Source: a virus
Lineage: Duplodnaviria; Caudoviricetes
DNA length: 64,000 bases
Direction: 5' to 3' (one strand)
Virus record (IMG/VR): IMGVR_UViG_3300028886_000088
Location: 5,339 to 69,338 of that record
Part shown: piece after piece, positions 1 to 64,000 of the stretch
Position numbering within the stretch: the stretch's first letter is position 1
Layout: each line of letters begins with the position of its first letter
Made by a program: the position numbers and the translations under genes
Notes under the pieces: generated by a model
Told to the model about the DNA's origin: nothing
Database searches by the model: none
The model's input: the letters and a program-made list of their open reading frames with translations, nothing else

Positions 1-18
1 GAAATTACAAAATAAATC

Positions 19-288
19 ATGATAGAAAAAATACCGACAACAAAAGAAATCCAAAATTTCAATATGAAATTATATTCCCCTAATCATAATTTAGTGGGAA
101 CAATACATAATGAATTGCAGTTACTTTATGTGCGAGGACAAATTGCAAAAGAAAATTTGGAAGGATATTATATCACATATAATGACCAAATATACCAAAT
201 AAGAAAAGATGGTAAAACTGATAATTTACCAATATATGGAAATGAAAATTCAATTGAAAATATGCTTATGACAATCTTAGGATTTTAA
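19..288 (+). CDS. hypothetical protein
   Basis: 89-aa ORF with ATG start and TAA stop; no recognised motif. Confidence 0.55.
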   Translation: MIEKIPTTKEIQNFNMKLYSPNHNLVGTIHNELQLLYVRGQIAKENLEGYYITYNDQIYQIRKDGKTDNLPIYGNENSIENMLMTILGF

Positions 289-309
289 TTATATGTTTAC
301 CCTATTTTC

Positions 310-555
310 TTGAATTTTAAAACACAAAAAAATAATATGCATAATGAAAATAATATAATGGCATATAGAGAAGAATTAATACAACTTTCTGGGCAAATAA
401 TAAACGGAATAATGTCAGCAGACAATTCAATTATGACCAAACTAGTGGATAGAACATTACACGAAGAAACAGCAAAAAACACTGTTGAATTAGCACATAA
501 AATATTAAAAGAAGGAACTATATACTTGTTGACTCAAAAAATAAATAACAAATGA
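310..555 (+). CDS. hypothetical protein whose 3' end is interrupted by the mini-element
   Basis: Removing 513-758 restores ...LAHKILKEIDKKNEAS* (stop at 784-786); the present tail (GTIYLLTQKINNK) is read from the TIR. Confidence 0.65.
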   Translation: MNFKTQKNNMHNENNIMAYREELIQLSGQIINGIMSADNSIMTKLVDRTLHEETAKNTVELAHKILKEGTIYLLTQKINNK

Positions 556-750
556 AAAAAAAAAATGAAAAATATTTAATTAAAACTTGACTTTTTTTAA
601 TTCATCGTGATATTTATTTATTAAATAAACAATGAATTAAGGCCCGTAGGGAAGCGGGTTTAAGGACGGTGAGGGCAATGCCATTAAGCACCCGATGAAA
701 CGTCAATATAGCAAATCCTCGTTGGTTTAGTCAACAGGTATATAGTTCCC
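513..750 (+). mobile_element. 238-bp non-autonomous TIR element (MITE/MIC-like) carrying only a TnpB omegaRNA
   Basis: TIRs 513-534 (aggaactatatacttgttgact) and 729-750 (agtcaacaggtatatagttccc), 20/22 complementary; exact 8-bp direct repeat ttaaaaga at 505-512 and 751-758. Confidence 0.9.
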
Positions 751-770
751 TTAAAAGAAATAGACAAAAA
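640..770 (+). ncRNA. TnpB omegaRNA, orphan copy; scaffold ~643-750, guide from 751
   Basis: 102/108 nt identical to the RNA downstream of the tnpB at 63488; ATATTTAT motif at 610-617 upstream and a terminator downstream. Confidence 0.8.
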
Positions 771-803
771 AAATGAGGCAAGTTAAACTTGCCCCATTTT
801 TTT
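766..803. terminator. bidirectional intrinsic terminator
   Basis: atgaggcaagt-taa-acttgccccat hairpin flanked by A and T tracts between convergent genes. Confidence 0.7.
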
Positions 804-1346
804 ATTTTCTTCGTTATTCTCATCAAAATGAGACCAACTTATCTTTGTTACAATTGATTTTTTAGAATACGGATATTCACAACCAATTGCCACTTCATTT
901 TTATTCTCTGTTTCAATCTTGAATCCCAAATTCAGTAATCTAATTTTAACCTCATCGTCCAATTTTCGATTAAGTTTTAACATATATTCGTTTTCAGTGG
1001 TTTTCTTAACCAAATTCAAGATTTCAGTTACTTGTGCTTCTATTTTTGCAAGTTTCTTTTGACGTTTCTTTTCTTCACCTAATTTAGACATTTCATACGC
1101 TTTTTCTGCGGTCAATAAAGGTTCAACCTTTTTTTCAGTATTTACATTTAATTCTTGTTTGTTTTTTTTGGAAAACACATCTGGTAGCAAAAAACAAACA
1201 ATAACCCAAGACCCAAACCCAACAATAACAGCCCCAACAATGCTAATCAATAAACGATTTTCATTTTCTTCATATTCGGCAAAAAAGAATAATGCTATAA
1301 ATGCCAATACAAAAGAAACAGCATATCCAATAAAATAAACTGTCAT
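783..1346 (-). CDS. membrane protein with two N-terminal TM segments; paralog of 1357..1863
   Basis: Hydrophobic N-terminus; shared VYFIG, TA..AYE, IEA.V..IL, L.D.VK.RL and TK.SW motifs. Confidence 0.7.
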   Translation of the reverse strand: MTVYFIGYAVSFVLAFIALFFFAEYEENENRLLISIVGAVIVGFGSWVIVCFLLPDVFSKKNKQELNVNTEKKVEPLLTAEKAYEMSKLGEEKKRQKKLAKIEAQVTEILNLVKKTTENEYMLKLNRKLDDEVKIRLLNLGFKIETENKNEVAIGCEYPYSKKSIVTKISWSHFDENNEENKKMGQV

Positions 1347-1356
1347 AATATATACA

Positions 1357-1863
1357 TTAATTATTAATTAAATCACAATTATACCAACTTACTTTTGTTA
1401 CTTTGTCACTTAGATTTGAAACATCTTCACACGCATAACCATATTTTCGAAGTCTATCTTTAACATCATCATTTAAAAGCATAGTAAGTCTTACTTCATA
1501 TTTGTTTTCGTCTGAATAACTATGAATAATTTTCAATATCCCATTAACTTTTGCTTCAATTTCGGCTTCTTTTTTCATTTTTACCCTTTCAGCATTTTTT
1601 TGAGCATTCTCATAAGCCATTTGTGCAGTAAACAATGATTTGTTTTCTTTTTCTTTTTCCATTAATTTAATGATTAATGTAAAAATAATACTAAAAACAG
1701 TTATTACTGCACCAACCCAAGACATAAGTGCAAAAAAAAGAGAACAAGTACCTCCTTTAATAATATTACTCTTGCTTATTTCGTTTTCGGGATTTAAAAA
1801 AAATGCAGCCAACGAAATTAAAAAAGCAAAGCCGAAACCAATAAAATAAACACTAGTTGTCAT
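1357..1863 (-). CDS. membrane protein; paralog of 783..1346
   Basis: Same motif series as the neighbouring gene. Confidence 0.7.
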   Translation of the reverse strand: MTTSVYFIGFGFAFLISLAAFFLNPENEISKSNIIKGGTCSLFFALMSWVGAVITVFSIIFTLIIKLMEKEKENKSLFTAQMAYENAQKNAERVKMKKEAEIEAKVNGILKIIHSYSDENKYEVRLTMLLNDDVKDRLRKYGYACEDVSNLSDKVTKVSWYNCDLINN

Positions 1864-2080
1864 ATATATTATATTAAATGTTAATAATCAAATTAATTAA
1901 AAACGATATGATAATTTCACATTTACAAAATTCATGTTGTTTACCATTACAATATATTTTTTTATACTGCAAATATAGCAATTTTTTCAATAATAACCAA
2001 ATAAAAAATGTTAAAAAATCATAAAAATAAAGCCAAATACTTTGCATATTATTGCTTGTATTTGGCTTTATTGTATTTTG

Positions 2081-2812
2081 TTATTGCTCTACTTTTGTCC
2101 ATTTATATAGACCTAAAAAATAGTTTGCATACTGCACCCAAATGTCATAACCAGTGCTGCCACTCGGAACATGTAATGTACCATTGGATTTTACACTTCG
2201 GAATGTTTTACTGTATATTGTTGGTGCTGTTATTGCCAATGATGTTATATTTGTTAATGATGTACAACCAGAGAAAGCACCATCACCAATACTTGTAACA
2301 CTACTACCTATTGTTACGCTTGTTAATCCACTACAATGAGTAAAAGCATTTGTACCAATACTTGTAACACCATTTCCTATTGTTACTCTTGTTAATCCAC
2401 CACAATTAGTGAAAGCACTAATGCCAATACTATTAACACTATCTGGTATGGTGATACTTGTTAATGATGTACAAGATTGAAAAGCACTATCACCAATACT
2501 TGTAACACTATTTCCTATGGTTATGCTTGATAAACTAGCACATTCGTAGAAAGTACCATCAGCAATACTTGTACATAAATTACCTATTTCAGCACTAACT
2601 GTTGTTGCAGAATATTGACTTGTCATTGCTGATGTCAATTCTCCACTTCCTTCTATTTCTACAACTTCACCATTATTGAGTGTTAATTTGCAGAAAAATG
2701 TTTCTGGGTGTATATTCACCTTATCACTTTCAATTGTGTATGACACATATTCGTATTTGTCTGTACACGCTTGTCTTTCTTGTTCATTTTGAAATAATTT
2801 TAGATATAACAT
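2081..2812 (-). CDS. BspA-type leucine-rich repeat (LRR_5) protein
   Basis: 23-aa repeats TSIG..AF..C..LTS(I/V)TI(G/P)NSV. Confidence 0.9.
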
Positions 2813-2836
2813 ATATTTATAGATTTTTTAAAAAAA

Positions 2837-2873
2837 AATAGTCTGAGTAAAATCTGATTTTACTCAGACTATT
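2837..2873. promoter_or_regulatory. 37-bp palindrome (18-bp arms, central T) upstream of LRR gene 1
   Basis: aatagtctgagtaaaatc-t-gattttactcagactatt. Confidence 0.75.
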
Positions 2874-2988
2874 CACATTATTTATCTATAAATATCTAAA
2901 ACATAAAGAAAATTGGCATCAGTCAGTAATTATTTTACTCAACTGATACCAAATTCCATATCATTTATCAAGAAAATCACTAAAACAA

Positions 2989-3456
2989 TTGTTGTTGGTT
3001 GAATCAATATCCCGTACACTTTTTTGGTGTACGGGATATTTATTATATATTATATGTTCAATTATGAAAAATGGTTTGATTTTGGAAATGGTTATAGATT
3101 CAGTTGTCAAGAGCGTATTAAAGGAAATTACTGACAATGGCAATGGTATTGACAAGATACAAGAATTATATAGGGAAATTGAAAAGTTGTTATATTTTAA
3201 ATGTAGTGATTGGCATTATTGTCACTTGAAATACAATTGGGAAAAATACATCAATTCATTGAGAGAGATTCCAATTAAATTATTGGGTGATTATTCAACG
3301 GACATTGAAACACGTAGGTTTGTAAGGAAATGTTCAAAAATTGATTACCCTATGTCTTTGAAAAGCAAGCACATATCACAAACAGAAATGGCTAATGCTT
3401 TGAAAGGTGTCTTGAATTATGCTTATAAGATATATGGTGATTACATTAATAGTTAA
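2989..3456 (+). CDS. hypothetical protein (probable ATG at 3064)
   Basis: 155-aa ORF followed by a terminator-like hairpin. Confidence 0.55.
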   Translation: MLLVESISRTLFWCTGYLLYIICSIMKNGLILEMVIDSVVKSVLKEITDNGNGIDKIQELYREIEKLLYFKCSDWHYCHLKYNWEKYINSLREIPIKLLGDYSTDIETRRFVRKCSKIDYPMSLKSKHISQTEMANALKGVLNYAYKIYGDYINS

Positions 3457-3752
3457 AAAAAAAATGAACCCAATATTTGGTTCATTTTTTTATATTTCTT
3501 TGTAATTTTATTTTATAACTACAGCATAGACCATTCTAAAAGTTTGCAACCGAAATTTGATACCTTTTTTCGTGCTTTGTCAATTTTAAATTCTTGCATC
3601 ACAATTAAGAGTATTGAAATGACAAATGCAATTGGTAGTGCGATAATTTGTTTAAGCAGATACATATTGTTTGAAATTTTTAAGTTTTTAGATTTGTGGT
3701 ACAAAGATACACAAATTACATAAACCAACAAAATTTTTCTTGTTAAAAAAAC

Positions 3753-4502
3753 TTAAATTTCTTTTATTGTGAATGTTTCTGTGTCCAATTCATATGGTTT
3801 GCAATTGTCAATCATTTTGCAATTGTCGAATTCAACGGCATTTCCGTAGAGTATTTCATAATTCTTTCCGTAATATGCTTGTAATGTATGACCGAATATT
3901 TGCTTTATGTTAGCAAAATCTTGTTCCTTGTATTCAGATTGCATTTCATTTACATCAGCCCAAATGCAAGAACTGTATTGGTCATAGCCACCCCTATGAT
4001 AAGAAATTTTAAACAGTTTTTTCAAACCTTTGGATGAATCCAATAATGTATTTATTTCATCTGCGATTTCTTGTAGATTCAAGTTTTTAGTTTCAAGTTC
4101 ATTGTCAAACCAAGTGAACGTAACTCCAGCGTGAGTAAACAATATATCATCAATTACATAAGCCAATTGAAACAAATCCCTATTGTCATTATATAGTTTA
4201 TGTATTTCATTGTGATGCTTTTTTGAGTGTCTTGAATGATATGGATTCAAACGATAATATTCTTCTGAGAAATATGGCATACAGTGATTTCCCAAAAGAA
4301 GAATAACTTTATCGGGATTATTTTTCTTTAACTCAATGATTTTTTTCATATTTTCAATTGCTTGTTCAACTGTAATATGTTCAAAATCATATGGGTCAAC
4401 ATAATCTCCAATGAAAATAACCTTGTCATATTGGTAAATGTTCTGACAAGGTTTTTCCCAAAATTTTCTTCCGTGTATATCTGGTAATAATAATACTTTC
4501 AT
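3753..4502 (-). CDS. calcineurin-like metallophosphoesterase
   Basis: DIHG, GDYVD, GNH, FTHAG and FGHT motifs. Confidence 0.9.
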   Translation of the reverse strand: MKVLLLPDIHGRKFWEKPCQNIYQYDKVIFIGDYVDPYDFEHITVEQAIENMKKIIELKKNNPDKVILLLGNHCMPYFSEEYYRLNPYHSRHSKKHHNEIHKLYNDNRDLFQLAYVIDDILFTHAGVTFTWFDNELETKNLNLQEIADEINTLLDSSKGLKKLFKISYHRGGYDQYSSCIWADVNEMQSEYKEQDFANIKQIFGHTLQAYYGKNYEILYGNAVEFDNCKMIDNCKPYELDTETFTIKEI

Positions 4503-4506
4503 AATT

Positions 4507-4944
4507 TTAATCTATTTTTTTTAATGGTAATTTATATCCATGTTCTAAAAGCCAACATACCGCCTTATATGCAGCATCAAGTGGTGTTTTACCATATTTC
4601 ATTATATTCTTATTTTCTGCAAAAACTGTTAAATCGATAGTATATTTATCATCATAATTATCAACACTGCCATCTTTGGAATCAATTTTTTTATCTTTAT
4701 CCCAAAATGGTATTACTGTTGTTAGCGTATAATTTTGCAAAAGGTCAAGCAATGCTGACAATGACCATGATGGAATAAGTCCATTTTTAATCATATTCTC
4801 ATAATCAACGTCATCGTTCCAATCATGTATTGGAAAATCAATTATTTTGTCATAATTTGTGTCCCAATACATATCTGACGTTTTCAAGTCGATGCCAAGA
4901 CTAATTAGTTTTTTCGCTTGCTCTACATTTATATTAAATTTCAT
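4507..4944 (-). CDS. hypothetical phage protein
   Basis: 145-aa ORF; PSWSLSALLDLL and PLDAAY..VCWLL motifs; Bacteroidota-type promoter upstream. Confidence 0.6.
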   Translation of the reverse strand: MKFNINVEQAKKLISLGIDLKTSDMYWDTNYDKIIDFPIHDWNDDVDYENMIKNGLIPSWSLSALLDLLQNYTLTTVIPFWDKDKKIDSKDGSVDNYDDKYTIDLTVFAENKNIMKYGKTPLDAAYKAVCWLLEHGYKLPLKKID

Positions 4945-5066
4945 TTTTTTTTGTAAATATATAAAAAAAAATTTTGAAAAACAAGTTTTTTAATAATTTT
5001 TAACTAAAATAATTTGTATAATTTAAATATTATGCTTATATTTGCAAATAAAAAAAAAATAAGGAT

Positions 5067-5615
5067 ATGACGATAATTAATGCGAAATGGGGTGATGTTG
5101 ATAACAAATTCAACCATTACATTTGGGATGGTATGGATTGTAAAGTAATTGAAATAACCCCATCTATGACGGATTGGGAACAAATTGTAGATGATGCGAT
5201 TGCAAACGAAACAGATACATTGATATTTGTTGGTCATGGCTCGGCATATGGCTTGTATTTTCCATCTTTAACTTTTGATGAATATATTTTGCATCCAAAT
5301 AATGTAAATCTTATAAAGGCTAAAAATGTTATTTGCATTTGGTGTTATGCATCATCCTTTTGCCAAAAGTATCAATTAAAAGCATTAGCATCTTCTATGT
5401 TTATTTCCAATAGTATTGAGGCTGAAACAGTGTTGGGTATATCCCCATCGCAAGATGATGTGACTACGATACAAATTAAGATTTTTGTGGAAATTAATCA
5501 ATTGCTTAAAAATAAAACTGAGTTGAAAGATTATGTTATGATTCTTGGGGCAAAAACAGATATTGATAACCCAATTGACACTTTTAACCGACAAGGTTTT
5601 ATTTATATTGAATAA
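5067..5615 (+). CDS. putative caspase/gingipain-fold cysteine peptidase
   Basis: LIFVGHGS and ICIWCYAS motifs resemble a His-Gly/Cys dyad. Confidence 0.45.
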   Translation: MTIINAKWGDVDNKFNHYIWDGMDCKVIEITPSMTDWEQIVDDAIANETDTLIFVGHGSAYGLYFPSLTFDEYILHPNNVNLIKAKNVICIWCYASSFCQKYQLKALASSMFISNSIEAETVLGISPSQDDVTTIQIKIFVEINQLLKNKTELKDYVMILGAKTDIDNPIDTFNRQGFIYIE

Positions 5616-5803
5616 AAAAAAAATGAAACTATATACTAGTTGACACTGCAATTGTTTTTATACAAAATTTAAAAAAATGGCATTAGTTGGATTTAAAAAA
5701 ATTTACTGATGCCATTATTAACAATAATTAACGATTAATATTTTGTTTTTTTTTTATTTTTTTATATATTTGTAATCATAATAAACATTTAATAACTGAA
5801 AAT

Positions 5804-6154
5804 ATGGGATATTATAAAGCGGGTAAATTTTGGAATAATGAAACACTATGGAAATATGTAGAAGATAAGAAAGTTATAGATGTAGATGTTGCACAATTAT
5901 CTAATGCAAATTTCGGTGGGTGGAATGCGCAAACTGTTGCAGATGCGGCAAAGGAAATAAAAACAATTTTATCAGTGGATTTAAATTATCCGATTATTAT
6001 TACGCAAGACTATCAGATTGTGGATGGATGCCACAGACTTTTAAAAGTAATGATAAATAACGGCACAAGCATAAAGGCAGTAATTATTGATATAGATGCG
6101 GATGATTTTCCAACACCCGATTATGACGAATGGAAAGCAGTTCAGCAAAAATAA
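5804..6154 (+). CDS. ParB/Srx-like N-terminal domain protein
   Basis: YPIII....IVDGCHRL motif. Confidence 0.75.
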   Translation: MGYYKAGKFWNNETLWKYVEDKKVIDVDVAQLSNANFGGWNAQTVADAAKEIKTILSVDLNYPIIITQDYQIVDGCHRLLKVMINNGTSIKAVIIDIDADDFPTPDYDEWKAVQQK

Positions 6155-6225
6155 ATTTGAATAATTATACAAATAAAGCCAAATACTTGCAGTATATTGC
6201 TTGTATTTGGCTTTTATTGTGTTTA

Positions 6226-7098
6226 TTATTGCTCTACTTTTGTCCAATTATATTTTCCTAAATAATAGTTTCCAGTTCCCATCCACACGTCATATCCACT
6301 GCTGCCACTTGGAACATATAATGTGCCATTGTTGTTTACATTTCGAAATGTACTAACACCTATTGTTGGTGCTGTTGTGGCTAACGATGTTATGGTTGAT
6401 AATGATGAACAATTTTTAAAAGCCCAATTACCAATACTTGTAACACTATTTCCTATTGTAACACTTGTCAATGACATACAACTATCAAAAGCATTATCAC
6501 TAATACCTGTAACACTATTTGGTATGGTTATGCTTGATAAGGAATAACAATCCATGAAACTAGTATCACCAATGCTTGTAACACCATTTGGTATGGTTAT
6601 GCTTGATAAGGAAGAACATCCATAGAAAGCATAATTACTAATACTTGTAACACCATTTCCTATTGTTACACTTGTTAATCTACTACAATTAGAGAAAGCA
6701 GTCTCACCAATACTTGTAACACTATCTGGTATGACTATACTTGATAATGGCGTATAATCTAAAGCCCAATTACCAATACTTGTAACGTTATTAGATATTG
6801 TTATGCTTGTTAATCCCTCCCACCAATGGAAAGCATTATAACCAATACTAGTACACAAATCACCAATTTTAGCACTAACAGTTGTTGTTTTATATGAATT
6901 TGTCATAGCAGATGTCAATTCTCCGCTTCCTTCAATTTCAACCACATCACCATTATTCAATGTTAATTTGCAGAAAAATGGCGGTTCTTCTGGATGTATA
7001 TTCACCTCATCAGTTTCTACTGTATATGACAGATATTCATATTTGTCTGTACACGCTTGTCTATCTTGTTCCGTATTAAATAACTTAATATATACCAT
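6226..7098 (-). CDS. BspA-type leucine-rich repeat (LRR_5) protein, about 2 repeats longer than its paralog
   Basis: 23-aa repeats; N- and C-termini nearly the same as 2081..2812. Confidence 0.9.
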   Translation of the reverse strand: MVYIKLFNTEQDRQACTDKYEYLSYTVETDEVNIHPEEPPFFCKLTLNNGDVVEIEGSGELTSAMTNSYKTTTVSAKIGDLCTSIGYNAFHWWEGLTSITISNNVTSIGNWALDYTPLSSIVIPDSVTSIGETAFSNCSRLTSVTIGNGVTSISNYAFYGCSSLSSITIPNGVTSIGDTSFMDCYSLSSITIPNSVTGISDNAFDSCMSLTSVTIGNSVTSIGNWAFKNCSSLSTITSLATTAPTIGVSTFRNVNNNGTLYVPSGSSGYDVWMGTGNYYLGKYNWTKVEQ

Positions 7099-7131
7099 AT
7101 AATTTATTGATTTTAATTCAATTATAAAAAA

Positions 7132-7168
7132 AATAGTCTGAGTAAAATCAGATTTTACTCAGACTATT
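7132..7168. promoter_or_regulatory. 37-bp palindrome (central A) upstream of LRR gene 2
   Basis: aatagtctgagtaaaatc-a-gattttactcagactatt. Confidence 0.75.
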
Positions 7169-7274
7169 CACATTATTTATCTATAAATATTTGTTTAAAA
7201 TAAAAAATTGGCATCAGTCGGTAAAATATTTACCTAACTGGTGCCAAATTGTATATCATTGTCTTTTTTTATTG

Positions 7275-8585
7275 TTAATTTATTGGGTTTCCGTGGTCAT
7301 CACATTCTTGTGAACGTTGTTTATCTGTATAATATTTATCTAATGCGGTATCATAATAAATTACTGTCCACCCGCTTGGCAAACCGCTATTTCTTGCATA
7401 AGTAGAGCCACTAATTCCCCAAGTAGCATTTATATTTTGTACAAAAATACCAGTTGAAGCAACATTTTCCACCCATTTTGTGGTTATACTTCTATTATCA
7501 TCTGGTATTGTTGTAAACAAGGCATAAATATAATTAATGTTTGTACAGCCATTAAACATATAATCATATGAATGTGCATAATTAATATTTTTTATTGGTA
7601 ATCTCGGTGCTTCAGTTAATAAAACACATTCTTGAAACATATGTGTATATGCACTACTAATGCCGCTATTACCAGATAATGATGTGGCAGGTAATTCTGG
7701 TGCTTTTGTTAAGGATATGCAACCTTGGAACATACTATCATAGCAACCATTAGCCAAATGTGTTGAATCTAAGTTTGGTGGTGTTACCAATGATTCACAT
7801 CTTTGAAACATTGCTTCATAACAATGGTTTGCCATTATTGTTGCTAATAATGCTGGTGCTTTAGCCAACTTTGTGCAATTGCCAAACATTCTATGATAGC
7901 AACTAGTTTTCATTTCTTGTGCAATCAACGCTGATGTTTTTGTTAAATTAATACAATTTTGAAACATTTGAAAATAGCAATATTGAGCCAAATTTTTTGC
8001 CAATAAATATGGCATTTCAACCAAATCAGAACAATATCTAAACATATTGGTATAACAATAGTCTGTTAAGTTGTTTGATTTTAAATTTAATTGGTTAGCA
8101 TTAACAACATTGGTATATGAAAATAAATTAGCAAATGTACAAGTGTCTACTAATTCTGTTTCAGTTTCAAAATCATCGCCATATAATAATGACATAATAT
8201 CATATTTCACATTGAATTGAGCAGTGCTTCCACTAAATTTACCAATGCCACTACTTGAATTATAACCACTTTCTTTCGGTTTCATTCTACCTTTCCATTT
8301 TATTTCATCCCCTTGATGAACATCTATTGTTAGGATTCGTGAAGGTTCTGACCAAGTGTTACCACCATCAAATGAATATTGTATTTCATTATTAATATCG
8401 CCATCATCTGTGTAGCCACTAAAAGATATGATACCATCACTTAATATTGCAAAAGTCAAATATGGTTTATGTGCTTTTATATAAGCAGCATCAGATTCTA
8501 TTGAATATGAAACATGTTTTGTTGTTGCGGTTGCCTCATATTCAATTCTAGTTGAATCAGTTTTAAAGTGTTTTAAGTATAACAT
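7275..8585 (-). CDS. surface-repeat protein (BspA/DUF285-like ~26-aa repeats)
   Basis: CY..MF..C..L..AP.L.AT.L repeats; N-terminus MLYLK.F...VSY.IESD shared with the LRR genes. Confidence 0.7.
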   Translation of the reverse strand: MLYLKHFKTDSTRIEYEATATTKHVSYSIESDAAYIKAHKPYLTFAILSDGIISFSGYTDDGDINNEIQYSFDGGNTWSEPSRILTIDVHQGDEIKWKGRMKPKESGYNSSSGIGKFSGSTAQFNVKYDIMSLLYGDDFETETELVDTCTFANLFSYTNVVNANQLNLKSNNLTDYCYTNMFRYCSDLVEMPYLLAKNLAQYCYFQMFQNCINLTKTSALIAQEMKTSCYHRMFGNCTKLAKAPALLATIMANHCYEAMFQRCESLVTPPNLDSTHLANGCYDSMFQGCISLTKAPELPATSLSGNSGISSAYTHMFQECVLLTEAPRLPIKNINYAHSYDYMFNGCTNINYIYALFTTIPDDNRSITTKWVENVASTGIFVQNINATWGISGSTYARNSGLPSGWTVIYYDTALDKYYTDKQRSQECDDHGNPIN

Positions 8586-8628
8586 AAAATTTAAACATTT
8601 ATTTATAAATATTTCTTGAAATTAAAAT

Positions 8629-9429
8629 ATGACATTTTATATTTTAAATATGAAAGAAATAAACAAGATATATAATGAAGATTGTCTTATCGGAATGAAA
8701 GACATTGAAGATAAGAGCATTGATTGCATTATCTGTGACTTGCCTTATGGTGTTTTGAATAAGGGGAATAAACACGCAAAATGGGATTGCCCAATTCCAT
8801 TTGATGAACTCTGGAAAGAATATGAAAGAATCATTAAGGATAATGGGGCTATTGTTTTGTTTGGTAGTGGTATGTTCACTGCTGAATTAATGACAAGCAA
8901 CAAGAAATTATGGAAATATAATCTCATATGGGATAAATGCCGCGCAACTGGATTTTTAAATGCGAACAGAATGCCTTTGAGATACCACGAAGATATTTGT
9001 GTGTTTTACAAGAAATTGCCAACATATCATCCACAAATGGAAGATTTGAATGGTAGAGAGCCAAATCATGCACAAGGTCATGGAGACCATAAGGAAACAA
9101 ACAGATGCTATGGTAAGGTTAATAGAATAAATCCAACTTATGAGGACAAGAAATTCCCAAGGTCTATAATTAAGATTAAGGCAATTCATTGTTCTGAGGG
9201 ACAGTTTCACCCGACACAGAAACCAATTGATTTGATTAGATATTTGATTAGAACATATACTGATGAAGGTGAAACGGTACTTGATAATTGTATGGGAAGT
9301 GGAACAACTGCCATTGCTTGCTTGAGAGAAAAAAGAAACTTTATTGGATTTGAATTAAATGAGGAATATTATCACAAATCAGTGGAAAGAGTGAATAATG
9401 AGATAAACCAACTTACATTAGAATTATAA
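8629..9429 (+). CDS. DNA methyltransferase (N6-A/N4-C, beta class)
   Basis: DLPYG, HPTQKP and VLDNCMGSGTT motifs. Confidence 0.92.
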   Translation: MTFYILNMKEINKIYNEDCLIGMKDIEDKSIDCIICDLPYGVLNKGNKHAKWDCPIPFDELWKEYERIIKDNGAIVLFGSGMFTAELMTSNKKLWKYNLIWDKCRATGFLNANRMPLRYHEDICVFYKKLPTYHPQMEDLNGREPNHAQGHGDHKETNRCYGKVNRINPTYEDKKFPRSIIKIKAIHCSEGQFHPTQKPIDLIRYLIRTYTDEGETVLDNCMGSGTTAIACLREKRNFIGFELNEEYYHKSVERVNNEINQLTLEL

Positions 9430-9472
9430 AAACAAAAAAAGACACTAGAATAAAACTAGTGTCTTTTTTTTA

Positions 9473-10789
9473 TTAATCACCTTCATCAGTTGCTTTCAAA
9501 TTAATAACTGGTGGTATTAAATATAATACGTCACAAGTGTCTTTAATCAACTCAAGTATTTCTTCAGTTGGTTTATATGCATCTGGTGCTTCATCCAATG
9601 TTGCCTTGCAAACAGAAGTGGAATAAACATTTTTCATTTGAGAAACAAATGTTTCCAATGATAATGTTTTCTTGGCTTCGCTTCTTGACTTTTTGCGACC
9701 GCTTCCGTGTGGTGCTGAACAATTTGTGTTTTCATTGGATTTACCGACACAAATTGCAATTCCGTCACGCATATTGAATGGAATAACCATCAACTCACCT
9801 TCATATGAACGAATTGCACCTTTTCGAATGATATGGTCTTGAAAATCAATGTAATTATGTACAGAAGCAATTCTTGAAACAACTTTTGCACCATTGATTT
9901 TATTCAATATGTTTTCAATCTTTTTGGAAATTACATAATGGTTGTATTCAGAATACAATTGTGCAATTGCCATATCTGTAATATAACCAACCATATTTTC
10001 ACCTTCAAGAAAACCGTTGATTCGTTTGGATTTTTGTTCTTCAAGATGTGCATTAAGGGCTTCTTTAAATTCTTTCATTGGTTTGTTTTTAAGCAACCAA
10101 AGTTCCTTGAAATGGGCTGTCATTTCCTTTATTTCCTTTTTTGAAAACCCTTTCATTGACATCTTTTCCCAATATTGGCAAACTTTTGTGCCTAAGTTTC
10201 TAGAGCCACAATGGATTGTGAAAGCATATTTTCCTTCGGGGGTCTTGCCAATTTCAATGAAATGGTTTCCACCACCAACTGTGCCAAGGCTTTTATAGAA
10301 TTTACCTTCATCCATTCCAATTCTATGACACAAGTCAGAAATCCCTTCTTCACCACAATAAGCACAAGAATCAATCATTTCTGACCATAATGAGCGCATT
10401 CTGTTCAACCCATTGTTCATGAACTTGTAGAAATGCTTATAATCAATTTGCGTCTGATTGTATATTTCGAAACCAAAAGGTATCTCTTTTCTGATTCTAT
10501 GCTCAATCAGTGCGAATTCTTCTTCATTCACGTCTGTATCAGTAATGTATGTATCAATCATACAACCAATATCAACACCAACGTGTGATGGACAAATATA
10601 ATTTCCAATTGGTGCGGTGAAGCCTATTACAATACCCTTTCCTTGGTGAACATCGGGCATTATTCTGATTTTTGAATTCTCAAATGCCTTGCAATCCAAA
10701 ATCTGACGAATTGTATTAAGTGCTTCTTCTTCAATATCATCAGTAAGGATGAGGCAGTCTTTACAATATTTTCCTTGTAATGTAATCAT
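9473..10789 (-). CDS. rtcB: RtcB RNA ligase
   Basis: MPDVHQG, VGVDIGCM, LGTVGGGNHFIE, IHCGSR, HNY, IRKGA and SAPHGSGR motifs. Confidence 0.93.
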   Translation of the reverse strand: MITLQGKYCKDCLILTDDIEEEALNTIRQILDCKAFENSKIRIMPDVHQGKGIVIGFTAPIGNYICPSHVGVDIGCMIDTYITDTDVNEEEFALIEHRIRKEIPFGFEIYNQTQIDYKHFYKFMNNGLNRMRSLWSEMIDSCAYCGEEGISDLCHRIGMDEGKFYKSLGTVGGGNHFIEIGKTPEGKYAFTIHCGSRNLGTKVCQYWEKMSMKGFSKKEIKEMTAHFKELWLLKNKPMKEFKEALNAHLEEQKSKRINGFLEGENMVGYITDMAIAQLYSEYNHYVISKKIENILNKINGAKVVSRIASVHNYIDFQDHIIRKGAIRSYEGELMVIPFNMRDGIAICVGKSNENTNCSAPHGSGRKKSRSEAKKTLSLETFVSQMKNVYSTSVCKATLDEAPDAYKPTEEILELIKDTCDVLYLIPPVINLKATDEGD

Positions 10790-11124
10790 AAAGATGGAAA
10801 ATTATAAATTAGCATTGTTGGCTTTTCTAACGCCAAATTTAATTTTATTTCATTTAATTCATCTATTTTCTGTTTATAATGTTCCAACATACTTTCTATT
10901 TGTTTCTTTTTGAAATCAATAATTTCTGATTTACCTACAATTTGAACAGAATAATAAGAATTCCATCGTGGCGAAAAGAATTTGTCGGTATTTGGTGACC
11001 AAAAATTATTTGACATCCACATGCATCCTCGATATGGACGCTCTTCGTTTTCAAACCAAACACCATAAACAAAGTTTGATGGTTTGTCTTTCTCAATAAT
11101 TTTTACATAATCGTATTTTTTCAT
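10786..11124 (-). CDS. hypothetical protein
   Basis: 112-aa ORF overlapping the rtcB start; Bacteroidota-type promoter at ~11151. Confidence 0.6.
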   Translation of the reverse strand: MKKYDYVKIIEKDKPSNFVYGVWFENEERPYRGCMWMSNNFWSPNTDKFFSPRWNSYYSVQIVGKSEIIDFKKKQIESMLEHYKQKIDELNEIKLNLALEKPTMLIYNFPSL

Positions 11125-11245
11125 ATTATTTTATGTATTTAATTTTTCTACTGCAAAGATAATACTTTTTTATGTGAAAAACAAAAAATAAATGTTAAAA
11201 AAAAATAAAAATGAGAGAAACATCAAATTTCCCTCATTTTTATTT

Positions 11246-11995
11246 CTAAATAAGTCCTTCACCCTTTACATTATATTTATTTTCTGTAATTTTTACATCA
11301 TAAAATTTTATTTTCTTAAATGTGGATAAAATATAAAAACTTGTAAAACGTTCAAATATGAAACTAAATATTCTTTTTTGATAATCTATTGTATCACTTG
11401 GATATTTTGTCTTTAAATATTTTTCCTTGTTTTCAGTTATTTTTTGTTCACAATTGATACCCCAACGCCAAAAATATTCTTTCATCAATTCTTTAAGCAT
11501 TGCCATATATTTTAGGAAATCTTCTTTTTTCATAATAAACATATTGCAAGGTATTAATAAGTGACCATTTAAAAAATCAATATAAGCGTTATAATAATTT
11601 GGATATAAATCTTTTATTATATCACCCAATAAAAACAAATCTTCAATATTGTGACAACTAGCATATTGCTCTTTTATTGTCATTTCAAAATTAATCGGGG
11701 TTCTAGCAACAGCATCATATTCTTTGAACAACTCATCCATATTGGGGACATCATCAATAAATTCAAAATAACGTCTATAATGGCAAAAACCAATATAATC
11801 CTTAATTATGAAATGCTCATATATATACAAAAACATATAGAATTCTGATAATTCAATATCATCTAATATTCCGCATATTTTGAAATTCTTTTTTAATTGT
11901 CTAGAATCACCAATTTTATAAATTTTGTTTGTTACTATTGGCGTAAAATCTTTGTGTGTACAAATTATTATATCAACATTCTCATTCATTTCCAA
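11246..11995 (-). CDS. DUF4422-like glycosyltransferase-related protein
   Basis: I.ICTHK, LSE, YIGFCHYRRYF, CNMFIMKKE.F and ERF motifs. Confidence 0.75.
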   Translation of the reverse strand: MEMNENVDIIICTHKDFTPIVTNKIYKIGDSRQLKKNFKICGILDDIELSEFYMFLYIYEHFIIKDYIGFCHYRRYFEFIDDVPNMDELFKEYDAVARTPINFEMTIKEQYASCHNIEDLFLLGDIIKDLYPNYYNAYIDFLNGHLLIPCNMFIMKKEDFLKYMAMLKELMKEYFWRWGINCEQKITENKEKYLKTKYPSDTIDYQKRIFSFIFERFTSFYILSTFKKIKFYDVKITENKYNVKGEGLI

Positions 11996-12987
11996 TAACT
12001 ATATATACCATCTGTTATTTCATATTCATTCCATTTGTATTGGGGTCTGTCTTTTTGTTCTTTTGCCCATTTCCACATATCTTCAAGACCATTTTTTAAT
12101 GTTGTGTTGTCTTTGAAATCAAGAATATCAATTGATTTTTGGTATGTTGGTACAGCCCATTTAACTTCATGACGTTGCTCTTTGTGAACAATGTTGTGAT
12201 AATCAGATATTTCAGATAAAGTTTTTGCAGCCTCGTTAATTGTGTATGGTGTTATTCCACCCAAATTTATGATTTGTTTCGAAGCACTTTCAAGTGTTGC
12301 CGCTTTCCACAATGGTTCTAGATTGTCATCAACACAAGTAAATGCTCTTGTTTGATTACCGTCACCATAAATCAACATTGGCTGATTATGTAATATCTGA
12401 TACATCCATATGCCTAGCACATTTCTGTATTTGTCCCAAATGTTTTGTTTCCTACCATATATATTATGTGGTCTTATTATGCACCAATCAAGCCCATGTT
12501 GAACGCCAGCAACTTGAATATCCATTTCACAAGCATATTTTGAAATACCGTATGGGTCAATTGGTTTTGGTTGGTCTTTTTCATCAAATCTGTTTTGGTT
12601 CAAATCACCATGACCATACACTGACATTGAAGATGTATAAACAAGACGTTTAACTTTGTATTTTATGCAACAATTTATTATATTTGCGGTTGAAACACAA
12701 TTATTACTCCAATTGAATTTTCTCATAAATGGAGATAAGCCTTCTGCCGCATATGCAGCAAAATGAAAAACATAATCAATTTTATATTTTTCAAAAATGT
12801 CTTCAATAGAATCAAAAGCCAAATCCCTTTTATAAAAAATAACATCTTTTGAAATATTTTCAATATAACCTCCAAATAAATTGTCTACACCGATTACTTG
12901 ATAATCCTTTTTGTTTTCTATAATATAATCAGACAATCTGCTACCTAATAGCCCGCAAACTCTAGTAATTAAAACATTTTTTTTCAT
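11986..12987 (-). CDS. NAD-dependent nucleotide-sugar epimerase/dehydratase
   Basis: Extended SDR fold: TRVCGLLG (GxxGxxG variant), HFAAYA, TSS, YGISK, RPHNIYG and GDG.QTR.F. Confidence 0.88.
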   Translation of the reverse strand: MKKNVLITRVCGLLGSRLSDYIIENKKDYQVIGVDNLFGGYIENISKDVIFYKRDLAFDSIEDIFEKYKIDYVFHFAAYAAEGLSPFMRKFNWSNNCVSTANIINCCIKYKVKRLVYTSSMSVYGHGDLNQNRFDEKDQPKPIDPYGISKYACEMDIQVAGVQHGLDWCIIRPHNIYGRKQNIWDKYRNVLGIWMYQILHNQPMLIYGDGNQTRAFTCVDDNLEPLWKAATLESASKQIINLGGITPYTINEAAKTLSEISDYHNIVHKEQRHEVKWAVPTYQKSIDILDFKDNTTLKNGLEDMWKWAKEQKDRPQYKWNEYEITDGIYSYWK

Positions 12988-12996
12988 AACAATATT

Positions 12997-15366
12997 TTAT
13001 ATTTCATTATTCAATTCTTCTTCTGTTTTTTTACGAATGATAATTCTTTCAAATTTGTTTACACCATTGATGATTGGTTTTTTTAAGTCATCAATTATTT
13101 TATATCCATTTGCCACAGCATGACCAATGCAAGTTGGTGGCATCCCTATATTGCCTTCATAACCAACTGGTATATCTTCAAATTTATCAACGTTTATTGC
13201 ATCGTAATTATCATATGTCAAGTGTTTCAAATTGTCAAATTTACCTTTTGGTATTAATCTTGGTTTTGGTTTTTCAAATGTTTGATAACATAAGAAACCG
13301 ACATCAATTACAGAACCATCTTGCAAATCAAAAGGATATTTTGTTGTTGGCATGACACTTAAATAAACATCTTCGTTTTGAAGATATTTGAAAGGCATTT
13401 TATATGCTGATGTTATTCCACCAAATACAAGGAAATCTTTACCTTTTTTATGCATTTCAATCAGTTTTTGAAAAAATGGATTGAAAACATCAAGTGTAAA
13501 TGGTGGATTTGTAACAATAACGTCACATTTGTCATATAATTCATTTCTTAATTCAGAAATACAACTACCATCATCAGCCAATTCCTTTGTATATGTTTTT
13601 TCACCATCATAATAATATTCATTTGCTACCATATTGCCAATTGCATAATTTGTTGCATAAAGTCCTTTAAGTCCAAAATTATGATAATTATCAGTGAAAT
13701 ATTTTACAAAATTGCTTGTTTTATAATAATCACAAGGACAATATATTACTTTTCCTTTAAAATATTTTATATATGGATTAAGGTACATTTCAACAATGTT
13801 CATTCTTGTATAATAATCATTGTTGTGGTTTTTTTGTTGTTGTGACAATCTTTGCAACGGTCTCAAAACTTCTTGTTTTTCTTTAATCATAACTTTTTTT
13901 TTAAGATAATAATTTCTCAAGTTTTCCAATATTCCATTTTTTGCCTTTTGTATTCTTTGACATTCCTCAAATGATTTGTCTGTTATTGGTTGGAATCCTT
14001 CTGAAACCCATTTTGGAATTATTGTTTTTATTGTTTCGCCTTTTATGTAATCAAATGCACTTACGCAATCCTTGAATTGTGAAACAAGTTTCTTTGAATC
14101 ATATGCTCTACCATATTTTAGAATCATTTCATCTGAATTAGGTTTAAGCATCCATATTGAAGCAACACATCTGTTGTTTCTGTTTTTCATCACGATTCTC
14201 ATTTGACCATATTGAGTATCAACATAAATTGGTTCTTCGTTATATTGAACAAGTCTTTCGTTTTGTTCTTGTTTTTTAACTGTATTTGGAAGAAATTCCT
14301 TTATTTTATTAAACAGTTCATTGTATTTGATTTGCGTTTCATTCAAAAAATGATTTTTAATTGATTCAGCATCAGTTTCTTCAAATGACAATTGTGTACC
14401 TACTTTAAGCCAAGTTTCTTCATTATTGTCATTTTTTGCTTCATTCATACATTCGATAATTTTGACCGCTGCATCCCAAGATGAATCCAATCTTGTATTG
14501 TTCGCCAATGATGCATTTGCATCAAGAAATGATTTGTTCCATAAATTTGTAATAAGATATTTTATATAAACTGGCAAAGTAGATTCAATGTTTTGTTGCT
14601 TTGCGTCAAAATTGTTTTCCTTTACATCATTCAATATGGATAATGTTTGATATATCTTATCAGTTATAAATGTTTTCAATGACTTTGTTGGTGTTTGATT
14701 GTTTACATAAATCTTAATGTGCTTGTTGAAAAGATAGTTTTGCTCATTGAATGGTGGGATTTTTGAATTGAATATGTAATAAATAGAAACTTGATAGCCA
14801 AGCAAATCATAGTATCTGTTTTTTACTTGATTGTTTTCATCACCCGTTAAATTTATTACACCACCCTTGCTTCTTCCAACATTTTGTGTCTTTGAAGTCA
14901 TTGTTGAATGTTCGTTTCCTTCAACTTCCATTCTTGTTATTTTACAAGCCAAAACAGCCTTGAAATTTTCAATGTGACTTTTTGCTGGTTCCCAATTCGT
15001 TACATATGGGGATAATGGATGTTCCATTTTACCAACATCTTTCACAAAATCTCTAATTAAGTTTTTAACATATTCGTCATTTTGATTTATTCCTTTTGAC
15101 AAAGCCCTATAAACTGGTTCTGCTTCGTGTACATTTTCCCAATTTCGCAACAACAAATTCAATAAATCAACCTTTATTGTGTTTCCGAATATGTCTTTAT
15201 GTTTTTGAGCCAATATCTTATATTTTTCAAAACCCTCTCTTAATGAAACAATGGCATCATAAGCAACTGAAACAATCATTTCAATCTGACCGTTCAAATC
15301 ATCATTCATCTGTAATTCTTCGTTAAGAAGGAAAAGTTTGTCTTCGTTGATAATAATTTGTTTCAT
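12997..15366 (-). CDS. head-leader protein fused to a C-terminal M.EcoRI-like adenine methyltransferase domain
   Basis: N-terminal MKQIIINEDKLFLLNEE; C-terminal NDYYTR, KVIYCPCD, SNFVKYF, GLK.L and DVIVTNPPF. Confidence 0.7.
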   Translation of the reverse strand: MKQIIINEDKLFLLNEELQMNDDLNGQIEMIVSVAYDAIVSLREGFEKYKILAQKHKDIFGNTIKVDLLNLLLRNWENVHEAEPVYRALSKGINQNDEYVKNLIRDFVKDVGKMEHPLSPYVTNWEPAKSHIENFKAVLACKITRMEVEGNEHSTMTSKTQNVGRSKGGVINLTGDENNQVKNRYYDLLGYQVSIYYIFNSKIPPFNEQNYLFNKHIKIYVNNQTPTKSLKTFITDKIYQTLSILNDVKENNFDAKQQNIESTLPVYIKYLITNLWNKSFLDANASLANNTRLDSSWDAAVKIIECMNEAKNDNNEETWLKVGTQLSFEETDAESIKNHFLNETQIKYNELFNKIKEFLPNTVKKQEQNERLVQYNEEPIYVDTQYGQMRIVMKNRNNRCVASIWMLKPNSDEMILKYGRAYDSKKLVSQFKDCVSAFDYIKGETIKTIIPKWVSEGFQPITDKSFEECQRIQKAKNGILENLRNYYLKKKVMIKEKQEVLRPLQRLSQQQKNHNNDYYTRMNIVEMYLNPYIKYFKGKVIYCPCDYYKTSNFVKYFTDNYHNFGLKGLYATNYAIGNMVANEYYYDGEKTYTKELADDGSCISELRNELYDKCDVIVTNPPFTLDVFNPFFQKLIEMHKKGKDFLVFGGITSAYKMPFKYLQNEDVYLSVMPTTKYPFDLQDGSVIDVGFLCYQTFEKPKPRLIPKGKFDNLKHLTYDNYDAINVDKFEDIPVGYEGNIGMPPTCIGHAVANGYKIIDDLKKPIINGVNKFERIIIRKKTEEELNNEI

Positions 15367-15369
15367 TTC

Positions 15370-15705
15370 TTATATTTCTTCATTAAAGTTGTTGTAATCT
15401 CCAAGTTCGTCATCTAGATATTTGTTGACTGTGTTCTTTGTAAAATGCAAATCAATTGGTGTTTTTTCATCATCTGAACTCATATAATCATCTGGCAAAA
15501 TATAAGCATATTCATTGTTTCTTTTATATTCATAGTTGTCAAATGTTATTTTGCTTGTATTTTCATCATAATCATATGTTCCGTTTTTCAGTGCATTTTT
15601 CAATGCTTTGAGAAATGTTCTTGCAGCAACACCCCTTTTCTTGTCAATTGAAGTGGCTTCGTTGAACAATCTTTCTTTTGCTGATTCTGTTATAATTATT
15701 TTCAT
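15370..15705 (-). CDS. putative internal head protein
   Basis: Leader MKIIITESAKERLFNE; ATATTTAT motif upstream. Confidence 0.6.
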   Translation of the reverse strand: MKIIITESAKERLFNEATSIDKKRGVAARTFLKALKNALKNGTYDYDENTSKITFDNYEYKRNNEYAYILPDDYMSSDDEKTPIDLHFTKNTVNKYLDDELGDYNNFNEEI

Positions 15706-15766
15706 AAAACACTATAAATATTTATAATAAATATTTTCCATTTTTAATTTTTTTAACATAAATGAT

Positions 15767-16579
15767 TTGTTTGAATCAATTATTGTTACTATATTTGCAC
15801 AAATTAAAATATTTATATTAAAATTAAATAATGGCATTATGAAAATATCAAACAATAGGATAAAGCAAATAATTAAAGAAGAAATACAAAACAACAACAG
15901 AAATGTTGTTGACTTATTGGAACTTGCTGATGAGGTTGGTTTCAAGAATTTTGTTTCAAAATCTTTTGCAAGCAATGAAATCGAAAGTAGTATGCTTGAA
16001 GAATTAACGCATAGATTTTTGGAAAACGGGATAATAAAAACACCAAATTATGAGGTGGTATCTATTTGGTATGCATATCAATATTCAAGACCAGAAGGCG
16101 TTATTATTGTTGAAATACATGATAAGAATTATAGGGATGATAAAACATACAAATTTTCAAATGTTGATTACGGAAGCCCAAAAGTAATGTCAGAAAATAT
16201 GTTTAGATTAACAGTTGAAACAATGAAAAAATACATTGATATTGCATTGAAACAAAAAGAAGAATTTGGACAAGCACCAAGCAATGAAGAAATTATGAAT
16301 AAAACCCTTGAAATTGTAAGAATGAATTTGCCACAAGGATTTAAGGCTAATATTGAAAAAGGAAAGTTCAATTATGAAAATGGGTCTACTAAGCCAAGTA
16401 ATAACTTGATTATAAGATATGATGACAATTCATATTGTGGAAATATATCAATACGTAAAGATGCAATAGATTATCTGTTTGGTTATGGATGCCCTCTTGG
16501 AGGTTCAACAACATTTAACATAAGTTTGAACGAACTTGAAAATGCCGTTAGAAAAGCAATAGCATATATATGCGGATAA
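15767..16579 (+). CDS. putative internal head protein (probable ATG at 15839)
   Basis: MKISNNRIKQIIKEEI leader. Confidence 0.55.
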   Translation: MFESIIVTIFAQIKIFILKLNNGIMKISNNRIKQIIKEEIQNNNRNVVDLLELADEVGFKNFVSKSFASNEIESSMLEELTHRFLENGIIKTPNYEVVSIWYAYQYSRPEGVIIVEIHDKNYRDDKTYKFSNVDYGSPKVMSENMFRLTVETMKKYIDIALKQKEEFGQAPSNEEIMNKTLEIVRMNLPQGFKANIEKGKFNYENGSTKPSNNLIIRYDDNSYCGNISIRKDAIDYLFGYGCPLGGSTTFNISLNELENAVRKAIAYICG

Positions 16580-16606
16580 ATAAAATAAGACACTAGTTAA
16601 TAAAAA

Positions 16607-17194
16607 CTAGTGTCTTATTTTATTGTTTGATTCATATATTCCTTTATTTCCAAGTTGTTGTCTTTTTTGCCGCATACGATTTGCATAATTATTGGTGTAA
16701 TAATCATGTACATCAGTTGTCATTTTCTTAAATGTATTATAATTATCATCATTAGTCATATTATTCATATTCTTTGTACTATAAACCTTTGGGTCATAAT
16801 TGATGTTCTTATCATACATTTGAGCAACATTATTTGATGGATTACTTGTTGAATCTTGATAATACCTTGTACTACCTAAATATGGTGTTACTCGACCATA
16901 ATATGATGAGTTAACATCTTGATTTACTTGATTGTTAACATATCCATTTTGACCATCCATATATTGGTTCTTGAACTGTTGTTGAGCCTTATCTACCATC
17001 TTCGGATTTTGAAACTTTGCTCTATCCATATATGCTTTCCAACTTGTTTGCGCATTTGCTGCTTGTATGGCTTTTTGCTGATTTATTTGTCTGCCATCTG
17101 GTGCAAAACCATATGCTTCTTTCAATATTTTTGTTACTGATTTTCTGATTAAGTTATGCAAATCATTTTCAGTTAATCTTATAGTTTTTTTCAT
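16607..17194 (-). CDS. putative internal head protein, Q/N-rich
   Basis: Leader MKKTIRLTENDLHNLIRKSVTKILKE. Confidence 0.65.
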   Translation of the reverse strand: MKKTIRLTENDLHNLIRKSVTKILKEAYGFAPDGRQINQQKAIQAANAQTSWKAYMDRAKFQNPKMVDKAQQQFKNQYMDGQNGYVNNQVNQDVNSSYYGRVTPYLGSTRYYQDSTSNPSNNVAQMYDKNINYDPKVYSTKNMNNMTNDDNYNTFKKMTTDVHDYYTNNYANRMRQKRQQLGNKGIYESNNKIRH

Positions 17195-17209
17195 ATTATA
17201 AACAATTAA

Positions 17210-17527
17210 TTATTTATTCAATCCTAAAATTTTATCAGAATCTTCATGGCTTCCATCAAAACCACCTTGATAGCCAAAATCTCCCATATTTTTAGCGTTT
17301 CTATTCATTTGTTTAATATTACGAAATTTATTATATCTGCCACTCATTGTTGTGTCATCTTGATTAGCGGCAACTTTTTGTCTAACATTTCGCATTACAT
17401 TCCAATCTCTACCGTTATTTCCATGAACAGAAACCCCATTTACATTCATTTCTTTCAACACACTATTTACACTATTTTTAATAATTCTATGTAAATCATT
17501 TTCAGTTAATCTAATAATTTTACCCAT
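17210..17527 (-). CDS. putative internal head protein
   Basis: Leader MGKIIRLTENDLHRIIKNSVNSVLKE. Confidence 0.65.
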   Translation of the reverse strand: MGKIIRLTENDLHRIIKNSVNSVLKEMNVNGVSVHGNNGRDWNVMRNVRQKVAANQDDTTMSGRYNKFRNIKQMNRNAKNMGDFGYQGGFDGSHEDSDKILGLNK

Positions 17528-17620
17528 GTTTTCAAACTTTTATAATAAATATAAAACAAAAATAAAAAATGACAGTTTTTGTTTGGATTTAATATAGCAA
17601 TAATAATATCACTTACATTT

Positions 17621-18925
17621 TTATTGTTTTAAAATATCTATTATATCATTTACATTATGAAAACATTTATCACCTAAAAAAGTATCTTGTTTTTCTTTTG
17701 TGAAATATAAAAGTTGAATATTGTTGTCTTTACAAAATTGTTGTTTTATAATATCATTTTTATGTTGCGAATCAAATCCTTGTTTACCACCCAAACCATT
17801 GATAATTTCAAAATGGAATTTTCCTTGACATTCTATTGCAATATTTTTTTGAGGAATAAAAAAATCAAATTTTAACGGTAAAACATTTTTTAAACCATTT
17901 ATAACATGCTGAGTTTTATATTCAATCTTATTTTCTTCTAGCGTTAATCTCATTTCTCGTTCTAATTTACTTTCTGAACATGTGGGACATCCGCAACCAT
18001 TTAAATGAAGATAATATGATTGATTAAAATTCCCGTGGATAGGACACTTTATATTAATTTTATAATTGCTAGTATAAATTGTGCTTTCGATATTATTAGC
18101 ATCATAAATATATTTATTGCCGTGAATTTTATCAAATCTTTCAATTAATTCATTTGTTGTTGGCTTAACTTTTTTATTACATTTTGGACAACCATTTCCA
18201 CATTGTATTTTTGATGGTGCTGCCATCCATTTATAACCACAAATTAAGCACTTAAACATAATTTTTTCACCCATTGATTTATAATCGTCAATAATTTCTA
18301 AATGTCTATTTTTAAGATTTGAATCTACTATAAATTCATTCAATTTTTTTTTATGATTTTCACGAACACAAAATGGACAACCCTTTTGCAATACTATGTG
18401 TTCATAAGGTGTTTTTGTAAAAATTCCGTGTTCTTTACAAATAATTTGAATTTTATCATTTGGTGAAGAGTCTTTAACTAAACTATAATCATATAAATCA
18501 CCAAATATTTTAACTGCTTCTGAAATTATCATATTTTTTGTTCTAAAATTATCAGAACATTTTGGACAACCTTGCTTTTGATTAATGTGCGAATAGGCAA
18601 TTTTTTCAAAATCACCATGTTTTTTACAAGTAATTATTACTTTATCTGTAGAATTATTACATATACTTTTATCATATGTAAAATTATCACCAAAAATTTC
18701 TTTAGACCATTTTATAAAATTTTTGGTTGTAAATTTTTTATTTTTAGTTCTAATTTTACCATTATAAACATCTTGCGGTAACGCTTCAATATATTCATTT
18801 GTATATGTATCAAATAAAATAACTTTAGTTCGATTGTTTATGTATATTGTTTTATCAAAAGTAAATCTATCACCATATTTTTCAACACAACGTTTTTCAA
18901 ATGTTTCTTGCGTGGTTTTTCTCAT
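17621..18925 (-). CDS. putative homing endonuclease: DUF723-like Zn-binding repeats plus a C-terminal PD-(D/E)xK/Vsr-like domain
   Basis: Repeated Y.Y....V.I.C..HG.F......H....GCP.C; C-terminal FDFF....IAIECQGKFH. Confidence 0.75.
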   Translation of the reverse strand: MRKTTQETFEKRCVEKYGDRFTFDKTIYINNRTKVILFDTYTNEYIEALPQDVYNGKIRTKNKKFTTKNFIKWSKEIFGDNFTYDKSICNNSTDKVIITCKKHGDFEKIAYSHINQKQGCPKCSDNFRTKNMIISEAVKIFGDLYDYSLVKDSSPNDKIQIICKEHGIFTKTPYEHIVLQKGCPFCVRENHKKKLNEFIVDSNLKNRHLEIIDDYKSMGEKIMFKCLICGYKWMAAPSKIQCGNGCPKCNKKVKPTTNELIERFDKIHGNKYIYDANNIESTIYTSNYKINIKCPIHGNFNQSYYLHLNGCGCPTCSESKLEREMRLTLEENKIEYKTQHVINGLKNVLPLKFDFFIPQKNIAIECQGKFHFEIINGLGGKQGFDSQHKNDIIKQQFCKDNNIQLLYFTKEKQDTFLGDKCFHNVNDIIDILKQ

Positions 18926-18996
18926 ATAATATCTATTTATATATAAATATATTATTTATAATAATAACAGAATTTTATATAAAAAATAATTACAAA

Positions 18997-19374
18997 ATGA
19001 CTTTTTATATTAAACAAAATAGCATATTACCCCACATACGGATGGAGTTGATTGAAGATGGAAGACATGATTTCTGGAAATTCCATGATTGTGTTCAAAA
19101 TGCAGACATAACATTTACAATGACCAATCTTAATACTGGGTTGGTCAAGATTCTTAATGCGCCTTGTTATATAAAATTAAGGGAAAACAATGGCTGTACT
19201 GAGCAATATGTGATTTGTTATGACTGGAAGCAAAGAGATACAAAGGAAAAGGGTTTATATGAAGGTGTTTTCAATATTGAATTTGGTGATGATATAAAAT
19301 CTGATGTGACTACATATCCTAGCGGATTGCAGATTATGCCAATCCGTGAAAAATTACTCATTAACATTGACTAA
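18997..19374 (+). CDS. BppU-N-like Ig-fold structural protein
   Basis: MTFYIKQNSILP, YDWKQRDT..KG.YEG.F.IEF and P..E.L.I motifs. Confidence 0.55.
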   Translation: MTFYIKQNSILPHIRMELIEDGRHDFWKFHDCVQNADITFTMTNLNTGLVKILNAPCYIKLRENNGCTEQYVICYDWKQRDTKEKGLYEGVFNIEFGDDIKSDVTTYPSGLQIMPIREKLLINID

Positions 19375-19379
19375 TTTAT

Positions 19380-20489
19380 ATGAAAATATATATTACTGAA
19401 AAACAGAAAGACAAGTTGTTTCTAATACAAGAGGGTATTAGTGATAAACTGTATCATTTCACAAATATACCAAAAGTAATGAATATATTAAAATACAACA
19501 CAATACCATTAGCAACAGCAATAGGCGGTGCTGATGCTGAATATGTCAAAAAACATAACTTATTTTATTTGTGTTGTCAAAGAAGCAAAAACTGTAAACT
19601 TGGTTTTGCTTACACTGAATCTGGAAAAGGATATGACAATGACAATCAAAAATCAAAAATAATTTTCTCAGTAAGAATTGAACTTGACGGTTATCAATTA
19701 AAGGCTGATGGATATAATGGAAGACCTCTTGATTATTGGGGAATTGCAAATAGCGGTAAAAGAAGCGATATTGGTTATGATAATTTTATTAAACATTTTC
19801 CTAATCTTACAACACTACCGACACCACAAGAGGTTTTGAAATATCAAAAGCACAACAGATATTTTGAAATGGAAGATAGAATAGAATCAAACAAACCGTT
19901 CATAAAAAATGCTTCAAAATATATTAAAAGAATTGATATATTAGATGTTAGGGGAATGTCATTATCATATTCAGACTGCATTCATTTGGGTAAAAGAATT
20001 GGTGTACCAGTATATGTTTATGAGAATGTTGATGATTTCAATATGCAGAATGATAATTTCGATAAAAGGTTATATAAATATCATAATGATAATAACGAGA
20101 TTGATGTAACCCATTTTTTTGAATATATTCAAGATATTTTGTCTCCTTACATTACATTATATGTAGACAAATTCAATTTATTAAAGCATAATGACAAAGA
20201 AAGAAAAGCAAGAGAAATCATAAATAAATTCAATTTGAATAAATTTATCGATGATGATGCGATTTATGATATAGCATATAAAGCAACAAATAAAATATTT
20301 GAACTTGAATCTGATTTACGTAATAGGCAAAATTTTGTAAAGTTTTTGACAAGGGAATATATGTCAAATTATACACCATCAAAAGAAATAACATTTGATG
20401 ATGTTTCAAATGTATTGAGATTCATTAATTATGTTTTGAAACTGTATAAAGTAAGAAATTTAGATGAATTGTTAAAGAAATATGCTTAA
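19380..20489 (+). CDS. head-leader protein with a putative ADP-ribosyltransferase-like fold; paralog of 20482..22206
   Basis: LYHFT..K..NIL, VRIELDG..L, PLDYWG and EMEDRI. Confidence 0.5.
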   Translation: MKIYITEKQKDKLFLIQEGISDKLYHFTNIPKVMNILKYNTIPLATAIGGADAEYVKKHNLFYLCCQRSKNCKLGFAYTESGKGYDNDNQKSKIIFSVRIELDGYQLKADGYNGRPLDYWGIANSGKRSDIGYDNFIKHFPNLTTLPTPQEVLKYQKHNRYFEMEDRIESNKPFIKNASKYIKRIDILDVRGMSLSYSDCIHLGKRIGVPVYVYENVDDFNMQNDNFDKRLYKYHNDNNEIDVTHFFEYIQDILSPYITLYVDKFNLLKHNDKERKAREIINKFNLNKFIDDDAIYDIAYKATNKIFELESDLRNRQNFVKFLTREYMSNYTPSKEITFDDVSNVLRFINYVLKLYKVRNLDELLKKYA

Positions 20490-22206
20490 AGAAATAAAAG
20501 ATATTGTATTGGAAGAATTACATAGATATTCATTGAATGAAAGTTTAAGTGATATTGTATATCATTTCACTTCTGTTGATGCTTTGGTGAACATTTTGAA
20601 AACAAACAAGATGTTTTGTCAAAGCATATTGGCGGGGTCTGCTGATGATATGGATTCAAAGAATTTGTTTTATATTTCTTTTACAAGAAACAAATCTCCA
20701 TATGAAGGTTGGGGTTATCATATGTCTTATGGAGATTGTGTGAGAATTGAATTTGATGGTACTTTGTTGAATCAGAAGTACAAAGGTGGGCCAGTAAATT
20801 ATTGGGGTGCTAGTAATATAGGCAACAAATGGGACTATCAAAGAAAAGCAAGCGGTGTTGAAGATGGTGCTAAAAATGGTGCTTTCGAATATACAGCATT
20901 AAAAGATGGTGAAACAGTTCCTAATAACGAAACTGTTAAAAGGATTACCAAAATTTTACCTTTTTTCCGTTATCCAACTGCTAAAAGCCCAAATTTTGTA
21001 AAACTTGGTGATGAAACATATAAAAAAGTACCGTTATATGATAAAATAAGAAAAAGCACTAGTCTTGAAGATATATATAGCCATGTTTTTAACGAAATAG
21101 AAGATAGATTGTTCACAAACAAATCTTATATCAATGATGTAATAAAATACATTAGGAGAATTGATATTTTAATGACAAAAATTTCTGATGAAAGCAAATT
21201 TCCTAAAAATGATTTTTATAAACTAATGCTAAAATATGGCTATAATAAAGAATATGGACGCGGAATTATTTTTATATATGACAATAAAAAGGATTTTACA
21301 TTTCAAACAGACAATTGCATAAATGAAAAATATATGAATTTATGTGATGAAAATATGGGTGATTATCGTTACGAAAAGAAATATGGTTTTCAACCAGAAA
21401 ATGTCGCTAAATTCTTTGCATTATTAAAATATAAAGACAAAGATATAAAACAAACATTTGTATATACAGCCAAAACACTTAGAAAATATGGTTTTGATGA
21501 ATATGTTAATAAGACAATAAATTATTTAAATAATATTTGTTGGTGGGATATATTATCTAACGTTACTAATTATTGCCATGATTTATCAAAATACCCAACA
21601 GAAATTGGTCAAAAGGTTTTACAAATGTTTGCTGATTTGCTAATAAAGAATGGTTATCATAATATAAGAGAACTTAACAACGAATTTAGACAATTTCAAA
21701 ATAAAACATATAAAGGAAATATTGATTGGAATAAAGTAGATGGCGAAATGGTCAAAAAATTCAAATGTCTTGAACTTTATGGTTACAAGCATTATGATAT
21801 AACAAATGACAGTGAAACTGATGTTTGGTATCTACTTGGTTTGAATAATCTAAGGGACAGATATTATTTAATTGACAGAATAATGGATGACACACGTTAT
21901 GAATTGCCGCCAACTTGGATTTATAAAGTAAGAGGAAATGACGAAGAAAAATTCAAGAAATACTTGCAATCACTTGCACATGGAAAGTTGAATTTAGGAA
22001 AGTTCATACAAATACTCAGAACCATTGGTTTTAAGGGAGAAATGATAAAATCATATCTTAATGAGCCGAAAATATTTTCAATAAATGCTAATTGGTCTGA
22101 TTATCAATGGAAATATGATATGAAACCACCATGTGAAATGAGCAATGATGAAGCAAATATGAGAGTATTTAACATATTCAAAAAACAAGATTTGGAAGAT
22201 GAATAA
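20482..22206 (+). CDS. head-leader protein with a putative ADP-ribosyltransferase-like fold
   Basis: VYHFTS...NIL, YISFTR, VRIEFDG..L, PVNYWG and EIEDRL. Confidence 0.5.
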   Translation: MLKEIKDIVLEELHRYSLNESLSDIVYHFTSVDALVNILKTNKMFCQSILAGSADDMDSKNLFYISFTRNKSPYEGWGYHMSYGDCVRIEFDGTLLNQKYKGGPVNYWGASNIGNKWDYQRKASGVEDGAKNGAFEYTALKDGETVPNNETVKRITKILPFFRYPTAKSPNFVKLGDETYKKVPLYDKIRKSTSLEDIYSHVFNEIEDRLFTNKSYINDVIKYIRRIDILMTKISDESKFPKNDFYKLMLKYGYNKEYGRGIIFIYDNKKDFTFQTDNCINEKYMNLCDENMGDYRYEKKYGFQPENVAKFFALLKYKDKDIKQTFVYTAKTLRKYGFDEYVNKTINYLNNICWWDILSNVTNYCHDLSKYPTEIGQKVLQMFADLLIKNGYHNIRELNNEFRQFQNKTYKGNIDWNKVDGEMVKKFKCLELYGYKHYDITNDSETDVWYLLGLNNLRDRYYLIDRIMDDTRYELPPTWIYKVRGNDEEKFKKYLQSLAHGKLNLGKFIQILRTIGFKGEMIKSYLNEPKIFSINANWSDYQWKYDMKPPCEMSNDEANMRVFNIFKKQDLEDE

Positions 22207-23599
22207 GAAAAGAAAAAAGAACATTATAAAGGATTATGAATCTGAAAAGGATGAACAGATGATTGGCTGTGAACCAAATTCAACGCCAACTTATTTCCAT
22301 ATTAAAGAAGCAGTTAAAAAGGTACTAAATGAATGGTATAACAGAAATATTCCAGACATTTCAGAAATAGGGGAATTTGAATATTATTTGGATTTTGATG
22401 AAGACGAATATATGGAATATTTACAAGACAATGAATTGGAGGACAATGAAGAAAACAAGAGAACATTCATAATGGATTATTCTGAATTTGATATTAATTT
22501 TTATGATTCAGAAACCTATCACCAATTTGGTTCTGCAAGAATGTCATATAGCGAAATAGAAGATAGTTTCGGAGAATTTGGTGAAGCACTTGCCGCACAT
22601 ATTTTGAATGATTGCATTAAATACGGTCAAGGCAGAATTGAAAAAAATGAACTTTTATACAGTAAGATAACTGTTGATGTGAATGACCCAAATTCAATAA
22701 ATGCTGCTGCTGTCAAAATATTGCCGAACGGTGAATATTACAAGGGTTGTAGAGGCTTTATCTTGACAAATGGCGTTGTTGTATATACGGAACAAGAACA
22801 TAACCATTGTAGTGAAATTCCTGGAATCAAAGGAACTGTTGACTTTATCAAAAGAGGAAATATAAGAGTTCTAATGGATTCTATTGATGTTTGGACAAAA
22901 CCTACAATAGAGCAAAAAAGAACTTTGGTGAAAGTTGCAAGATGTTATGCAAATGACGATTTGGTAGTTTCTGTAATATATAACGGTTGTGAAAAATATA
23001 AAACATTCACAAACGTAAATGCTGAAGAACTTTTTGATTTCTTGGATAATATATATGGTGTGAACGAAAGCATATCAAGAATAATAAGAGAAGAAATTGA
23101 AAACACCTTGTTTGAAGACAATGACTTGTTTCAACTTGCAATTGATGAATATGGTTTGACAAACAGATTGGGTTTGGGAGGCTTTATATTACCAAATGGT
23201 GGTTTGCTTAAATTTTCAGATTCTAATGATGTAAGAGATATTGACCATAGAAATATTGAAAGAATATATAAAAGCAATAATATTGATATTCCATTAGATA
23301 AGCAATACAGATTCAGTTATGTTGTCGATTTTATGAATCATGGAGCAATACGATATGATTCTAAAAATGGTACAATAAGTTTCACAAAAGAACCAACAAA
23401 ACAACAATATGCGGTAATACAACAAATTGCAAGAGTGAATATGAGAAATGGTCTTTACATTGATATTATAAATAGTCAAAATGGTGACGTTATTTATAGT
23501 TTTGAATATGACATACCAATGCCATTAAAAGTTGTTAAAGACATACATAAATATTTTAATGGCGGTATACAACAATTAAACGAAAATTCTAGAGCGTAA
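22199..23599 (+). CDS. head-leader protein with an internally duplicated domain
   Basis: Two copies of GFIL.NG...H...F...G.IR....PT.(E/Q)Q; IKEAVKKVLNE and IIREEI helices. Confidence 0.6.
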   Translation: MNKKRKKNIIKDYESEKDEQMIGCEPNSTPTYFHIKEAVKKVLNEWYNRNIPDISEIGEFEYYLDFDEDEYMEYLQDNELEDNEENKRTFIMDYSEFDINFYDSETYHQFGSARMSYSEIEDSFGEFGEALAAHILNDCIKYGQGRIEKNELLYSKITVDVNDPNSINAAAVKILPNGEYYKGCRGFILTNGVVVYTEQEHNHCSEIPGIKGTVDFIKRGNIRVLMDSIDVWTKPTIEQKRTLVKVARCYANDDLVVSVIYNGCEKYKTFTNVNAEELFDFLDNIYGVNESISRIIREEIENTLFEDNDLFQLAIDEYGLTNRLGLGGFILPNGGLLKFSDSNDVRDIDHRNIERIYKSNNIDIPLDKQYRFSYVVDFMNHGAIRYDSKNGTISFTKEPTKQQYAVIQQIARVNMRNGLYIDIINSQNGDVIYSFEYDIPMPLKVVKDIHKYFNGGIQQLNENSRA

Positions 23600-23670
23600 A
23601 TAACATATAATGGAAAATAAAAAACACTAGTTACTGAAAAATAACTAGTGTTTTTTTTTATTGTAAATTA

Positions 23671-24135
23671 TCATTTTGATGTTTTATATTTGTTTGGATT
23701 TCCAAGAATGTCTTTCAGTTTTTTTCTTGCTTCCAATTTTGTTTTAAATTTAGTTGCTTCATAATCATTTTCGACTATATAAATATAATCGTTTGAATGG
23801 CATTGCACATAACTTGTACAGAAAAAGAATGGAATTTCTCTACAAATAATGTAATGTTCATTATATGAAATTACTTCGCCATTGAAATTATATTCAAAGT
23901 TGTCTTGATATGGTACAATAAAATATTTTGCCTTTAACCATGAAACATTGTTTGTTGATAAATGGTCTCTTACATATAAAAAAATAATAATAATTAGAAT
24001 AAAATCCATTATTGTAAAAGCAACAATTGATGGGTAAAAATTGTTATTGTTACTACATGAGATAATAATAATAAGTTCCAAAGAAATTAAAATTATTACA
24101 GACCATACAAATATTTTTATTTCTTTTTTTGTCAT
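23671..24135 (-). CDS. membrane protein with two TM segments
   Basis: Hydrophobic N-terminal segments. Confidence 0.55.
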   Translation of the reverse strand: MTKKEIKIFVWSVIILISLELIIIISCSNNNNFYPSIVAFTIMDFILIIIIFLYVRDHLSTNNVSWLKAKYFIVPYQDNFEYNFNGEVISYNEHYIICREIPFFFCTSYVQCHSNDYIYIVENDYEATKFKTKLEARKKLKDILGNPNKYKTSK

Positions 24136-24267
24136 AATACACTTTTTTTATATTTTTCTTTTGCAAAGATAGTTGTTTTTTATCAAAAATGCAAATTTTT
24201 TTATGACTTTAACTTATTTTAACAAAATAAAAATTAAGGAATATTTATCTTTATAAATGGCAATGAA

Positions 24268-24999
24268 ATGGTTTATAATATTATAAAAGAAGAAATACAA
24301 CGTGTTTTGAAAGAAAATTATTTTGCTTCAAGATATGAAAAAGAATGTAGGGAAACGGCTGAAAGAATAATGAAGAAATTAAACTATGAAATATATGAAC
24401 GTGAACAAAGCAATGAAAAAATGTATTTCTATATAACAGATTATTTGTGTATTCCATATAAAGAATCAAATGAAAAATATAAAATAGATATATCGGTGTG
24501 GTATGATAAAAATAGACCTTTAAACAAGTTCTATGGAGCATATTATTATGAAATGAATGACATTGAAATAGAAGTTGGAGAAAACGTAACATTTGACAAT
24601 ATATACGGAATTCTTCAGCACGAACTTACTCATGCCTTGGATTTTATGTTGAACAAAATGAAAAAATACACAATTAAATCACATGAAATACAACCTTATA
24701 ATAGCGGTATCGAAAACAAGAAAATTGAAGAAATAATGTATCGATTGTGGGACACTTCTGAATTCAATGCACATCAAGCACCAATGTATGACAATTATCA
24801 CAATGCTTTGATAGAAAAGATGATGAAACTATTGAATGACGTTTATTATGATGAAACAATAGATTGGAAACAAATTGGCTCTGTAATTCGAAACTATACT
24901 AATAGAATAACGAAATATTCTAATCCAGAAACAATAAAGAAATATTTTTTCGATACATCATTCAAAAAACTTAAAAAGTTCATAAGAAAAACAATATAA
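24268..24999 (+). CDS. head-leader protein with an HExxH zinc-metallopeptidase motif
   Basis: IIKEEIQRVLKE leader; ILQHELTHALD and downstream E.NAH. Confidence 0.65.
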   Translation: MVYNIIKEEIQRVLKENYFASRYEKECRETAERIMKKLNYEIYEREQSNEKMYFYITDYLCIPYKESNEKYKIDISVWYDKNRPLNKFYGAYYYEMNDIEIEVGENVTFDNIYGILQHELTHALDFMLNKMKKYTIKSHEIQPYNSGIENKKIEEIMYRLWDTSEFNAHQAPMYDNYHNALIEKMMKLLNDVYYDETIDWKQIGSVIRNYTNRITKYSNPETIKKYFFDTSFKKLKKFIRKTI

Positions 25000-25001
25000 A
25001 A

Positions 25002-25017
25002 ATATTTATTATAAATA
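25002..25017 (+). promoter_or_regulatory. putative phage late promoter motif ATATTTAT...TAAA (example copy)
   Basis: ATATTTAT on the sense strand upstream of genes at 610, 24241, 25002, 27777, 46177 and 49797; minus-strand copies at 2888, 7183, 8605, 15714, 17545, 39912 and 59967. Confidence 0.6.
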
Positions 25018-25028
25018 GATATATCAAT

Positions 25029-26180
25029 ATGTTAATAACAGACGAATTAAGAGGCTTGTTCAAAATGGTAAGAACAAAACTTGGCGCACCAATAAGACAA
25101 ATACAGTTGACAGATGATATGCTCTGTGATTTGCTTGAATTGTGTACTGCCGATTATGCCCAGCAGGTGCAGATGTGGATAATAGAACAAAATTGGTTGA
25201 ATTTATATGGGAAAAATTCATTTTTGCAAAATCCACAAGATTTGGCATTCGCATTGACACAAAGAACAATGGATTTTTCTAGGGATTTCAGTTATTGGTT
25301 TTCAAGAGAGGTTGGCTTGCAACAGCGAGGCCCATACGAACTTAAAAAGGATTTCTTTCAAGTTGAAAGATGTAAACAATGTTATCTAATTCCCGCTGGA
25401 CGAGAAATAAACAAGGTTCTTTATGTAACACCATCAACAACAAAGGCTGCTTTGTATGGTAATCTTGGAACACTTGACACTGGTATTGCGGGTGGTTTTG
25501 GTCAGTTTGGCAATTTGGCAAATGGTATGGGTATAACGGGTTTCTTTGTCGGTTCTGCTTATGACACAGCACTTTTATCTGCTGACTTGAAATACAAGAA
25601 TTCCCTTTTAAGAGGTGATTTGGCTTATAAAGTTACTGCTGGTCCAAATGGAACACATATTATACATTTGTTATCAACACCAGGCTCACCAAATATGTTG
25701 GGTGGTCTTGCTGCTGATGACAATGCTTGGGGTTGGAACAGATTTGCCAATTGCTTTGTGTGGTACACTTATTATGATACAAACGGTAGTGAGGAAGATA
25801 TGCTTGCTTGTGCTATCGAAAACAAGGACGATGTATTGTTAACACCAGACCAAGTACCGTTGAATAAAATGCAATTTGAATTGATGAATGAACCAACACA
25901 ACAAACAATCCGTCAATTGTTGGTTGCAGAAGCAATGATAACTTTGGGTATTGTGAGAGGTACTAACAGCGGAGTTGTAAAGATTCCGAGCGCGGAACTT
26001 CAATTAGACTATAGCATGTTACTGGATTTAGGAAAGGCGGAGAAGGAACGTGTTCTTACAGAATTAAAGGAAAGACTTGAAAGAATGCTTCCTTGGAATA
26101 TGATGAAGAACATGAATGATATGACAACGCAAACATTGGAGATTTTAAAAGCAAAACCACTTGGCTTGTATGTGAGATAA
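25029..26180 (+). CDS. neck / head-tail connector protein (T4 gp13-like)
   Basis: RTKLGAPIRQIQLTDD resembles gp13 RRLGAPIINVELT; C-terminal G.V....E..L.EL. Confidence 0.75.
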   Translation: MLITDELRGLFKMVRTKLGAPIRQIQLTDDMLCDLLELCTADYAQQVQMWIIEQNWLNLYGKNSFLQNPQDLAFALTQRTMDFSRDFSYWFSREVGLQQRGPYELKKDFFQVERCKQCYLIPAGREINKVLYVTPSTTKAALYGNLGTLDTGIAGGFGQFGNLANGMGITGFFVGSAYDTALLSADLKYKNSLLRGDLAYKVTAGPNGTHIIHLLSTPGSPNMLGGLAADDNAWGWNRFANCFVWYTYYDTNGSEEDMLACAIENKDDVLLTPDQVPLNKMQFELMNEPTQQTIRQLLVAEAMITLGIVRGTNSGVVKIPSAELQLDYSMLLDLGKAEKERVLTELKERLERMLPWNMMKNMNDMTTQTLEILKAKPLGLYVR

Positions 26181-26278
26181 CATATAAAAATGACAATAGT
26201 AAAAAAATACGTTTACTATTGTCATTTTTTTTGTTTGAAATTTTGTTTTTAAAAAATATTTTTATATATTAGTAAAAA

Positions 26279-26596
26279 ATGGTATCATTAAGACAGCAAG
26301 TTTTTATAGAAAAGTGTAAACAAAAATACGGTGATTTATATGATTATTCAAAAGTTGACTATGTACATCACGAAACAAAAGTTTGCATTATATGCCCAAA
26401 GCATGGCGAATTTTATATAACGCCACATGAATTTTTAAGAGACGGAAAAGGTTGCCCAAAATGCGGTCATGAAAGAGGTGGTGTAAAGAATACATTATTG
26501 CAAGACGAAATTATTGAGCGTTTCAAGAAAATACACGGTGACGCATATGATTATTCAAAATTTGTTTATACGAAAATGTCAGATGACCACTTGTGA
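26279..26596 (+). pseudogene. truncated DUF723-like endonuclease
   Basis: One complete repeat; the second breaks after YDYSKFVYTKMS; no nuclease domain. Confidence 0.7.
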
Positions 26597-26703
26597 AATT
26601 TGATGCCGATTTCACCCGAATCAACTACTGTACAAGAGGTGGTCATCAGTGCTGCAATGACGGTGACGCATAGCGTCATGAGATAGAATTTGAAGTTCTT
26701 CAT
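26566..26703 (-). pseudogene. truncated SPFH/band-7 lipoprotein (45 aa; not in the ORF track)
   Basis: MKNFKFYLMTLCVTVIAALMTTSCTVVDSGEIGIKFHKWS: lipoprotein signal plus SPFH-like first strand, cut at ~26580. Confidence 0.6.
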
Positions 26704-26735
26704 TTTTTTTGTTTGTTTTTAAAAAGTTAATATTT

Positions 26736-27188
26736 TTATTTTATTTCACCATTTTCAGTAATAGTATATTTGTTTGTGCCTATGTCAAAATGAGCAACAC
26801 CATTAGTAAAATTGCTACAATAATCAGCCCATTCCTTTATCAAGAGATTGCCGTTTTTGTCCATATAATTGTATTTCGAATGACCTTTTTTGTAAATTAT
26901 TACACCAACGAAATGTTGGCTGCGCGTCATAAAAGTATCATCAAACCAAATAGAAGAAACTAACTTTCCATCTTGATTGATAAAATTCAACTTGGTAAAA
27001 ACATAAACTTTTGCCAACTCTTTCACTCCACCACTTCCAAAGGAATTAACCGATTCAAACCAATCTTTTGAAACGAGTTTTCCTTGTTCATTGATAAAAT
27101 TCCATAATGGGCGTAAACCGAATTTATCAAGTTTTGAAACTCTTGCAAAACCATTTGTGAATTTGCCTACAATCTCATACTTTTTCAT
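26736..27188 (-). CDS. WG (KWG Leptospira-type) repeat protein
   Basis: WNFINEQGKLVSKDWF....F repeats. Confidence 0.8.
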   Translation of the reverse strand: MKKYEIVGKFTNGFARVSKLDKFGLRPLWNFINEQGKLVSKDWFESVNSFGSGGVKELAKVYVFTKLNFINQDGKLVSSIWFDDTFMTRSQHFVGVIIYKKGHSKYNYMDKNGNLLIKEWADYCSNFTNGVAHFDIGTNKYTITENGEIK

Positions 27189-27236
27189 ATAAAAATGATT
27201 TTTGTTATTGTTTATTGTTTTTGTTAATTTTTACGA

Positions 27237-27270
27237 TGCAAAGATAAGGAGTTTTTTTGAATATTCCAAA
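27237..27270 (-). promoter_or_regulatory. Bacteroidota sigma-A type (-33 TTTG / -7 TAnnTTTG) early promoter
   Basis: TTTG-N20-TATCTTTGCA on the minus strand; similar sites at 1968, 11151, 24162, 27700, 28634, 32994, 34772, 35438 and 35755. Confidence 0.75.
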
Positions 27271-27308
27271 TTATTTTTGTTAATAATTGTTAAAACTTTT
27301 CAAAAAAA

Positions 27309-27704
27309 TTATGGTTTGAATATCATTGTTTCATGATAATATGAATCGTTTTCGAATAATTTGAAATTTTCACTTTCATATAGATGCATTGCATTTTTAT
27401 TTGATGGAAGAACATCTAGAACAACACAAGTATTCAAATATTCTTTTTTTATATATTGTAAAACTTGATGCCCATAACCTTTATTTCGATATGATTTCAA
27501 AATTTCAAAATTATAAAGATAACAACATTTTTTATTAAATGGTAGTTTGTGCTTAGTTTTAAAATAATAATCTTTTCTGTGTTGAACAATTATACTACCA
27601 ATTTCAACACCATTTAATAAAAAAACAAGTTTGTCTTTATTAAATAAAGGGATTACTTTTTTTTGAATGTCTATTTCCATAACATTATATTTTTTATACT
27701 GCAA
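27309..27704 (-). CDS. GNAT family acetyltransferase
   Basis: YRNKGYG motif A; N.NAMHLYE..NF. Confidence 0.8.
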   Translation of the reverse strand: MQYKKYNVMEIDIQKKVIPLFNKDKLVFLLNGVEIGSIIVQHRKDYYFKTKHKLPFNKKCCYLYNFEILKSYRNKGYGHQVLQYIKKEYLNTCVVLDVLPSNKNAMHLYESENFKLFENDSYYHETMIFKP

Positions 27705-27804
27705 AGATAAGTAGTTTTCTTGAATGTGACAAATTATTTTTGTTAATAATAGTTAATTTTTTTTTTATTGTAATTCATATTTATTAAAAAATACATCATA
27801 AAAT

Positions 27805-28161
27805 ATGAAAAAGGTTATAAGATTGACAGAAAATGATATTCACAAAATTGTCAAAAACAGTGTAAAAAGAACATTGAAAGAAAATGAAAATAATGAAATG
27901 GCTATTAATCGTATCAACAAAGGAACATATAAAGGTAAAGTTTCAATGGATGAAGATGATTATAGTGTTGTAAAAAAAGCATATCATGACATAATTGCAA
28001 TAATGGAAGATTGTTTGGCAAAAACAGAAAATTGGGATAGTCCAGAAGGAGAAGCATTAAATGCTATTTGGAGAGGTCCAGTTATGGATTTAAGAAGTTT
28101 GTTTATGAACAATATGACAAAATATGAATGGGATGAAACTCATAATGGTTTAAGTCATTAA
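27805..28161 (+). CDS. putative internal head protein
   Basis: Leader MKKVIRLTENDIHKIVKNSVKRTLKE; ATATTTAT at 27777. Confidence 0.65.
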   Translation: MKKVIRLTENDIHKIVKNSVKRTLKENENNEMAINRINKGTYKGKVSMDEDDYSVVKKAYHDIIAIMEDCLAKTENWDSPEGEALNAIWRGPVMDLRSLFMNNMTKYEWDETHNGLSH

Positions 28162-28364
28162 AATTTAAAAATAGAATATTGTATAAAAAAAGAGGTTTCC
28201 ATTAGAATGGAAGCCTCTTTTTTATTTTTCTGTCTATTGTAAGTTTTTTTACTGTTATGAACAACAGATGGTCTTAAACTGAGTAGTTTGCCATATTGTT
28301 CAATTTCATTCTTTCGCCTTGCTGATTCAGCGAATTTCAGATTTTGATTCCTTTTCTTTTTCAT
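28158..28364 (-). CDS. small basic protein (68 aa from ATG 28364)
   Basis: RPSVVHNSKKTYNRQKNK, weakly reminiscent of the ArfA KGSY.RK segment. Confidence 0.45.
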   Translation of the reverse strand: MKKKRNQNLKFAESARRKNEIEQYGKLLSLRPSVVHNSKKTYNRQKNKKEASILMETSFFIQYSIFKF

Positions 28365-28380
28365 GGTATTATTTAAAGTT

Positions 28381-28605
28381 TTAATAATCACCTTCTGATA
28401 TGTCAAACCTTTCATTTTCTGCACCAGAAGAATATGCTTCATGCGCAATTTCTCTGACAATATCAACAATTTTTTTAACATCCCTTTGTTTACTAATACC
28501 AAATTGTTTCAATAAAGGGACTAATTTATCGTTGCAAATTTGTGTTGCAGTATCGTTCTGACCAAACGGGTCGGAGCAATATAAGTCATATTCTTTTTTA
28601 GCCAT
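28381..28605 (-). CDS. hypothetical protein
   Basis: 74-aa ORF behind an early-type promoter. Confidence 0.55.
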   Translation of the reverse strand: MAKKEYDLYCSDPFGQNDTATQICNDKLVPLLKQFGISKQRDVKKIVDIVREIAHEAYSSGAENERFDISEGDY

Positions 28606-28689
28606 AGTTTATATTTTTTTTGAATTTGATGGTGCAAAAATAGTATATAAAATTGATATATCCAAATAATTTTAGTTAATAAAAGTTAA

Positions 28690-28989
28690 TTACAAATAAC
28701 AAAAGTTAATTAAAAATATTTCCCATTTTCTCACATAAAAATCTACATTATCTACAATATTTTCGTAACAATTTTTTTTTGGCTTGTGAAAAAACAAAAT
28801 ACCATCTACAAATTCAAGCAACCTTTTAACAAATAAACCGTCACAAGTCATCTTTTTGATTAATTCCATAATATTACATGTTTCATATCTAATATTGTGA
28901 ATATAATATTTTAAAGCATCAATAACAATTTTATATAAGTTTTCTTCTTTTAGAAATCTTATTAATATTTTTATATTCATTTGTTTCAT
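28690..28989 (-). CDS. hypothetical protein
   Basis: 99-aa ORF in the operon downstream of the dNMP kinase. Confidence 0.5.
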   Translation of the reverse strand: MKQMNIKILIRFLKEENLYKIVIDALKYYIHNIRYETCNIMELIKKMTCDGLFVKRLLEFVDGILFFHKPKKNCYENIVDNVDFYVRKWEIFLINFCYL

Positions 28990-28996
28990 ATTTTTT

Positions 28997-29872
28997 TTAA
29001 TTATAAAACCTTTTCAAATCTTCAATCATAAGAGGATTTGTTACTATTTCTGTATTTCCGTTATCATAATATATTCTGAACAATGAATTGTTGAAATTCT
29101 CCAATCTAGCATTTTTTATCCCATAAAGGAAAAATTTAGGGTCATAAGTGAATTCGTATTTGTTAATGAAAAGGCTGTCAAATATATTGAAAGGTTCATC
29201 ATTATTCATAAGTGAATCATTTGTTTCCTTGTCATTATATATTTTATTTAATAATTGTGACCGTGATATGATTGATTTGCCGATTCCATTTTCAATGAAA
29301 TTTGCCCAATTGAACATAAGATAATCCAATGTTTTATCATTGATTATTATGTTGTCAAAATCTTGCCATCTTAAACTTGTTTCTGAAATGTGGTTGGAAA
29401 CATATTCAAGATTTGGTCTTACCAAATAAAAGCATATTGCACCCATCATTTCAAGCATTTTCTTTTCGTTAGGAAAACGCAAATCATCAAAAACATAATT
29501 CTTTGATGAATCAATCATTTCTGCCACACGATTAACATGCCAATCTTGATTATATTCTCTAATCAAATCAGTCCCTATGTATTGCATCATTTCCCTAGTA
29601 TTGTTGAAAATATGGTTTTTCAATTTTTCTTCAACAGTTTTTAAAGGAATGTTTGTTTCTTTTGAAACCAATTCTATTTTATCATCATCAAGAATATATT
29701 CACTTTTAACATTCTTTAATTTATCAACATCTTCTATTGTTCCATCAATAAGTTTACCAATTAGTTTTTTTAAAGGAAGTGCAAAATACAGTCTTTGAAA
29801 TCCGTTTTTCTCACAGATGTTAGCCAATTGTGTTTTACCGCTTCTGCATCTTCCAGCAAATGCTATAATCAT
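28997..29872 (-). CDS. deoxynucleoside monophosphate kinase (T4 gp1-like)
   Basis: FAGRCRSGKT P-loop, FALPLK, RE.MQ.IGTD, DDLRFPNE and H.SE. Confidence 0.85.
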   Translation of the reverse strand: MIIAFAGRCRSGKTQLANICEKNGFQRLYFALPLKKLIGKLIDGTIEDVDKLKNVKSEYILDDDKIELVSKETNIPLKTVEEKLKNHIFNNTREMMQYIGTDLIREYNQDWHVNRVAEMIDSSKNYVFDDLRFPNEKKMLEMMGAICFYLVRPNLEYVSNHISETSLRWQDFDNIIINDKTLDYLMFNWANFIENGIGKSIISRSQLLNKIYNDKETNDSLMNNDEPFNIFDSLFINKYEFTYDPKFFLYGIKNARLENFNNSLFRIYYDNGNTEIVTNPLMIEDLKRFYN

Positions 29873-30156
29873 GTGTTCATTTCTTTTTCTATTATGTCAG
29901 TCAAATCCTTTTCTGAATAAGCACCCAAAAGTTTTTGAGCGACATTGTTATTTTCGTCAATTATAAGTGTTGTAGGGATGCTTAAAATCTTGTTTTCCCT
30001 CATTATGTCACTTTCTTCATCTGTGCAGTTATCAACATCAACCTTGCACACTTCAAACTTGCCATCATATTTCTTCATTACAGAATCAAATATTGGAGCA
30101 AAGCGATTACATGGCGCACACCATTTTGCGCTGAATTTATATATTTTCTGTATCAT
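29869..30156 (-). CDS. thioredoxin
   Basis: KFSAKWCAPC, VDVD and SIPT motifs. Confidence 0.9.
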   Translation of the reverse strand: MIQKIYKFSAKWCAPCNRFAPIFDSVMKKYDGKFEVCKVDVDNCTDEESDIMRENKILSIPTTLIIDENNNVAQKLLGAYSEKDLTDIIEKEMNT

Positions 30157-31955
30157 TTTATAAAAAAGTTAAATCTTGTTAATTTTTTTCTTGCAATGTC
30201 ATTCAGATTCCTACGGATTGGCTGAGTAATACTATGACTTTGCAAACCTTGTACCACATTATTGTAATTCGGTTTTTCAATTCTTTCATTTTTGCTTATT
30301 GTTTCTTTTACATGTGCAAAAGTCAATTCCTTTGAACGTTTTTTTCCTAATATAGAATTAACCTTATATTCAATTAGATTCAATGATTCTTGCACATTAT
30401 CGTTAATAAATAGTTTGAATTCTGTTTCGTCCAAGAAACCCAAGAAGTTTTTTGCTCTTGTAAATGCAACATATCTTAAATTTGTTTCTTGTATCTTTTC
30501 CCAAGGTAGTCTTGCAGATTTAGAAGGCATCAAAGATTCACAAGCAATAAATATTCTATTTGCTTCCAATCCCTTTGCTTTATGTACTGTAGATAACATT
30601 ATACCTTCCTTTGTTTTATCTGAAAAAATGCCATCAATTTTTCTTTTCAATTCTGATGCGGTGTTTATATCATTTGATAATATATCTAGTGTTCTGATTG
30701 CATCCAATCTGTTATTGAATGTTTCTGTTTGTTCCGCATCTTTTAATTCTATTTGTTCTTGCTTTGCTATCTTATCCCTTAATTCGAATAGTGAATCATA
30801 TAATCTTACAAAAACGCCATCTTTTGAAAGGTCTTGATTCAATTCTTCCATATTTGTATCTTCAACCAACTTTTTAAGATTTGAGCCAAAATCCCTACCC
30901 CTTATGTAGCATTTTTTACCCATTTTAATATAATCATTATATATTTTCATCAATGGCGCATTGTTTCTACATAAAATCATATCACCGTCTTGCACATTTG
31001 ACATACTGCATTTGAATTCAATATCCCCTACCCTACCATCATTGTTTTCCTCAATTGATGGAACAATTGTTTTCGCAAAGTTTACAATTTTACTTGCACA
31101 TCTGTAAGATATTGGCAATGGCAAAGAATGCATATTTGGTAATTCCTTTAATTTCTTGAATGAATTTATATCTGCTGAACTGAATCCGTATATGGATTGG
31201 TTTTGGTCACCACAAAATATAAATCTTGTATTTATCTTATTGCATTTAAGCAACAATTCCCTTTGTACAGCAGAAAAATCTTGGCATTCGTCACCAAATA
31301 TGAAATCAAATTGGCAACCTATTGGTTTAAGATATAAAACATTTGGCAACCAAACCATATCAGTATAATCAACTGATTGAAAATTTCTTTTTCCCCAATC
31401 CATTGCTTTTATTGCAACATCAACCTCATCAGCGATTATGTTCAAATCATATCTCTGTATGATTTCAATTGAATCTTTTTTGGTTGTTGCCAAATTATAT
31501 CTCATTAGGTCAATTAATCTTAAAATATTTTGAAAATACTGATTATAAGTTTTTTTGCCTAATAAATACGTATTAATGCTAGAATAACCATTAGCAAGAT
31601 TTTTAACAAGTTCCTTTTTATACTTGAATTCATCTAATTCAATTGTTAAATCTCTGAAATTATTTTTAAGTATTGTAAACCCAAGGCTATGCACAGTCGA
31701 AACTGTCACATTATCCCATCCTTTTACTTTTTTTTCAATATCTTTAACAATATCATTGTTAAATGCACAAAATAAAATCTTTTTATCTTTATCAATAAGG
31801 CTAATGGCTTTAACCATTGTTGTTGTTTTACCACAACCCGCATTTGCCTCTATCAAAAGATTCCCATTTCCGTGTTCAATAAAATTAAATATTTCCTCTT
31901 GATATTTACTAGGAGTTATTTCTGGAGCGTCAGCAATTTTTTTTGTTCTACCCAT
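30153..31955 (-). CDS. superfamily 1 UvrD/Rep-like helicase
   Basis: ANAGCGKTT, GDECQD, GDQNQSIYGF, SYRC, STVHKAKGLEA and YVAFTRAK. Confidence 0.9.
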   Translation of the reverse strand: MGRTKKIADAPEITPSKYQEEIFNFIEHGNGNLLIEANAGCGKTTTMVKAISLIDKDKKILFCAFNNDIVKDIEKKVKGWDNVTVSTVHSLGFTILKNNFRDLTIELDEFKYKKELVKNLANGYSSINTYLLGKKTYNQYFQNILRLIDLMRYNLATTKKDSIEIIQRYDLNIIADEVDVAIKAMDWGKRNFQSVDYTDMVWLPNVLYLKPIGCQFDFIFGDECQDFSAVQRELLLKCNKINTRFIFCGDQNQSIYGFSSADINSFKKLKELPNMHSLPLPISYRCASKIVNFAKTIVPSIEENNDGRVGDIEFKCSMSNVQDGDMILCRNNAPLMKIYNDYIKMGKKCYIRGRDFGSNLKKLVEDTNMEELNQDLSKDGVFVRLYDSLFELRDKIAKQEQIELKDAEQTETFNNRLDAIRTLDILSNDINTASELKRKIDGIFSDKTKEGIMLSTVHKAKGLEANRIFIACESLMPSKSARLPWEKIQETNLRYVAFTRAKNFLGFLDETEFKLFINDNVQESLNLIEYKVNSILGKKRSKELTFAHVKETISKNERIEKPNYNNVVQGLQSHSITQPIRRNLNDIARKKLTRFNFFIK

Positions 31956-32053
31956 TTTTTTTTACTAATATATAAAAAAAATTTTAAAAAACAAAATAAG
32001 GAGTGAGGTTTTTTACACCTCACCCCTTATTTTTTTAAGGATAATTTTGATGA

Positions 32054-32962
32054 TTACTTCTTCATCAAAGTTTCCAACATGTTTGCTAATGCTGGATTAC
32101 TCTGAGCCATTTGTGCAATGTTCTTGCCAATTTGCTCATAATTGAAAGCCTCGTTGCTTGGAGCAGCAGCCTCAATTGGAGGCTCTCCATCAAGCGGAAT
32201 TGAATTCAAGAAATTGATGATGTCTGAACGTTTTGCGTTATCGAGATTGCCGAAAGATTGCTGCCAATTTTCAACATTGTTTCGAACAAAATCAATTAGT
32301 TGTGGTCTTGACATTTCATCAAAATCTGGAAGATTTGATGGATTCATTGGAACATTACCATTACCACCCATTTGAGTAGGCGTTGGTGCTTCAAACTGAG
32401 GAGGCATCTGACCACCTACGGGTGCGCCAAACGGTGGGGGAGTTGGCATACCGCCAAACTGAGGAGGCATCTGACCGCCTACGGGTGCGCCAAACTGAGG
32501 AGGCATTGGTGCGCCACCATAAGGATTTGGCTGTCCATCACCAATTGGTGCGCCAAAAGGAGGCATCTGGCCACCTACGGGTGCGCCAAATTCATTTGGG
32601 TTTGGCATACCGCCATAAGGTGGCATTGGCATACGATGACCACGATTTCCCATTGGCATTCTACCGAAAGGATTGCCACGATGATTGCCCATATTACCCA
32701 TTGCTTCATTAACATCTTCGATACGAACAACCTTGTCGGTTGCAATCATAAATGTTACCAATTCCATAAGGGTAATATCGCGCGTACCATTAAGAAGTGC
32801 ATCAATGGCACTTTCTTGCAGACCCAATACTCTTGCCACCTCTTGTGGTGAGGTGTTTTTCGCTTGGATGAAATTGCGAAGGGCGTTTGCGATGTCGGTT
32901 CTAATTGCTTGGCATTGCTGATTTGCCATGTTGCGCAGTTCTGTAAGATTTCTACAAATCAT
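32054..32962 (-). CDS. XRE-like HTH protein with a long Pro/Gly/Met/Gln low-complexity repeat region (probable ATG at 32962)
   Basis: QEVARVLGLQESAIDALLNGTRDITL HTH; repeated PPQFGAPVGGQM. Confidence 0.7.
   Translation of the reverse strand: MICRNLTELRNMANQQCQAIRTDIANALRNFIQAKNTSPQEVARVLGLQESAIDALLNGTRDITLMELVTFMIATDKVVRIEDVNEAMGNMGNHRGNPFGRMPMGNRGHRMPMPPYGGMPNPNEFGAPVGGQMPPFGAPIGDGQPNPYGGAPMPPQFGAPVGGQMPPQFGGMPTPPPFGAPVGGQMPPQFEAPTPTQMGGNGNVPMNPSNLPDFDEMSRPQLIDFVRNNVENWQQSFGNLDNAKRSDIINFLNSIPLDGEPPIEAAAPSNEAFNYEQIGKNIAQMAQSNPALANMLETLMKK
32385..32610 (-). repeat. coding ~36-bp imperfect tandem repeats (PPQFGAPVGGQM)
   Basis: Recurrent gaggaggcatctgaccacctacgggtgcgccaa units. Confidence 0.8.
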
Positions 32963-33036
32963 TTTTTTTTCTGTTTTAATGTTAATATTACGTTGCAAAT
33001 ATATAAAAGTTTTTTTCCAAAACAAAATTTAAAGTC

Positions 33037-33480
33037 TTAAATAATGTTAAAAGATTCCTTAATTTTTTGAACAAATTCTTTGTCACTGATTTTTTCACCA
33101 ATTTTATCAATATGATTGACCATTCTTTTAGCCAATTCAGATAATTCGGTTTCATTGTCTTTATCTTCGGCAAAAACGAAAACTGTAATCATTTGGTCAT
33201 CATCAATTGGGGTCAAAAGATTCATTTGAACCCCAACTGTTTTACCAACATAATAATGGTCAACCATTAACCCACTTTGACTGATATGTAAGTCATACTT
33301 GTCTTTCCAAGACCCAACTTTGTAGTTTCTTTCCCATAAAGTTATCAACCAATCAGTACCAAGTGGTGGTATTGGATAATTCAATTCATAATATGATTTT
33401 ATGTATATCCATAATGATTGCAGCATCAATATGAAATCACGCATTGCTGTTATCTTGTGCTTTAACTTTTCTTCTTCCAT
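33037..33480 (-). CDS. hypothetical protein
   Basis: 147-aa ORF in an operon. Confidence 0.6.
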   Translation of the reverse strand: MEEEKLKHKITAMRDFILMLQSLWIYIKSYYELNYPIPPLGTDWLITLWERNYKVGSWKDKYDLHISQSGLMVDHYYVGKTVGVQMNLLTPIDDDQMITVFVFAEDKDNETELSELAKRMVNHIDKIGEKISDKEFVQKIKESFNII

Positions 33481-33485
33481 ATATT

Positions 33486-34751
33486 TTATGTGTTAAAGAA
33501 TTTTTTTCGGCATTCAATGAGCAAGTTATTGACAAAATCTGTATCAATATTATCTGGTAATGTTGATTCTTTCATCGCAATTCTCATTTCTTCATTTTTT
33601 TCACTGATATATTGTATGATTTCATCATAAGTGGTATTACCTAATCTAATATTCAAGATAAAATCCCTATCAATGTTTGTTCTATTGACATGAACTTCAC
33701 CCGTTTTAGCAATTTCAATACCCATATGAAGCAATCTTACACAATGAGCGATGTTTTTTCTATCGAATTCTTTGCCTTGATTTTCCTTGAATCTTTCGGG
33801 GTTTCTGTTCTTTTCCCAATCCTTGTATTCCTTGTATTTTACACAATAATCAGTATATCCATTGGAATTGTAAGACATTTGGCAAAGTGGTTTTGTGTTC
33901 TTATCATCAATAGAAGATAATCTTACATCATAAATCTTTGGTTTGCCAACATTATTTTCAATGTTTACATCATCGTTTTCACCAACAATACCTCTATATC
34001 CTATTGGTTTGATTTTACAATTTTTCAGTAAATAGTTTATTGACCAAAATTTACTATGTCTGATAAACCAATTTGGGTGATAATAATCAATTGCAAATTT
34101 GATGAAAACATCATCTTCAATCCAATTTTCGTTAAAAATGTGGTTACCAAAATCATAATATAAACCATACATGTCTTGCATATTTGGTATTTTTACAAGA
34201 CCACAATATTTTTGTTTCAAATGTCTATGTTCCAACCAATGCTCAATTTTAGTGCTTCCTTGTCTGTACATAGTATAACAAAAATCAAGTGGCTGCTTAT
34301 GAACTTTAAATAATTCTGGGTCTGAAACAATTTTTTTGTTCAATCCCCTTGCTTTTTTGATTTGGTCAGAAGCATAGCCAATAAACGGATTGAAACAAGC
34401 CTTTGTGATGAATTGCTGACGATGTTTCTTAATATATGTCATAATTGGGTGTTCATACAAAACGAACTTTTCATCAATGAACAATGCTTCAAGCACTGTT
34501 GGGTTTGATTTGAGAAGCATTTGCATGAATTTTCCAAGTTCATACCAGCAAGTATCGTGACGTTCATCTGAAACTTCCTCTTGATAATTTGATGGAAGCC
34601 CCATAATCTGTTCATTTGGGGCAATATATACACCACCTTCGTCTACATCAGATGTGCCATCGGGTTTTTCAAGACCATATGCGTGTGAGCCACGTATATA
34701 TCTGTATATCAATAAACCCTTTTCTTGTATTGATTCAAATGTTTCAGCCAT
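33486..34751 (-). CDS. predicted nucleotidyltransferase (DNA pol-beta superfamily, T4 NrdC.11-like)
   Basis: RGSHAYGL..TSDVDEGGVY, K.NPTVLE.LF and KN.AHCVRLL..G. Confidence 0.85.
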   Translation of the reverse strand: MAETFESIQEKGLLIYRYIRGSHAYGLEKPDGTSDVDEGGVYIAPNEQIMGLPSNYQEEVSDERHDTCWYELGKFMQMLLKSNPTVLEALFIDEKFVLYEHPIMTYIKKHRQQFITKACFNPFIGYASDQIKKARGLNKKIVSDPELFKVHKQPLDFCYTMYRQGSTKIEHWLEHRHLKQKYCGLVKIPNMQDMYGLYYDFGNHIFNENWIEDDVFIKFAIDYYHPNWFIRHSKFWSINYLLKNCKIKPIGYRGIVGENDDVNIENNVGKPKIYDVRLSSIDDKNTKPLCQMSYNSNGYTDYCVKYKEYKDWEKNRNPERFKENQGKEFDRKNIAHCVRLLHMGIEIAKTGEVHVNRTNIDRDFILNIRLGNTTYDEIIQYISEKNEEMRIAMKESTLPDNIDTDFVNNLLIECRKKFFNT

Positions 34752-34893
34752 ATCTTATAAGTTTTTGTTGTGCAAATATATAATATTTTTTTTGAAAAAA
34801 CAAATTTTTTATGTTAAAAAATATAAAAAAAATGACGGTGATATTTTATATACCACCGTCATTAAAAAAGAAATGCAATTATGTCAGACCGAA

Positions 34894-35379
34894 TCAAAGC
34901 CAATCTTCATCAAATGGGTCGGTCTCACCGAAAAGTCCACAAGGGCGTGTTGGCTCAAAAAGTGGACGAGCAAGTGGACGAGCGAATGGGCGAACAAAGC
35001 GAGGCGCATTTACAGCCCCAATTGGCTCACGATTAGGCCAATTGCAACGCTTTACCGCGTCAAGTGCGTTTTCGTACTTAATCTTGTCAGTAACGAAACG
35101 CTCACGTCCGTTCCAACCCCAATAACGAGGATTGCTTGGATTCGGATTGTCGATGTGGGCATCGAAACCGTCTGGTTCGCGGCAAGGCTGTGGAGCAAGA
35201 ATAGGCTCTACAAGTCGAGTTGGGCGAACAAACGTTGGGAGTTCACCAACGAAAGGCGGCATTACCTCACAACCGCATACGGGACGATTGAAAAGCGGAC
35301 GATTAAAAACTGGAGTTGTTTCCTCAACTCTAACGGTAACAATACGATTACCATCACGGAATGTCTTTTCTGTAATCAT
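34894..35379 (-). CDS. Pro/Arg-rich, likely disordered early protein
   Basis: GC-richer ORF with (N/A/V)RP(L/F) repeats; early promoter at 35438-35471; terminator hairpin at ~34826-34868. Confidence 0.65.
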   Translation of the reverse strand: MITEKTFRDGNRIVTVRVEETTPVFNRPLFNRPVCGCEVMPPFVGELPTFVRPTRLVEPILAPQPCREPDGFDAHIDNPNPSNPRYWGWNGRERFVTDKIKYENALDAVKRCNWPNREPIGAVNAPRFVRPFARPLARPLFEPTRPCGLFGETDPFDEDWL

Positions 35380-35503
35380 GTTTTTTTTGTTTTGATTGTT
35401 AGTAATTTTAATTTTTTATCTCGTTTTTGTTTTACACTGCAAATATATAAAAAAAATTTTCAAAAAACAAAATTTTTATTGTTAAAAAATCTTAAAAGTT
35501 TTT

Positions 35504-35731
35504 TTAATTTTCATATTGTCTTTTTGGAAACTTGTTGTGCCATTTGCCATAACCAGTTGGTTTTCCATCTTTGAATTTTGATGGCGCACATTCGGAACAT
35601 AAATGCTTTCCTTTATATTCCTCACCAACATCAGACCAATCTGCGGTTTCAGCGAATTCCTCTGCAAGCCAATACCATCCAAGTACAGTATTTTCTGCAC
35701 AACCGCATTTTTCACATTTGAATATTGCCAT
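35504..35731 (-). CDS. small Zn-finger protein
   Basis: CEKCGC.ENT and LCSEC motifs. Confidence 0.6.
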   Translation of the reverse strand: MAIFKCEKCGCAENTVLGWYWLAEEFAETADWSDVGEEYKGKHLCSECAPSKFKDGKPTGYGKWHNKFPKRQYEN

Positions 35732-35818
35732 TGTTGTTTAAGTGTTTTTCACATTGCAAATGTATAAAAAAAAATTCGGAAAAGCAAATTTTTTCCGAAC
35801 TTTTTTTGTTAAAATAAT

Positions 35819-36442
35819 TTAATTTGTTTGATGAAAAATATATTTTTCAATTGATTGTATCATATTTGTTGGATATGCTGCATCGTATTTCAATCTTTCT
35901 AAGCAAAATGTTTTATACATGTCACCACAATTCAAAAATTGTTTACAATCCCTTTTAAAATCTTCTTCTAAAAAATTGTTTTCTATTCTATAAAAGCATT
36001 CCATTAAATATTGTGCAACTTCAATATAATTTACAAAGCCTTCAATTAAAAGATTATCTGCGTCACCGTTAATTGTATAATCAAAATTGTAAAATGCATC
36101 CCATACCGCTTTTTCTAGATTTTCATATAAATAATTTGAATCCATATTGAAAATGCTATTTATTTCAGTTTTTAATTCATTCATTAAAGCGTTAATGAAT
36201 GTTGTTTGTTCTTCTAATGTGCCATATACATCTTCATATTCTTTTCCATACATATGCTCATTCATTACAATTAGATTAACATAATCGGTCTGCATGATTT
36301 TTTTAAATTTGGTTAATTTCATCTTTGCTTGTGCAATATTTACACGAAATTTATTAAACAATTCATTTGCTTTCTTTTCATCTTCATCAAATGATTCATT
36401 CAATGCTTTTTTTTTATTCTTTGCAAAGATTTTTGGACGCAT
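35819..36442 (-). CDS. hypothetical protein, possibly a -1 frameshift extension of 36400..36909
   Basis: 207-aa ORF overlapping the upstream ORF across A AAA AAG. Confidence 0.55.
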   Translation of the reverse strand: MRPKIFAKNKKKALNESFDEDEKKANELFNKFRVNIAQAKMKLTKFKKIMQTDYVNLIVMNEHMYGKEYEDVYGTLEEQTTFINALMNELKTEINSIFNMDSNYLYENLEKAVWDAFYNFDYTINGDADNLLIEGFVNYIEVAQYLMECFYRIENNFLEEDFKRDCKQFLNCGDMYKTFCLERLKYDAAYPTNMIQSIEKYIFHQTN

Positions 36443-36909
36443 TCAGTTATATATTCACTCAATTCTGATTCTGATAATTTGATTGTATTTCTTCTTTCAT
36501 TTAATTTTTTTCTGAAATTTCTCTTGAAATCTTCTTTAAGTGAAATCTTCAACAGATATTTGAACTTGTTCACTTGCCCAATGAAATTCTCCATTTCACT
36601 TCTTATACCAATATATTCATCCTTATCAGAAAGGGACTTATAAAACTCTTTTGATGAATCAAGCAAATCATCCAAGAATTTTTCTTTGCTTCCTATATTA
36701 TATTGTATAGGTTTGAGTGTGTTTTTGGATATTTGACCATAAATACCTTGTGCCATTTCAGAAACATTGTCTTGAATGTCATTTACTGCATCAGCAATAT
36801 CATCCCAAAGTTTATGCTCACTCATATTCGATGCATCCCAATGCATTGATTTGATTGCGGTTTTATATCCCTCAATCTTGTTTATATAATTCATTATATT
36901 ACTTTCCAT
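36400..36909 (-). CDS. ferritin/Dps-like four-helix protein with a C-terminal head-type helix
   Basis: K.MHW....EHKLWD......D..SE..QG; C-terminal IKLSESELSEYITECVQKSL. Confidence 0.65.
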   Translation of the reverse strand: MESNIMNYINKIEGYKTAIKSMHWDASNMSEHKLWDDIADAVNDIQDNVSEMAQGIYGQISKNTLKPIQYNIGSKEKFLDDLLDSSKEFYKSLSDKDEYIGIRSEMENFIGQVNKFKYLLKISLKEDFKRNFRKKLNERRNTIKLSESELSEYITECVQKSLQRIKKKH

Positions 36910-36910
36910 A

Positions 36911-37303
36911 TTAATATTGTGTTAGACTACCATATTGACTGATTTTATTATGATACCAATCAATTATTATTTGTTTAAGAAATTTATCTCTATTAAAATG
37001 TGTTGGGTTTTCTGAATCATCATCTGCTGGTAAAATATTCTTGAATTTGTCTTGTACCATATAGAACAAATCTGTGTCGCTCAAATATTGCAATGGCTGT
37101 TTATATGAATCAACCATAATTACCATACCTTTGTTTTTTGGTAATCCATCTTCACCTATTTCCGAATTAACTGCTTTGACAAAATTTTTGTTCAAGAAAT
37201 CAGTTACAACAGAAACTTTATCAGCCCAACCATTACTTTCTTCCTTTAATATTGTCTTGATAAGTTTCTTTTCCTTATCTTCTGAAATTATTATTTGTTT
37301 CAT
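36911..37303 (-). CDS. putative internal head protein
   Basis: Leader MKQIIISEDKEKKLIKTILKEE. Confidence 0.6.
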   Translation of the reverse strand: MKQIIISEDKEKKLIKTILKEESNGWADKVSVVTDFLNKNFVKAVNSEIGEDGLPKNKGMVIMVDSYKQPLQYLSDTDLFYMVQDKFKNILPADDDSENPTHFNRDKFLKQIIIDWYHNKISQYGSLTQY

Positions 37304-38016
37304 ATTATAGAATTTATGTTTGCGCCAATTATTCTATTAAGCATTAAAAGCATTTTTTTTATTTTGAAAACTTCTTTTGGGTCAACGAAAATATTCATTT
37401 TTGATGCTGGATTACTATATCCTTTGTTGCCATATGATTTATTTATTTCATATTCAAGATTGTAGTTTCCAAATTTTTTACCAATAATTAAAGTAGATTT
37501 CAATTCCCACATACTTCTAAATCTAGGAATATCATTATGGTATTCTTCTATTTGATAATAAGCGTTGTTATCTTTGTTTCCACCCCTTATGATATATCTT
37601 TCTGTTTCATTTGATTTTGGTTTATAATTGCTTTTTATTCTACCCGTCATTGATGAAATCCCATTGTACAAGTTTGTTTCAATGTAGTTTGTAATGCTAG
37701 ATAATGTTTCTTGTGATTTTGTGTATATTGTATCAAAAATTTTCGGATTAATTTCATCGTAATTTTGAATTAAAATTTTTTTATCTATTAACGAAGAATC
37801 AGTAAAATTTAGATATTTAATGTCATTATCATTTAATGTAACGAATAAAACGTTACATTCGCAACTGCCTTGGAAACCAGTTAAATTCCATCTTTTTATA
37901 TCATATATTGTTGCAATTGTATTATTGCCCATTTCATTGGTATTTATATAGCATTTATTGTCATTTTCACTTAACAAATTCCCAATTTCTTCTTGAATGA
38001 TTTTTCTTATATTCAT
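37300..38016 (-). CDS. putative internal head protein
   Basis: Leader MNIRKIIQEEIGNLLSE. Confidence 0.55.
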   Translation of the reverse strand: MNIRKIIQEEIGNLLSENDNKCYINTNEMGNNTIATIYDIKRWNLTGFQGSCECNVLFVTLNDNDIKYLNFTDSSLIDKKILIQNYDEINPKIFDTIYTKSQETLSSITNYIETNLYNGISSMTGRIKSNYKPKSNETERYIIRGGNKDNNAYYQIEEYHNDIPRFRSMWELKSTLIIGKKFGNYNLEYEINKSYGNKGYSNPASKMNIFVDPKEVFKIKKMLLMLNRIIGANINSII

Positions 38017-38605
38017 AAAAATATGCTTTTATTCTTTTATAAATATCTATGAAACAGTCATTATTCAAAAACTTAACATAAAATTTTGCTTCTTTGATAT
38101 TTAAAATCTCAGTGAAACCAAATCGTTTCCAATAGTTATGAGATTTCAAATCATTGTCAACAGCAATCCAGCAAATATCATAATTCTTAATGAAATCCAT
38201 TGCAAATTCAATCATTTTCTTATCAAATCCGCAACCTCTCAATCTTTTATCGATAACAAATAGAAATCCGTTTATCTGTTTTATATCATTTAATGCATAT
38301 GCTGCAAGTTGGTCTTGATTCTGTATGGGTGTTCCTATTTGAATAGGATAGTCACATAAAACAAGCAAACCATAAATAACTTTATTTCTAGAATCAATCA
38401 ATTTAATTGATTTTCTTATGTTTATTCTTGATGAACGCAACTGAAATTCAGCCTCTTTTCTTGAATTTAATCCCATTGATTTCCAAAGAATGTATGTAAT
38501 ATCAAAGAAATCATCTTCATCAGTATTACATATTTCAATGTTATTTAATAGTTCTTCTTTTGATATATTTTCAAAACCAAGAATATCTGTTTTAAATGTA
38601 AGCAT
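37967..38605 (-). CDS. GNAT-like acetyltransferase
   Basis: FVIDKRLRGCGF motif A; YWKRFGF. Confidence 0.7.
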   Translation of the reverse strand: MLTFKTDILGFENISKEELLNNIEICNTDEDDFFDITYILWKSMGLNSRKEAEFQLRSSRINIRKSIKLIDSRNKVIYGLLVLCDYPIQIGTPIQNQDQLAAYALNDIKQINGFLFVIDKRLRGCGFDKKMIEFAMDFIKNYDICWIAVDNDLKSHNYWKRFGFTEILNIKEAKFYVKFLNNDCFIDIYKRIKAYFYEYKKNHSRRNWEFVK

Positions 38606-38614
38606 ATATATTAT

Positions 38615-38740
38615 TATTATTATATTATATTAGGGAACTATATACTTGTTGACACCAACAAGGTATATAACTTACTGCTTCATAGGGTTCGTAGCCTCTT
38701 CCCTCCACAGTCTCTGAATCCCGCTTCCCTACGGGCTTTT
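38615..38740 (-). ncRNA. TnpB omegaRNA; scaffold ~38735-38633, guide from 38632 leftwards
   Basis: cccgtagggaagcggg 5' hairpin, ctgtggag...atgaagcag core and 3' hairpin ending TAGTTCCC, directly downstream of tnpB. Confidence 0.8.
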
Positions 38741-38760
38741 ATTTTTTGTTATTTTTTATC

Positions 38761-39891
38761 TCATTTAACGCCAACAAGGTTTTGCTTGTCAAACGCAATT
38801 TCCTTGATATTAATTGCTGCGTTTATATCTCTATCATGCCTTGTTCCGCATACTGGACATATCCATTCCCTATTATTTAATAATAAGTCTTTATTGATAT
38901 ATCCGCAATTATGGCATAATTTGCTGCTTGGCTCAAATCTACCAATGAACAGCACATTCTTGCCATACCATTCACTTTTATAAGACAATTGTCTTACAAA
39001 CTCGCTCCATGCAGCACCTTGTATCGCTCTTGCAAGACAATGGTTTTGCTCCATTCCCTTTACATTCAAGTCTTCAAGGCAAATTGCATCATAGTTCATT
39101 ACCAAATGCGTTGATAACTTGTGCAATAAATCACTTCTTTTATTTGCAATTCTTCGATGACATCTTGCAATCTTAACCCTTATTTTCTCATGATTTCTTG
39201 AATCGTTCTTGCTTCTTGCAAATGTTTTCTGCAAATGGGCAAGTTTCTTTTGTACATTTTCAATGTATTTTGGGTTTGAGAACTTGATTCCGTTTGACAA
39301 AGTGGCATAATCCTTTATTCCAAGGTCGACTCCTATTGCATTATCCTTAACCAACTTGGTTTTCGTTGGCTTTTGCTTCAAATCATCAACCGTTATAACA
39401 CACCAATATGTTCCGCAATGGTCTCTGCTTACTGTACAAGTGCCTTGCTTGCAATTTGATTGGTCAAATGTCTTATTCTTGCATAACGCCACTTTTCCCA
39501 ATTTTGGCAACTTTACCGTCCAATTTTCAAAATCAAAGTGAACTGAGTTTATGAATTTGACAGAATTTCTTGTAAATTTCTTTGATTTGAATTTAGGATA
39601 TTGTGCTTTCTTGCGGAAGAATGCAGTAAAAGCATTGTCAAGGCTTCTTAGTGATTGTTGCAATGCCTCTGTTGTGCATTCGTTAAGCCATTCGTGGTCT
39701 TGCTGTTGTTTCAACGATGTCAATTCCTTTGCAAGTTGCACATATCCTACGGCTTTGCCGTTTTCCTTGTAGGCACTTGTTTTTGCGTTCAAGCCCCAAT
39801 TATATATATAACGGACACAACCAAAGAACTTTGACAAAAGTTCCTTTTGTATATCATTTGGTTTTATCTTGTATTTGTAGGCTTTAAGCAT
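38761..39891 (-). CDS. tnpB: RNA-guided endonuclease TnpB with an intact RuvC triad
   Basis: KAYKYKIKP HTH, GVDLGIK, CLEDLNV, FEPSSKLCHNCG, CPVCG and HDRDINAAINI. Confidence 0.95.
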   Translation of the reverse strand: MLKAYKYKIKPNDIQKELLSKFFGCVRYIYNWGLNAKTSAYKENGKAVGYVQLAKELTSLKQQQDHEWLNECTTEALQQSLRSLDNAFTAFFRKKAQYPKFKSKKFTRNSVKFINSVHFDFENWTVKLPKLGKVALCKNKTFDQSNCKQGTCTVSRDHCGTYWCVITVDDLKQKPTKTKLVKDNAIGVDLGIKDYATLSNGIKFSNPKYIENVQKKLAHLQKTFARSKNDSRNHEKIRVKIARCHRRIANKRSDLLHKLSTHLVMNYDAICLEDLNVKGMEQNHCLARAIQGAAWSEFVRQLSYKSEWYGKNVLFIGRFEPSSKLCHNCGYINKDLLLNNREWICPVCGTRHDRDINAAINIKEIAFDKQNLVGVK

Positions 39892-39956
39892 GATATTATT
39901 ATCTTTTTATAATAAATATAACATTAAAGCAAAAAATACAGTTTTTACTATAATTA

Positions 39957-40712
39957 TTAATTTTTTTCTTTAACTTTATCCCAAATTGTTTCTCTTATAT
40001 CATTAATCCAATGGTCATCAATTGCTGAATTGATAATTAAATTGAAAAAAATTTCATTTTGTAATTTTTCCGCTTGTTCAATTTCTTTGCTTGATGCATT
40101 TTCATTATCTAATGTTTCTAAAACATCATAATCCACATCACCAATATCGCATAAAATTGGATTATTTTTATTTCTTTTATAAAATTCATTAAAAGTTGTT
40201 TCTTGGTTTATATCATAATCCATAAACTTATAATTGTACCAACATTCTTTTTCTTCGTCTGACAAATCTTCATTTGTTATACATAACTTATGTCCTATTG
40301 ATTCCAACAATTGCTTATAATAAGCGATAAAATACCCCCAGTGTTCATTATCAAAAATCTCATACCACTTCTCTTGTAAAAAGAATTCTTTTGGTGTTAT
40401 CCGTTCACCACCACCGCTAATATTATATCCTTTTTTAATGTTGGTTGAATCATATTCATCAATCCATTTTTTTTCTGCTTCATTTAACAATTTAATCAAT
40501 TTTGTTGGTTCTTTATCCTCAACCTCTATTGTTTCAATTGTTTCTAATTTTGGCTCACCGTATTTAGCAATTGCTGCTTCACACACACAACAATGTTTGC
40601 GTTTTGATGCTCTCATATGTTGATTATGTCTTTCATTTACTGATGTTCTAGTTTGTCCAATATACACTTTGCCGTTAGGATATGTGTATTTATATATAAA
40701 ACCTCTTTTCAT
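39957..40712 (-). CDS. GIY-YIG endonuclease (Seg-like) with an acidic C-terminal extension
   Basis: GFIYKY....KVYIGQT...R...H, E..WI and GYN motifs. Confidence 0.85.
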   Translation of the reverse strand: MKRGFIYKYTYPNGKVYIGQTRTSVNERHNQHMRASKRKHCCVCEAAIAKYGEPKLETIETIEVEDKEPTKLIKLLNEAEKKWIDEYDSTNIKKGYNISGGGERITPKEFFLQEKWYEIFDNEHWGYFIAYYKQLLESIGHKLCITNEDLSDEEKECWYNYKFMDYDINQETTFNEFYKRNKNNPILCDIGDVDYDVLETLDNENASSKEIEQAEKLQNEIFFNLIINSAIDDHWINDIRETIWDKVKEKN

Positions 40713-40836
40713 AAATTTAAAATTAATGTCAACAAGTATATAGTTCCCTTATATTATTTTAAATAAAAAAGGCTGAATATAATAATACAATATTCAGCCA
40801 AAAAAAAACAAAACTATGGAAAAAACATGAACAAAT

Positions 40837-43323
40837 TTAATCTATATATATATTCCCATTTGATACAGATATGTTAAACACATAATTCTTTTCATAATCG
40901 TGTTTAAGAATCAAATCTGTTATATTATCTTCAATTGTATCTTGAATGTATCTTAATATTGGTCTTGCACCCAATTCTTTTTTCTTGGAGCAATCCTTTA
41001 CAATAAGATTTACAACATCGTTATTGTATTTAATGTTATAACCAATTGAATTTAATCTATTTGCAAATTTCTTAATTTCCAAGACTGTAATACCTTGAAG
41101 ATTTTCTTCCGTCAAATCATTGAAATATACTATTTGGTCAATTCTATTAATGAATTCTGGTGTGAATTTCTTTTTAATTTCTTTTTCAATGATTGCTTTT
41201 GAATTTTTTTCTTCATCTTCAACAAAACCGATGTTACCACCTAATTCTTGTGCTTTTTTTGTACCAACATTTGATGTCATAAGAATAATTGTATTCTTGA
41301 AATTGACTATTTGACCACTACCGTCTGTCAATCTTCCTTCATCAAACAATTGCAAGAAAACATTATACACTTCTTCGTTTGCTTTTTCTATTTCATCAAG
41401 TAAAATGACGCAATATTGCTTGTTTTTGATTTTTTCAGTCAATTGACCACCATTATCATAACCAATATATCCAGGTGATGTTCCAGTTAATTTTGATACA
41501 CTATTTTTTTCAGAATATTCTGACATATCTATTCTCACAAGTGCATTTTCGTCACCAAAAACCTCTTCTGCAAGTTTTTTGGCAATGAGTGTTTTGCCAA
41601 CACCACTTTTACCAACCAAAAGCATTGTTGATATTGGCTTGTTTTTATTGCCCAATCCAATTTTATTTCTTTTGATTGCCCTACAAATCTTGTCAATTGC
41701 ATCATCTTGCCCAATGATGTCTTGTTTCAATACACTATCAATATTAGCCAATCTTGTTTTTTCATCTGTTGTTGTTTTGGATATTGGTATGTTTGTCATT
41801 TCCGATATTGTTTTGCAAATATCATCAACATCTATTGTTTGTGTATATTTATCAATGTTTTTCTTATAATCCTTGTTTATTGAGTTGTATTCTGATTTTA
41901 ATGTGTTTTCAATCGTCAATATTTCATCAACTGATTCGAAATCCCCATTATCAGCCATTATTTTCTTTTTTTCACTTAATTTTTTTAATTCATTATCAAT
42001 ATCAATCAGTCTTTGTGGCTTGTTATTTTCCAAACAAGTTTTTGCGCCACTTAAATCGAGTACATCAATTGCTGAATCTGGTAAACTTCTTGTCGAAATA
42101 TATCTTTCAGCCAAATCAACACATTTAATTAATGCTTCATCTGTATATTTTACATTATGATATTCCTCATAATAATGCTTGTTTTGCTTTAATATTTCCA
42201 ATGTTTCTTCTTTTGATGATGGCTCAATAACTAATTTTTGGAATCTTCTTGATAACATTGGATTTGATTCAATTGTACTTTTATAATCCTTGAAAGTTGT
42301 TGTACCAATTACCTTGATTTTATTATCAGCCAAAATTTCATTTATTAGGGATGAAATGTCAGAATCCTTTTCTTTTGTGTTTGATTTAAGAACTGTATGA
42401 ATGTCATCAATAAACAGAATGTAATTCTCATTCGATTTCATTTCATCGAACAATCCTTTGATTCTTTCTTCAAAAGAACCTCTTAAAATTGTACCAGATA
42501 TTAACGCTGAAACATTTAATTGAACCACATGCATATTTTTAATGAATTCAATTGAATTATCGTGTTCAATCAGATTAACCAATCCGTGAATAATTGCCGT
42601 TTTTCCGCATCCACTGTTTCCAACCAACACTACGTTGTTTTTTCTGCGCCTTGCTAAAAGTTTTATTATCTGTTCAATTTCGGTTTTTCTACCAATCAGT
42701 TCATCCAATTTACCTTCTCTTGCCATTTTATTCAAATCAATTGTATATGTGGATATATAATTGTTTTTTTGCATTAGCATTTTAGGGTTTATGTCGCTTT
42801 TTAATTCAATAAATTTTGGCATGTTTATCGGTGTGTTGTTTTTTAATATGTTAATATTGTTGTTTAATATTTTTCTTGCTTTTTCATTGCATTTGTTCAA
42901 AATGAACATATAGTCAATTCCAACATTTTTGAATATGTTAATCATTTTGTTGTTTTCATTTGATGGATTAAGCATCGACAATAAAATATGCTCAGAACCA
43001 ATTAACTTTGAATTGGTGTACTTAATCTCATTTGAAGCATTATTTAAAATGCTTTCAAGTTCTTGTGAAAACGTTTTGTTTGTGTAATTATTTGTTGTTG
43101 AATGTTCATTCAAGTAACTGATAAAAACATTTCTTAATTTGTCTATGTTTTCTGTCATCAGACAATTATCCAAAATTATGTTCGCATGACACTTTCTTTT
43201 ATCAAGTATTGCTGTAACCAAATGCTCTTGGGTTATTGTTTTTGACGGGAATTCGTTTATTAGAACGTCTTCCATATAACTTAGCAAATCGTTAAGTTCC
43301 TTTGTATAGTTCTTGTTATCCAT
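40837..43323 (-). CDS. clpC: ClpC/ClpB-family AAA+ chaperone with an IGF-type ClpP-docking loop
   Basis: N-domain, GNSGCGKT, short M-domain, GKSGVGKT, LLDEIEKA, GGNIGF and PEFINRID. Confidence 0.85.
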   Translation of the reverse strand: MDNKNYTKELNDLLSYMEDVLINEFPSKTITQEHLVTAILDKRKCHANIILDNCLMTENIDKLRNVFISYLNEHSTTNNYTNKTFSQELESILNNASNEIKYTNSKLIGSEHILLSMLNPSNENNKMINIFKNVGIDYMFILNKCNEKARKILNNNINILKNNTPINMPKFIELKSDINPKMLMQKNNYISTYTIDLNKMAREGKLDELIGRKTEIEQIIKLLARRRKNNVVLVGNSGCGKTAIIHGLVNLIEHDNSIEFIKNMHVVQLNVSALISGTILRGSFEERIKGLFDEMKSNENYILFIDDIHTVLKSNTKEKDSDISSLINEILADNKIKVIGTTTFKDYKSTIESNPMLSRRFQKLVIEPSSKEETLEILKQNKHYYEEYHNVKYTDEALIKCVDLAERYISTRSLPDSAIDVLDLSGAKTCLENNKPQRLIDIDNELKKLSEKKKIMADNGDFESVDEILTIENTLKSEYNSINKDYKKNIDKYTQTIDVDDICKTISEMTNIPISKTTTDEKTRLANIDSVLKQDIIGQDDAIDKICRAIKRNKIGLGNKNKPISTMLLVGKSGVGKTLIAKKLAEEVFGDENALVRIDMSEYSEKNSVSKLTGTSPGYIGYDNGGQLTEKIKNKQYCVILLDEIEKANEEVYNVFLQLFDEGRLTDGSGQIVNFKNTIILMTSNVGTKKAQELGGNIGFVEDEEKNSKAIIEKEIKKKFTPEFINRIDQIVYFNDLTEENLQGITVLEIKKFANRLNSIGYNIKYNNDVVNLIVKDCSKKKELGARPILRYIQDTIEDNITDLILKHDYEKNYVFNISVSNGNIYID

Positions 43324-43397
43324 TTATCACTTAATCTTGTTTATTTAAAATATAGTTTTTTTTATTTATTTGTCAAGTGAAAAAAAATCCAAAAATA

Positions 43398-43431
43398 TTT
43401 GTTTTTTATTTTAATTTTTTATATATTTGCA
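43398..43431 (+). promoter_or_regulatory. Bacteroidota sigma-A type early promoter
   Basis: TTTG-N20-TATATTTGCA. Confidence 0.75.
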
Positions 43432-43831
43432 AAAAAAATATATGGGGAAAATAATTTCTAAATATGAAAATGATTTGGATAAATGCTGGTTTGAAAGTTC
43501 AAATGTGCTTTATTCTGAATGCGATGACAAGAATAACCAACTCAAAACGGTAAGAATAACATTCAAGGATGGAACAACTTATGAATATTACGATGTTGCT
43601 GTTCAAGATTATCTGTTATTCAGAGAAAGCGCATCGAGTGGAAAAGGTTTTTTCAAATACATAAAGAACCACGAATTTACCAAATTGGAAGAAAAGAAAG
43701 ATGTTGAACAGATTAAAGAACAATTGAAAGTATTGCTAGAAGAAGCAATGGAAATAACAAAGGAAAACGAAGAAACAGATGGAAATAAACGAGATTCATG
43801 TCAAGAGCAAGATTGTGAAAATATCATATGA
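43427..43831 (+). CDS. KTSC domain protein (probable ATG at 43441)
   Basis: SSNV.YS.....L..V.ITFKDG..YEYYDV....Y..F....S.GK.F. Confidence 0.75.
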   Translation: MQKKYMGKIISKYENDLDKCWFESSNVLYSECDDKNNQLKTVRITFKDGTTYEYYDVAVQDYLLFRESASSGKGFFKYIKNHEFTKLEEKKDVEQIKEQLKVLLEEAMEITKENEETDGNKRDSCQEQDCENII

Positions 43832-43949
43832 TAATGATGCTAAAATATTGCATGTGGAAACTGACTTAGACCCATCAATAATAGATGCCAATTTTAATGA
43901 ATTGGAAAGTAGAATAAATAAAATTGAGAAACAATTAAATATAAAATGA
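43779..43949 (+). CDS. small hypothetical protein (56 aa; not in the ORF track)
   Basis: MEINEIHVKSK...KQLNIK; TGA overlaps the ATG of the next gene. Confidence 0.5.
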   Translation: MEINEIHVKSKIVKISYDNDAKILHVETDLDPSIIDANFNELESRINKIEKQLNIK

Positions 43950-44674
43950 TTGAATTGTATAATGATGAGTGTATTAAAATAATGCAACAGTTAATAAATA
44001 AAGGGGTTAAAGTCGATGCTGTTATTGCAGATATACCATATGGAATACATAATAATAAATTTGATGAAATAATTCCTTTTGATGATATGTGGAATTGTCT
44101 TATAAGACTTATTAAACCAAAAGGAAACATAGTTCTATTTGCTAGTGGATTGTTTACTTATAAACTTGCCCTTTCAAATGAAAAAATGTTTAGATATGAA
44201 CTTATATGGAAAAAATCAAAATGCGGCTCACCACTTACTGCAAAATATATGCCTTTGAAAAAACATGAAAACATATTAGTTTTTGGAGAAAGTGCTTCTT
44301 ATTATGACCCACAAATGCAAGAAGGAAAACCATATAAAAGAAAATATACACCTAATAAAATAAACAATATGAAATATGGGATAAAGGGTGTTGAAACAGA
44401 TAACAAAGGAACGAGACATCCAACAACAATTCTTGATTTCCCTCAAAAATGGAGAAGGCAAGACCAATTACATCCAACGCAAAAACCCGTAGAATTGATG
44501 GAGTTTTTGGTGAAATCATATTGTCCAGAAAATGGCTTGGTTTTAGATTTTACTATGGGTAGTGGAAGTACGGGGGTTGCATGTAAAAATACCAATAGAA
44601 ATTTTATTGGTATTGAAATTGATGAAAAATATTATAATATAGCAAAAGAAAGAATTGAAAATGATTTTAACTGA
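43946..44674 (+). CDS. DNA methyltransferase (N6-A/N4-C, beta class)
   Basis: DIPYG, HPTQKP and VLDFTMGSGSTG. Confidence 0.92.
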   Translation: MIELYNDECIKIMQQLINKGVKVDAVIADIPYGIHNNKFDEIIPFDDMWNCLIRLIKPKGNIVLFASGLFTYKLALSNEKMFRYELIWKKSKCGSPLTAKYMPLKKHENILVFGESASYYDPQMQEGKPYKRKYTPNKINNMKYGIKGVETDNKGTRHPTTILDFPQKWRRQDQLHPTQKPVELMEFLVKSYCPENGLVLDFTMGSGSTGVACKNTNRNFIGIEIDEKYYNIAKERIENDFN

Positions 44675-44909
44675 TAGAGATAATACTATGGACTATTACG
44701 ATTGTGGATTTACTAATGGTATGTCAAGTAATTTGGCTAGTGTTCGAACAACAAATGATTATTCAACAGAAAATAATTATATTATATCTTCTAATTCAAC
44801 ACCTATTACTTTAAGTGAAATAGATTTTTTGAATTATAGGATTGAAAATTTAGAAAAAACTGTTGAACAAATGAAGGATATATTAAGATTAATGAATATA
44901 GATATTTGA
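44655..44909 (+). CDS. hypothetical protein
   Basis: Coupled ORF between the methyltransferase and thyA; coiled-coil C-terminus. Confidence 0.5.
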   Translation: MKMILTDRDNTMDYYDCGFTNGMSSNLASVRTTNDYSTENNYIISSNSTPITLSEIDFLNYRIENLEKTVEQMKDILRLMNIDI

Positions 44910-46093
44910 ATATGAATAATGTAGATAAACAATATTTGGATTTATGTGCTGATATTTTGCACAATGGTGTAGTAAAAGACACTAGAAGTGGAACAGTTCA
45001 GTCAGTTTTTGGCAGACAACTCAGATTCAATTTGTCCGATGGTTTACCAATTTTAACAACTAAAAAGGTTTATACCAAAGGTATTATTCATGAATTGTTA
45101 TGGTTCTTAAAGGGTGACACAAACATTAAATATCTAGTTGAGAACAATGTACATATTTGGGATGCTGATGCATACAGATATTATTGTGAAAAAGTTAAAA
45201 AGCACAATGAAATATTGGAATATTTCAATGAGCAATATAGAATAACAAAATCGTCTGCTTATAATGTATATCCTTGGTACCAGCATATGGAAATAGAACC
45301 AATGGACGTATTTTTAGATAATGTTTTGAAAAGGAAAAGTATTTTTTTGAATGATAAACCATATTATTTTGAAGTTTCTAAATACAACTATACTTATGGT
45401 GATTTAGGTAAGGTTTATGGAAAACAGTGGAGAGCATTTGGAAATCCGCAAATTGACCAAATAATGGATTTGATAGAAAAACTTAAAACAAATCCAGATG
45501 ATAGAAGAATGCTTTGCGTTGCATTTAATCCAAGTGATATGGATGAAATGGCACTTCCACCTTGTCACGTTATGTTTCAATTATATACAAAACCAATGAC
45601 AGAATATGAACGTTTGAAGTATGCAAATGAACATAATCTAGTTGATTATGATACATATCAACATTTGGTAATGGAGCAATCTAAATTAGCAACTTTAAGC
45701 CATGATAATGGGGAACTAGAAATATATAGAAAAGAATTAGATGGATTCAAAATTCCAAAAAGAAAATTGAGTTTGATGTGGACGCAAAGAAGCGTGGATG
45801 TTGGTTTGGGTTTACCATTTAACATAACATCTTATGCGATTTTGACCCATATATTTGCCAAATTTGCAAATATGATACCAGATGAATTGATTTGTTCTCT
45901 TGGTGATTGCCACATTTATTTCAATGAATTTGAAGGAATAAAAACACAGTTGGAACGAAAGGGATTTGATAAATTACCAAAATTGATTATTGAAGGTAAT
46001 CAGTCAAGAGTTGAGGATTTTAAGTATGATGATTTCAAGATAATTGATTATAAGAGTGAAGATGCAATAAAAATGCCATTAAGCGTTGGATAA
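44906..46093 (+). CDS. thyA: thymidylate synthase with insertions
   Basis: ELLWFLKGDTN, LG.VYGKQWR, DDRRM, LPPCH, QRSVDVGLGLPFN and HIY. Confidence 0.95.
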   Translation: MNMNNVDKQYLDLCADILHNGVVKDTRSGTVQSVFGRQLRFNLSDGLPILTTKKVYTKGIIHELLWFLKGDTNIKYLVENNVHIWDADAYRYYCEKVKKHNEILEYFNEQYRITKSSAYNVYPWYQHMEIEPMDVFLDNVLKRKSIFLNDKPYYFEVSKYNYTYGDLGKVYGKQWRAFGNPQIDQIMDLIEKLKTNPDDRRMLCVAFNPSDMDEMALPPCHVMFQLYTKPMTEYERLKYANEHNLVDYDTYQHLVMEQSKLATLSHDNGELEIYRKELDGFKIPKRKLSLMWTQRSVDVGLGLPFNITSYAILTHIFAKFANMIPDELICSLGDCHIYFNEFEGIKTQLERKGFDKLPKLIIEGNQSRVEDFKYDDFKIIDYKSEDAIKMPLSVG

Positions 46094-46209
46094 TTTTTTT
46101 GTTTTCATTATAGATAGTTTTTTTGTAGGTGGTGATAGTCAATTGACTATCACCATTTTTTTTTGTTTTTTTCTTAATATTTATATAAAAAGAATTTTTA
46201 AAAAAAAAT

Positions 46210-47214
46210 ATGGAAAATGATGATAGAATATTAATGAGGGCAACTCCCGAATGGATTGAGAAAAAATACAATGAAATGAACCAATTATTATTTAACGGTT
46301 CATTAGGTCAATGTAATTTTGGGTTGTTTTCTAGTGGAAGGGGTTCAGAAGGTGGTTGGCTTGGAAGATTCAGAATTGGTGGAAAAATTGTTGTAAATAG
46401 AGTAACAAGGCAAATGTCTACCAAACCTAAAAGTAGTGGTTTTATTTTCGTTGAAGGTACTACAATCAGACAATACAATTTCTATAATTTATGTCAACCG
46501 TATATTGAATTCAATAGTCATTATCAAGCAACAGAAGATGCTTTGCTGCATGTGCTTGTTCACGAAATGTGCCATTATTACACATATATGTATGGTAAAG
46601 CACCAAAACAAGGTCACGGTACTGAATTTAAACAAATTGCCCAACGTATATATAATGTTTCGAATGGAAAATTCAATATAACAACACATTGTGATTCTGC
46701 TGCGTTTGCAAATTTTAAGTTAGATGATGATATGGCTAAAAAGAAAGAGACAAGAAAAGAAAATAAAAAATCAAAAGCCACTGCTATTTTAGTTTTTACT
46801 GAAAATCATATTGAACTTTCTTTAATTTCATCTACAAATCAATCACTTTTAAATAGAATAATCAATGTGAACACAAATAAAGATAAATTTAGGGAAGATA
46901 AAAGAGGAAAAACAACTGCCATTTGGACATCAAACGATTCTGATTTCATAAACTTATTATTTAATAATGGTTATTCAAGAGTTTTCAGAACATACAAGTA
47001 TTGGAATATTGAAAATAAACCATTTGTAGAAGAATTATTTAATTTACCACATGAAGTTATATTTGAAAACAATATGAAAGAAAACAAGAAAACAATATCA
47101 CAGATTATCAACGAGGAAATAAATTCCTATTTTAATAATCAAACAAAAGGTGAATATATTGAAATTACTCCAGATATGGATTTGAGTGAATATTCTCCTT
47201 TAGAAATAAATTAA
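46210..47214 (+). CDS. SprT-like zinc metalloprotease with a C-terminal head-type helix
   Basis: YNEMNQLLF.G.L, VLVHEMCH and HG.EFK; C-terminal ISQIINEEI. Confidence 0.8.
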   Translation: MENDDRILMRATPEWIEKKYNEMNQLLFNGSLGQCNFGLFSSGRGSEGGWLGRFRIGGKIVVNRVTRQMSTKPKSSGFIFVEGTTIRQYNFYNLCQPYIEFNSHYQATEDALLHVLVHEMCHYYTYMYGKAPKQGHGTEFKQIAQRIYNVSNGKFNITTHCDSAAFANFKLDDDMAKKKETRKENKKSKATAILVFTENHIELSLISSTNQSLLNRIINVNTNKDKFREDKRGKTTAIWTSNDSDFINLLFNNGYSRVFRTYKYWNIENKPFVEELFNLPHEVIFENNMKENKKTISQIINEEINSYFNNQTKGEYIEITPDMDLSEYSPLEIN

Positions 47215-47307
47215 TATGAATATAGTTTAAACGAATAAATGTTAAAAAAAATATAAATTCTTAACTTTTTTATATTTAATAAAATATTTATAAGAAAAAA
47301 TAAAATT

Positions 47308-47493
47308 ATGGTAAGTTTTTATAGAGAACATGAAGAAGTTGGATTCAAATCCATGCATCAAATAGAAGAAGTATGCTATATCAAGCATAACATTGTGGAA
47401 AACCCATTGAGTTTCCTTAACTCTTTCACAAGAGAGGCTAAAATGACACATGAAGATTTGGAAGTTCCAATGTGCAGAATAAATAGACATTAA
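47308..47493 (+). CDS. small hypothetical protein
   Basis: 61-aa ORF in an isolated intergenic position. Confidence 0.45.
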   Translation: MVSFYREHEEVGFKSMHQIEEVCYIKHNIVENPLSFLNSFTREAKMTHEDLEVPMCRINRH

Positions 47494-47564
47494 TTTTTTA
47501 ACTTTTTGATAATTAGTGTGTATTTATTATTATAATTAAATGAAAAAATTTTATATATAAAATT

Positions 47565-49232
47565 ATGAACAATAAAATTAACGAAGAACTTAGTAGAATC
47601 AAGTCAATGATGACTTATGGCTTGCAAACTGAGGGTAAAAAGCAGTATAGTACAGTTGAATATAGCAAGGAAGGTGCTGACGGAAAAATGTATGGAATTG
47701 TTCGTGAAGGTACTAAATACTATATCAAGATTGGAAAGACAAAGAAAGATAATCTTTTAAAGGAAAACTATGATTATATCGGTGGTTTCGCAAACAGAAA
47801 GAACAACGAATATAATAGTTATGCAAATGCCTTGAAACAGTTTGACCTTAAAATGATGTCATTGAAAGAAGCCAATGCAAACGGAAAGAACATTGTTGTG
47901 GAATCTTGGAATCCAGACAAAAATGAGGAACTTACTGTTGAGGCTACAAACAAGATGCGCAATGAAATTATGCGTCAAAAGCAAATTATGGGCAATGCAA
48001 AACTTATCAACGAAGGTAAGGGTTGTGAATGCTGCGGTAAGGGTGGTGACCCATTCTGCTGCTCAGTAGAAGATGAATTCGCTGACAACGAAGACAACAA
48101 CATCAAAGGCAAGGATAATGGCAAGGGTGTAAGATATGATGACAAGAAATCAAAGGCTGTAAACGAAAAGGCTGACAGATTGGCTTGGCATAAGACTGGT
48201 GGTGACGCACAAGAAACCATTGCAGATACCTATATGGATAAATCTCACGGTACTGAAGTAGGTGATGATTCCCCATTTACAGAACCAAGACATACAAATG
48301 GCAAGGAAATGGAAAATGGTGTTGTTCAAGAACATAATACAGCAATGGCTTATGCTTCTGATAACCAAAATTCTCCAGAACCAGGCGTAGGCCCAATTGG
48401 TGATGACCAACCATTTGATGGTGAAAAGGGAACACAAATCAACGAAGATTTGAATCCAGATGAATATAACACAGAAGATGAATTGGATTTGTCTGATGGC
48501 GATGATTTTGAAGAAGATGGCTCGCCAGCACCATTTGATGGTGAAGAAACAGACCCAAGTTTGGATAGTTCATTTGATGATGATGCTGATGTAGATGCTG
48601 ATATTGATGCTGATGTAGATGCTGATATTGATGCAGATGCTGATGTAGATGCTGATGTAAAGGCTGAAGGTGATGATATGGAATCTCGTTTAAGTTCTAT
48701 TGAATCTACTTTGCAAACAATCTTGGACAAGATTTCTGATTTGGAAAGTGCTGAATTCGATGACGATGATGACCTTTTCGATGATGATGATTTGGATGAT
48801 GATGTTGAAGAAGATGACGAAGAAGAACCAGTAGAATATGAACTTGGTGATGATGGCGAAGATTTTGGCGATGATGAAGAACCAATGGATGATGAAGAAC
48901 CAACTGAAATTTACGAATCGGCATCTTATCGCAGAATGAAATTGGCAGAAGCAAGAAAAAGACAAAGAATGTTGAACGAAGAAAATCGTTTGAATGACTT
49001 TGGTAAACATCCAGCATATAGAAAAGTACCAATGCAACTTCCACCAACTGGTGAAGACAGTAACAAGCACGGACGTGATTGGAATGACGAAAGTGTTCAT
49101 AGCGAACAACCATATGGCGAAAAGATAGGTAGCGGAAAACCTTTTGACATTAGTCCAGAAGCAATCCAAAATTCAATTGCAGAAAGCGTTAGAAGTTTTT
49201 TAAAAAAAAAAGATAACAGAGGAAGAAGATAA
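47565..49232 (+). CDS. highly acidic head-associated (scaffold/core-like) protein
   Basis: INEELSRIKSMM leader, many (I/L/V)xE sites, D/E-rich region. Confidence 0.55.
   Translation: MNNKINEELSRIKSMMTYGLQTEGKKQYSTVEYSKEGADGKMYGIVREGTKYYIKIGKTKKDNLLKENYDYIGGFANRKNNEYNSYANALKQFDLKMMSLKEANANGKNIVVESWNPDKNEELTVEATNKMRNEIMRQKQIMGNAKLINEGKGCECCGKGGDPFCCSVEDEFADNEDNNIKGKDNGKGVRYDDKKSKAVNEKADRLAWHKTGGDAQETIADTYMDKSHGTEVGDDSPFTEPRHTNGKEMENGVVQEHNTAMAYASDNQNSPEPGVGPIGDDQPFDGEKGTQINEDLNPDEYNTEDELDLSDGDDFEEDGSPAPFDGEETDPSLDSSFDDDADVDADIDADVDADIDADADVDADVKAEGDDMESRLSSIESTLQTILDKISDLESAEFDDDDDLFDDDDLDDDVEEDDEEEPVEYELGDDGEDFGDDEEPMDDEEPTEIYESASYRRMKLAEARKRQRMLNEENRLNDFGKHPAYRKVPMQLPPTGEDSNKHGRDWNDESVHSEQPYGEKIGSGKPFDISPEAIQNSIAESVRSFLKKKDNRGRR
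48582..48659 (+). repeat. coding DADV/DADI tandem repeat
   Basis: gatgctgatgta/gatgctgatatt units. Confidence 0.8.
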
Positions 49233-49245
49233 AAGACCAAAAAGG

Positions 49246-49743
49246 TTGGAAATTCCTCAAGAAATTCTTGATAATCTAGGTGGTTCTGATGAAAATTTTG
49301 ATATGCCTCAAGACCCAAATATGATGGGCGATGACCCAAATATGATGGGAAATGAAAACCCTAACATGATGGGTGATGAACAAGACCCAAATATGATGGG
49401 AAATGAGCCGAGTGATATGGATAATGACCCCAATATGATGGGTGATGATACAATTGGTGATGATGCAAATTCAAGCCCATTGGACAAACAGATAACAGAT
49501 GCGTTGGGTGGTATTACAAATGACAAAGACAAGGAAACAGTATTGAATTACATCAATAGTTTGGCTAACAAAGGTCAAGAAAGTGGTGGCGATATGGATG
49601 CTGATGTGGATATGCAAGGTGATGCAATGCAAAACATGCAAGAATCATTTGTAAAGGAAATGAATTTGGTTTCAGAACCAAGACAAGCCAAAAGAAACAA
49701 AAAGGAAATAGCAAAGCCTAGAAAAAGTCCTTGGATTTTCTAA
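49246..49743 (+). CDS. DPNMMG-repeat acidic protein; frame open from 49204, possible frameshift extension of 47565..49232
   Basis: No ATG before 49302; the frame begins inside the T6A10G run. Confidence 0.55.
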   Translation: MEIPQEILDNLGGSDENFDMPQDPNMMGDDPNMMGNENPNMMGDEQDPNMMGNEPSDMDNDPNMMGDDTIGDDANSSPLDKQITDALGGITNDKDKETVLNYINSLANKGQESGGDMDADVDMQGDAMQNMQESFVKEMNLVSEPRQAKRNKKEIAKPRKSPWIF

Positions 49744-49825
49744 CAATAAAAAAGAGTGTGGTTTTTAATAACCCCACTCTTTTTTTTATTATTCAGATAT
49801 TTATAATATATAATTTATTTGCGAT

Positions 49826-50245
49826 ATGAAGATATATAACAAGAAATCTTTGACACTTAAAGAAAACGTTTATAAGGTTAAGAATGTCAAATTAAAAGAA
49901 GTTGTGACAGCACAAGATGTGTACAATACTGCTGCTCCAAATATGAATAAAGTTGGAACAAAAACATATGATTTGAACAATGACAATAACCAACCTATCA
50001 TTGTTAAAGGCAATTTCAATAGAGGTGATTCACAAAGTCTTCAAGATGCTTCAACTGAAATGGCAAACCAAGCCAATGCCATTCATAAAGGGAATCCAAC
50101 AAAGCCAATAATTGGGCAAATGACTGCAATGAACCCATCTGCAAACAACTCTACAAACACTAATAAATCTGGAAATGTTGAACAATTGGCTGAAACTGTT
50201 GTTTTCAGCAAAAGAGAAATGAATGACTTTTTAAAAACGTTGTAA
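49826..50245 (+). CDS. putative internal head protein
   Basis: LTLKE/KLKE motifs; ATATTTAT at 49797. Confidence 0.55.
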   Translation: MKIYNKKSLTLKENVYKVKNVKLKEVVTAQDVYNTAAPNMNKVGTKTYDLNNDNNQPIIVKGNFNRGDSQSLQDASTEMANQANAIHKGNPTKPIIGQMTAMNPSANNSTNTNKSGNVEQLAETVVFSKREMNDFLKTL

Positions 50246-50246
50246 T

Positions 50247-52331
50247 ATGGAAATGATTATATCCGAAAAAGCCGTGAATTCGCTTCTAGAAAATACAAGC
50301 AAATACAGATTGCCAAATGAGATATACAATCATTTGGCAAAACATTTCACGTCTTTGGGTAATAACAAGGCTTTTCCCGATGAAGAAAAATATTCGTTTG
50401 ATTACCAAATAATCAAAGAGCGTTATGAGGAAATTGTAAACAGATTGGATGAATTGAAAATACAATTCAATGATTTGGATGAATTGCGTTCAATGTTGAG
50501 CCGTTTGATGACTGATTGCATAAGAAAAGAAAAACCAATAAGGGATATATTGAACAAACTTTGTGAAAAAACTGTAAAGGGAATCCTTTATATGCCACAA
50601 GAAACAATTCTTTTCAGATGTTTGCTTGTTGATAAGGTTGAACCAAAGAAAATGCCAAGAATAATGCCAGAAGATGATTATGACAATGAATATACATTCA
50701 ATGATGTTGAAGAAAAATATCTGACAAATGATGTTGTCATGAAAAGGAGATTCATTAATTCATTGGTTCAAGGGGCATCTTATTCGTTGTATCAGCAAAG
50801 CAAGAATTCATTTATGGATGAAATATTCAGAATGGATGATGAATTGCCAAAAATGTATGAGGCTATTGTGGCAATAAATGATTTCTTGCTTTTCCAACAA
50901 GAAATAAAATACAAGGATAAGGATAACAAGTTTACCGCACACGTTGATGTAACACTTGGTTCAAATGGAAAGAAAACAAAAATTGAGGCACAAGCAATAT
51001 TGTTCCCATTCCTTTTAATTGAATCATTCAGAGGTTGTTGTGAATTGTTTGCTGCACACGGTTTGCCAAAGGAAGATGTCAAGAAATTAAAATATATCAT
51101 AAGCAAGGCTGATTACAAGACTGCTGAACAGTGGGATATGAGATTTGGAGTAAAGTTATGGCAGATGCTTTCAAAGGGCATTGAAGATGCCGTTGTTATT
51201 CCTAATTTCATTTCTGAACTATCTTCTATGGAAACTAGTGAATTCTATTCATGTGTGAAAGAAATGCTGTCAAACACAAAAAAAGGCAATGAATGGCACG
51301 ATGAATTATTATCATATTGCTATCAAAATGTGACATACGATGATATGCCACAAGATGTTACACAAACAAGTGACAATATGAGAGCAGTAATTTCAGATGA
51401 CACACAAGATGATTCCTTTACAATTGAGGAATTGTCAAATATGAATGCCGATGATTTTTTCTTGAAGGAATACAAGGGTGAGCAACTTGTATTACCTTTT
51501 GATGGTAGTTCTCACGCTTATAGTGATATGCAATATATTGATTATCTTCAGCATAATTCTGTTGGAAAAACATTAACTACACAATATAAAAACCCACAAG
51601 ATTATTTCAATTCATTAAATGACGATGAAATATTTGAATTATTTGAATGCACATTTTATTGTGGTGATGATGGTAGTGGCTTCAATTATGATAAACTCAA
51701 TAATTTTGCTGTACAAATTGCTGATAAATATCCAAATATTTTCAATGATGAAGTTATTGATAGAGAACATGTAATTCCAGACATTGAAATAGATTCTTGG
51801 CATCCACAAAGTAAAATGTTTGATAATGATATTGATAGTCTATCAGAATTGATGAAAATATCAAATGACCCTCAATTATTGAAAAAAATTATTGTTGAAG
51901 AAGCAAAAAAATGTTTTTCACTTTTTATTAAAAATGCATTAACTATAACTGAAAATGGATTGATTTATGTTGAAAGAGGAATTGGAATACCTAATATTTT
52001 ATCCAATAAACTTGATAATTATGGTGACGTACAATATTATGATTATTTAAATGATTATTATGAAGGAAATGTAGGCAATTGTTGGGCTTATAGAAAAGAT
52101 TGTGGAGAAGCATATGATAATAGTATTAGAAATTCAACAGAAATCATTTTACAAGGTTATACAAGGTGTGAAGATGTGAATTGGGTGCAAACTTTTGCTC
52201 AAGATGATTATGGCGAAAGTGAGTTGACATTAAATACAGATGGACTTGTTGAAATAACAAATATATATACTAGAAGTAGGGGTAAAAAAGTTAATTTAAA
52301 GGCAAATTATCCATTTGTAGTAAGAGCATAA
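50247..52331 (+). CDS. head-leader protein with a C-terminal ART-like paralog domain
   Basis: MEMIISEKAVNSLLE leader; C-terminal domain homologous to 52338 and 55144. Confidence 0.6.
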   Translation: MEMIISEKAVNSLLENTSKYRLPNEIYNHLAKHFTSLGNNKAFPDEEKYSFDYQIIKERYEEIVNRLDELKIQFNDLDELRSMLSRLMTDCIRKEKPIRDILNKLCEKTVKGILYMPQETILFRCLLVDKVEPKKMPRIMPEDDYDNEYTFNDVEEKYLTNDVVMKRRFINSLVQGASYSLYQQSKNSFMDEIFRMDDELPKMYEAIVAINDFLLFQQEIKYKDKDNKFTAHVDVTLGSNGKKTKIEAQAILFPFLLIESFRGCCELFAAHGLPKEDVKKLKYIISKADYKTAEQWDMRFGVKLWQMLSKGIEDAVVIPNFISELSSMETSEFYSCVKEMLSNTKKGNEWHDELLSYCYQNVTYDDMPQDVTQTSDNMRAVISDDTQDDSFTIEELSNMNADDFFLKEYKGEQLVLPFDGSSHAYSDMQYIDYLQHNSVGKTLTTQYKNPQDYFNSLNDDEIFELFECTFYCGDDGSGFNYDKLNNFAVQIADKYPNIFNDEVIDREHVIPDIEIDSWHPQSKMFDNDIDSLSELMKISNDPQLLKKIIVEEAKKCFSLFIKNALTITENGLIYVERGIGIPNILSNKLDNYGDVQYYDYLNDYYEGNVGNCWAYRKDCGEAYDNSIRNSTEIILQGYTRCEDVNWVQTFAQDDYGESELTLNTDGLVEITNIYTRSRGKKVNLKANYPFVVRA

Positions 52332-52337
52332 AAATAT

Positions 52338-53249
52338 ATGAAAAAGATAATATTAACAGAAAATCAATTTGCTAAAAATATATTATTAAATGAATATAAG
52401 GGTGAGCAACTTGTCATACCTTTTGACGGTGATTCTGATTCATACAATTATATGCAATATATAGATTATCTGCAACAGAATTCAGTTGGCAAGACTTTAA
52501 CAACAAAATACAAAACACCACAAGAATATATTGACACACTTGAAAAGCCTTATTTGATTTGGCTTGCAAGATGTTATTTTAATGAGGTTCAATCATATGA
52601 AGATAGCGGTGGTTTCTTTGAAAATGATGGGGCTGTTGATGAATTAAAAAAGTTAATTCATAATTGGAATGAAATATATGGCATTGATTTTAATGAAAAT
52701 ATAGAAAAATCTGATGTAAGGGGTTTGATACATAATTCGAAAAATCCAGAGTTGGCAATAGATATATTTTCAAATTTCATGAAATATGTTTTGAGAAAAA
52801 TATTTAAAATACTTTTAATAACAAAAGATGGGTTAATTTATGTTGAAAGGGCTGTTCAAATACCACAAATTTTTAATCATTCTTTTAAAAATGATTCTGG
52901 ATTTGATGAAGAATTGTTTTATCATTTAAACAGCACATATTTAGGAAACGTTGGCGTTTGTTGGAGTTTTGGCGTTAATAATTCAGATGCATATTATGGT
53001 CATAAAGTATATACTAATGACATTAAAAACACCATAATTTTAAAAGGATTCACTAGGTTTGAAGATGTTGATATAATTGCAACCGTTTCATTATATTTTA
53101 TGAATGAAAGAGAATTGAGATTAAAGAAAGATGGTTTGGTTAAAATAACAAATATGGAACTTCAAAAAAATACAGATGAAAATGACCCTTATTCTGAATA
53201 TAAGTATATTGGTATAAAAGCAAATTATCCTTTTGTAGTAAGAGCGTAA
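52338..53249 (+). CDS. head-leader protein, putative R-S-E type ADP-ribosyltransferase-like
   Basis: MKKIILTENQFAKNILLNE; IYVER, GVCWSF and ERELRL. Confidence 0.5.
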   Translation: MKKIILTENQFAKNILLNEYKGEQLVIPFDGDSDSYNYMQYIDYLQQNSVGKTLTTKYKTPQEYIDTLEKPYLIWLARCYFNEVQSYEDSGGFFENDGAVDELKKLIHNWNEIYGIDFNENIEKSDVRGLIHNSKNPELAIDIFSNFMKYVLRKIFKILLITKDGLIYVERAVQIPQIFNHSFKNDSGFDEELFYHLNSTYLGNVGVCWSFGVNNSDAYYGHKVYTNDIKNTIILKGFTRFEDVDIIATVSLYFMNERELRLKKDGLVKITNMELQKNTDENDPYSEYKYIGIKANYPFVVRA

Positions 53250-53263
53250 AAATATATTAGTTT

Positions 53264-55141
53264 ATGTTAAATGTTAAGGAAATACAAAAAGAATATGCAA
53301 AATCATACATTGACAAGACAAGAATTTACTTTATAGAACATTATCTGTCAACAATGGATGGTGAAAACGGTATGCAGCCGCTTAAACTGTTCCCAAGACA
53401 AAAGGAATTCTTGAAATCATTGTCAGAACATAAGGAAACGATAGCCATAAAACATCGTCAAGCGGGTATTACAACAATAACATCCGCTTGGGCTTCTGGT
53501 CAAATAGTTTTTGCCCCAAAAGACACACCTGAAACAATACTTTGCATCGGTAACAAATTGGATTTGTCACAACAGTTGGTTGAAAAGATTAGAAACTTTC
53601 TTGAACAGATTCCAAGATGGTTTTGGGGTGATGAATATTTCTCTTTTGACCCAAAATCAGAAAAGAACAAAAAAAGCATATTCTTGAAATGTTCAAAATC
53701 AGAACTTGAATTGTTCAACGGATGTAAAGTATACGCAAGGTCTTCTGGACCAAACGCTGCCCGTGGTATTTCTTCTGTATCACTTCTTGTATTTGACGAA
53801 GCAGCCTTCATTGAAAACGGAATGTCCGTTTATGCTGCTGCCGTTGCAGCAACATCAGCACGAAAGAATAGAAAAATTGTGATGATTTCAACACCAAACG
53901 GTAAAGATGCCTTGTATTATAACACTTATAGTCAAGCACTTACCAAAGAAAACAATTATAATCCTGTTGAATTCAAATGGTATCAAGATTTGAGATACAA
54001 CAAATTCTTGAAATGGTATAAGAAAAATGCTGAAACGGGTGAATATGAATGGATTGAAGAAGAATTGCTTGATGACACTGGTACAGTTCCTTATGATGAG
54101 GAAAGGTGGAGAGAGTTGGTAAAGAAAGGATGGACACCAACGTCACCGTGGTATATTTCAATGTCAAAGGCGTTCAATAATGATTCCATTATGATTGCCC
54201 AAGAATTGGATGGCTCTTTCATGGGTTCTGCAAACAACGTTATTGCACCAGAATATATTGAAATGCAAGAAACAATGAATGTTAGAGAACCATTGCAAGA
54301 TATGAAAGACCCACTTGTTGATGAAACTTGGTTTTGGAAACCGCCAATTGAAGGGCATAGATACTTGCTCAATATTGACCCAAGTCGAGGCACTAGTGAA
54401 GATAGAACAGCAATTGAAATAATTGATATTGACGGACGTGATGAAAATGGTCAGCCTATTGTTGAACAAGTTGCGGAATATCTTGGAAAGAAATTGGGCG
54501 ATGATATTGGTGGCATTGCCTTCCAATATGCAAAGTTGTATAATGATGCCTATGTGGTTGTTGATGCAACTGGTGGTCAAGGTGACAGTTGTATTTTAAC
54601 TATGTTGCAATTGGGTTACAAGAATTTCTATTATGAAGATAACAATCAAAAGTCATATATGGTGCAAAATAATTCAAAAACCCTTTCGACAACGAATTTG
54701 GATAGACTTCCAGGTTTTCACTTTCAAGGAAACAGATACCCCGTATTGGCTAATTTTGCAACAATGGTTCGTTCAAACGAATTCAAGATTCGTTCATTGA
54801 GAGTTATCAAGGAACTTGAAACGTGGATATTCAAGGGTGAGGCACAAAGAATTGACCATATGGATGGTATGCACGATGATACACTTACTTGTCTTGCAAT
54901 GGGCTTGTTCGTGATGATATACTCTTTCAATAAGTTGGATTCAACAAAGCAAAAGGATGCTGCAATATTAAAGGCATATATATTCAATGAAAACAAGCCA
55001 TATAACAGATATGCTAGTGATTCTGTAAATATGCGACCAAAAAATGATTATCATATGCCATTTTATGGCAGTGAAAATAAAAAAAGATTCCCAACACAAG
55101 TTCAAGGTGACTATTTGTGGGTGTTTGGTAAAATGTATTAG
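53264..55141 (+). CDS. terL: terminase large subunit (T4 gp17-like)
   Basis: KLFPRQ, KHRQAGITT, FDEAAF, STPNG, IDPSRG..ED and HDD. Confidence 0.93.
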   Translation: MLNVKEIQKEYAKSYIDKTRIYFIEHYLSTMDGENGMQPLKLFPRQKEFLKSLSEHKETIAIKHRQAGITTITSAWASGQIVFAPKDTPETILCIGNKLDLSQQLVEKIRNFLEQIPRWFWGDEYFSFDPKSEKNKKSIFLKCSKSELELFNGCKVYARSSGPNAARGISSVSLLVFDEAAFIENGMSVYAAAVAATSARKNRKIVMISTPNGKDALYYNTYSQALTKENNYNPVEFKWYQDLRYNKFLKWYKKNAETGEYEWIEEELLDDTGTVPYDEERWRELVKKGWTPTSPWYISMSKAFNNDSIMIAQELDGSFMGSANNVIAPEYIEMQETMNVREPLQDMKDPLVDETWFWKPPIEGHRYLLNIDPSRGTSEDRTAIEIIDIDGRDENGQPIVEQVAEYLGKKLGDDIGGIAFQYAKLYNDAYVVVDATGGQGDSCILTMLQLGYKNFYYEDNNQKSYMVQNNSKTLSTTNLDRLPGFHFQGNRYPVLANFATMVRSNEFKIRSLRVIKELETWIFKGEAQRIDHMDGMHDDTLTCLAMGLFVMIYSFNKLDSTKQKDAAILKAYIFNENKPYNRYASDSVNMRPKNDYHMPFYGSENKKRFPTQVQGDYLWVFGKMY

Positions 55142-55143
55142 AA

Positions 55144-55983
55144 ATGAAAAAAATTATATTAACTGAAAAACAATTTGCTAAAAATATATTATTGAATGAA
55201 TACAAAGGTGAACAACTTGTATTGCCATTTGATGGAAATTCACATGCATATCACGATATGCAATTTATGGATTATTTGCAACATAATTCAGTTGGTAAAA
55301 CTTTATCAACAAAATATAAAACACCACAAGATTATTTTAACACTTTACCAGATGATGAATTAATTGAAATATTCAGTGCTGATTTGTTAGACTTGTCAAT
55401 ATGGGAAGATATGCAAGACTTATTTGATAAAGAAATGGATTATGATGATTTCAATAATTTATTTGATTTAATTAATTTGTCAAATAACCCAAATGCAGCC
55501 AAAGACTTTATTATGAATATAATAAAAGAAAGATATTTAAATTTCATTTCAGAATTGACTGTTAGAGAAGATGGCTTGATATATATTGAAAGAGAGGTTG
55601 GTATTCCAAATATAAAGGCAGATAGAATGTTTTTTAAACTTCAAAAATATTTTAGAAATCAAGAAGACACACAATATTATGATTTTTTAAATCAAATGTT
55701 TAAAGGTAATGTGGGGGTTTGTTGGGCTTATATGAAAGGCAGTGGTCAAGCATATGATAACATGTTTGGAAATAAAACGCTCTTAACACTACAAGGTTAT
55801 ACAAGATGTGAAGATGTTAATTGGGCAACAACTTTTGAGTTTCAACAGTATAATGAATATGAATTAAGATTAAAAGATAACGGTTTGGTTGAAATAACAA
55901 ACATATCTGTTAAAATGCCAAAAGGTTTGGATATTCAAATTAAAAATATAAAAGCAGATTATCCATTTGTGGTTAGAGCATAA
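55144..55983 (+). CDS. head-leader protein, putative R-S-E type ADP-ribosyltransferase-like
   Basis: MKKIILTEKQFAKNILLNE; IYIER, GVCWAY, EYELRL and YPFVVRA end. Confidence 0.5.
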   Translation: MKKIILTEKQFAKNILLNEYKGEQLVLPFDGNSHAYHDMQFMDYLQHNSVGKTLSTKYKTPQDYFNTLPDDELIEIFSADLLDLSIWEDMQDLFDKEMDYDDFNNLFDLINLSNNPNAAKDFIMNIIKERYLNFISELTVREDGLIYIEREVGIPNIKADRMFFKLQKYFRNQEDTQYYDFLNQMFKGNVGVCWAYMKGSGQAYDNMFGNKTLLTLQGYTRCEDVNWATTFEFQQYNEYELRLKDNGLVEITNISVKMPKGLDIQIKNIKADYPFVVRA

Positions 55984-55999
55984 AAAAAAAGACCAAGAT

Positions 56000-56311
56000 T
56001 TATTTCTTGGTCTTTTTTTTGTGATTTTTAATCGATTTTGGTATATTTTTCAATTCTATTTCTTTATAATCAAATTTTTCAATCTTGTATTCGGTTTTCC
56101 TTTTAGATGCTTTTGTTATTGATTTTGATTTTTCCTTACAATCTTTCAATATTTCCTTTAATTCATCTTCTGTATCGGTTACGGGTGTGAATATCTCTTG
56201 AAACCACTTTGTCCAAGTGATTCCAGATGTTGAATAATACTCATATCTACTAACAATTCTAAATTTTTCCATAACCATTATAAAATATAAGGAAAAATAA
56301 TTGAAAGTCAA
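56000..56311 (-). CDS. basic hypothetical protein (probable ATG near 56275)
   Basis: ORF ending at a terminator shared with 55144..55983. Confidence 0.5.
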   Translation of the reverse strand: MTFNYFSLYFIMVMEKFRIVSRYEYYSTSGITWTKWFQEIFTPVTDTEDELKEILKDCKEKSKSITKASKRKTEYKIEKFDYKEIELKNIPKSIKNHKKKTKK

Positions 56312-56801
56312 GTATAATTGTGATTTGTTTTTTACAAAAAAATCCTTATATTTTAAATATAAGGATTATTATTTTGTTATGAAAAGAAGCGTAAAGGAAT
56401 TAAAATTAGAGAATGAATTTTTGAACATTAAAGTTGGTACTGTGAACAGATTTGAACCTAAAACGTTTTATATAATGTTTTCATCTTGGGTAACACCAAG
56501 ATATAATGGTGATTTTGAAAAGGATTTTTATGTTATTTTATCTGATTTCAAATATGAACTGAGAAAGAAATTGACAAAGAACGATATTTCACAGAAATTC
56601 ATAATTGATTGTGACATAAATTTAAAAGCCATGAAAGAGAATCAAAAGAAAATGATGTCAATACAAATTATATTGAAACAAAATACCAATCTTGATTTCA
56701 ATTTATTGATTGGCAAAATTAAAAATGATTTTGATTCATTATCAGTTTATTTGGCTAATAAATTGCAGTTAAATTCGTTTGAAATGTCAAAAAAAAGGTG
56801 A
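56301..56801 (+). CDS. hypothetical protein
   Basis: 166-aa ORF ending at a terminator hairpin. Confidence 0.55.
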   Translation: MKVKYNCDLFFTKKSLYFKYKDYYFVMKRSVKELKLENEFLNIKVGTVNRFEPKTFYIMFSSWVTPRYNGDFEKDFYVILSDFKYELRKKLTKNDISQKFIIDCDINLKAMKENQKKMMSIQIILKQNTNLDFNLLIGKIKNDFDSLSVYLANKLQLNSFEMSKKR

Positions 56802-56832
56802 TAGAAAAAATCTATCACCTTTTTTTATTTAA

Positions 56833-58620
56833 TTAGTTAAAATTAAGAGTTAAGCCATTTTCAATTGGGTTAGTGCAAGCACCACTTTTGTTTACGTTAT
56901 ACAAGTAGAATACTTGATTTGCTTGACCGAAATTGTTTTCAGTAACTTTAACACCGTTGTATTTGCAATTTGTGAAATTGAATGTCCAAGTTTTCATATA
57001 ACTCAAATCACCTACCAAACCTTTGTCAGCATTTGCTGGTTGATAAATGATAAGACCTGCCCAATCTAAGTCTGCTTCTGTATAACCCTTGTCTTCATAA
57101 TTCCAATTAACGTTTGTAAAGTTAACAGTTACGCCAGTTGAATTAGTGTAGTTTGCAAGTCTCATTGCATTTGAATTAGCCATATCAAGGTTGAAATCAC
57201 AATCACTTACATTGATAACAGCATCATTTGCAACTCTATAAATGTTAAATACATTGTGTTTCAATACTGGGTCATCAACTGTTACCTTTGAAGCGTTGAA
57301 TGATTCAACTTCAGCACCGCTACCATTACCTTCAAATACATTGTAGATTGTAGAACCACTTTCAATTACAACATCTTCAATGTTTACGATTGGTGCATTG
57401 TAAATTATTTTGCCATTTGTTATCCCCTTATTTCCATTCAATGTTACATCTTGGAAAGTTATATTTTCTAATGCATTTACTCTAATGTCTGCTGAAGAAA
57501 CTGTTGAATTTTCTAGAACAACTGACTTGAATGTCTTGTTGGATGCAGCCAAAAGGCTTTTTTCTGAATTAAGGATTACTGTTGTTTCAGATGTATTTTC
57601 AATGTTATTAACATCTTCTGCTGTATTGGCAACAATAACAACATATTCGAATGAACCGAAATCAAATGAAACGTCAAGTTGTTCGTCATCGTTAAGTTTC
57701 AAACCAGCATTTTCAGCATCATAGAAATCCAATTCAATAGTACCTACTTCAGTATCAACAACAATTGGTGTTGCACCACTTTGTGTCATTACTTTTTCAT
57801 CCAACGCTTCAAGAGCCTCAGTAATTGTTTTGGCACTACCTACTATTTCTCCACTTAAATCAAGTTCAAATTTCTTGGTATCTTCATCATATGCACCACC
57901 TACAGCATCTTCAAGTGCTTTCAATTCAGTATCAGAAGCAATGTCTGTTGTGTCAATCAAATCTTTGACTGGAAGGTCAACAATTTGTTCTGTACCATCT
58001 GCTGTAATGAATGTCAATTCAAGTGCTGGTTCATCAATTCTTTGACCGTCAACAAAGTAGTGGTCAACGAGTTCTGCACTTTTCAAGAATCTGTCCTTTG
58101 GAATAGCAATAGAACCGTGTGCAATACCATCGTTATCTACCAATTCATATTTGGTATATACTTCAGTTTCACCAGAATCTGGGTCAACTTGTTGTATACT
58201 ATATTCCAAATCATCAATTGCGTGACCAAGAACGTCAATTGCTTCTTTGATTGTTGTAACACCATCAAGTATGTCGCAAGTTGGGTCAGCAATGTAAGTG
58301 ATTACATCATCAACAACTTCAAGGCCAGCACTTGCAATGATTTCAGAAACCTTCTTTTGGAGTTCCCAATAAGATTGTGTACCATCGTCAAAAACTGTTA
58401 CTGAAAAGTTGCCACCGCTTTTGTAGCAAATACCAATCAATGTTTTAATTTTACTTCCATCTTTGTATCTTGCAAGTATTGGAGTACCGTCACAATCCTT
58501 TTCACCAAATGATGATGAAGAAAGTGATAACAAGGCTTGATTAGCCAATTCCTTGGAATCATAAATGTTACTAGTTCTCAAAAATTGAAGATACTTTTGT
58601 TGTTCAATAGAATTTGCCAT
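56833..58620 (-). CDS. acidic virion structural / fibre-like protein with a probable C-terminal beta-helix
   Basis: V/N/T-rich beta-strand repeats at the C-terminus; codon usage distinct from the accessory genes. Confidence 0.5.
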   Translation of the reverse strand: MANSIEQQKYLQFLRTSNIYDSKELANQALLSLSSSSFGEKDCDGTPILARYKDGSKIKTLIGICYKSGGNFSVTVFDDGTQSYWELQKKVSEIIASAGLEVVDDVITYIADPTCDILDGVTTIKEAIDVLGHAIDDLEYSIQQVDPDSGETEVYTKYELVDNDGIAHGSIAIPKDRFLKSAELVDHYFVDGQRIDEPALELTFITADGTEQIVDLPVKDLIDTTDIASDTELKALEDAVGGAYDEDTKKFELDLSGEIVGSAKTITEALEALDEKVMTQSGATPIVVDTEVGTIELDFYDAENAGLKLNDDEQLDVSFDFGSFEYVVIVANTAEDVNNIENTSETTVILNSEKSLLAASNKTFKSVVLENSTVSSADIRVNALENITFQDVTLNGNKGITNGKIIYNAPIVNIEDVVIESGSTIYNVFEGNGSGAEVESFNASKVTVDDPVLKHNVFNIYRVANDAVINVSDCDFNLDMANSNAMRLANYTNSTGVTVNFTNVNWNYEDKGYTEADLDWAGLIIYQPANADKGLVGDLSYMKTWTFNFTNCKYNGVKVTENNFGQANQVFYLYNVNKSGACTNPIENGLTLNFN

Positions 58621-58632
58621 AATTTTGTTTGT

Positions 58633-59016
58633 TTATTTTATTTTATTAATTTCTTCAATTATTATTTTTCTTATTTTTGATTCATTAAATACATTATATT
58701 CATCATCATAACTAGTTTGTGGATAATCATCATTATAACCATTATATGGATAATCATCATCTTCATTGCTATAAGGATTTTCGCCTTTGTTAATGAAATA
58801 CTCAATAGAAGACGAAACCAATATGTAATGTGTTTTGGTTACTCTCGTCCATTGCCAATACGGATTATATAAATCCAAGCGTAAAGATTCATATAAATCG
58901 GGCAATTCTTTTTTTATTTTTCTGACAAGCCATTTGTAATTCAATGGTCTTGAACCTTTCATTAGTTCATCCCATCTATCTTGTCCTATATCTTCACAAG
59001 TGCATTCTAACCACAT
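58633..59016 (-). CDS. hypothetical protein with a C-terminal head-type helix
   Basis: FNESKIRKIIIEEINKIK. Confidence 0.55.
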   Translation of the reverse strand: MWLECTCEDIGQDRWDELMKGSRPLNYKWLVRKIKKELPDLYESLRLDLYNPYWQWTRVTKTHYILVSSSIEYFINKGENPYSNEDDDYPYNGYNDDYPQTSYDDEYNVFNESKIRKIIIEEINKIK

Positions 59017-59018
59017 AA

Positions 59019-59945
59019 TTATTTATCCAATATAATATCTCTTAGTTCAAGCAATTTTGCAACATCTTTAACCAAATTTTCTTCATTGAATTCTTGTTTC
59101 TGAATTTCCTCTTTAATTTGATTCAAGTCATTTTTTTCATCTTCATTGCAAGATTCCAACAATTTGTAAACACCAGCAAGGCATTCGCTTTTAAGACTTT
59201 CAAAGAACTTTTTCTTTCTTGATGAATTAATTCCGCTTTTGAAATCCATTATTTCCTTTACAAATGACTTTTCTTCTTCATTTAACATTGAGCCATATTT
59301 CTTGTCAAATTCAGAAATCATATTGAATACGTTGGTTTTAGTTTCGTTCAATGGCTTTATGTTTGCTTTAACATAAGATGCGACATCATTTAATTTACTG
59401 TTATATTCATTCAAATTAAGCAAACCTTTTTTATGAGAAAGAATATAGTCACAATTTTCAAATAAATCCATTTGCTCTTTTGTAATAGATTCACTTGGAA
59501 TTAAATGATTTTCATTGATAATGTCCATCAGTTTTTGGTTTGACTTTTTAATTGATTTATAATCAATACCATTGGAAACCAAATCAATTGCTTCATTCAG
59601 ATATTCGTTTACATTATCACTTGTGCATTTGTTCAAGGCTTCATAGAATTTGAATTGAGAATAAAGGTTTTTGTCTTCCTTTATTGTTGTCATGAATTCA
59701 TTTATAACTTTTTTGTTTGTCTTGAATATCTGTGGCAGAACATTTTCAAATATATAGTTGGCAATACCGAAATTTCCGTTTTTATATGTATTGCTCAAAT
59801 CATTTTTATATGCCTCATATTCACTAATGGCGTTCTGATGCAACGATTCAGCAAGGTCAATGTTTTCTTGAAGCAATGCCTTGTTCATTTCAATCACATA
59901 TTTGTTCCATTTTTCCAAATGAGGGTTTATATACATATCTTTCAT
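59019..59945 (-). CDS. helical protein downstream of the portal (prohead core-like position)
   Basis: Synteny with the portal; LQE/LNE/LAE sites; ATATTTAT motif upstream. Confidence 0.5.
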   Translation of the reverse strand: MKDMYINPHLEKWNKYVIEMNKALLQENIDLAESLHQNAISEYEAYKNDLSNTYKNGNFGIANYIFENVLPQIFKTNKKVINEFMTTIKEDKNLYSQFKFYEALNKCTSDNVNEYLNEAIDLVSNGIDYKSIKKSNQKLMDIINENHLIPSESITKEQMDLFENCDYILSHKKGLLNLNEYNSKLNDVASYVKANIKPLNETKTNVFNMISEFDKKYGSMLNEEEKSFVKEIMDFKSGINSSRKKKFFESLKSECLAGVYKLLESCNEDEKNDLNQIKEEIQKQEFNEENLVKDVAKLLELRDIILDK

Positions 59946-60048
59946 CCTAAAAACATTTATTTTATAATAAATATTATTTTCATACGAAAACCGTTGGTTT
60001 TTGAAAAAAGAAAATGCGGGTTATTATAAAAAAATAACCCGCGATTTA

Positions 60049-63000
60049 TTAATCTTCCAAATACTTGTCCAACGAATTAATCATATCGTTGAATTCTTCA
60101 TTAATAAGGAAAGCATCGTTATATACTTTCGGACGTTGGGAAATGACTTGTTTTTTATTGTTTTCTGACTTTGAAACAAGTTCGGTTATTAAATTAGTGG
60201 TTTTTTTATTGGATTCCATCATTCCATTTTGTTCTTGACCACCGCTAGCGGCATCTTCTGCTGGCATTTCTCCTTCATTACCACCTATTTCACCGCCTTC
60301 TTCACTTCCAGGCGTTCCAATTGAATCTAATCCGCTTCCAAAATCATCGCCACCGCCCATTGATGGTGGAGGTGGTGCGCCACCGCCTCCCATTGGGCCT
60401 CCACCGCCTTGTTCATCGCCACCTTGTGGTTGTTCTGGATATTGTGCGTTTGGCTCACCGTAAATTCTATCAACGGTGTCGAAAATACCAGTTCTCTTGA
60501 TGATGGCGTTTGTCATTTGCAACTCATTTGCCAATGCCTTTTCAAGTCTGATTTCTTCAAGATTTTCTTGTATTTCCTTGTCACTCCATTTCATTATTTC
60601 CTTTAATGCTCTTGTAATTGACATAATAGGAATACCACCACCAGGGTCAGCAACGGCTGTTTGTATTGCACCAATTTTCTTTGTAATGTTATCAATTTCA
60701 AGTTGTTCTGCTTGTGTTGACGGGTTGGTCATTGACAATGTAAAGTTTGTCAAGTCATCTTCAAAACCCAACAAATACAAATGTATGCTTGCAACCTTGT
60801 TCATTTCCATAAGAAATGCTTGCTGTATTCTGTTGATTGTTCTTGTAAATCTTACATCCATCAAAGCCAAATTTTGACCATTACCCGCAGCATCTTCAAA
60901 ATTCAAGAATGTTTTTGGTATTCTCAAAGCGGTAAGCACTTTGTTTTGAATGTATTTAATATCATCGATTGCTGTAAGGTTTTGTGCTGCTGGCAATGTT
61001 TCAATTGGATTTGCGGCATTAGGGTCTCTTACTGGAATGAAAATATCTTGGTCACAGCAATTGCTAACAAACAAACCGTTTTGATTCCAACTACCATCTG
61101 AGTTTATTGTACAAAGGGCAAAATTGTGTCTATCTTCCTCGCCATTTAGACCTACAACAGTCATACAATATACATCATCACCTCCAATTATTTCTATATT
61201 TTTAATTGTATGGTTTTTAAGTGATTCCGTTATGTATTCAGATATTGTAGCAAAACCCTTTTCTCTTATTCTGTTTTCTAGAACTTCTCTTGAAATAAAA
61301 TGATTGTGTTCCAATCTTTTATTATCATTTATTGAAATTAAATAATCAATTAAATTGGTATTGATATATTCAAGCAATTCCTTGCGTTTGGTAATTCTAT
61401 GTGACAATATTTCATTTAAAATTGAATCCCATATAAAATCATCAAAATGAATATTCATTTTTTGTGTTCTGTTTGTTCTACCGTCACCAATCCAACTATT
61501 TTTGCTTGCAATTTTTCTTATTTCGTCATGCTTTTTGTGTAATTCCGAATTGTTATATTCTTCAAAATCTTTCCTATATCCAATTTCTAACCCTTTTTCT
61601 CTTCTTAACTGTTTTGTTGTTTCTAATTTATTATATTCGATGATTTGTTTTTTATTAATTTCTTTAATATAATCTAATTCACCATTACCATATTTAATTT
61701 TTAAAGTATTCGAAATATTTTGCTTATGTATTGGTGATATTATTCTCCCTTTTAATGATTTTTTTAAGTTTTCAATGTGTTTTTGCCTTTTTTCTTCATC
61801 TTTCCAATTTCTTTTTGCTAATTCAGAATGCATTTTATGGTGTTCAAAATAGTCACACCATAATAAATTAGTTGGTTCGTTATTGTATTTGTTGAAATCT
61901 TTATGATGAATTGTATTATATTCAGCATTTTCTTTCGCAACATTTTCACCAATTAAACGATGTGTAAATTCAAATTTGCCGCTATTTGGATTATATATTT
62001 GTTCATACCTATCAAATAATTTTTGACTATTTTTGTCAATTTTTCTATAAAACGGCATTACACTTTCTCCAATAATAACTTCATCAGCACGTTTTTTCGA
62101 ACCATCACGCATAATCAATTCATGTTCTGGTGCCATTATGCAATGAGTGTCATCATCCAATGTAATTTTAACAAGTTTATCTGCGGTATAATTTTTACCA
62201 CACCACACAACTTTTCCTGGAACAATTTTATGTGTTTTGTCTTGAATTGAATAGACATAGTTTGTTTTACCACTGTTGAATTCTTTTGCTAATTCTTCAA
62301 TGGTAATTGTTCTTCCATCCAATAATGGTATTGGTGTATCTTTGTGTACTGGCATAATGTTTTTTCTTAAATCAATTTGACCAGTCATTGGGTCTATAAT
62401 AGGAGTTCTTTTGAAATTGTTTGCTATATCTTCAACATATGCTTGAACATCAGCATCGTCAATTGCACCAACATAAATTTTATAGACTCTTCTTTCAATT
62501 GACCTTTCAAGACGATAAATAAGCATCATATCTTCCATAAGGGATAACAATCTCCAGTGTCTTCTCGCTGAATTTAATGCACTTACGCCATAAGGTAGAT
62601 ACATTGAGTTGTTTATCAATCTGAAATGAGCGATTTGCCAATTTCTAAAAGGTACTTGTGTATTTGTTTCATCTGTCCAAACAAACCTTGTTGCGGTATC
62701 TGCATCTTGTTTGTTATTCATAGGAATTGTAAATGCTTGACCACCATATGGATTTGTAATACCGTTTTCAAGTCTTTCAACATTGAATACTGGAAGTTGT
62801 CTCCACCCCATTACACCATTTTTATTATCAATGTTCAAAAGCATGAATTGGTTTCCATATTTGCACATTCCACGAATAATCATTTGTGACATTACTTGTA
62901 TGTCAAGACGATTTACAAACAAATCTTCAAGAATAGCCTTTATTCTTTCTGATTTGGATGAAACAGTAATTACTTGACCGTGATTGTCAGTAAGTACGGA

Positions 63001-63333
63001 TTCTTCTGCGTATATATCCAATGCAGCACCTATTTCTGGAAAAGCATCCATAAGGTCTGCGTCACGATACATCAATTTTACATTGTTCAAACCAGCAAAT
63101 GCTTGAACAGACAAGTCTTGATTAGCCTTTATCCATCTGTCCTTTAACCAAGCATTTTGCTGTAATTCCAATTTCTTTTTTTCGTATTCGTTCTTGTCAG
63201 TTGTTCTGAATAATACTTTATTTGGGTTTGATAAGTCATAATTGTTGTTATGTTTTTGTGTATTACCAAAATTCCAATCACCAGTTAAAGCACCATCCAA
63301 ATTCTGAAATACTGTTTTAATATTGTTTGGCAT
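60049..63333 (-). CDS. portal protein (T4 gp20-like) containing an intein
   Basis: L.L.EDMMLIYRLERSIERRVYKIYVG, DQDIFIPVR, IETLP..QNL..IDDIKY..KV..ALRIPK. Confidence 0.92.
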   Translation of the reverse strand: MPNNIKTVFQNLDGALTGDWNFGNTQKHNNNYDLSNPNKVLFRTTDKNEYEKKKLELQQNAWLKDRWIKANQDLSVQAFAGLNNVKLMYRDADLMDAFPEIGAALDIYAEESVLTDNHGQVITVSSKSERIKAILEDLFVNRLDIQVMSQMIIRGMCKYGNQFMLLNIDNKNGVMGWRQLPVFNVERLENGITNPYGGQAFTIPMNNKQDADTATRFVWTDETNTQVPFRNWQIAHFRLINNSMYLPYGVSALNSARRHWRLLSLMEDMMLIYRLERSIERRVYKIYVGAIDDADVQAYVEDIANNFKRTPIIDPMTGQIDLRKNIMPVHKDTPIPLLDGRTITIEELAKEFNSGKTNYVYSIQDKTHKIVPGKVVWCGKNYTADKLVKITLDDDTHCIMAPEHELIMRDGSKKRADEVIIGESVMPFYRKIDKNSQKLFDRYEQIYNPNSGKFEFTHRLIGENVAKENAEYNTIHHKDFNKYNNEPTNLLWCDYFEHHKMHSELAKRNWKDEEKRQKHIENLKKSLKGRIISPIHKQNISNTLKIKYGNGELDYIKEINKKQIIEYNKLETTKQLRREKGLEIGYRKDFEEYNNSELHKKHDEIRKIASKNSWIGDGRTNRTQKMNIHFDDFIWDSILNEILSHRITKRKELLEYINTNLIDYLISINDNKRLEHNHFISREVLENRIREKGFATISEYITESLKNHTIKNIEIIGGDDVYCMTVVGLNGEEDRHNFALCTINSDGSWNQNGLFVSNCCDQDIFIPVRDPNAANPIETLPAAQNLTAIDDIKYIQNKVLTALRIPKTFLNFEDAAGNGQNLALMDVRFTRTINRIQQAFLMEMNKVASIHLYLLGFEDDLTNFTLSMTNPSTQAEQLEIDNITKKIGAIQTAVADPGGGIPIMSITRALKEIMKWSDKEIQENLEEIRLEKALANELQMTNAIIKRTGIFDTVDRIYGEPNAQYPEQPQGGDEQGGGGPMGGGGAPPPPSMGGGDDFGSGLDSIGTPGSEEGGEIGGNEGEMPAEDAASGGQEQNGMMESNKKTTNLITELVSKSENNKKQVISQRPKVYNDAFLINEEFNDMINSLDKYLED
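61060..62352 (-). mobile_element. 431-aa intein with an HNH homing endonuclease (Pro328-Asn758 of the portal ORF)
   Basis: PVHKDTPIPLLDG block A, APEH block B, HHKDFNKYNNEPTNL HNH, VYCMTV...HNF block F, GLFVSN/C block G. Confidence 0.88.
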
Positions 63334-63343
63334 AATTTTTTTC

Positions 63344-63472
63344 GTTTACAATTATATAAAAGGGAACTATATACCTGTTGACTAAACCAACGAGGATTTG
63401 CTATATTGACGTTTCATAGGGTGTCCAATGACATTGCCCTCACCGCCCTTAAACCCGCTTCCCTACGGGTCT
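63344..63472 (-). ncRNA. TnpB omegaRNA; scaffold 63469-63362, guide from 63361 leftwards
   Basis: Downstream of tnpB; 94% identical to 643-750 with a compensatory C-G/T-A pair. Confidence 0.8.
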
Positions 63473-64000
63473 TTATTAATTATTTTTTTATATTCCTATC
63501 AAATTCTGTTTGTGAAGGGCAAAATCCCTTATGTTTATTGCAGCATTAACATCCCTATCATGCTTTTCTCCGCATTTGGGACAAACCCATTCACGGTCAT
63601 TAAGTTGCAAGTCAGTCTTGACATATCCGCATTTGCTACATGTCTTGCTGCTTGGTTCAAATCTGCCAATGAATATCACATTCTTGCCATACCAATCACT
63701 CTTGTACTTCAGTTGCCTTACAAACTCACTCCATGCTGCACTCTGTATGCTGTTGGATAGATGTTTGTTTTTCATCATACCTTCAACGTTAAGGTCTTCC
63801 AAACATATTGTGTCATATTGTTTCGTCAACATTGATGATAATTTATGTAAGAAATCACTCCTGCGGTTTGCAATGTCCCTATGATACTTTGCGACTTTCA
63901 ATCTTAATGCTTCATGTCTGTTGGAATTCTTCTGTGTTCTTGCAAACCTCTGTTGGAGCGTTTTAAGTCTTTTCTTGCATTTTTCCAAGAACTTTGGATT
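63362..64000 (-). mobile_element. third copy of the TIR/TnpB element (partial; other end outside the window)
   Basis: TIR gggaactatatacctgttgact at 63362-63383, omegaRNA and tnpB 3' part. Confidence 0.85.
63488..64000 (-). CDS. tnpB: TnpB, C-terminal part (5' end beyond the window)
   Basis: CLEDLNV, FEPSSKTCSKCG, CPKCG and HDRDVNAAINI. Confidence 0.92.
   Translation of the reverse strand, partial: NPKFLEKCKKRLKTLQQRFARTQKNSNRHEALRLKVAKYHRDIANRRSDFLHKLSSMLTKQYDTICLEDLNVEGMMKNKHLSNSIQSAAWSEFVRQLKYKSDWYGKNVIFIGRFEPSSKTCSKCGYVKTDLQLNDREWVCPKCGEKHDRDVNAAINIRDFALHKQNLIGI

What the first reader, a model, noticed from the sequence alone, without database searches (positions are those of the whole stretch)
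505..803. 238-bp guide-only mini-element: a promoter-bearing omegaRNA with no protein, inserted in a gene
Seen: TIRs at 513-534 and 729-750 with an 8-bp TSD (TTAAAAGA). Removing the element restores a natural ORF end (LKEIDKKNEAS*). Inside are an ATATTTAT motif (610), a residual ATG-AAT-TAA (632) fused directly to a 108-nt scaffold 102/108 identical to that of the element at 63362, and a terminator follows the guide. Inference: internal deletion left a minimal RNA parasite that could load the 63488 TnpB in trans with a new guide (TTAAAAGAAATAGAC...). The phage would then run a multiplexed, CRISPR-array-free set of guides.
Basis: partly seen in the sequence, partly recalled or inferred. Interest (0 to 1): 0.85.

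Follow-up and report, generated by a model that had tools for sequence, protein, structure and literature searches.

The report
Nuclease-less TnpB guide-RNA mini-transposon in phage
A giant phage carries a 238-bp jumping element that has lost its RNA-guided nuclease gene (tnpB) but keeps that gene's promoter region joined to an intact guide-RNA scaffold. The anatomy is real and its origin can be traced, but stand-alone guides of this kind are already described, so this is a tidy new variant and not a new principle.

Summary
Window 513-750 is a 238-bp element with inverted ends (22 of 24 bases) and an exact 8-bp duplication, TTAAAAGA. It sits in the 3' end of a small gene. A natural relative (L168) carries the unoccupied allele with one TTAAAAGA and the predicted protein end.

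The ends and the 8-bp duplication belong to an IS1595-family DDE transposon. Transposase-bearing copies with the same ends occur in other giant phages. None is present in this 69-kb fragment.

The parent is a 1362-bp element with the layout end, tnpB, omegaRNA, end (L240). Its TnpB is 96% identical to the copy at 63488. The mini equals the parent minus the tnpB reading frame, deleted between two 7-bp direct repeats (ATGAATT). The deletion places a phage promoter-type motif (ATATTTAT) 24 nt upstream of the scaffold.

The roughly 110-nt scaffold is intact. Eighteen relatives support its stems and a pseudoknot to the last 5 nt of the transposon end, so the guide starts at the duplication.

Expression, loading by TnpB in trans and cleavage of the empty site are inferred, not shown. 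Only one copy was found.

Stand-alone omegaRNAs, PATEs and DDE-linked TnpBs are published. This scan has also noted a similar IS1595 mini-element in another giant phage (e1-5618670).

The parts
310..512 (+). 5' part of the interrupted small gene; it continues at 759-786 once the element and one TSD copy are removed
   Evidence: ORF list. Homologues P0002-P0009 of 58-83 aa have an uninterrupted C-terminus.
505..512 (.). left copy of the 8-bp target-site duplication TTAAAAGA
   Evidence: the empty allele L168 has a single copy
513..537 (+). left terminal inverted repeat (IS1595-type end)
   Evidence: the same end flanks elements that carry an IS1595 transposase
538..586 (+). left subterminal region, homologous to the left end of the parent element L240
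587..617 (+). conserved tnpB-upstream block: TTGACT, 16 nt, GATATT, with ATATTTAT at 610-617; candidate promoter
   Evidence: nearly identical in L240. Across the window, 15 of 34 ATATTTAT copies lie 17-25 nt upstream of start codons.
632..638 (+). deletion junction ATGAATT. The parent has this 7-mer both just upstream of the tnpB ATG and just downstream of the tnpB stop.
642..750 (+). omegaRNA scaffold. Hairpin 1 is 642-659. Stem 2 pairs 665-668 with 701-704 and 672-675 with 691-694. Stem 3 pairs 717-725 with 731-738. The pseudoknot pairs 649-653 with 746-750.
   Evidence: CM R1 scores 131 bits; covariation on 18 sequences
726..750 (+). right terminal inverted repeat; also forms the 3' arm of stem 3 and the 3' strand of the pseudoknot
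751..770 (+). predicted guide: the right TSD copy (751-758) plus flanking host-gene sequence
   Evidence: Position directly 3' of the scaffold. It matches the empty allele in L168 exactly. It has no other perfect match in the window.
777..803 (.). host gene's intrinsic-terminator-like hairpin, shared with the convergent gene 783-1346; it is outside the element
   Evidence: also present in the empty allele L168
63362..64000 (-). closest full-length relative in the same genome: omegaRNA 63362-63476 and the tnpB 3' part 63488-64000, cut off by the contig end
   Evidence: The same locus in a 392,833-bp assembly has an intact 374-aa TnpB.
38633..40748 (-). second, more distant element: end, GIY-YIG-like gene, tnpB (376 aa), omegaRNA, end, with TSD TTATATTA

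Best explanation
SHOWN. Window 513-750 is a non-autonomous miniature derivative of a phage-borne IS1595-family (DDE) transposon that carries TnpB and its omegaRNA as cargo. It inserted into the 3' end of a small gene and made an 8-bp duplication. It descends from a 1.36-kb element with the layout end, tnpB, omegaRNA, end. A deletion between two 7-bp direct repeats removed only the tnpB reading frame. That fused the tnpB upstream region, which holds a phage promoter-type motif, to a complete omegaRNA scaffold. The scaffold's last 5 nt are the tip of the transposon end and pair with the loop of the first hairpin. The guide therefore begins at the duplicated target and reads into the host gene. 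INFERRED. The RNA is made from its own promoter block, or by read-through from the co-oriented host gene. It is processed and loaded in trans by the 374-aa TnpB encoded beside the portal gene, whose own scaffold is 102/109 identical. The complex would cut the unoccupied allele (TSD plus downstream flank) in sister or co-infecting genomes. Recombinational repair would then copy the mini-element back in, which is homing or retention at no coding cost. Movement to new sites needs an IS1595-type transposase supplied in trans.
For: TIR, TSD and the empty site. IS1595 link: elements with the same ends carry PF12762 plus PF12760 transposases and 8-bp TSDs, and 7 of 11 complete TnpB elements have perfect 8-bp TSDs of the form T-N6-A. 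Parent and deletion junction. Scaffold: CM hits. On 18 sequences 87% of cells pair, 15 pairs show changes on both sides, and slid-partner controls give 31-49%. The pseudoknot was not part of the model, yet it covaries at its middle pair (GC 10, CG 3, UA 2, AU 1, UG 1). The geometry matches the 116-nt ISDra2 scaffold, whose pseudoknot pairs -5..-3 with about -104 and whose 5' extension is dispensable (PMC10097598). The 5 substitutions private to the mini fall in the stem-2 loop (4) or turn a G-U pair into A-U (1). Promoter motif. A compatible intact TnpB is in the same phage. The guide equals the natural empty allele. Precedent that stand-alone omegaRNAs work in trans: PMC10691335; PATEs: PMC10055086.
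Against: Only one copy is known, and no second copy with the same geometry was found in JGI metagenomes. Retention of the whole scaffold is not statistically surprising for deletions of this size; my estimate is about 0.5 by chance. Absence of pair-breaking private changes is weak evidence (p about 0.07-0.2). No shared TAM could be derived: the 5 nt upstream of the TSDs are only A-rich. DDE excision leaves a break and not a clean joint, so the 'retention' half of the model is less natural than for IS200/IS605. Another orphan scaffold (L021/L263) has lost its left end and its core stem, which shows that such remnants can simply decay.
Confidence: 0.5

Rival explanations
1. Inert deletion derivative. 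This would be an ordinary dead MITE whose omegaRNA segment survives only because the deletion was recent and happened to stop upstream of it. The RNA, if made at all, would have no role.
For: A single copy in 69 kb, and none elsewhere with this geometry. Chance retention of the scaffold is plausible, and the selection signal is weak. The L021/L263 orphan scaffold is decaying. Elements with the same ends move without any scaffold (L022, L023), so the scaffold is not needed for mobility.
Against: All stems and the pseudoknot are intact, and the private changes avoid pair disruption. The promoter block is kept nearly identical to the parent. A second independent derivative that keeps the scaffold has a fresh TSD (L127). 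A cognate TnpB is present in the same genome. Published stand-alone omegaRNAs are active in trans.
Confidence: 0.38
2. The RNA is made and binds TnpB but serves another end. It might be a decoy that titrates TnpB away from full-length elements. Or it might direct non-cleaving binding that modulates the convergent downstream genes.
For: Programmable repression by TnpB relatives is known (TldR; PMC10705468, listed). The guide covers the shared terminator region of two convergent genes.
Against: The guide's only perfect match in this genome is its own flank, next to the transposon end and not next to a free upstream flank. The TnpBs here keep the RuvC D/E/D motifs, as read from the translations.
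Confidence: 0.08
3. Assembly artefact or chance repeat.
For: Repeats break assemblies here: the contig ends inside the 63488 tnpB, and L169 ends inside the scaffold.
Against: The same insertion is seen in independent assemblies (L169, and protein P0001 on four contigs including a 392,833-bp one). Both filled and empty alleles exist. The TIR count is 6 against 0.01 expected.
Confidence: 0.01

Closest known systems
Stand-alone omegaRNAs of OMEGA systems (Altae-Tran et al. 2021, as summarised in PMC10691335)
   Same: A mobilised omegaRNA with no effector or transposase gene, sitting in a genome that also holds a compatible effector. Published examples function in trans.
   Different: This one sits between DDE-type inverted ends with an 8-bp TSD, inside a giant phage. 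It has a traceable parent, a defined deletion junction, a retained promoter block and a natural empty allele. Activity was not tested.
PATEs of IS200/IS605 that encode omegaRNAs (Meers et al. 2023, PMC10055086)
   Same: Protein-less miniature derivatives that keep both transposon ends and the guide RNA, and depend on TnpA and TnpB in trans.
   Different: PATEs have subterminal hairpins, no TIRs and no TSD, and move as single strands by a Y1 HUH transposase. This element has TIRs plus a TSD and is linked to an IS1595 DDE transposase.
DDE-transposase-associated and solo TnpBs with inverted terminal repeats (branches DDE-1 to DDE-6; Altae-Tran et al. 2023, PMC10691335)
   Same: tnpB lies within 250 bp of a symmetric transposon end. 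Solo tnpB elements share ends with transposase-bearing elements and are presumably mobilised in trans.
   Different: The main text of that paper names only IS630 (it does not contain 'IS1595'), and a 2026 review (PMC13565253) summarises its partners as ISL2, IS630 and IS1031. I could not see its supplementary files. The object here is the nuclease-less derivative.
Fanzor and its omegaRNA in eukaryotic DDE transposons
   Same: The guide RNA's 3' end overlaps the TIR, and the guide reads the TSD and flank.
   Different: This is a prokaryotic-type 374-376-aa TnpB in a bacteriophage. There is no Fanzor-specific protein extension.
ISDra2 TnpB omegaRNA (PMC10097598)
   Same: A scaffold of about 110-116 nt with a pseudoknot between the nucleotides just 5' of the guide and a site about 100 nt upstream. 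Sequence further 5' is dispensable.
   Different: No detectable sequence similarity and no Rfam match. The 3' strand of the pseudoknot is the tip of a DDE-type TIR.

Membership tests
TnpB omegaRNA (OMEGA guide RNA) | Lies directly 3' of tnpB and abuts the transposon end in full-length relatives | tested here: met
   In tnpB-linked relatives (window 63362 and 38633, L240, L132, L187 and the loci fetched as TnpB relatives) the scaffold follows the tnpB stop and ends at the TIR tip.
TnpB omegaRNA (OMEGA guide RNA) | Conserved secondary structure with a guide-adjacent pseudoknot | tested here: met
   87% of cells paired, 15 covarying pairs, and slid controls of 31-49%. The pseudoknot was not in the model and still covaries.
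TnpB omegaRNA (OMEGA guide RNA) | Transcribed, bound by TnpB and able to direct TAM-dependent cleavage | not testable with these tools
There is no RNA-protein tool. A TAM could not be derived.
TnpB omegaRNA (OMEGA guide RNA) | Match to a curated Rfam family | tested here: not met
   No Rfam 15 family reached its gathering score anywhere in the window. This shows only that this scaffold type is not curated.
IS1595 family transposon (non-autonomous member) | Autonomous members with the same ends encode a DDE_Tnp_IS1595 transposase with an N-terminal zinc ribbon | tested here: met
   L023/L309 has PF12762 at 5e-45 and PF12760 at 2e-10, between ends of which one is identical to the 63362 end in all 21 bases scanned. 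Further copies are L311-L315.
IS1595 family transposon (non-autonomous member) | Terminal inverted repeats and an 8-bp target duplication | tested here: met
   That the family makes 8-bp duplications is from my recollection of ISfinder and Siguier et al. 2009, which I did not re-read here.
IS1595 family transposon (non-autonomous member) | A cognate transposase is available in the same genome | tested here: not met
   No PF12762 match in the 69-kb record or in the complete 392,823-bp relative G001. The full genome of this phage could not be read.
MITE | Short, TIR-bounded, TSD-flanked, with no coding capacity | tested here: met
   238 bp, and only short ORFs that match no gene
MITE | Amplified to multiple copies | tested here: not met
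   One copy in the record and no copy with the same geometry in JGI metagenomes
PATE (IS200/IS605 miniature) | Subterminal hairpins, no TIR and no TSD, insertion 3' of a fixed TAM | tested here: not met
   TIRs and an 8-bp TSD are present. It works like a PATE but is not one.

The most novel reading that the evidence does not exclude
Giant phages may host a two-tier parasite system. In it, IS1595-type ends move cassettes, TnpB acts as a homing engine between co-infecting phage genomes, and promoter-plus-guide mini-cassettes free-ride on that engine. Each new insertion would add a guide against the matching empty allele of competitor phages. That would amount to a dispersed, array-free guide set used in phage-versus-phage interference.
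Probability: 0.25. Interest if true: 0.75.

Novelty: new variant of a known kind. Interest (0 to 1): 0.5.

Why it matters
This is a natural, minimal 'promoter plus guide scaffold' cassette whose history can be read base by base. The record includes the parent element, the 7-bp microhomology that deleted the nuclease gene, both filled and empty alleles, and a guide that matches the empty allele exactly. It extends stand-alone omegaRNAs from IS200/IS605 to cut-and-paste (IS1595-type) carriers in giant phages. In these carriers one 5-nt tip of the transposon end must serve both the transposase and the RNA pseudoknot. It also gives a concrete, cheap test system for two questions: whether TnpB works with TSD-derived guides, and what TAM such a system uses. 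The test system is the 374-aa TnpB, the 238-bp cassette and the L168 target.

Tried and rejected
- Rfam scan of the whole window: no family.
- GenBank phage DNA search around the site: no match.
- TnpB protein against GenBank phages: only relatives below 60% identity.
- Relatives of the convergent neighbour gene in IMG/VR: none.
- Pattern GAGGG, 13-15 nt, CCCTATGAA in IMG/VR, and the hairpin-1 16-mer in metagenomes: mostly chance hits, which had to be filtered by regular expression and CM.
- Pattern for further mini copies (left end, 100-130 nt, hairpin 1) in metagenomes: 0 hits.
- Pattern ATGAARC, gap, end: 3 hits, 2 of them chance.
- RNAalifold on a raw MAFFT alignment found only hairpin 1, because a 2-nt loop-length difference misaligned stem 2. 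A CM-guided alignment solved this.
- Single-sequence folding z-scores are unremarkable (-0.1 to -1.4). The structure rests on covariation and not on energy.
- TAM inference from 7 TSD-bearing elements: only an A-rich flank with A at -1 in 6 of 7, which is not distinguishable from base composition.
- Rejected: 'ATG-AAT-TAA is a tnpB remnant'.
- Rejected: 'the GIY-YIG gene is the transposase'. Parent-type elements lack it, and elements bearing an IS1595 transposase share the ends.
- Rejected: a PATE or IS200/IS605 affiliation (TIRs plus TSD).

Full report
1. OBSERVATION.

The window is bases 5339-69338 of a 69,338-bp IMG/VR virus record rated about 20% complete.

At 514-537 and 726-749 there are inverted arms, 22 of 24 bases complementary. 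The 20-nt core of this end occurs six times in the window against 0.01 expected from shuffles. The sites are both ends of the mini, both ends of an element at 38633-40748, one end at 63362, and a degenerate solo copy at 5625.

TTAAAAGA flanks the mini on both sides, at 505-512 and 751-758. With 30% G+C a chance 8-mer match is about 5e-5.

Deleting the element and one repeat copy restores a frame ending LKEIDKKNEAS-stop (sequence). A protein search with the N-terminal 68 residues found eight homologues other than the window's own protein, 58-83 aa long. The closest (94% identical) ends LKEIDKKNGAS. Its contig L168 shows the unoccupied site at the DNA level, with a single TTAAAAGA and the same terminator. 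An independent Logan assembly (L169) carries the identical insertion.

The insertion is therefore real. It is a transposition with an 8-bp duplication, and both alleles exist in nature.

2. THE CARRIER TRANSPOSON.

A scan of IMG/VR for the end sequence gave ten loci.

In L023 (= L309) the same ends enclose a 307-aa protein with the IS1595 DDE domain (PF12762, 5e-45) and the IS1595 zinc ribbon (PF12760). The element is flanked by an 8-bp duplication; one end matches the 63362 end in all 21 bases scanned. Relatives of that transposase in other giant-phage contigs, up to 412 kb, sit between ends of the same family. Perfect 8-bp duplications are seen in L312 and L315.

Other elements with these ends carry unrelated cargo. 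L022 is a 378-bp element with a 107-aa ORF.

No IS1595 transposase is present in this 69-kb record. None is present in a complete 392,823-bp relative that holds four tnpB genes. The tnpB elements are therefore non-autonomous and must be moved in trans.

Of eleven tnpB/omegaRNA elements with both ends in hand, seven have perfect 8-bp duplications. All seven start with T, and six end with A.

3. THE PARENT AND THE DELETION.

The partial TnpB at 63488-64000 is 96% identical to the 374-aa TnpB of metagenome locus L240. It is only 63% identical to the window's other TnpB at 38761.

L240 is a 1362-bp element with the layout end, tnpB, scaffold, end. In a 392,833-bp assembly that encodes the same portal protein, the gene beside the portal is an intact 374-aa TnpB with all three Pfam domains (gene table only, no DNA).

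The mini's left 125 nt align with L240 from the end up to 5 nt before the tnpB ATG. Its right part aligns from about 10 nt after the tnpB stop to the other end. In L240 both breakpoints carry ATGAATT, and the mini has one copy, at 632-638. So a microhomology deletion removed the reading frame and almost nothing else.

A second, independent derivative exists (L127). It is 502 bp with a perfect TSD, and it keeps only the last 95 codons of tnpB plus the scaffold.

4. THE RNA.

A covariance model built from six scaffolds finds the mini at 131 bits, the 63362 copy at 135 bits and the 38633 copy at 75 bits. It finds 18 scaffolds across the loci.

On the model-guided alignment, 87% of cells form standard pairs and 15 of 26 pairs show changes on both sides. 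Sliding the partners by 1-3 columns drops pairing to 31-49%.

The outer stem 2 pairs in 100% of cells, in forms such as GGCG/CGUC, ACUG/CAGU, GCUG/CAGC and AAUG/CAUU.

A pseudoknot was not part of the model, so the alignment could not favour it. It joins the loop of hairpin 1 (GGGAA) to the last five bases of the element (TTCCC). Its middle pair occurs as G-C, C-G, U-A, A-U and U-G.

This layout mirrors the ISDra2 omegaRNA. That RNA has a 116-nt scaffold, its pseudoknot joins -5..-3 to about -104, and its 5' extension inside tnpB is dispensable (PMC10097598).

Two consequences follow. The scaffold ends exactly at the transposon tip, so the guide is the TSD plus the flank (751 to about 770). 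And the mini keeps the whole functional equivalent of a scaffold.

The mini differs from the 63362 copy at 7 of 109 positions. Five changes are private to it. Four lie in the apical loop of stem 2, and one turns a G-U pair into A-U. That is compatible with constraint but weak, at p of about 0.07-0.2 by my estimate.

Another orphan scaffold (L021 = L263) has no left end and has lost the GGG/CCC stem. It is a decaying remnant.

5. EXPRESSION SIGNALS.

The block 587-617 is nearly identical in L240. It scores as TTGACT, 16 nt, GATATT (9 of 12 matches; not significant on its own).

ATATTTAT occurs 34 times in the window against 19.5 expected, and no shuffle of 100 reached 34. Fifteen of the 34 copies lie 17-25 nt upstream of predicted starts on the same strand. 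That is the highest fraction among 56 same-composition permutations, 44% against a mean of 13%. One of these copies precedes tnpB at 38761.

In the mini the motif ends 24 nt before hairpin 1.

The element is also co-oriented with the interrupted gene, so read-through transcripts would contain the scaffold. TnpB is known to process its own mRNA into omegaRNA (PMC10278001, title and abstract).

The hairpin at 777-803 is the host gene's terminator and is present in the empty allele too.

6. MECHANISM AND ITS LIMITS.

The most likely reading is a stand-alone guide cassette served in trans by the TnpB next to the portal gene. The guide matches the natural empty allele perfectly over 20 nt. It has no other perfect target in the window. 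At its own locus the position of the TAM is occupied by the transposon tip, which gives a simple way to avoid self-targeting.

I could not show transcription, binding or cleavage. I could not derive a TAM: the five bases upstream of seven TSDs share only A-richness. Retention of the scaffold is not improbable for deletions of this size. Only one copy is known. I therefore put the functional reading at about 0.5 and the inert-remnant reading at just under 0.4.

7. COMPARISON WITH WHAT IS KNOWN.

Stand-alone omegaRNAs that lack effector and transposase, and that work in trans, are published (PMC10691335). So are omegaRNA-bearing PATEs (PMC10055086). So are DDE-associated and solo TnpBs between inverted ends (PMC10691335; review PMC13565253).

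A full-text search for TnpB together with IS1595 gave nine papers. Judged from their titles and abstracts, none describes this association. The PNAS main text does not name IS1595, and I could not read its supplement.

Within this scan, similar objects were already noted on other DNA: e1-5618670, e1-5251824 and e1-5476579. No look-alike sequence is on record.

Verdict: real, well resolved and instructive, but a new variant of a known kind.

Noticed in passing
window 5625-5644 (minus-strand match): A solo copy of the transposon end with 2 mismatches, directly after a gene stop. No partner end lies within reach. It may be the remnant of another element.
   Followed up: partly
window 39957-40712 (minus strand): A 251-aa GIY-YIG-like homing-endonuclease gene (PHROG 7168, 4e-11; no Pfam hit) sits between the left end and tnpB of the 38633-40748 element. 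Parent-type elements (L240, L032, L034, L132) lack it, so it is an added passenger and not the transposase.
   Followed up: partly
window-wide; for example 3036, 24241, 27777, 39912(-), 46177, 49797: ATATTTAT lies 17-25 nt upstream of 15 predicted start codons (34 copies against 19.5 expected). It is a strong candidate for a phage promoter element.
   Followed up: partly
L127:8073-8574: A 502-bp derivative of the same element family with a perfect TSD (TAAAGTTA). It keeps only the last 95 codons of tnpB plus an intact scaffold, and is a second nuclease-less carrier of a guide.
   Followed up: partly
L021:2902-3016 (= L263): An orphan scaffold plus right end lies directly after a 305-aa non-TnpB gene. 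There is no left end in 13 kb, and the GGG/CCC stem is destroyed. It is a decaying remnant.
   Followed up: partly
L022:607-985: A 378-bp element with the same ends and an 8-bp repeat, offset by one base at the right end, carries a 107-aa ORF. The ORF matches the C-terminal domain of many PHROG families of unknown function. The same ends therefore shuttle unrelated small cargo.
   Followed up: no
L224:635-788: A scaffold of this family with an insertion of about 40 nt in the stem-3 region, on a 1-kb contig.
   Followed up: no
L240, L033, L034, L035 element flanks: Four of eleven complete tnpB elements have no TSD. This could reflect recombination between copies, or acquisition by homing and not by transposition.
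   Followed up: no
window 60049-63333 (minus strand): The portal gene (T4-type) is interrupted by an intein (PF14890). The 63362 element's end lies 29 nt upstream of its start codon.
   Followed up: no

Follow-up and report, generated by a model that had tools for sequence, protein, structure and literature searches.

The window (the whole stretch of DNA that was analysed, 64,000 nt of a rumen megaphage) contains a unit of 2116 bp between its outer repeat ends, 38633-40748, in which a tnpB gene, a putative homing-endonuclease gene and an omegaRNA all lie on the minus strand (Table 1). The unit is bounded by inverted ends of 22 bp each, GGGAACTATATACTTGTTGACA, which match each other at 22/22 positions in comparison to 0.00 matches expected from 100 shuffles, and the 8-mer TTATATTA stands outside both of them. 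The first-pass annotation had described these perfect ends with their exact 8-bp duplication, enclosing a GIY-YIG gene, a catalytically intact tnpB and its omegaRNA, and both parts of this description were confirmed, the contents by profile matches and by the conserved non-coding stretch. Taken alone, TTATATTA is weak evidence of a duplication, since its surroundings are low-complexity, AT-rich DNA; the call is backed by the separate duplication TTAAAAGA of a mini-element in the same window and by perfect 8-bp duplications in relatives.

Table 1. Features of the element at 38625-40756 and of related copies in the 64,000-nt window
Feature	Position	Strand	Remarks
Target-site duplication copy TTATATTA, omegaRNA side	38625-38632		predicted first 8 nt of the guide, minus strand
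Terminal inverted repeat, omegaRNA-proximal end (right end in tnpB orientation)	38633-38654	+	0 mismatches
OmegaRNA scaffold, from just past the tnpB stop as far as the repeat's outer end	38633-38760	-	5' limit approximate
tnpB, 376 aa	38761-39891	-	intact RuvC triad, CxxC...CxxC zinc finger
Spacer upstream of tnpB	39892-39956	-	resembles, by eye, the conserved promoter-like tnpB-upstream stretch in L146 and L147
Putative GIY-YIG-type homing-endonuclease ORF, 251 aa	39957-40712	-	PHROG matches
Terminal inverted repeat, far end (left in tnpB orientation)	40727-40748	-	0 mismatches
Target-site duplication copy TTATATTA, far side	40749-40756		identical to the 8-mer at 38625-38632
Mini-element, 238 bp (513-750), with duplication TTAAAAGA	505-758	+	duplication copies at 505-512 and 751-758
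Degenerate solitary repeat-like site	5624-5645	+	3 mismatches; no partner, no omegaRNA
Third copy, truncated where the contig stops	63354-64000	-	repeat 63362-63383, omegaRNA 63362-63482, partial tnpB 63491-64000

The TnpB protein matched the Pfam families OrfB_IS605, Cas12f1-like TNB and HTH_OrfB (E values 2.9e-24, 1.3e-23 and 8.3e-19, respectively) as well as the ISDra2 TnpB chains 8bf8/8exa/8h1j (E 1.7e-78). The D-E-D triad of its RuvC domain is intact, with D189 in GVDLG, E273 in LEDLN and D355 in HDRD, and by alignment offset these residues correspond to D191, E278 and D361 of ISDra2. The dN/dS ratio among relatives was 0.04-0.08, and judged from these sequences tnpB is under purifying selection. 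GenBank phages contained no close relative, the Lak megaphages matching only a part of tnpB, at about 68% DNA identity; the TnpB of Lak-B2 has 39% identity and no IS1595-type ends, and the species genomes searched for close relatives yielded only TnpBs with 48% identity or less.

The 251-aa ORF upstream matched a homing-endonuclease family (4.3e-11) and a GIY-YIG family (4.4e-6) in PHROG, its motif being read by eye, and no Pfam family at E<=0.01. By tblastn it is similar to annotated phage GIY-YIG/homing endonucleases (35-42% identity over about 100 aa) and is absent from every other fetched locus, and the compact TnpB-bearing relatives, 1.35-1.56 kb in size, carry no homing-endonuclease cargo.

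The same repeat had been reported at two further places in the window, and it was indeed found at 513-534 (+), 729-750 (-) and 63362-63383 (+), with 2 mismatches to GGGAACTATATACTTGTTGACA. The first two of these sites bound the mini-element, which consists of both repeats, a stretch like that upstream of tnpB, an ATG, and then omegaRNA only (about 632-750), and which is therefore regarded as an internal-deletion, guide-RNA-only derivative. The third copy encodes the C-terminal 170 aa of a TnpB of a second tnpB lineage, with its far end lying beyond the contig, and its omegaRNA is of the same type as that of the mini-element.

The proposal that the shell of these elements belongs to IS1595, for which a search of relatives for a DDE transposase between such ends had been suggested as a check, was supported by the comparison with other loci, which share the same GG-initial ends and 8-bp duplications. 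The element at L003:2822-5154 carries both of these features together with Pfam matches to DDE_Tnp_IS1595 (5.4e-45) and Zn_ribbon_IS1595 (about 2e-10), and L039, from a 412-kb phage contig, has ends with at most 1 mismatch from the window's 21-mer and an IS1595 transposase (6.6e-44). Autonomous IS1595 elements with these ends and 8-bp duplications were also present in Bacteroidales MAGs (L084, L100, L109, L110). In L147 an IS1595 transposase gene (4.3e-44) and tnpB are divergent with no repeat between them, which makes it a probable autonomous form, with a degenerate repeat around L147:463 taken as its far end. Perfect 8-bp duplications flank 8-9 distinct TnpB-bearing relatives, each at a different site, and another 21 non-TnpB elements with the same ends. 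The cargo of the lineage varies, including a BspA-type LRR gene in L039 and a small ORF in L002, and many miniature elements of 130-240 bp carry these ends; at the repeat-bearing bacterial MAG loci neither TnpB nor omegaRNA was found. Both Bacteroidales and their rumen megaphages commonly carry this IS1595 lineage.

The 69-kb contig to which the window belongs, about 20% of the genome, contains no IS1595, Y1_Tnp or serine (Resolvase) transposase. The copies in the window are therefore classed as non-autonomous, as had been suggested, and would be mobilised in trans. Given the inverted ends, the 8-bp duplications and the lack of a Y1 or serine transposase on the contig, the element is not assigned to IS200/IS605 (including IS1341) or to IS607.

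Empty alleles collapsing to one 8-mer had been anticipated, and this expectation held for a family member, L174, whose insertion site is uninterrupted in two contigs, L159 and L173, with a single 8-mer there and the whole unit absent. For the window's own copies no empty allele was found: the IMG/VR search for relatives of the two neighbouring genes gave none, the exact empty-junction pattern had no match, and the same exact scans for L151 and L160 returned nothing. The combination of tnpB, a guide scaffold and a putative homing-endonuclease gene within borrowed IS1595 ends is a real, mobile arrangement of a rumen megaphage.

The non-coding stretch of about 125 nt from the tnpB stop to the repeat is conserved among 23 aligned sequences, all of which end at the repeat, and the similarity between the omegaRNAs of the mini-element and the third copy breaks off exactly at the repeat's outer end. 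No Rfam family matched this omegaRNA. Its stem 1 covaries and was the only stem recovered by the RNAalifold consensus on the MAFFT alignment, the consensus fold being limited to it by the many length differences in the 3' region. The terminal stem was hence assessed across related sequences by single-sequence folds, by a left-end control and by the duplex energies of own versus other repeats. The results tied this stem specifically to the RNA-side end (-9.9 kcal/mol in comparison to -5.5 kcal/mol), and showed that the upstream stem arm prefers its own repeat variant (-9.4 kcal/mol in comparison to -6.1 kcal/mol for others, permutation p about 1e-4). The inverted repeat is thus predicted to pair into the last stem of the omegaRNA in an element-specific manner. 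Since the similarity stops at the repeat end and the repeat is paired in the last stem, the guide should equal the duplication plus flank, as the first-pass annotation had proposed; the proposal is supported indirectly by the omegaRNA end, by the position of the repeat in the last stem and by a flank signal which is found on one side only.

To describe this signal, the flanks of 16 elements were compared, of which 9 have a perfect duplication, 6 have none and L171 has a 7/8 match; secondary rearrangement is needed as an explanation for the 6/16 elements with a missing duplication and for L171. The base immediately before the duplication was A in 9/9 duplicated elements; on the mirror side an A was present in 3/9, and among non-TnpB elements in 57%. 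The first flank base past the RNA end was T in 16/16 elements. In the L170-L175 subclade, TCA precedes the duplication in 5/5 independent insertions. The left flanks of the window's own elements, TAAAA and AAATA, give no clear TAM, and the mini-element has no TCA. The A-rich TAMs that had been predicted are loosely supported, in that the A adjoining the duplication never varies and the other positions do. Judged from these alignments, the one-sided flank signal supports the targeting of empty sites by TnpB.

Considering all of the above, we regard it as quite probable that the element is a non-autonomous member of the IS1595 lineage which kept only the ends, took tnpB/omegaRNA and the GIY-YIG gene as cargo, and homes into empty alleles by means of a flank-derived guide. 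The GIY-YIG gene would have been placed in the interval that separates the far end from the tnpB promoter. The ends of the element would be recognised by an IS1595 DDE transposase acting in trans, encoded by an autonomous copy that resides either in another part of the phage or in the host, with each insertion producing an 8-bp duplication of an AT-rich target, as the anatomy and the relatives show. The omegaRNA would be transcribed toward the near end, so that the repeat forms the 3' arm of the last scaffold stem and the transcript continues into the flank, which would give a guide consisting of the 8-bp duplication and, after it, about 8-12 nt from the flank. In an allele without the element, such as that of a co-infecting related phage, the left-flank bases would stand before the target of this guide and serve as its TAM; TnpB may cut this target, after which recombination with a filled allele could copy the element in. 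The filled allele would be spared because the target there is preceded by TTCCC, the end of the repeat, and the other copy of the duplication would be spared because the repeat follows after only 8 matching bases. The mini-element of the window, having only the ends, the promoter-like stretch and the second-lineage omegaRNA, could borrow both transposase and nuclease.

A wider reading, to which we give slightly less than an even chance, is that an OMEGA system was refitted to a DDE transposon whose choice of target is unrelated to the TAM. The IS1595 repeat would now serve as the terminal stem of the omegaRNA, with the duplication as the seed of the guide, and only those insertions which happened to lie beside a TAM (an A, with TCA in one subclade) would be amplified by TnpB homing between co-infecting phages. 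Guide-only mini-elements would parasitise both the transposase and the nuclease, and in the window's copy the protein-guided GIY-YIG enzyme would be stacked on an RNA-guided one.

The same anatomy may also be read without any contribution of TnpB to the homing of its carrier, the nuclease being a selfish cargo which, for example, cuts competitor phage or host DNA matching the flank, or a protein en route to a regulatory or exapted role. That DDE cut-and-paste elements profit less from restorative homing, as the review PMC13565253 argues, that the window's own copies have no consistent TAM alongside, and that a second nuclease, the GIY-YIG homing endonuclease, shares the shell would all fit such a role. 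We nevertheless consider it unlikely, as the triad is intact at a dN/dS of 0.04-0.08, the omegaRNA is retained to the element end and appears co-evolved with the repeat, the flank signal lies on one side only and right beside the duplication, where an empty-site TAM would be expected, and guide-only mini-elements would be sensible only if a flank-derived guide is used.

Another arrangement would have the scaffold stop before the repeat, with the repeat itself as the guide and TnpB directed at IS1595 ends in the excision of, or competition with, related elements; the repeat is of typical guide length (21-22 nt), adjoins the conserved scaffold and does not differ from copy to copy. Base pairing is predicted for the repeat, however, with a partner strand that changes with the repeat variant as in a scaffold stem, and on these grounds its action as a guide was rejected; each copy would moreover contain its own target, and the signal at a fixed distance, 8 bp beyond the far end, would have no role, which together make this arrangement very improbable. 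We find it scarcely credible that the locus is an ordinary IS200/IS605 (IS1341-type) tnpB-only element with chance repeats, or a tnpB trapped between two miniature IS1595 insertions, even though IS1341-type elements commonly have solo tnpB genes and many mini-elements share these ends. Both the classic IS605/IS1341 element and the two independent mini-insertions were rejected, since the whole unit recurs at nine different sites with its own duplication at each and is missing in its entirety from the empty alleles; the 22/22 inverted ends with identical 8-mers outside both, the absence of a Y1 or serine transposase from the contig, and the absence of such ends from more distant TnpBs (38-42% identity) argue in the same direction.

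Passenger genes are known from IS1595-family elements, and cassettes that lie between IS ends and lack a transposase are known as mobile insertion cassettes. Similar to these, the element has GG-initial ends and an AT-rich 8-bp duplication, in a lineage with varied cargo and many mini-elements; the difference is that the cargo here is an RNA-guided nuclease, the RNA of which would be functionally fused with the transposon end. Elements of the IS200/IS605/IS1341 type have no inverted ends and no duplication, are bounded by subterminal hairpins, and use as TAM the target site of TnpA. They share with the element the nuclease fold, the catalytic triad, an omegaRNA at the tnpB 3' end, a guide that is, or here would be, taken from the right-end flank and short derivatives that retain the RNA and lose the gene, and are distinguished from it by the inverted repeats, the 8-bp duplication and a TAM which here would be uncoupled from the target choice of the transposase. 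Elements of the IS200/IS605 and IS1341 kinds with tnpB, together with non-autonomous derivatives bearing guide RNA, were reportedly treated by Meers and colleagues in 2023.

Altae-Tran et al. 2023 PNAS (PMC10691335) describe DDE-associated TnpBs with symmetrical inverted ends, in branches DDE-1 to DDE-6, and also solo TnpBs lying within ends like those of copies that have a transposase, so that the novelty is lower than the first-pass annotation had claimed. The likeness to those elements lies in a prokaryotic or viral TnpB between DDE inverted repeats with the tnpB 3' end 250 bp or less from the element end; the difference is that the partner here is IS1595 and that the variable 8-bp duplication would give the first 8 nt of the guide. 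IS1595 has 0 occurrences in the main text of PMC10691335, the supplement of which may list it, and the review PMC13565253, which gives ISL2, IS630 and IS1031 as DDE partners of TnpB, does not name it as one. Fanzor1/Fanzor2* elements (Yoon et al. 2023 NAR, PMC10711439) similarly combine a TnpB-family nuclease with a non-autonomous TIR/TSD transposon in a large virus genome, but they are eukaryotic and their short, largely fixed duplications are absorbed into the scaffold, whereas the present protein, with E 1.7e-78 to ISDra2 TnpB, is a TnpB of the usual bacterial type from a Bacteroidales phage and the duplication, being 8 bp and variable, would not be part of the scaffold. No Fanzor-Merlin link was found in the literature searched.

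The finding adds IS1595 to the few known DDE carriers of prokaryotic TnpB, and provides a compact bacterial-virus counterpart of the Fanzor elements in which the transposon end would double as guide-RNA scaffold. The clade is also a source of small TnpBs (375-376 aa) with several natural scaffold variants, and giant rumen phages are a natural setting in which many independent insertions can be compared along with guide-only derivatives, autonomous partners and empty alleles. Since the IS1595 duplication is long and variable, the insertion site and the nuclease TAM, which coincide in IS605, become separable, and this raises the testable question of whether TnpB homing selects which insertions persist.

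The window covers 64 kb of a 69,338-bp IMG/VR virus record with an estimated completeness of about 20% (CheckV), as would be expected if the whole genome measured several hundred kb. The main element is bounded by two perfect copies of a 22-bp inverted repeat which had zero occurrences in shuffled sequence, and the 8-mer TTATATTA abuts it externally at both ends. Both the perfect repeats with their exact 8-bp duplication and the further repeat copies, as claimed by the first-pass annotation, were recovered, the latter belonging to a guide-RNA-only mini-element and to a third copy near the contig end. The mini-element, flanked by the 8-bp duplication TTAAAAGA, consists of both repeats, the stretch upstream of tnpB and an ATG, and then runs straight into the omegaRNA, so it looks like an internal deletion derivative. 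The window ends with the contig, within the tnpB of the third copy, and the assembly break was probably caused by the repeated element. With its three copies, the contig would carry three guides taken from flanking DNA and two lineages of TnpB; the TnpB of the third copy has 63-67% identity to all others. One further repeat-like site, degenerate and solitary, was observed in an intergenic region, and neither a partner repeat nor an omegaRNA was found for it.

Repeat copies and coding features located in the window
Feature	Coordinates	Strand	Remarks
Inverted repeat 22-mer GGGAACTATATACTTGTTGACA, main element	38633-38654	+	0 mismatches
Inverted repeat 22-mer GGGAACTATATACTTGTTGACA, main element	40727-40748	-	0 mismatches
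TnpB, 376 aa	38761-39891	-	three expected Pfam domains
Homing-endonuclease-like ORF, 251 aa	39957-40712	-	PHROG profile matches
Repeat copy, mini-element	513-534	+	2 mismatches
Repeat copy, mini-element	729-750	-	2 mismatches
Repeat copy, third copy	63362-63383	+	2 mismatches
tnpB of third copy, to contig end	63491-64000
Solitary repeat-like site	5624-5645		3 mismatches

The contents of the main element, namely a putative GIY-YIG gene, a catalytically intact tnpB and an omegaRNA, agreed with the earlier description. The TnpB matched the solved ISDra2 TnpB structure (E 1.7e-78); its RuvC triad is intact (D189/E273/D355), as are its two pairs of CxxC. On the minus strand, about 125 nt of conserved non-coding sequence follow the tnpB stop codon and reach as far as the outer edge of the near repeat, on the omegaRNA side. 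Among PHROG profiles, the 251-aa ORF matched homing-endonuclease families, at 4.3e-11 and, for a GIY-YIG family, at 4.4e-6, and it is similar to annotated phage GIY-YIG and homing endonucleases, while zero Pfam models were matched at E<=0.01. It starts only 14 nt inward of the far repeat, lies between this repeat and the promoter-like stretch of tnpB, and represents additional cargo, which makes the main element larger than its compact relatives. At this end of the element (40713-40748), the repeat includes TATACTTG, which is close to the Bacteroidetes -7 promoter motif, so the far element end might drive transcription inward.

To assign the transposon shell, the repeat was scanned against IMG/VR, giving 12 loci, and against species genomes, giving 89 stretches, nearly all in Bacteroidales MAGs from ruminant and other guts (e.g., Paludibacteraceae and Prevotella). 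At one related locus (L003:2822-5154), the same ends and a duplication AATTAAAA enclose the gene for a 307-aa protein in which the domains DDE_Tnp_IS1595 (5.4e-45) and IS1595 zinc ribbon (1.6e-10) were recognized. On a 412-kb phage contig (L039), ends with at most one mismatch to those in the window and the duplication AAAATAAA delimit an autonomous copy (3748-6212) with an IS1595 transposase (6.6e-44) and a passenger BspA-type leucine-rich-repeat gene (Pfam LRR_5, 1e-56). Autonomous copies were also found in MAG contigs (L084, L100, L109, and L110), and perfect 8-bp duplications were found in 21 non-TnpB elements overall, many of which are miniature elements of 130-240 bp. Because IS1595 transposases lie within matching ends and 8-bp duplications, the IS1595 guess of the first-pass annotation held, and the shell is, judged by these matches, an IS1595-family lineage which frequently carries passenger genes. 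Further cargo of this lineage was noted at L116, L124, and L151:2375-2803. The copies had also been called non-autonomous; no IS1595, Y1 or serine transposase was found on the contig, which represents about 20% of the genome, and mobilization would have to occur in trans. Two other arrangements were observed: the autonomous copy of L003 (2814-5170) is framed by inverted arms (aagcgggt/acccgctt flanking the duplication) so that it occupies the loop of a hairpin-like structure, probably a terminator, and a Bacteroidetes MAG contig (L099:394-889) carries a tandem array of five repeats in the same orientation, spaced by about 119 bp and not forming inverted pairs.

TnpB relatives with 63-85% identity were taken from viral and metagenome contigs. 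In every relative with a long enough, untruncated 3' flank the omegaRNA ends in a repeat variant (...TATATnnTT[G/C]CC), and an inverted partner lies upstream of tnpB in most. Perfect 8-bp duplications were found for nine distinct TnpB elements, including the main element, at nine different sites (TAATATAA, TACCAATA, TTAAAAAA, TTTATGAA, TTTATTTA, TTAATAGT, TATTTTTG, TCAGTAAA, and TAGATAAA), the compact form with tnpB alone (1.35-1.56 kb) being commonest. The dN/dS of TnpB in IS1595-type shells was 0.04 to 0.08 with internal stops absent, indicating strong purifying selection, and TnpBs at 38-42% identity, including that of Lak-B2, had no such ends. The prediction that empty alleles collapse to a single 8-mer was borne out for one relative, L174, whose site is empty in two other loci (...TGTCA TCAGTAAA ATAAC... 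in L159 and ...TATCA TTAATAAA ACAAC... in L173); for the copies in the window, close relatives were sought and neither these nor empty alleles were found. Recognizable inverted ends without a matching 8-bp duplication were seen in L146, L152, L153, L156, L016, and L170, which recombination between copies might explain; the L153 flanks prolong the inverted symmetry (TTTTTTTA/TAGAAAAA). One locus, L147 (463-4247), carries an IS1595 transposase gene (1862-2851, minus strand, 4.3e-44) divergent from tnpB (3001-4128, plus strand), with zero repeats between them, a normal omegaRNA and repeat at the near end, and at the far end only a degenerate repeat near 463, about 2.4 kb distant; this single, incompletely resolved case is possibly an autonomous IS1595 with TnpB. 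At L001:2896-3016 (= L007), a 305-aa repeat-rich phage ORF is followed immediately by an omegaRNA that belongs to the window's second type and ends in its repeat, and since neither tnpB nor a far repeat was found beside it, it reads as a stranded guide-RNA end.

The mini-element and the third copy share a common omegaRNA type, and their similarity ends at the outer edge of the repeat, bar two chance Ts. Across 23 omegaRNA sequences, conservation reaches the last repeat base, and compensatory changes from A-U to G-C are seen in stem 1 (GCCCGU...GCGGG; 12 versus 10 sequences). On the 3' side of an invariant GAA (within ...CCCTATGAA...), each RNA is predicted to fold into a terminal stem with the repeat as its 3' arm, with a mean fold energy of -9.9 kcal/mol in comparison to -5.5 kcal/mol at the opposite end for equal lengths. 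The mean duplex energy of the upstream arm was -9.4 kcal/mol with its own repeat variant in comparison to -6.1 kcal/mol with other variants, the own variant beating the mean of the others in 20 of 22 cases. For 12 representatives, the own-pair sum surpassed all but about 1 in 10,000 permutations. Taken with the fold, these results support reading the repeat as scaffold rather than guide, with the guide beginning at the first flank base, i.e., in the duplication; as the sequences compared are related, the evidence is supportive and not proof.

Flank positions were counted in omegaRNA orientation. The base directly 5' of the far-side duplication was A in all nine duplicated TnpB elements and in 14 of 16 elements with a recognizable far repeat, in comparison to 57% for non-TnpB elements (both sides pooled) and 3/9 on the mirror side. 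The first base past the RNA end was T in 16/16 TnpB/omegaRNA elements and in 52% of non-TnpB elements. In the L170-L175 subclade, the three bases 5' of the duplication were TCA in five of five independent insertions, and TCA was also retained in both L174 empty alleles. A signal that is asymmetric and abuts the duplication is expected of a TAM on the empty allele and not of a symmetric transposase preference. An A-rich TAM had been proposed from the flanks of the window's own elements, TAAAA and AAATA; these have the final A alone in common, and an A-rich motif as such was not established.

The main element combines an IS1595-type shell, which moves as a unit with 8-bp duplications, with an intact TnpB under selection and an RNA whose conservation extends up to the element boundary. 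An IS1595 transposase would mobilize it in trans, and omegaRNA read-through would yield a guide made of the duplication plus flank, with which TnpB would cut empty alleles in co-infecting relatives, the element then being copied in. The filled allele would be spared because the full target follows TTCCC, while the other duplication copy runs into the repeat after eight matches. The mini-element would require both enzymes in trans.

In the main text of Altae-Tran et al. (2023; PMC10691335), TnpB is associated with DDE transposases in six branches, every one of which has inverted terminal repeats and a tnpB at most 250 bp from an end. Also described there are solo TnpBs with ends matching those of copies that carry a transposase; IS630 is named and IS1595 is not. 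A 2026 review lists ISL2, IS630, and IS1031 as TnpB partners (PMC13565253), and our literature search found no published TnpB-IS1595 link. For Fanzor1 and Fanzor2*, inverted repeats and duplications belong to the guide-RNA scaffold, and, in a virus genome, guide-RNA reads reach about 15 nt into the flanking DNA (Yoon et al. 2023; PMC10711439). The main element shows the same kind of arrangement and differs in its DDE family, IS1595, and its long, variable duplication. In general, the analysis supports a DDE-transposon-borne TnpB within IS1595 ends in a rumen megaphage, the principle of which has already been published. Its anatomy is unusually well documented and raises the testable question of TAM selection.
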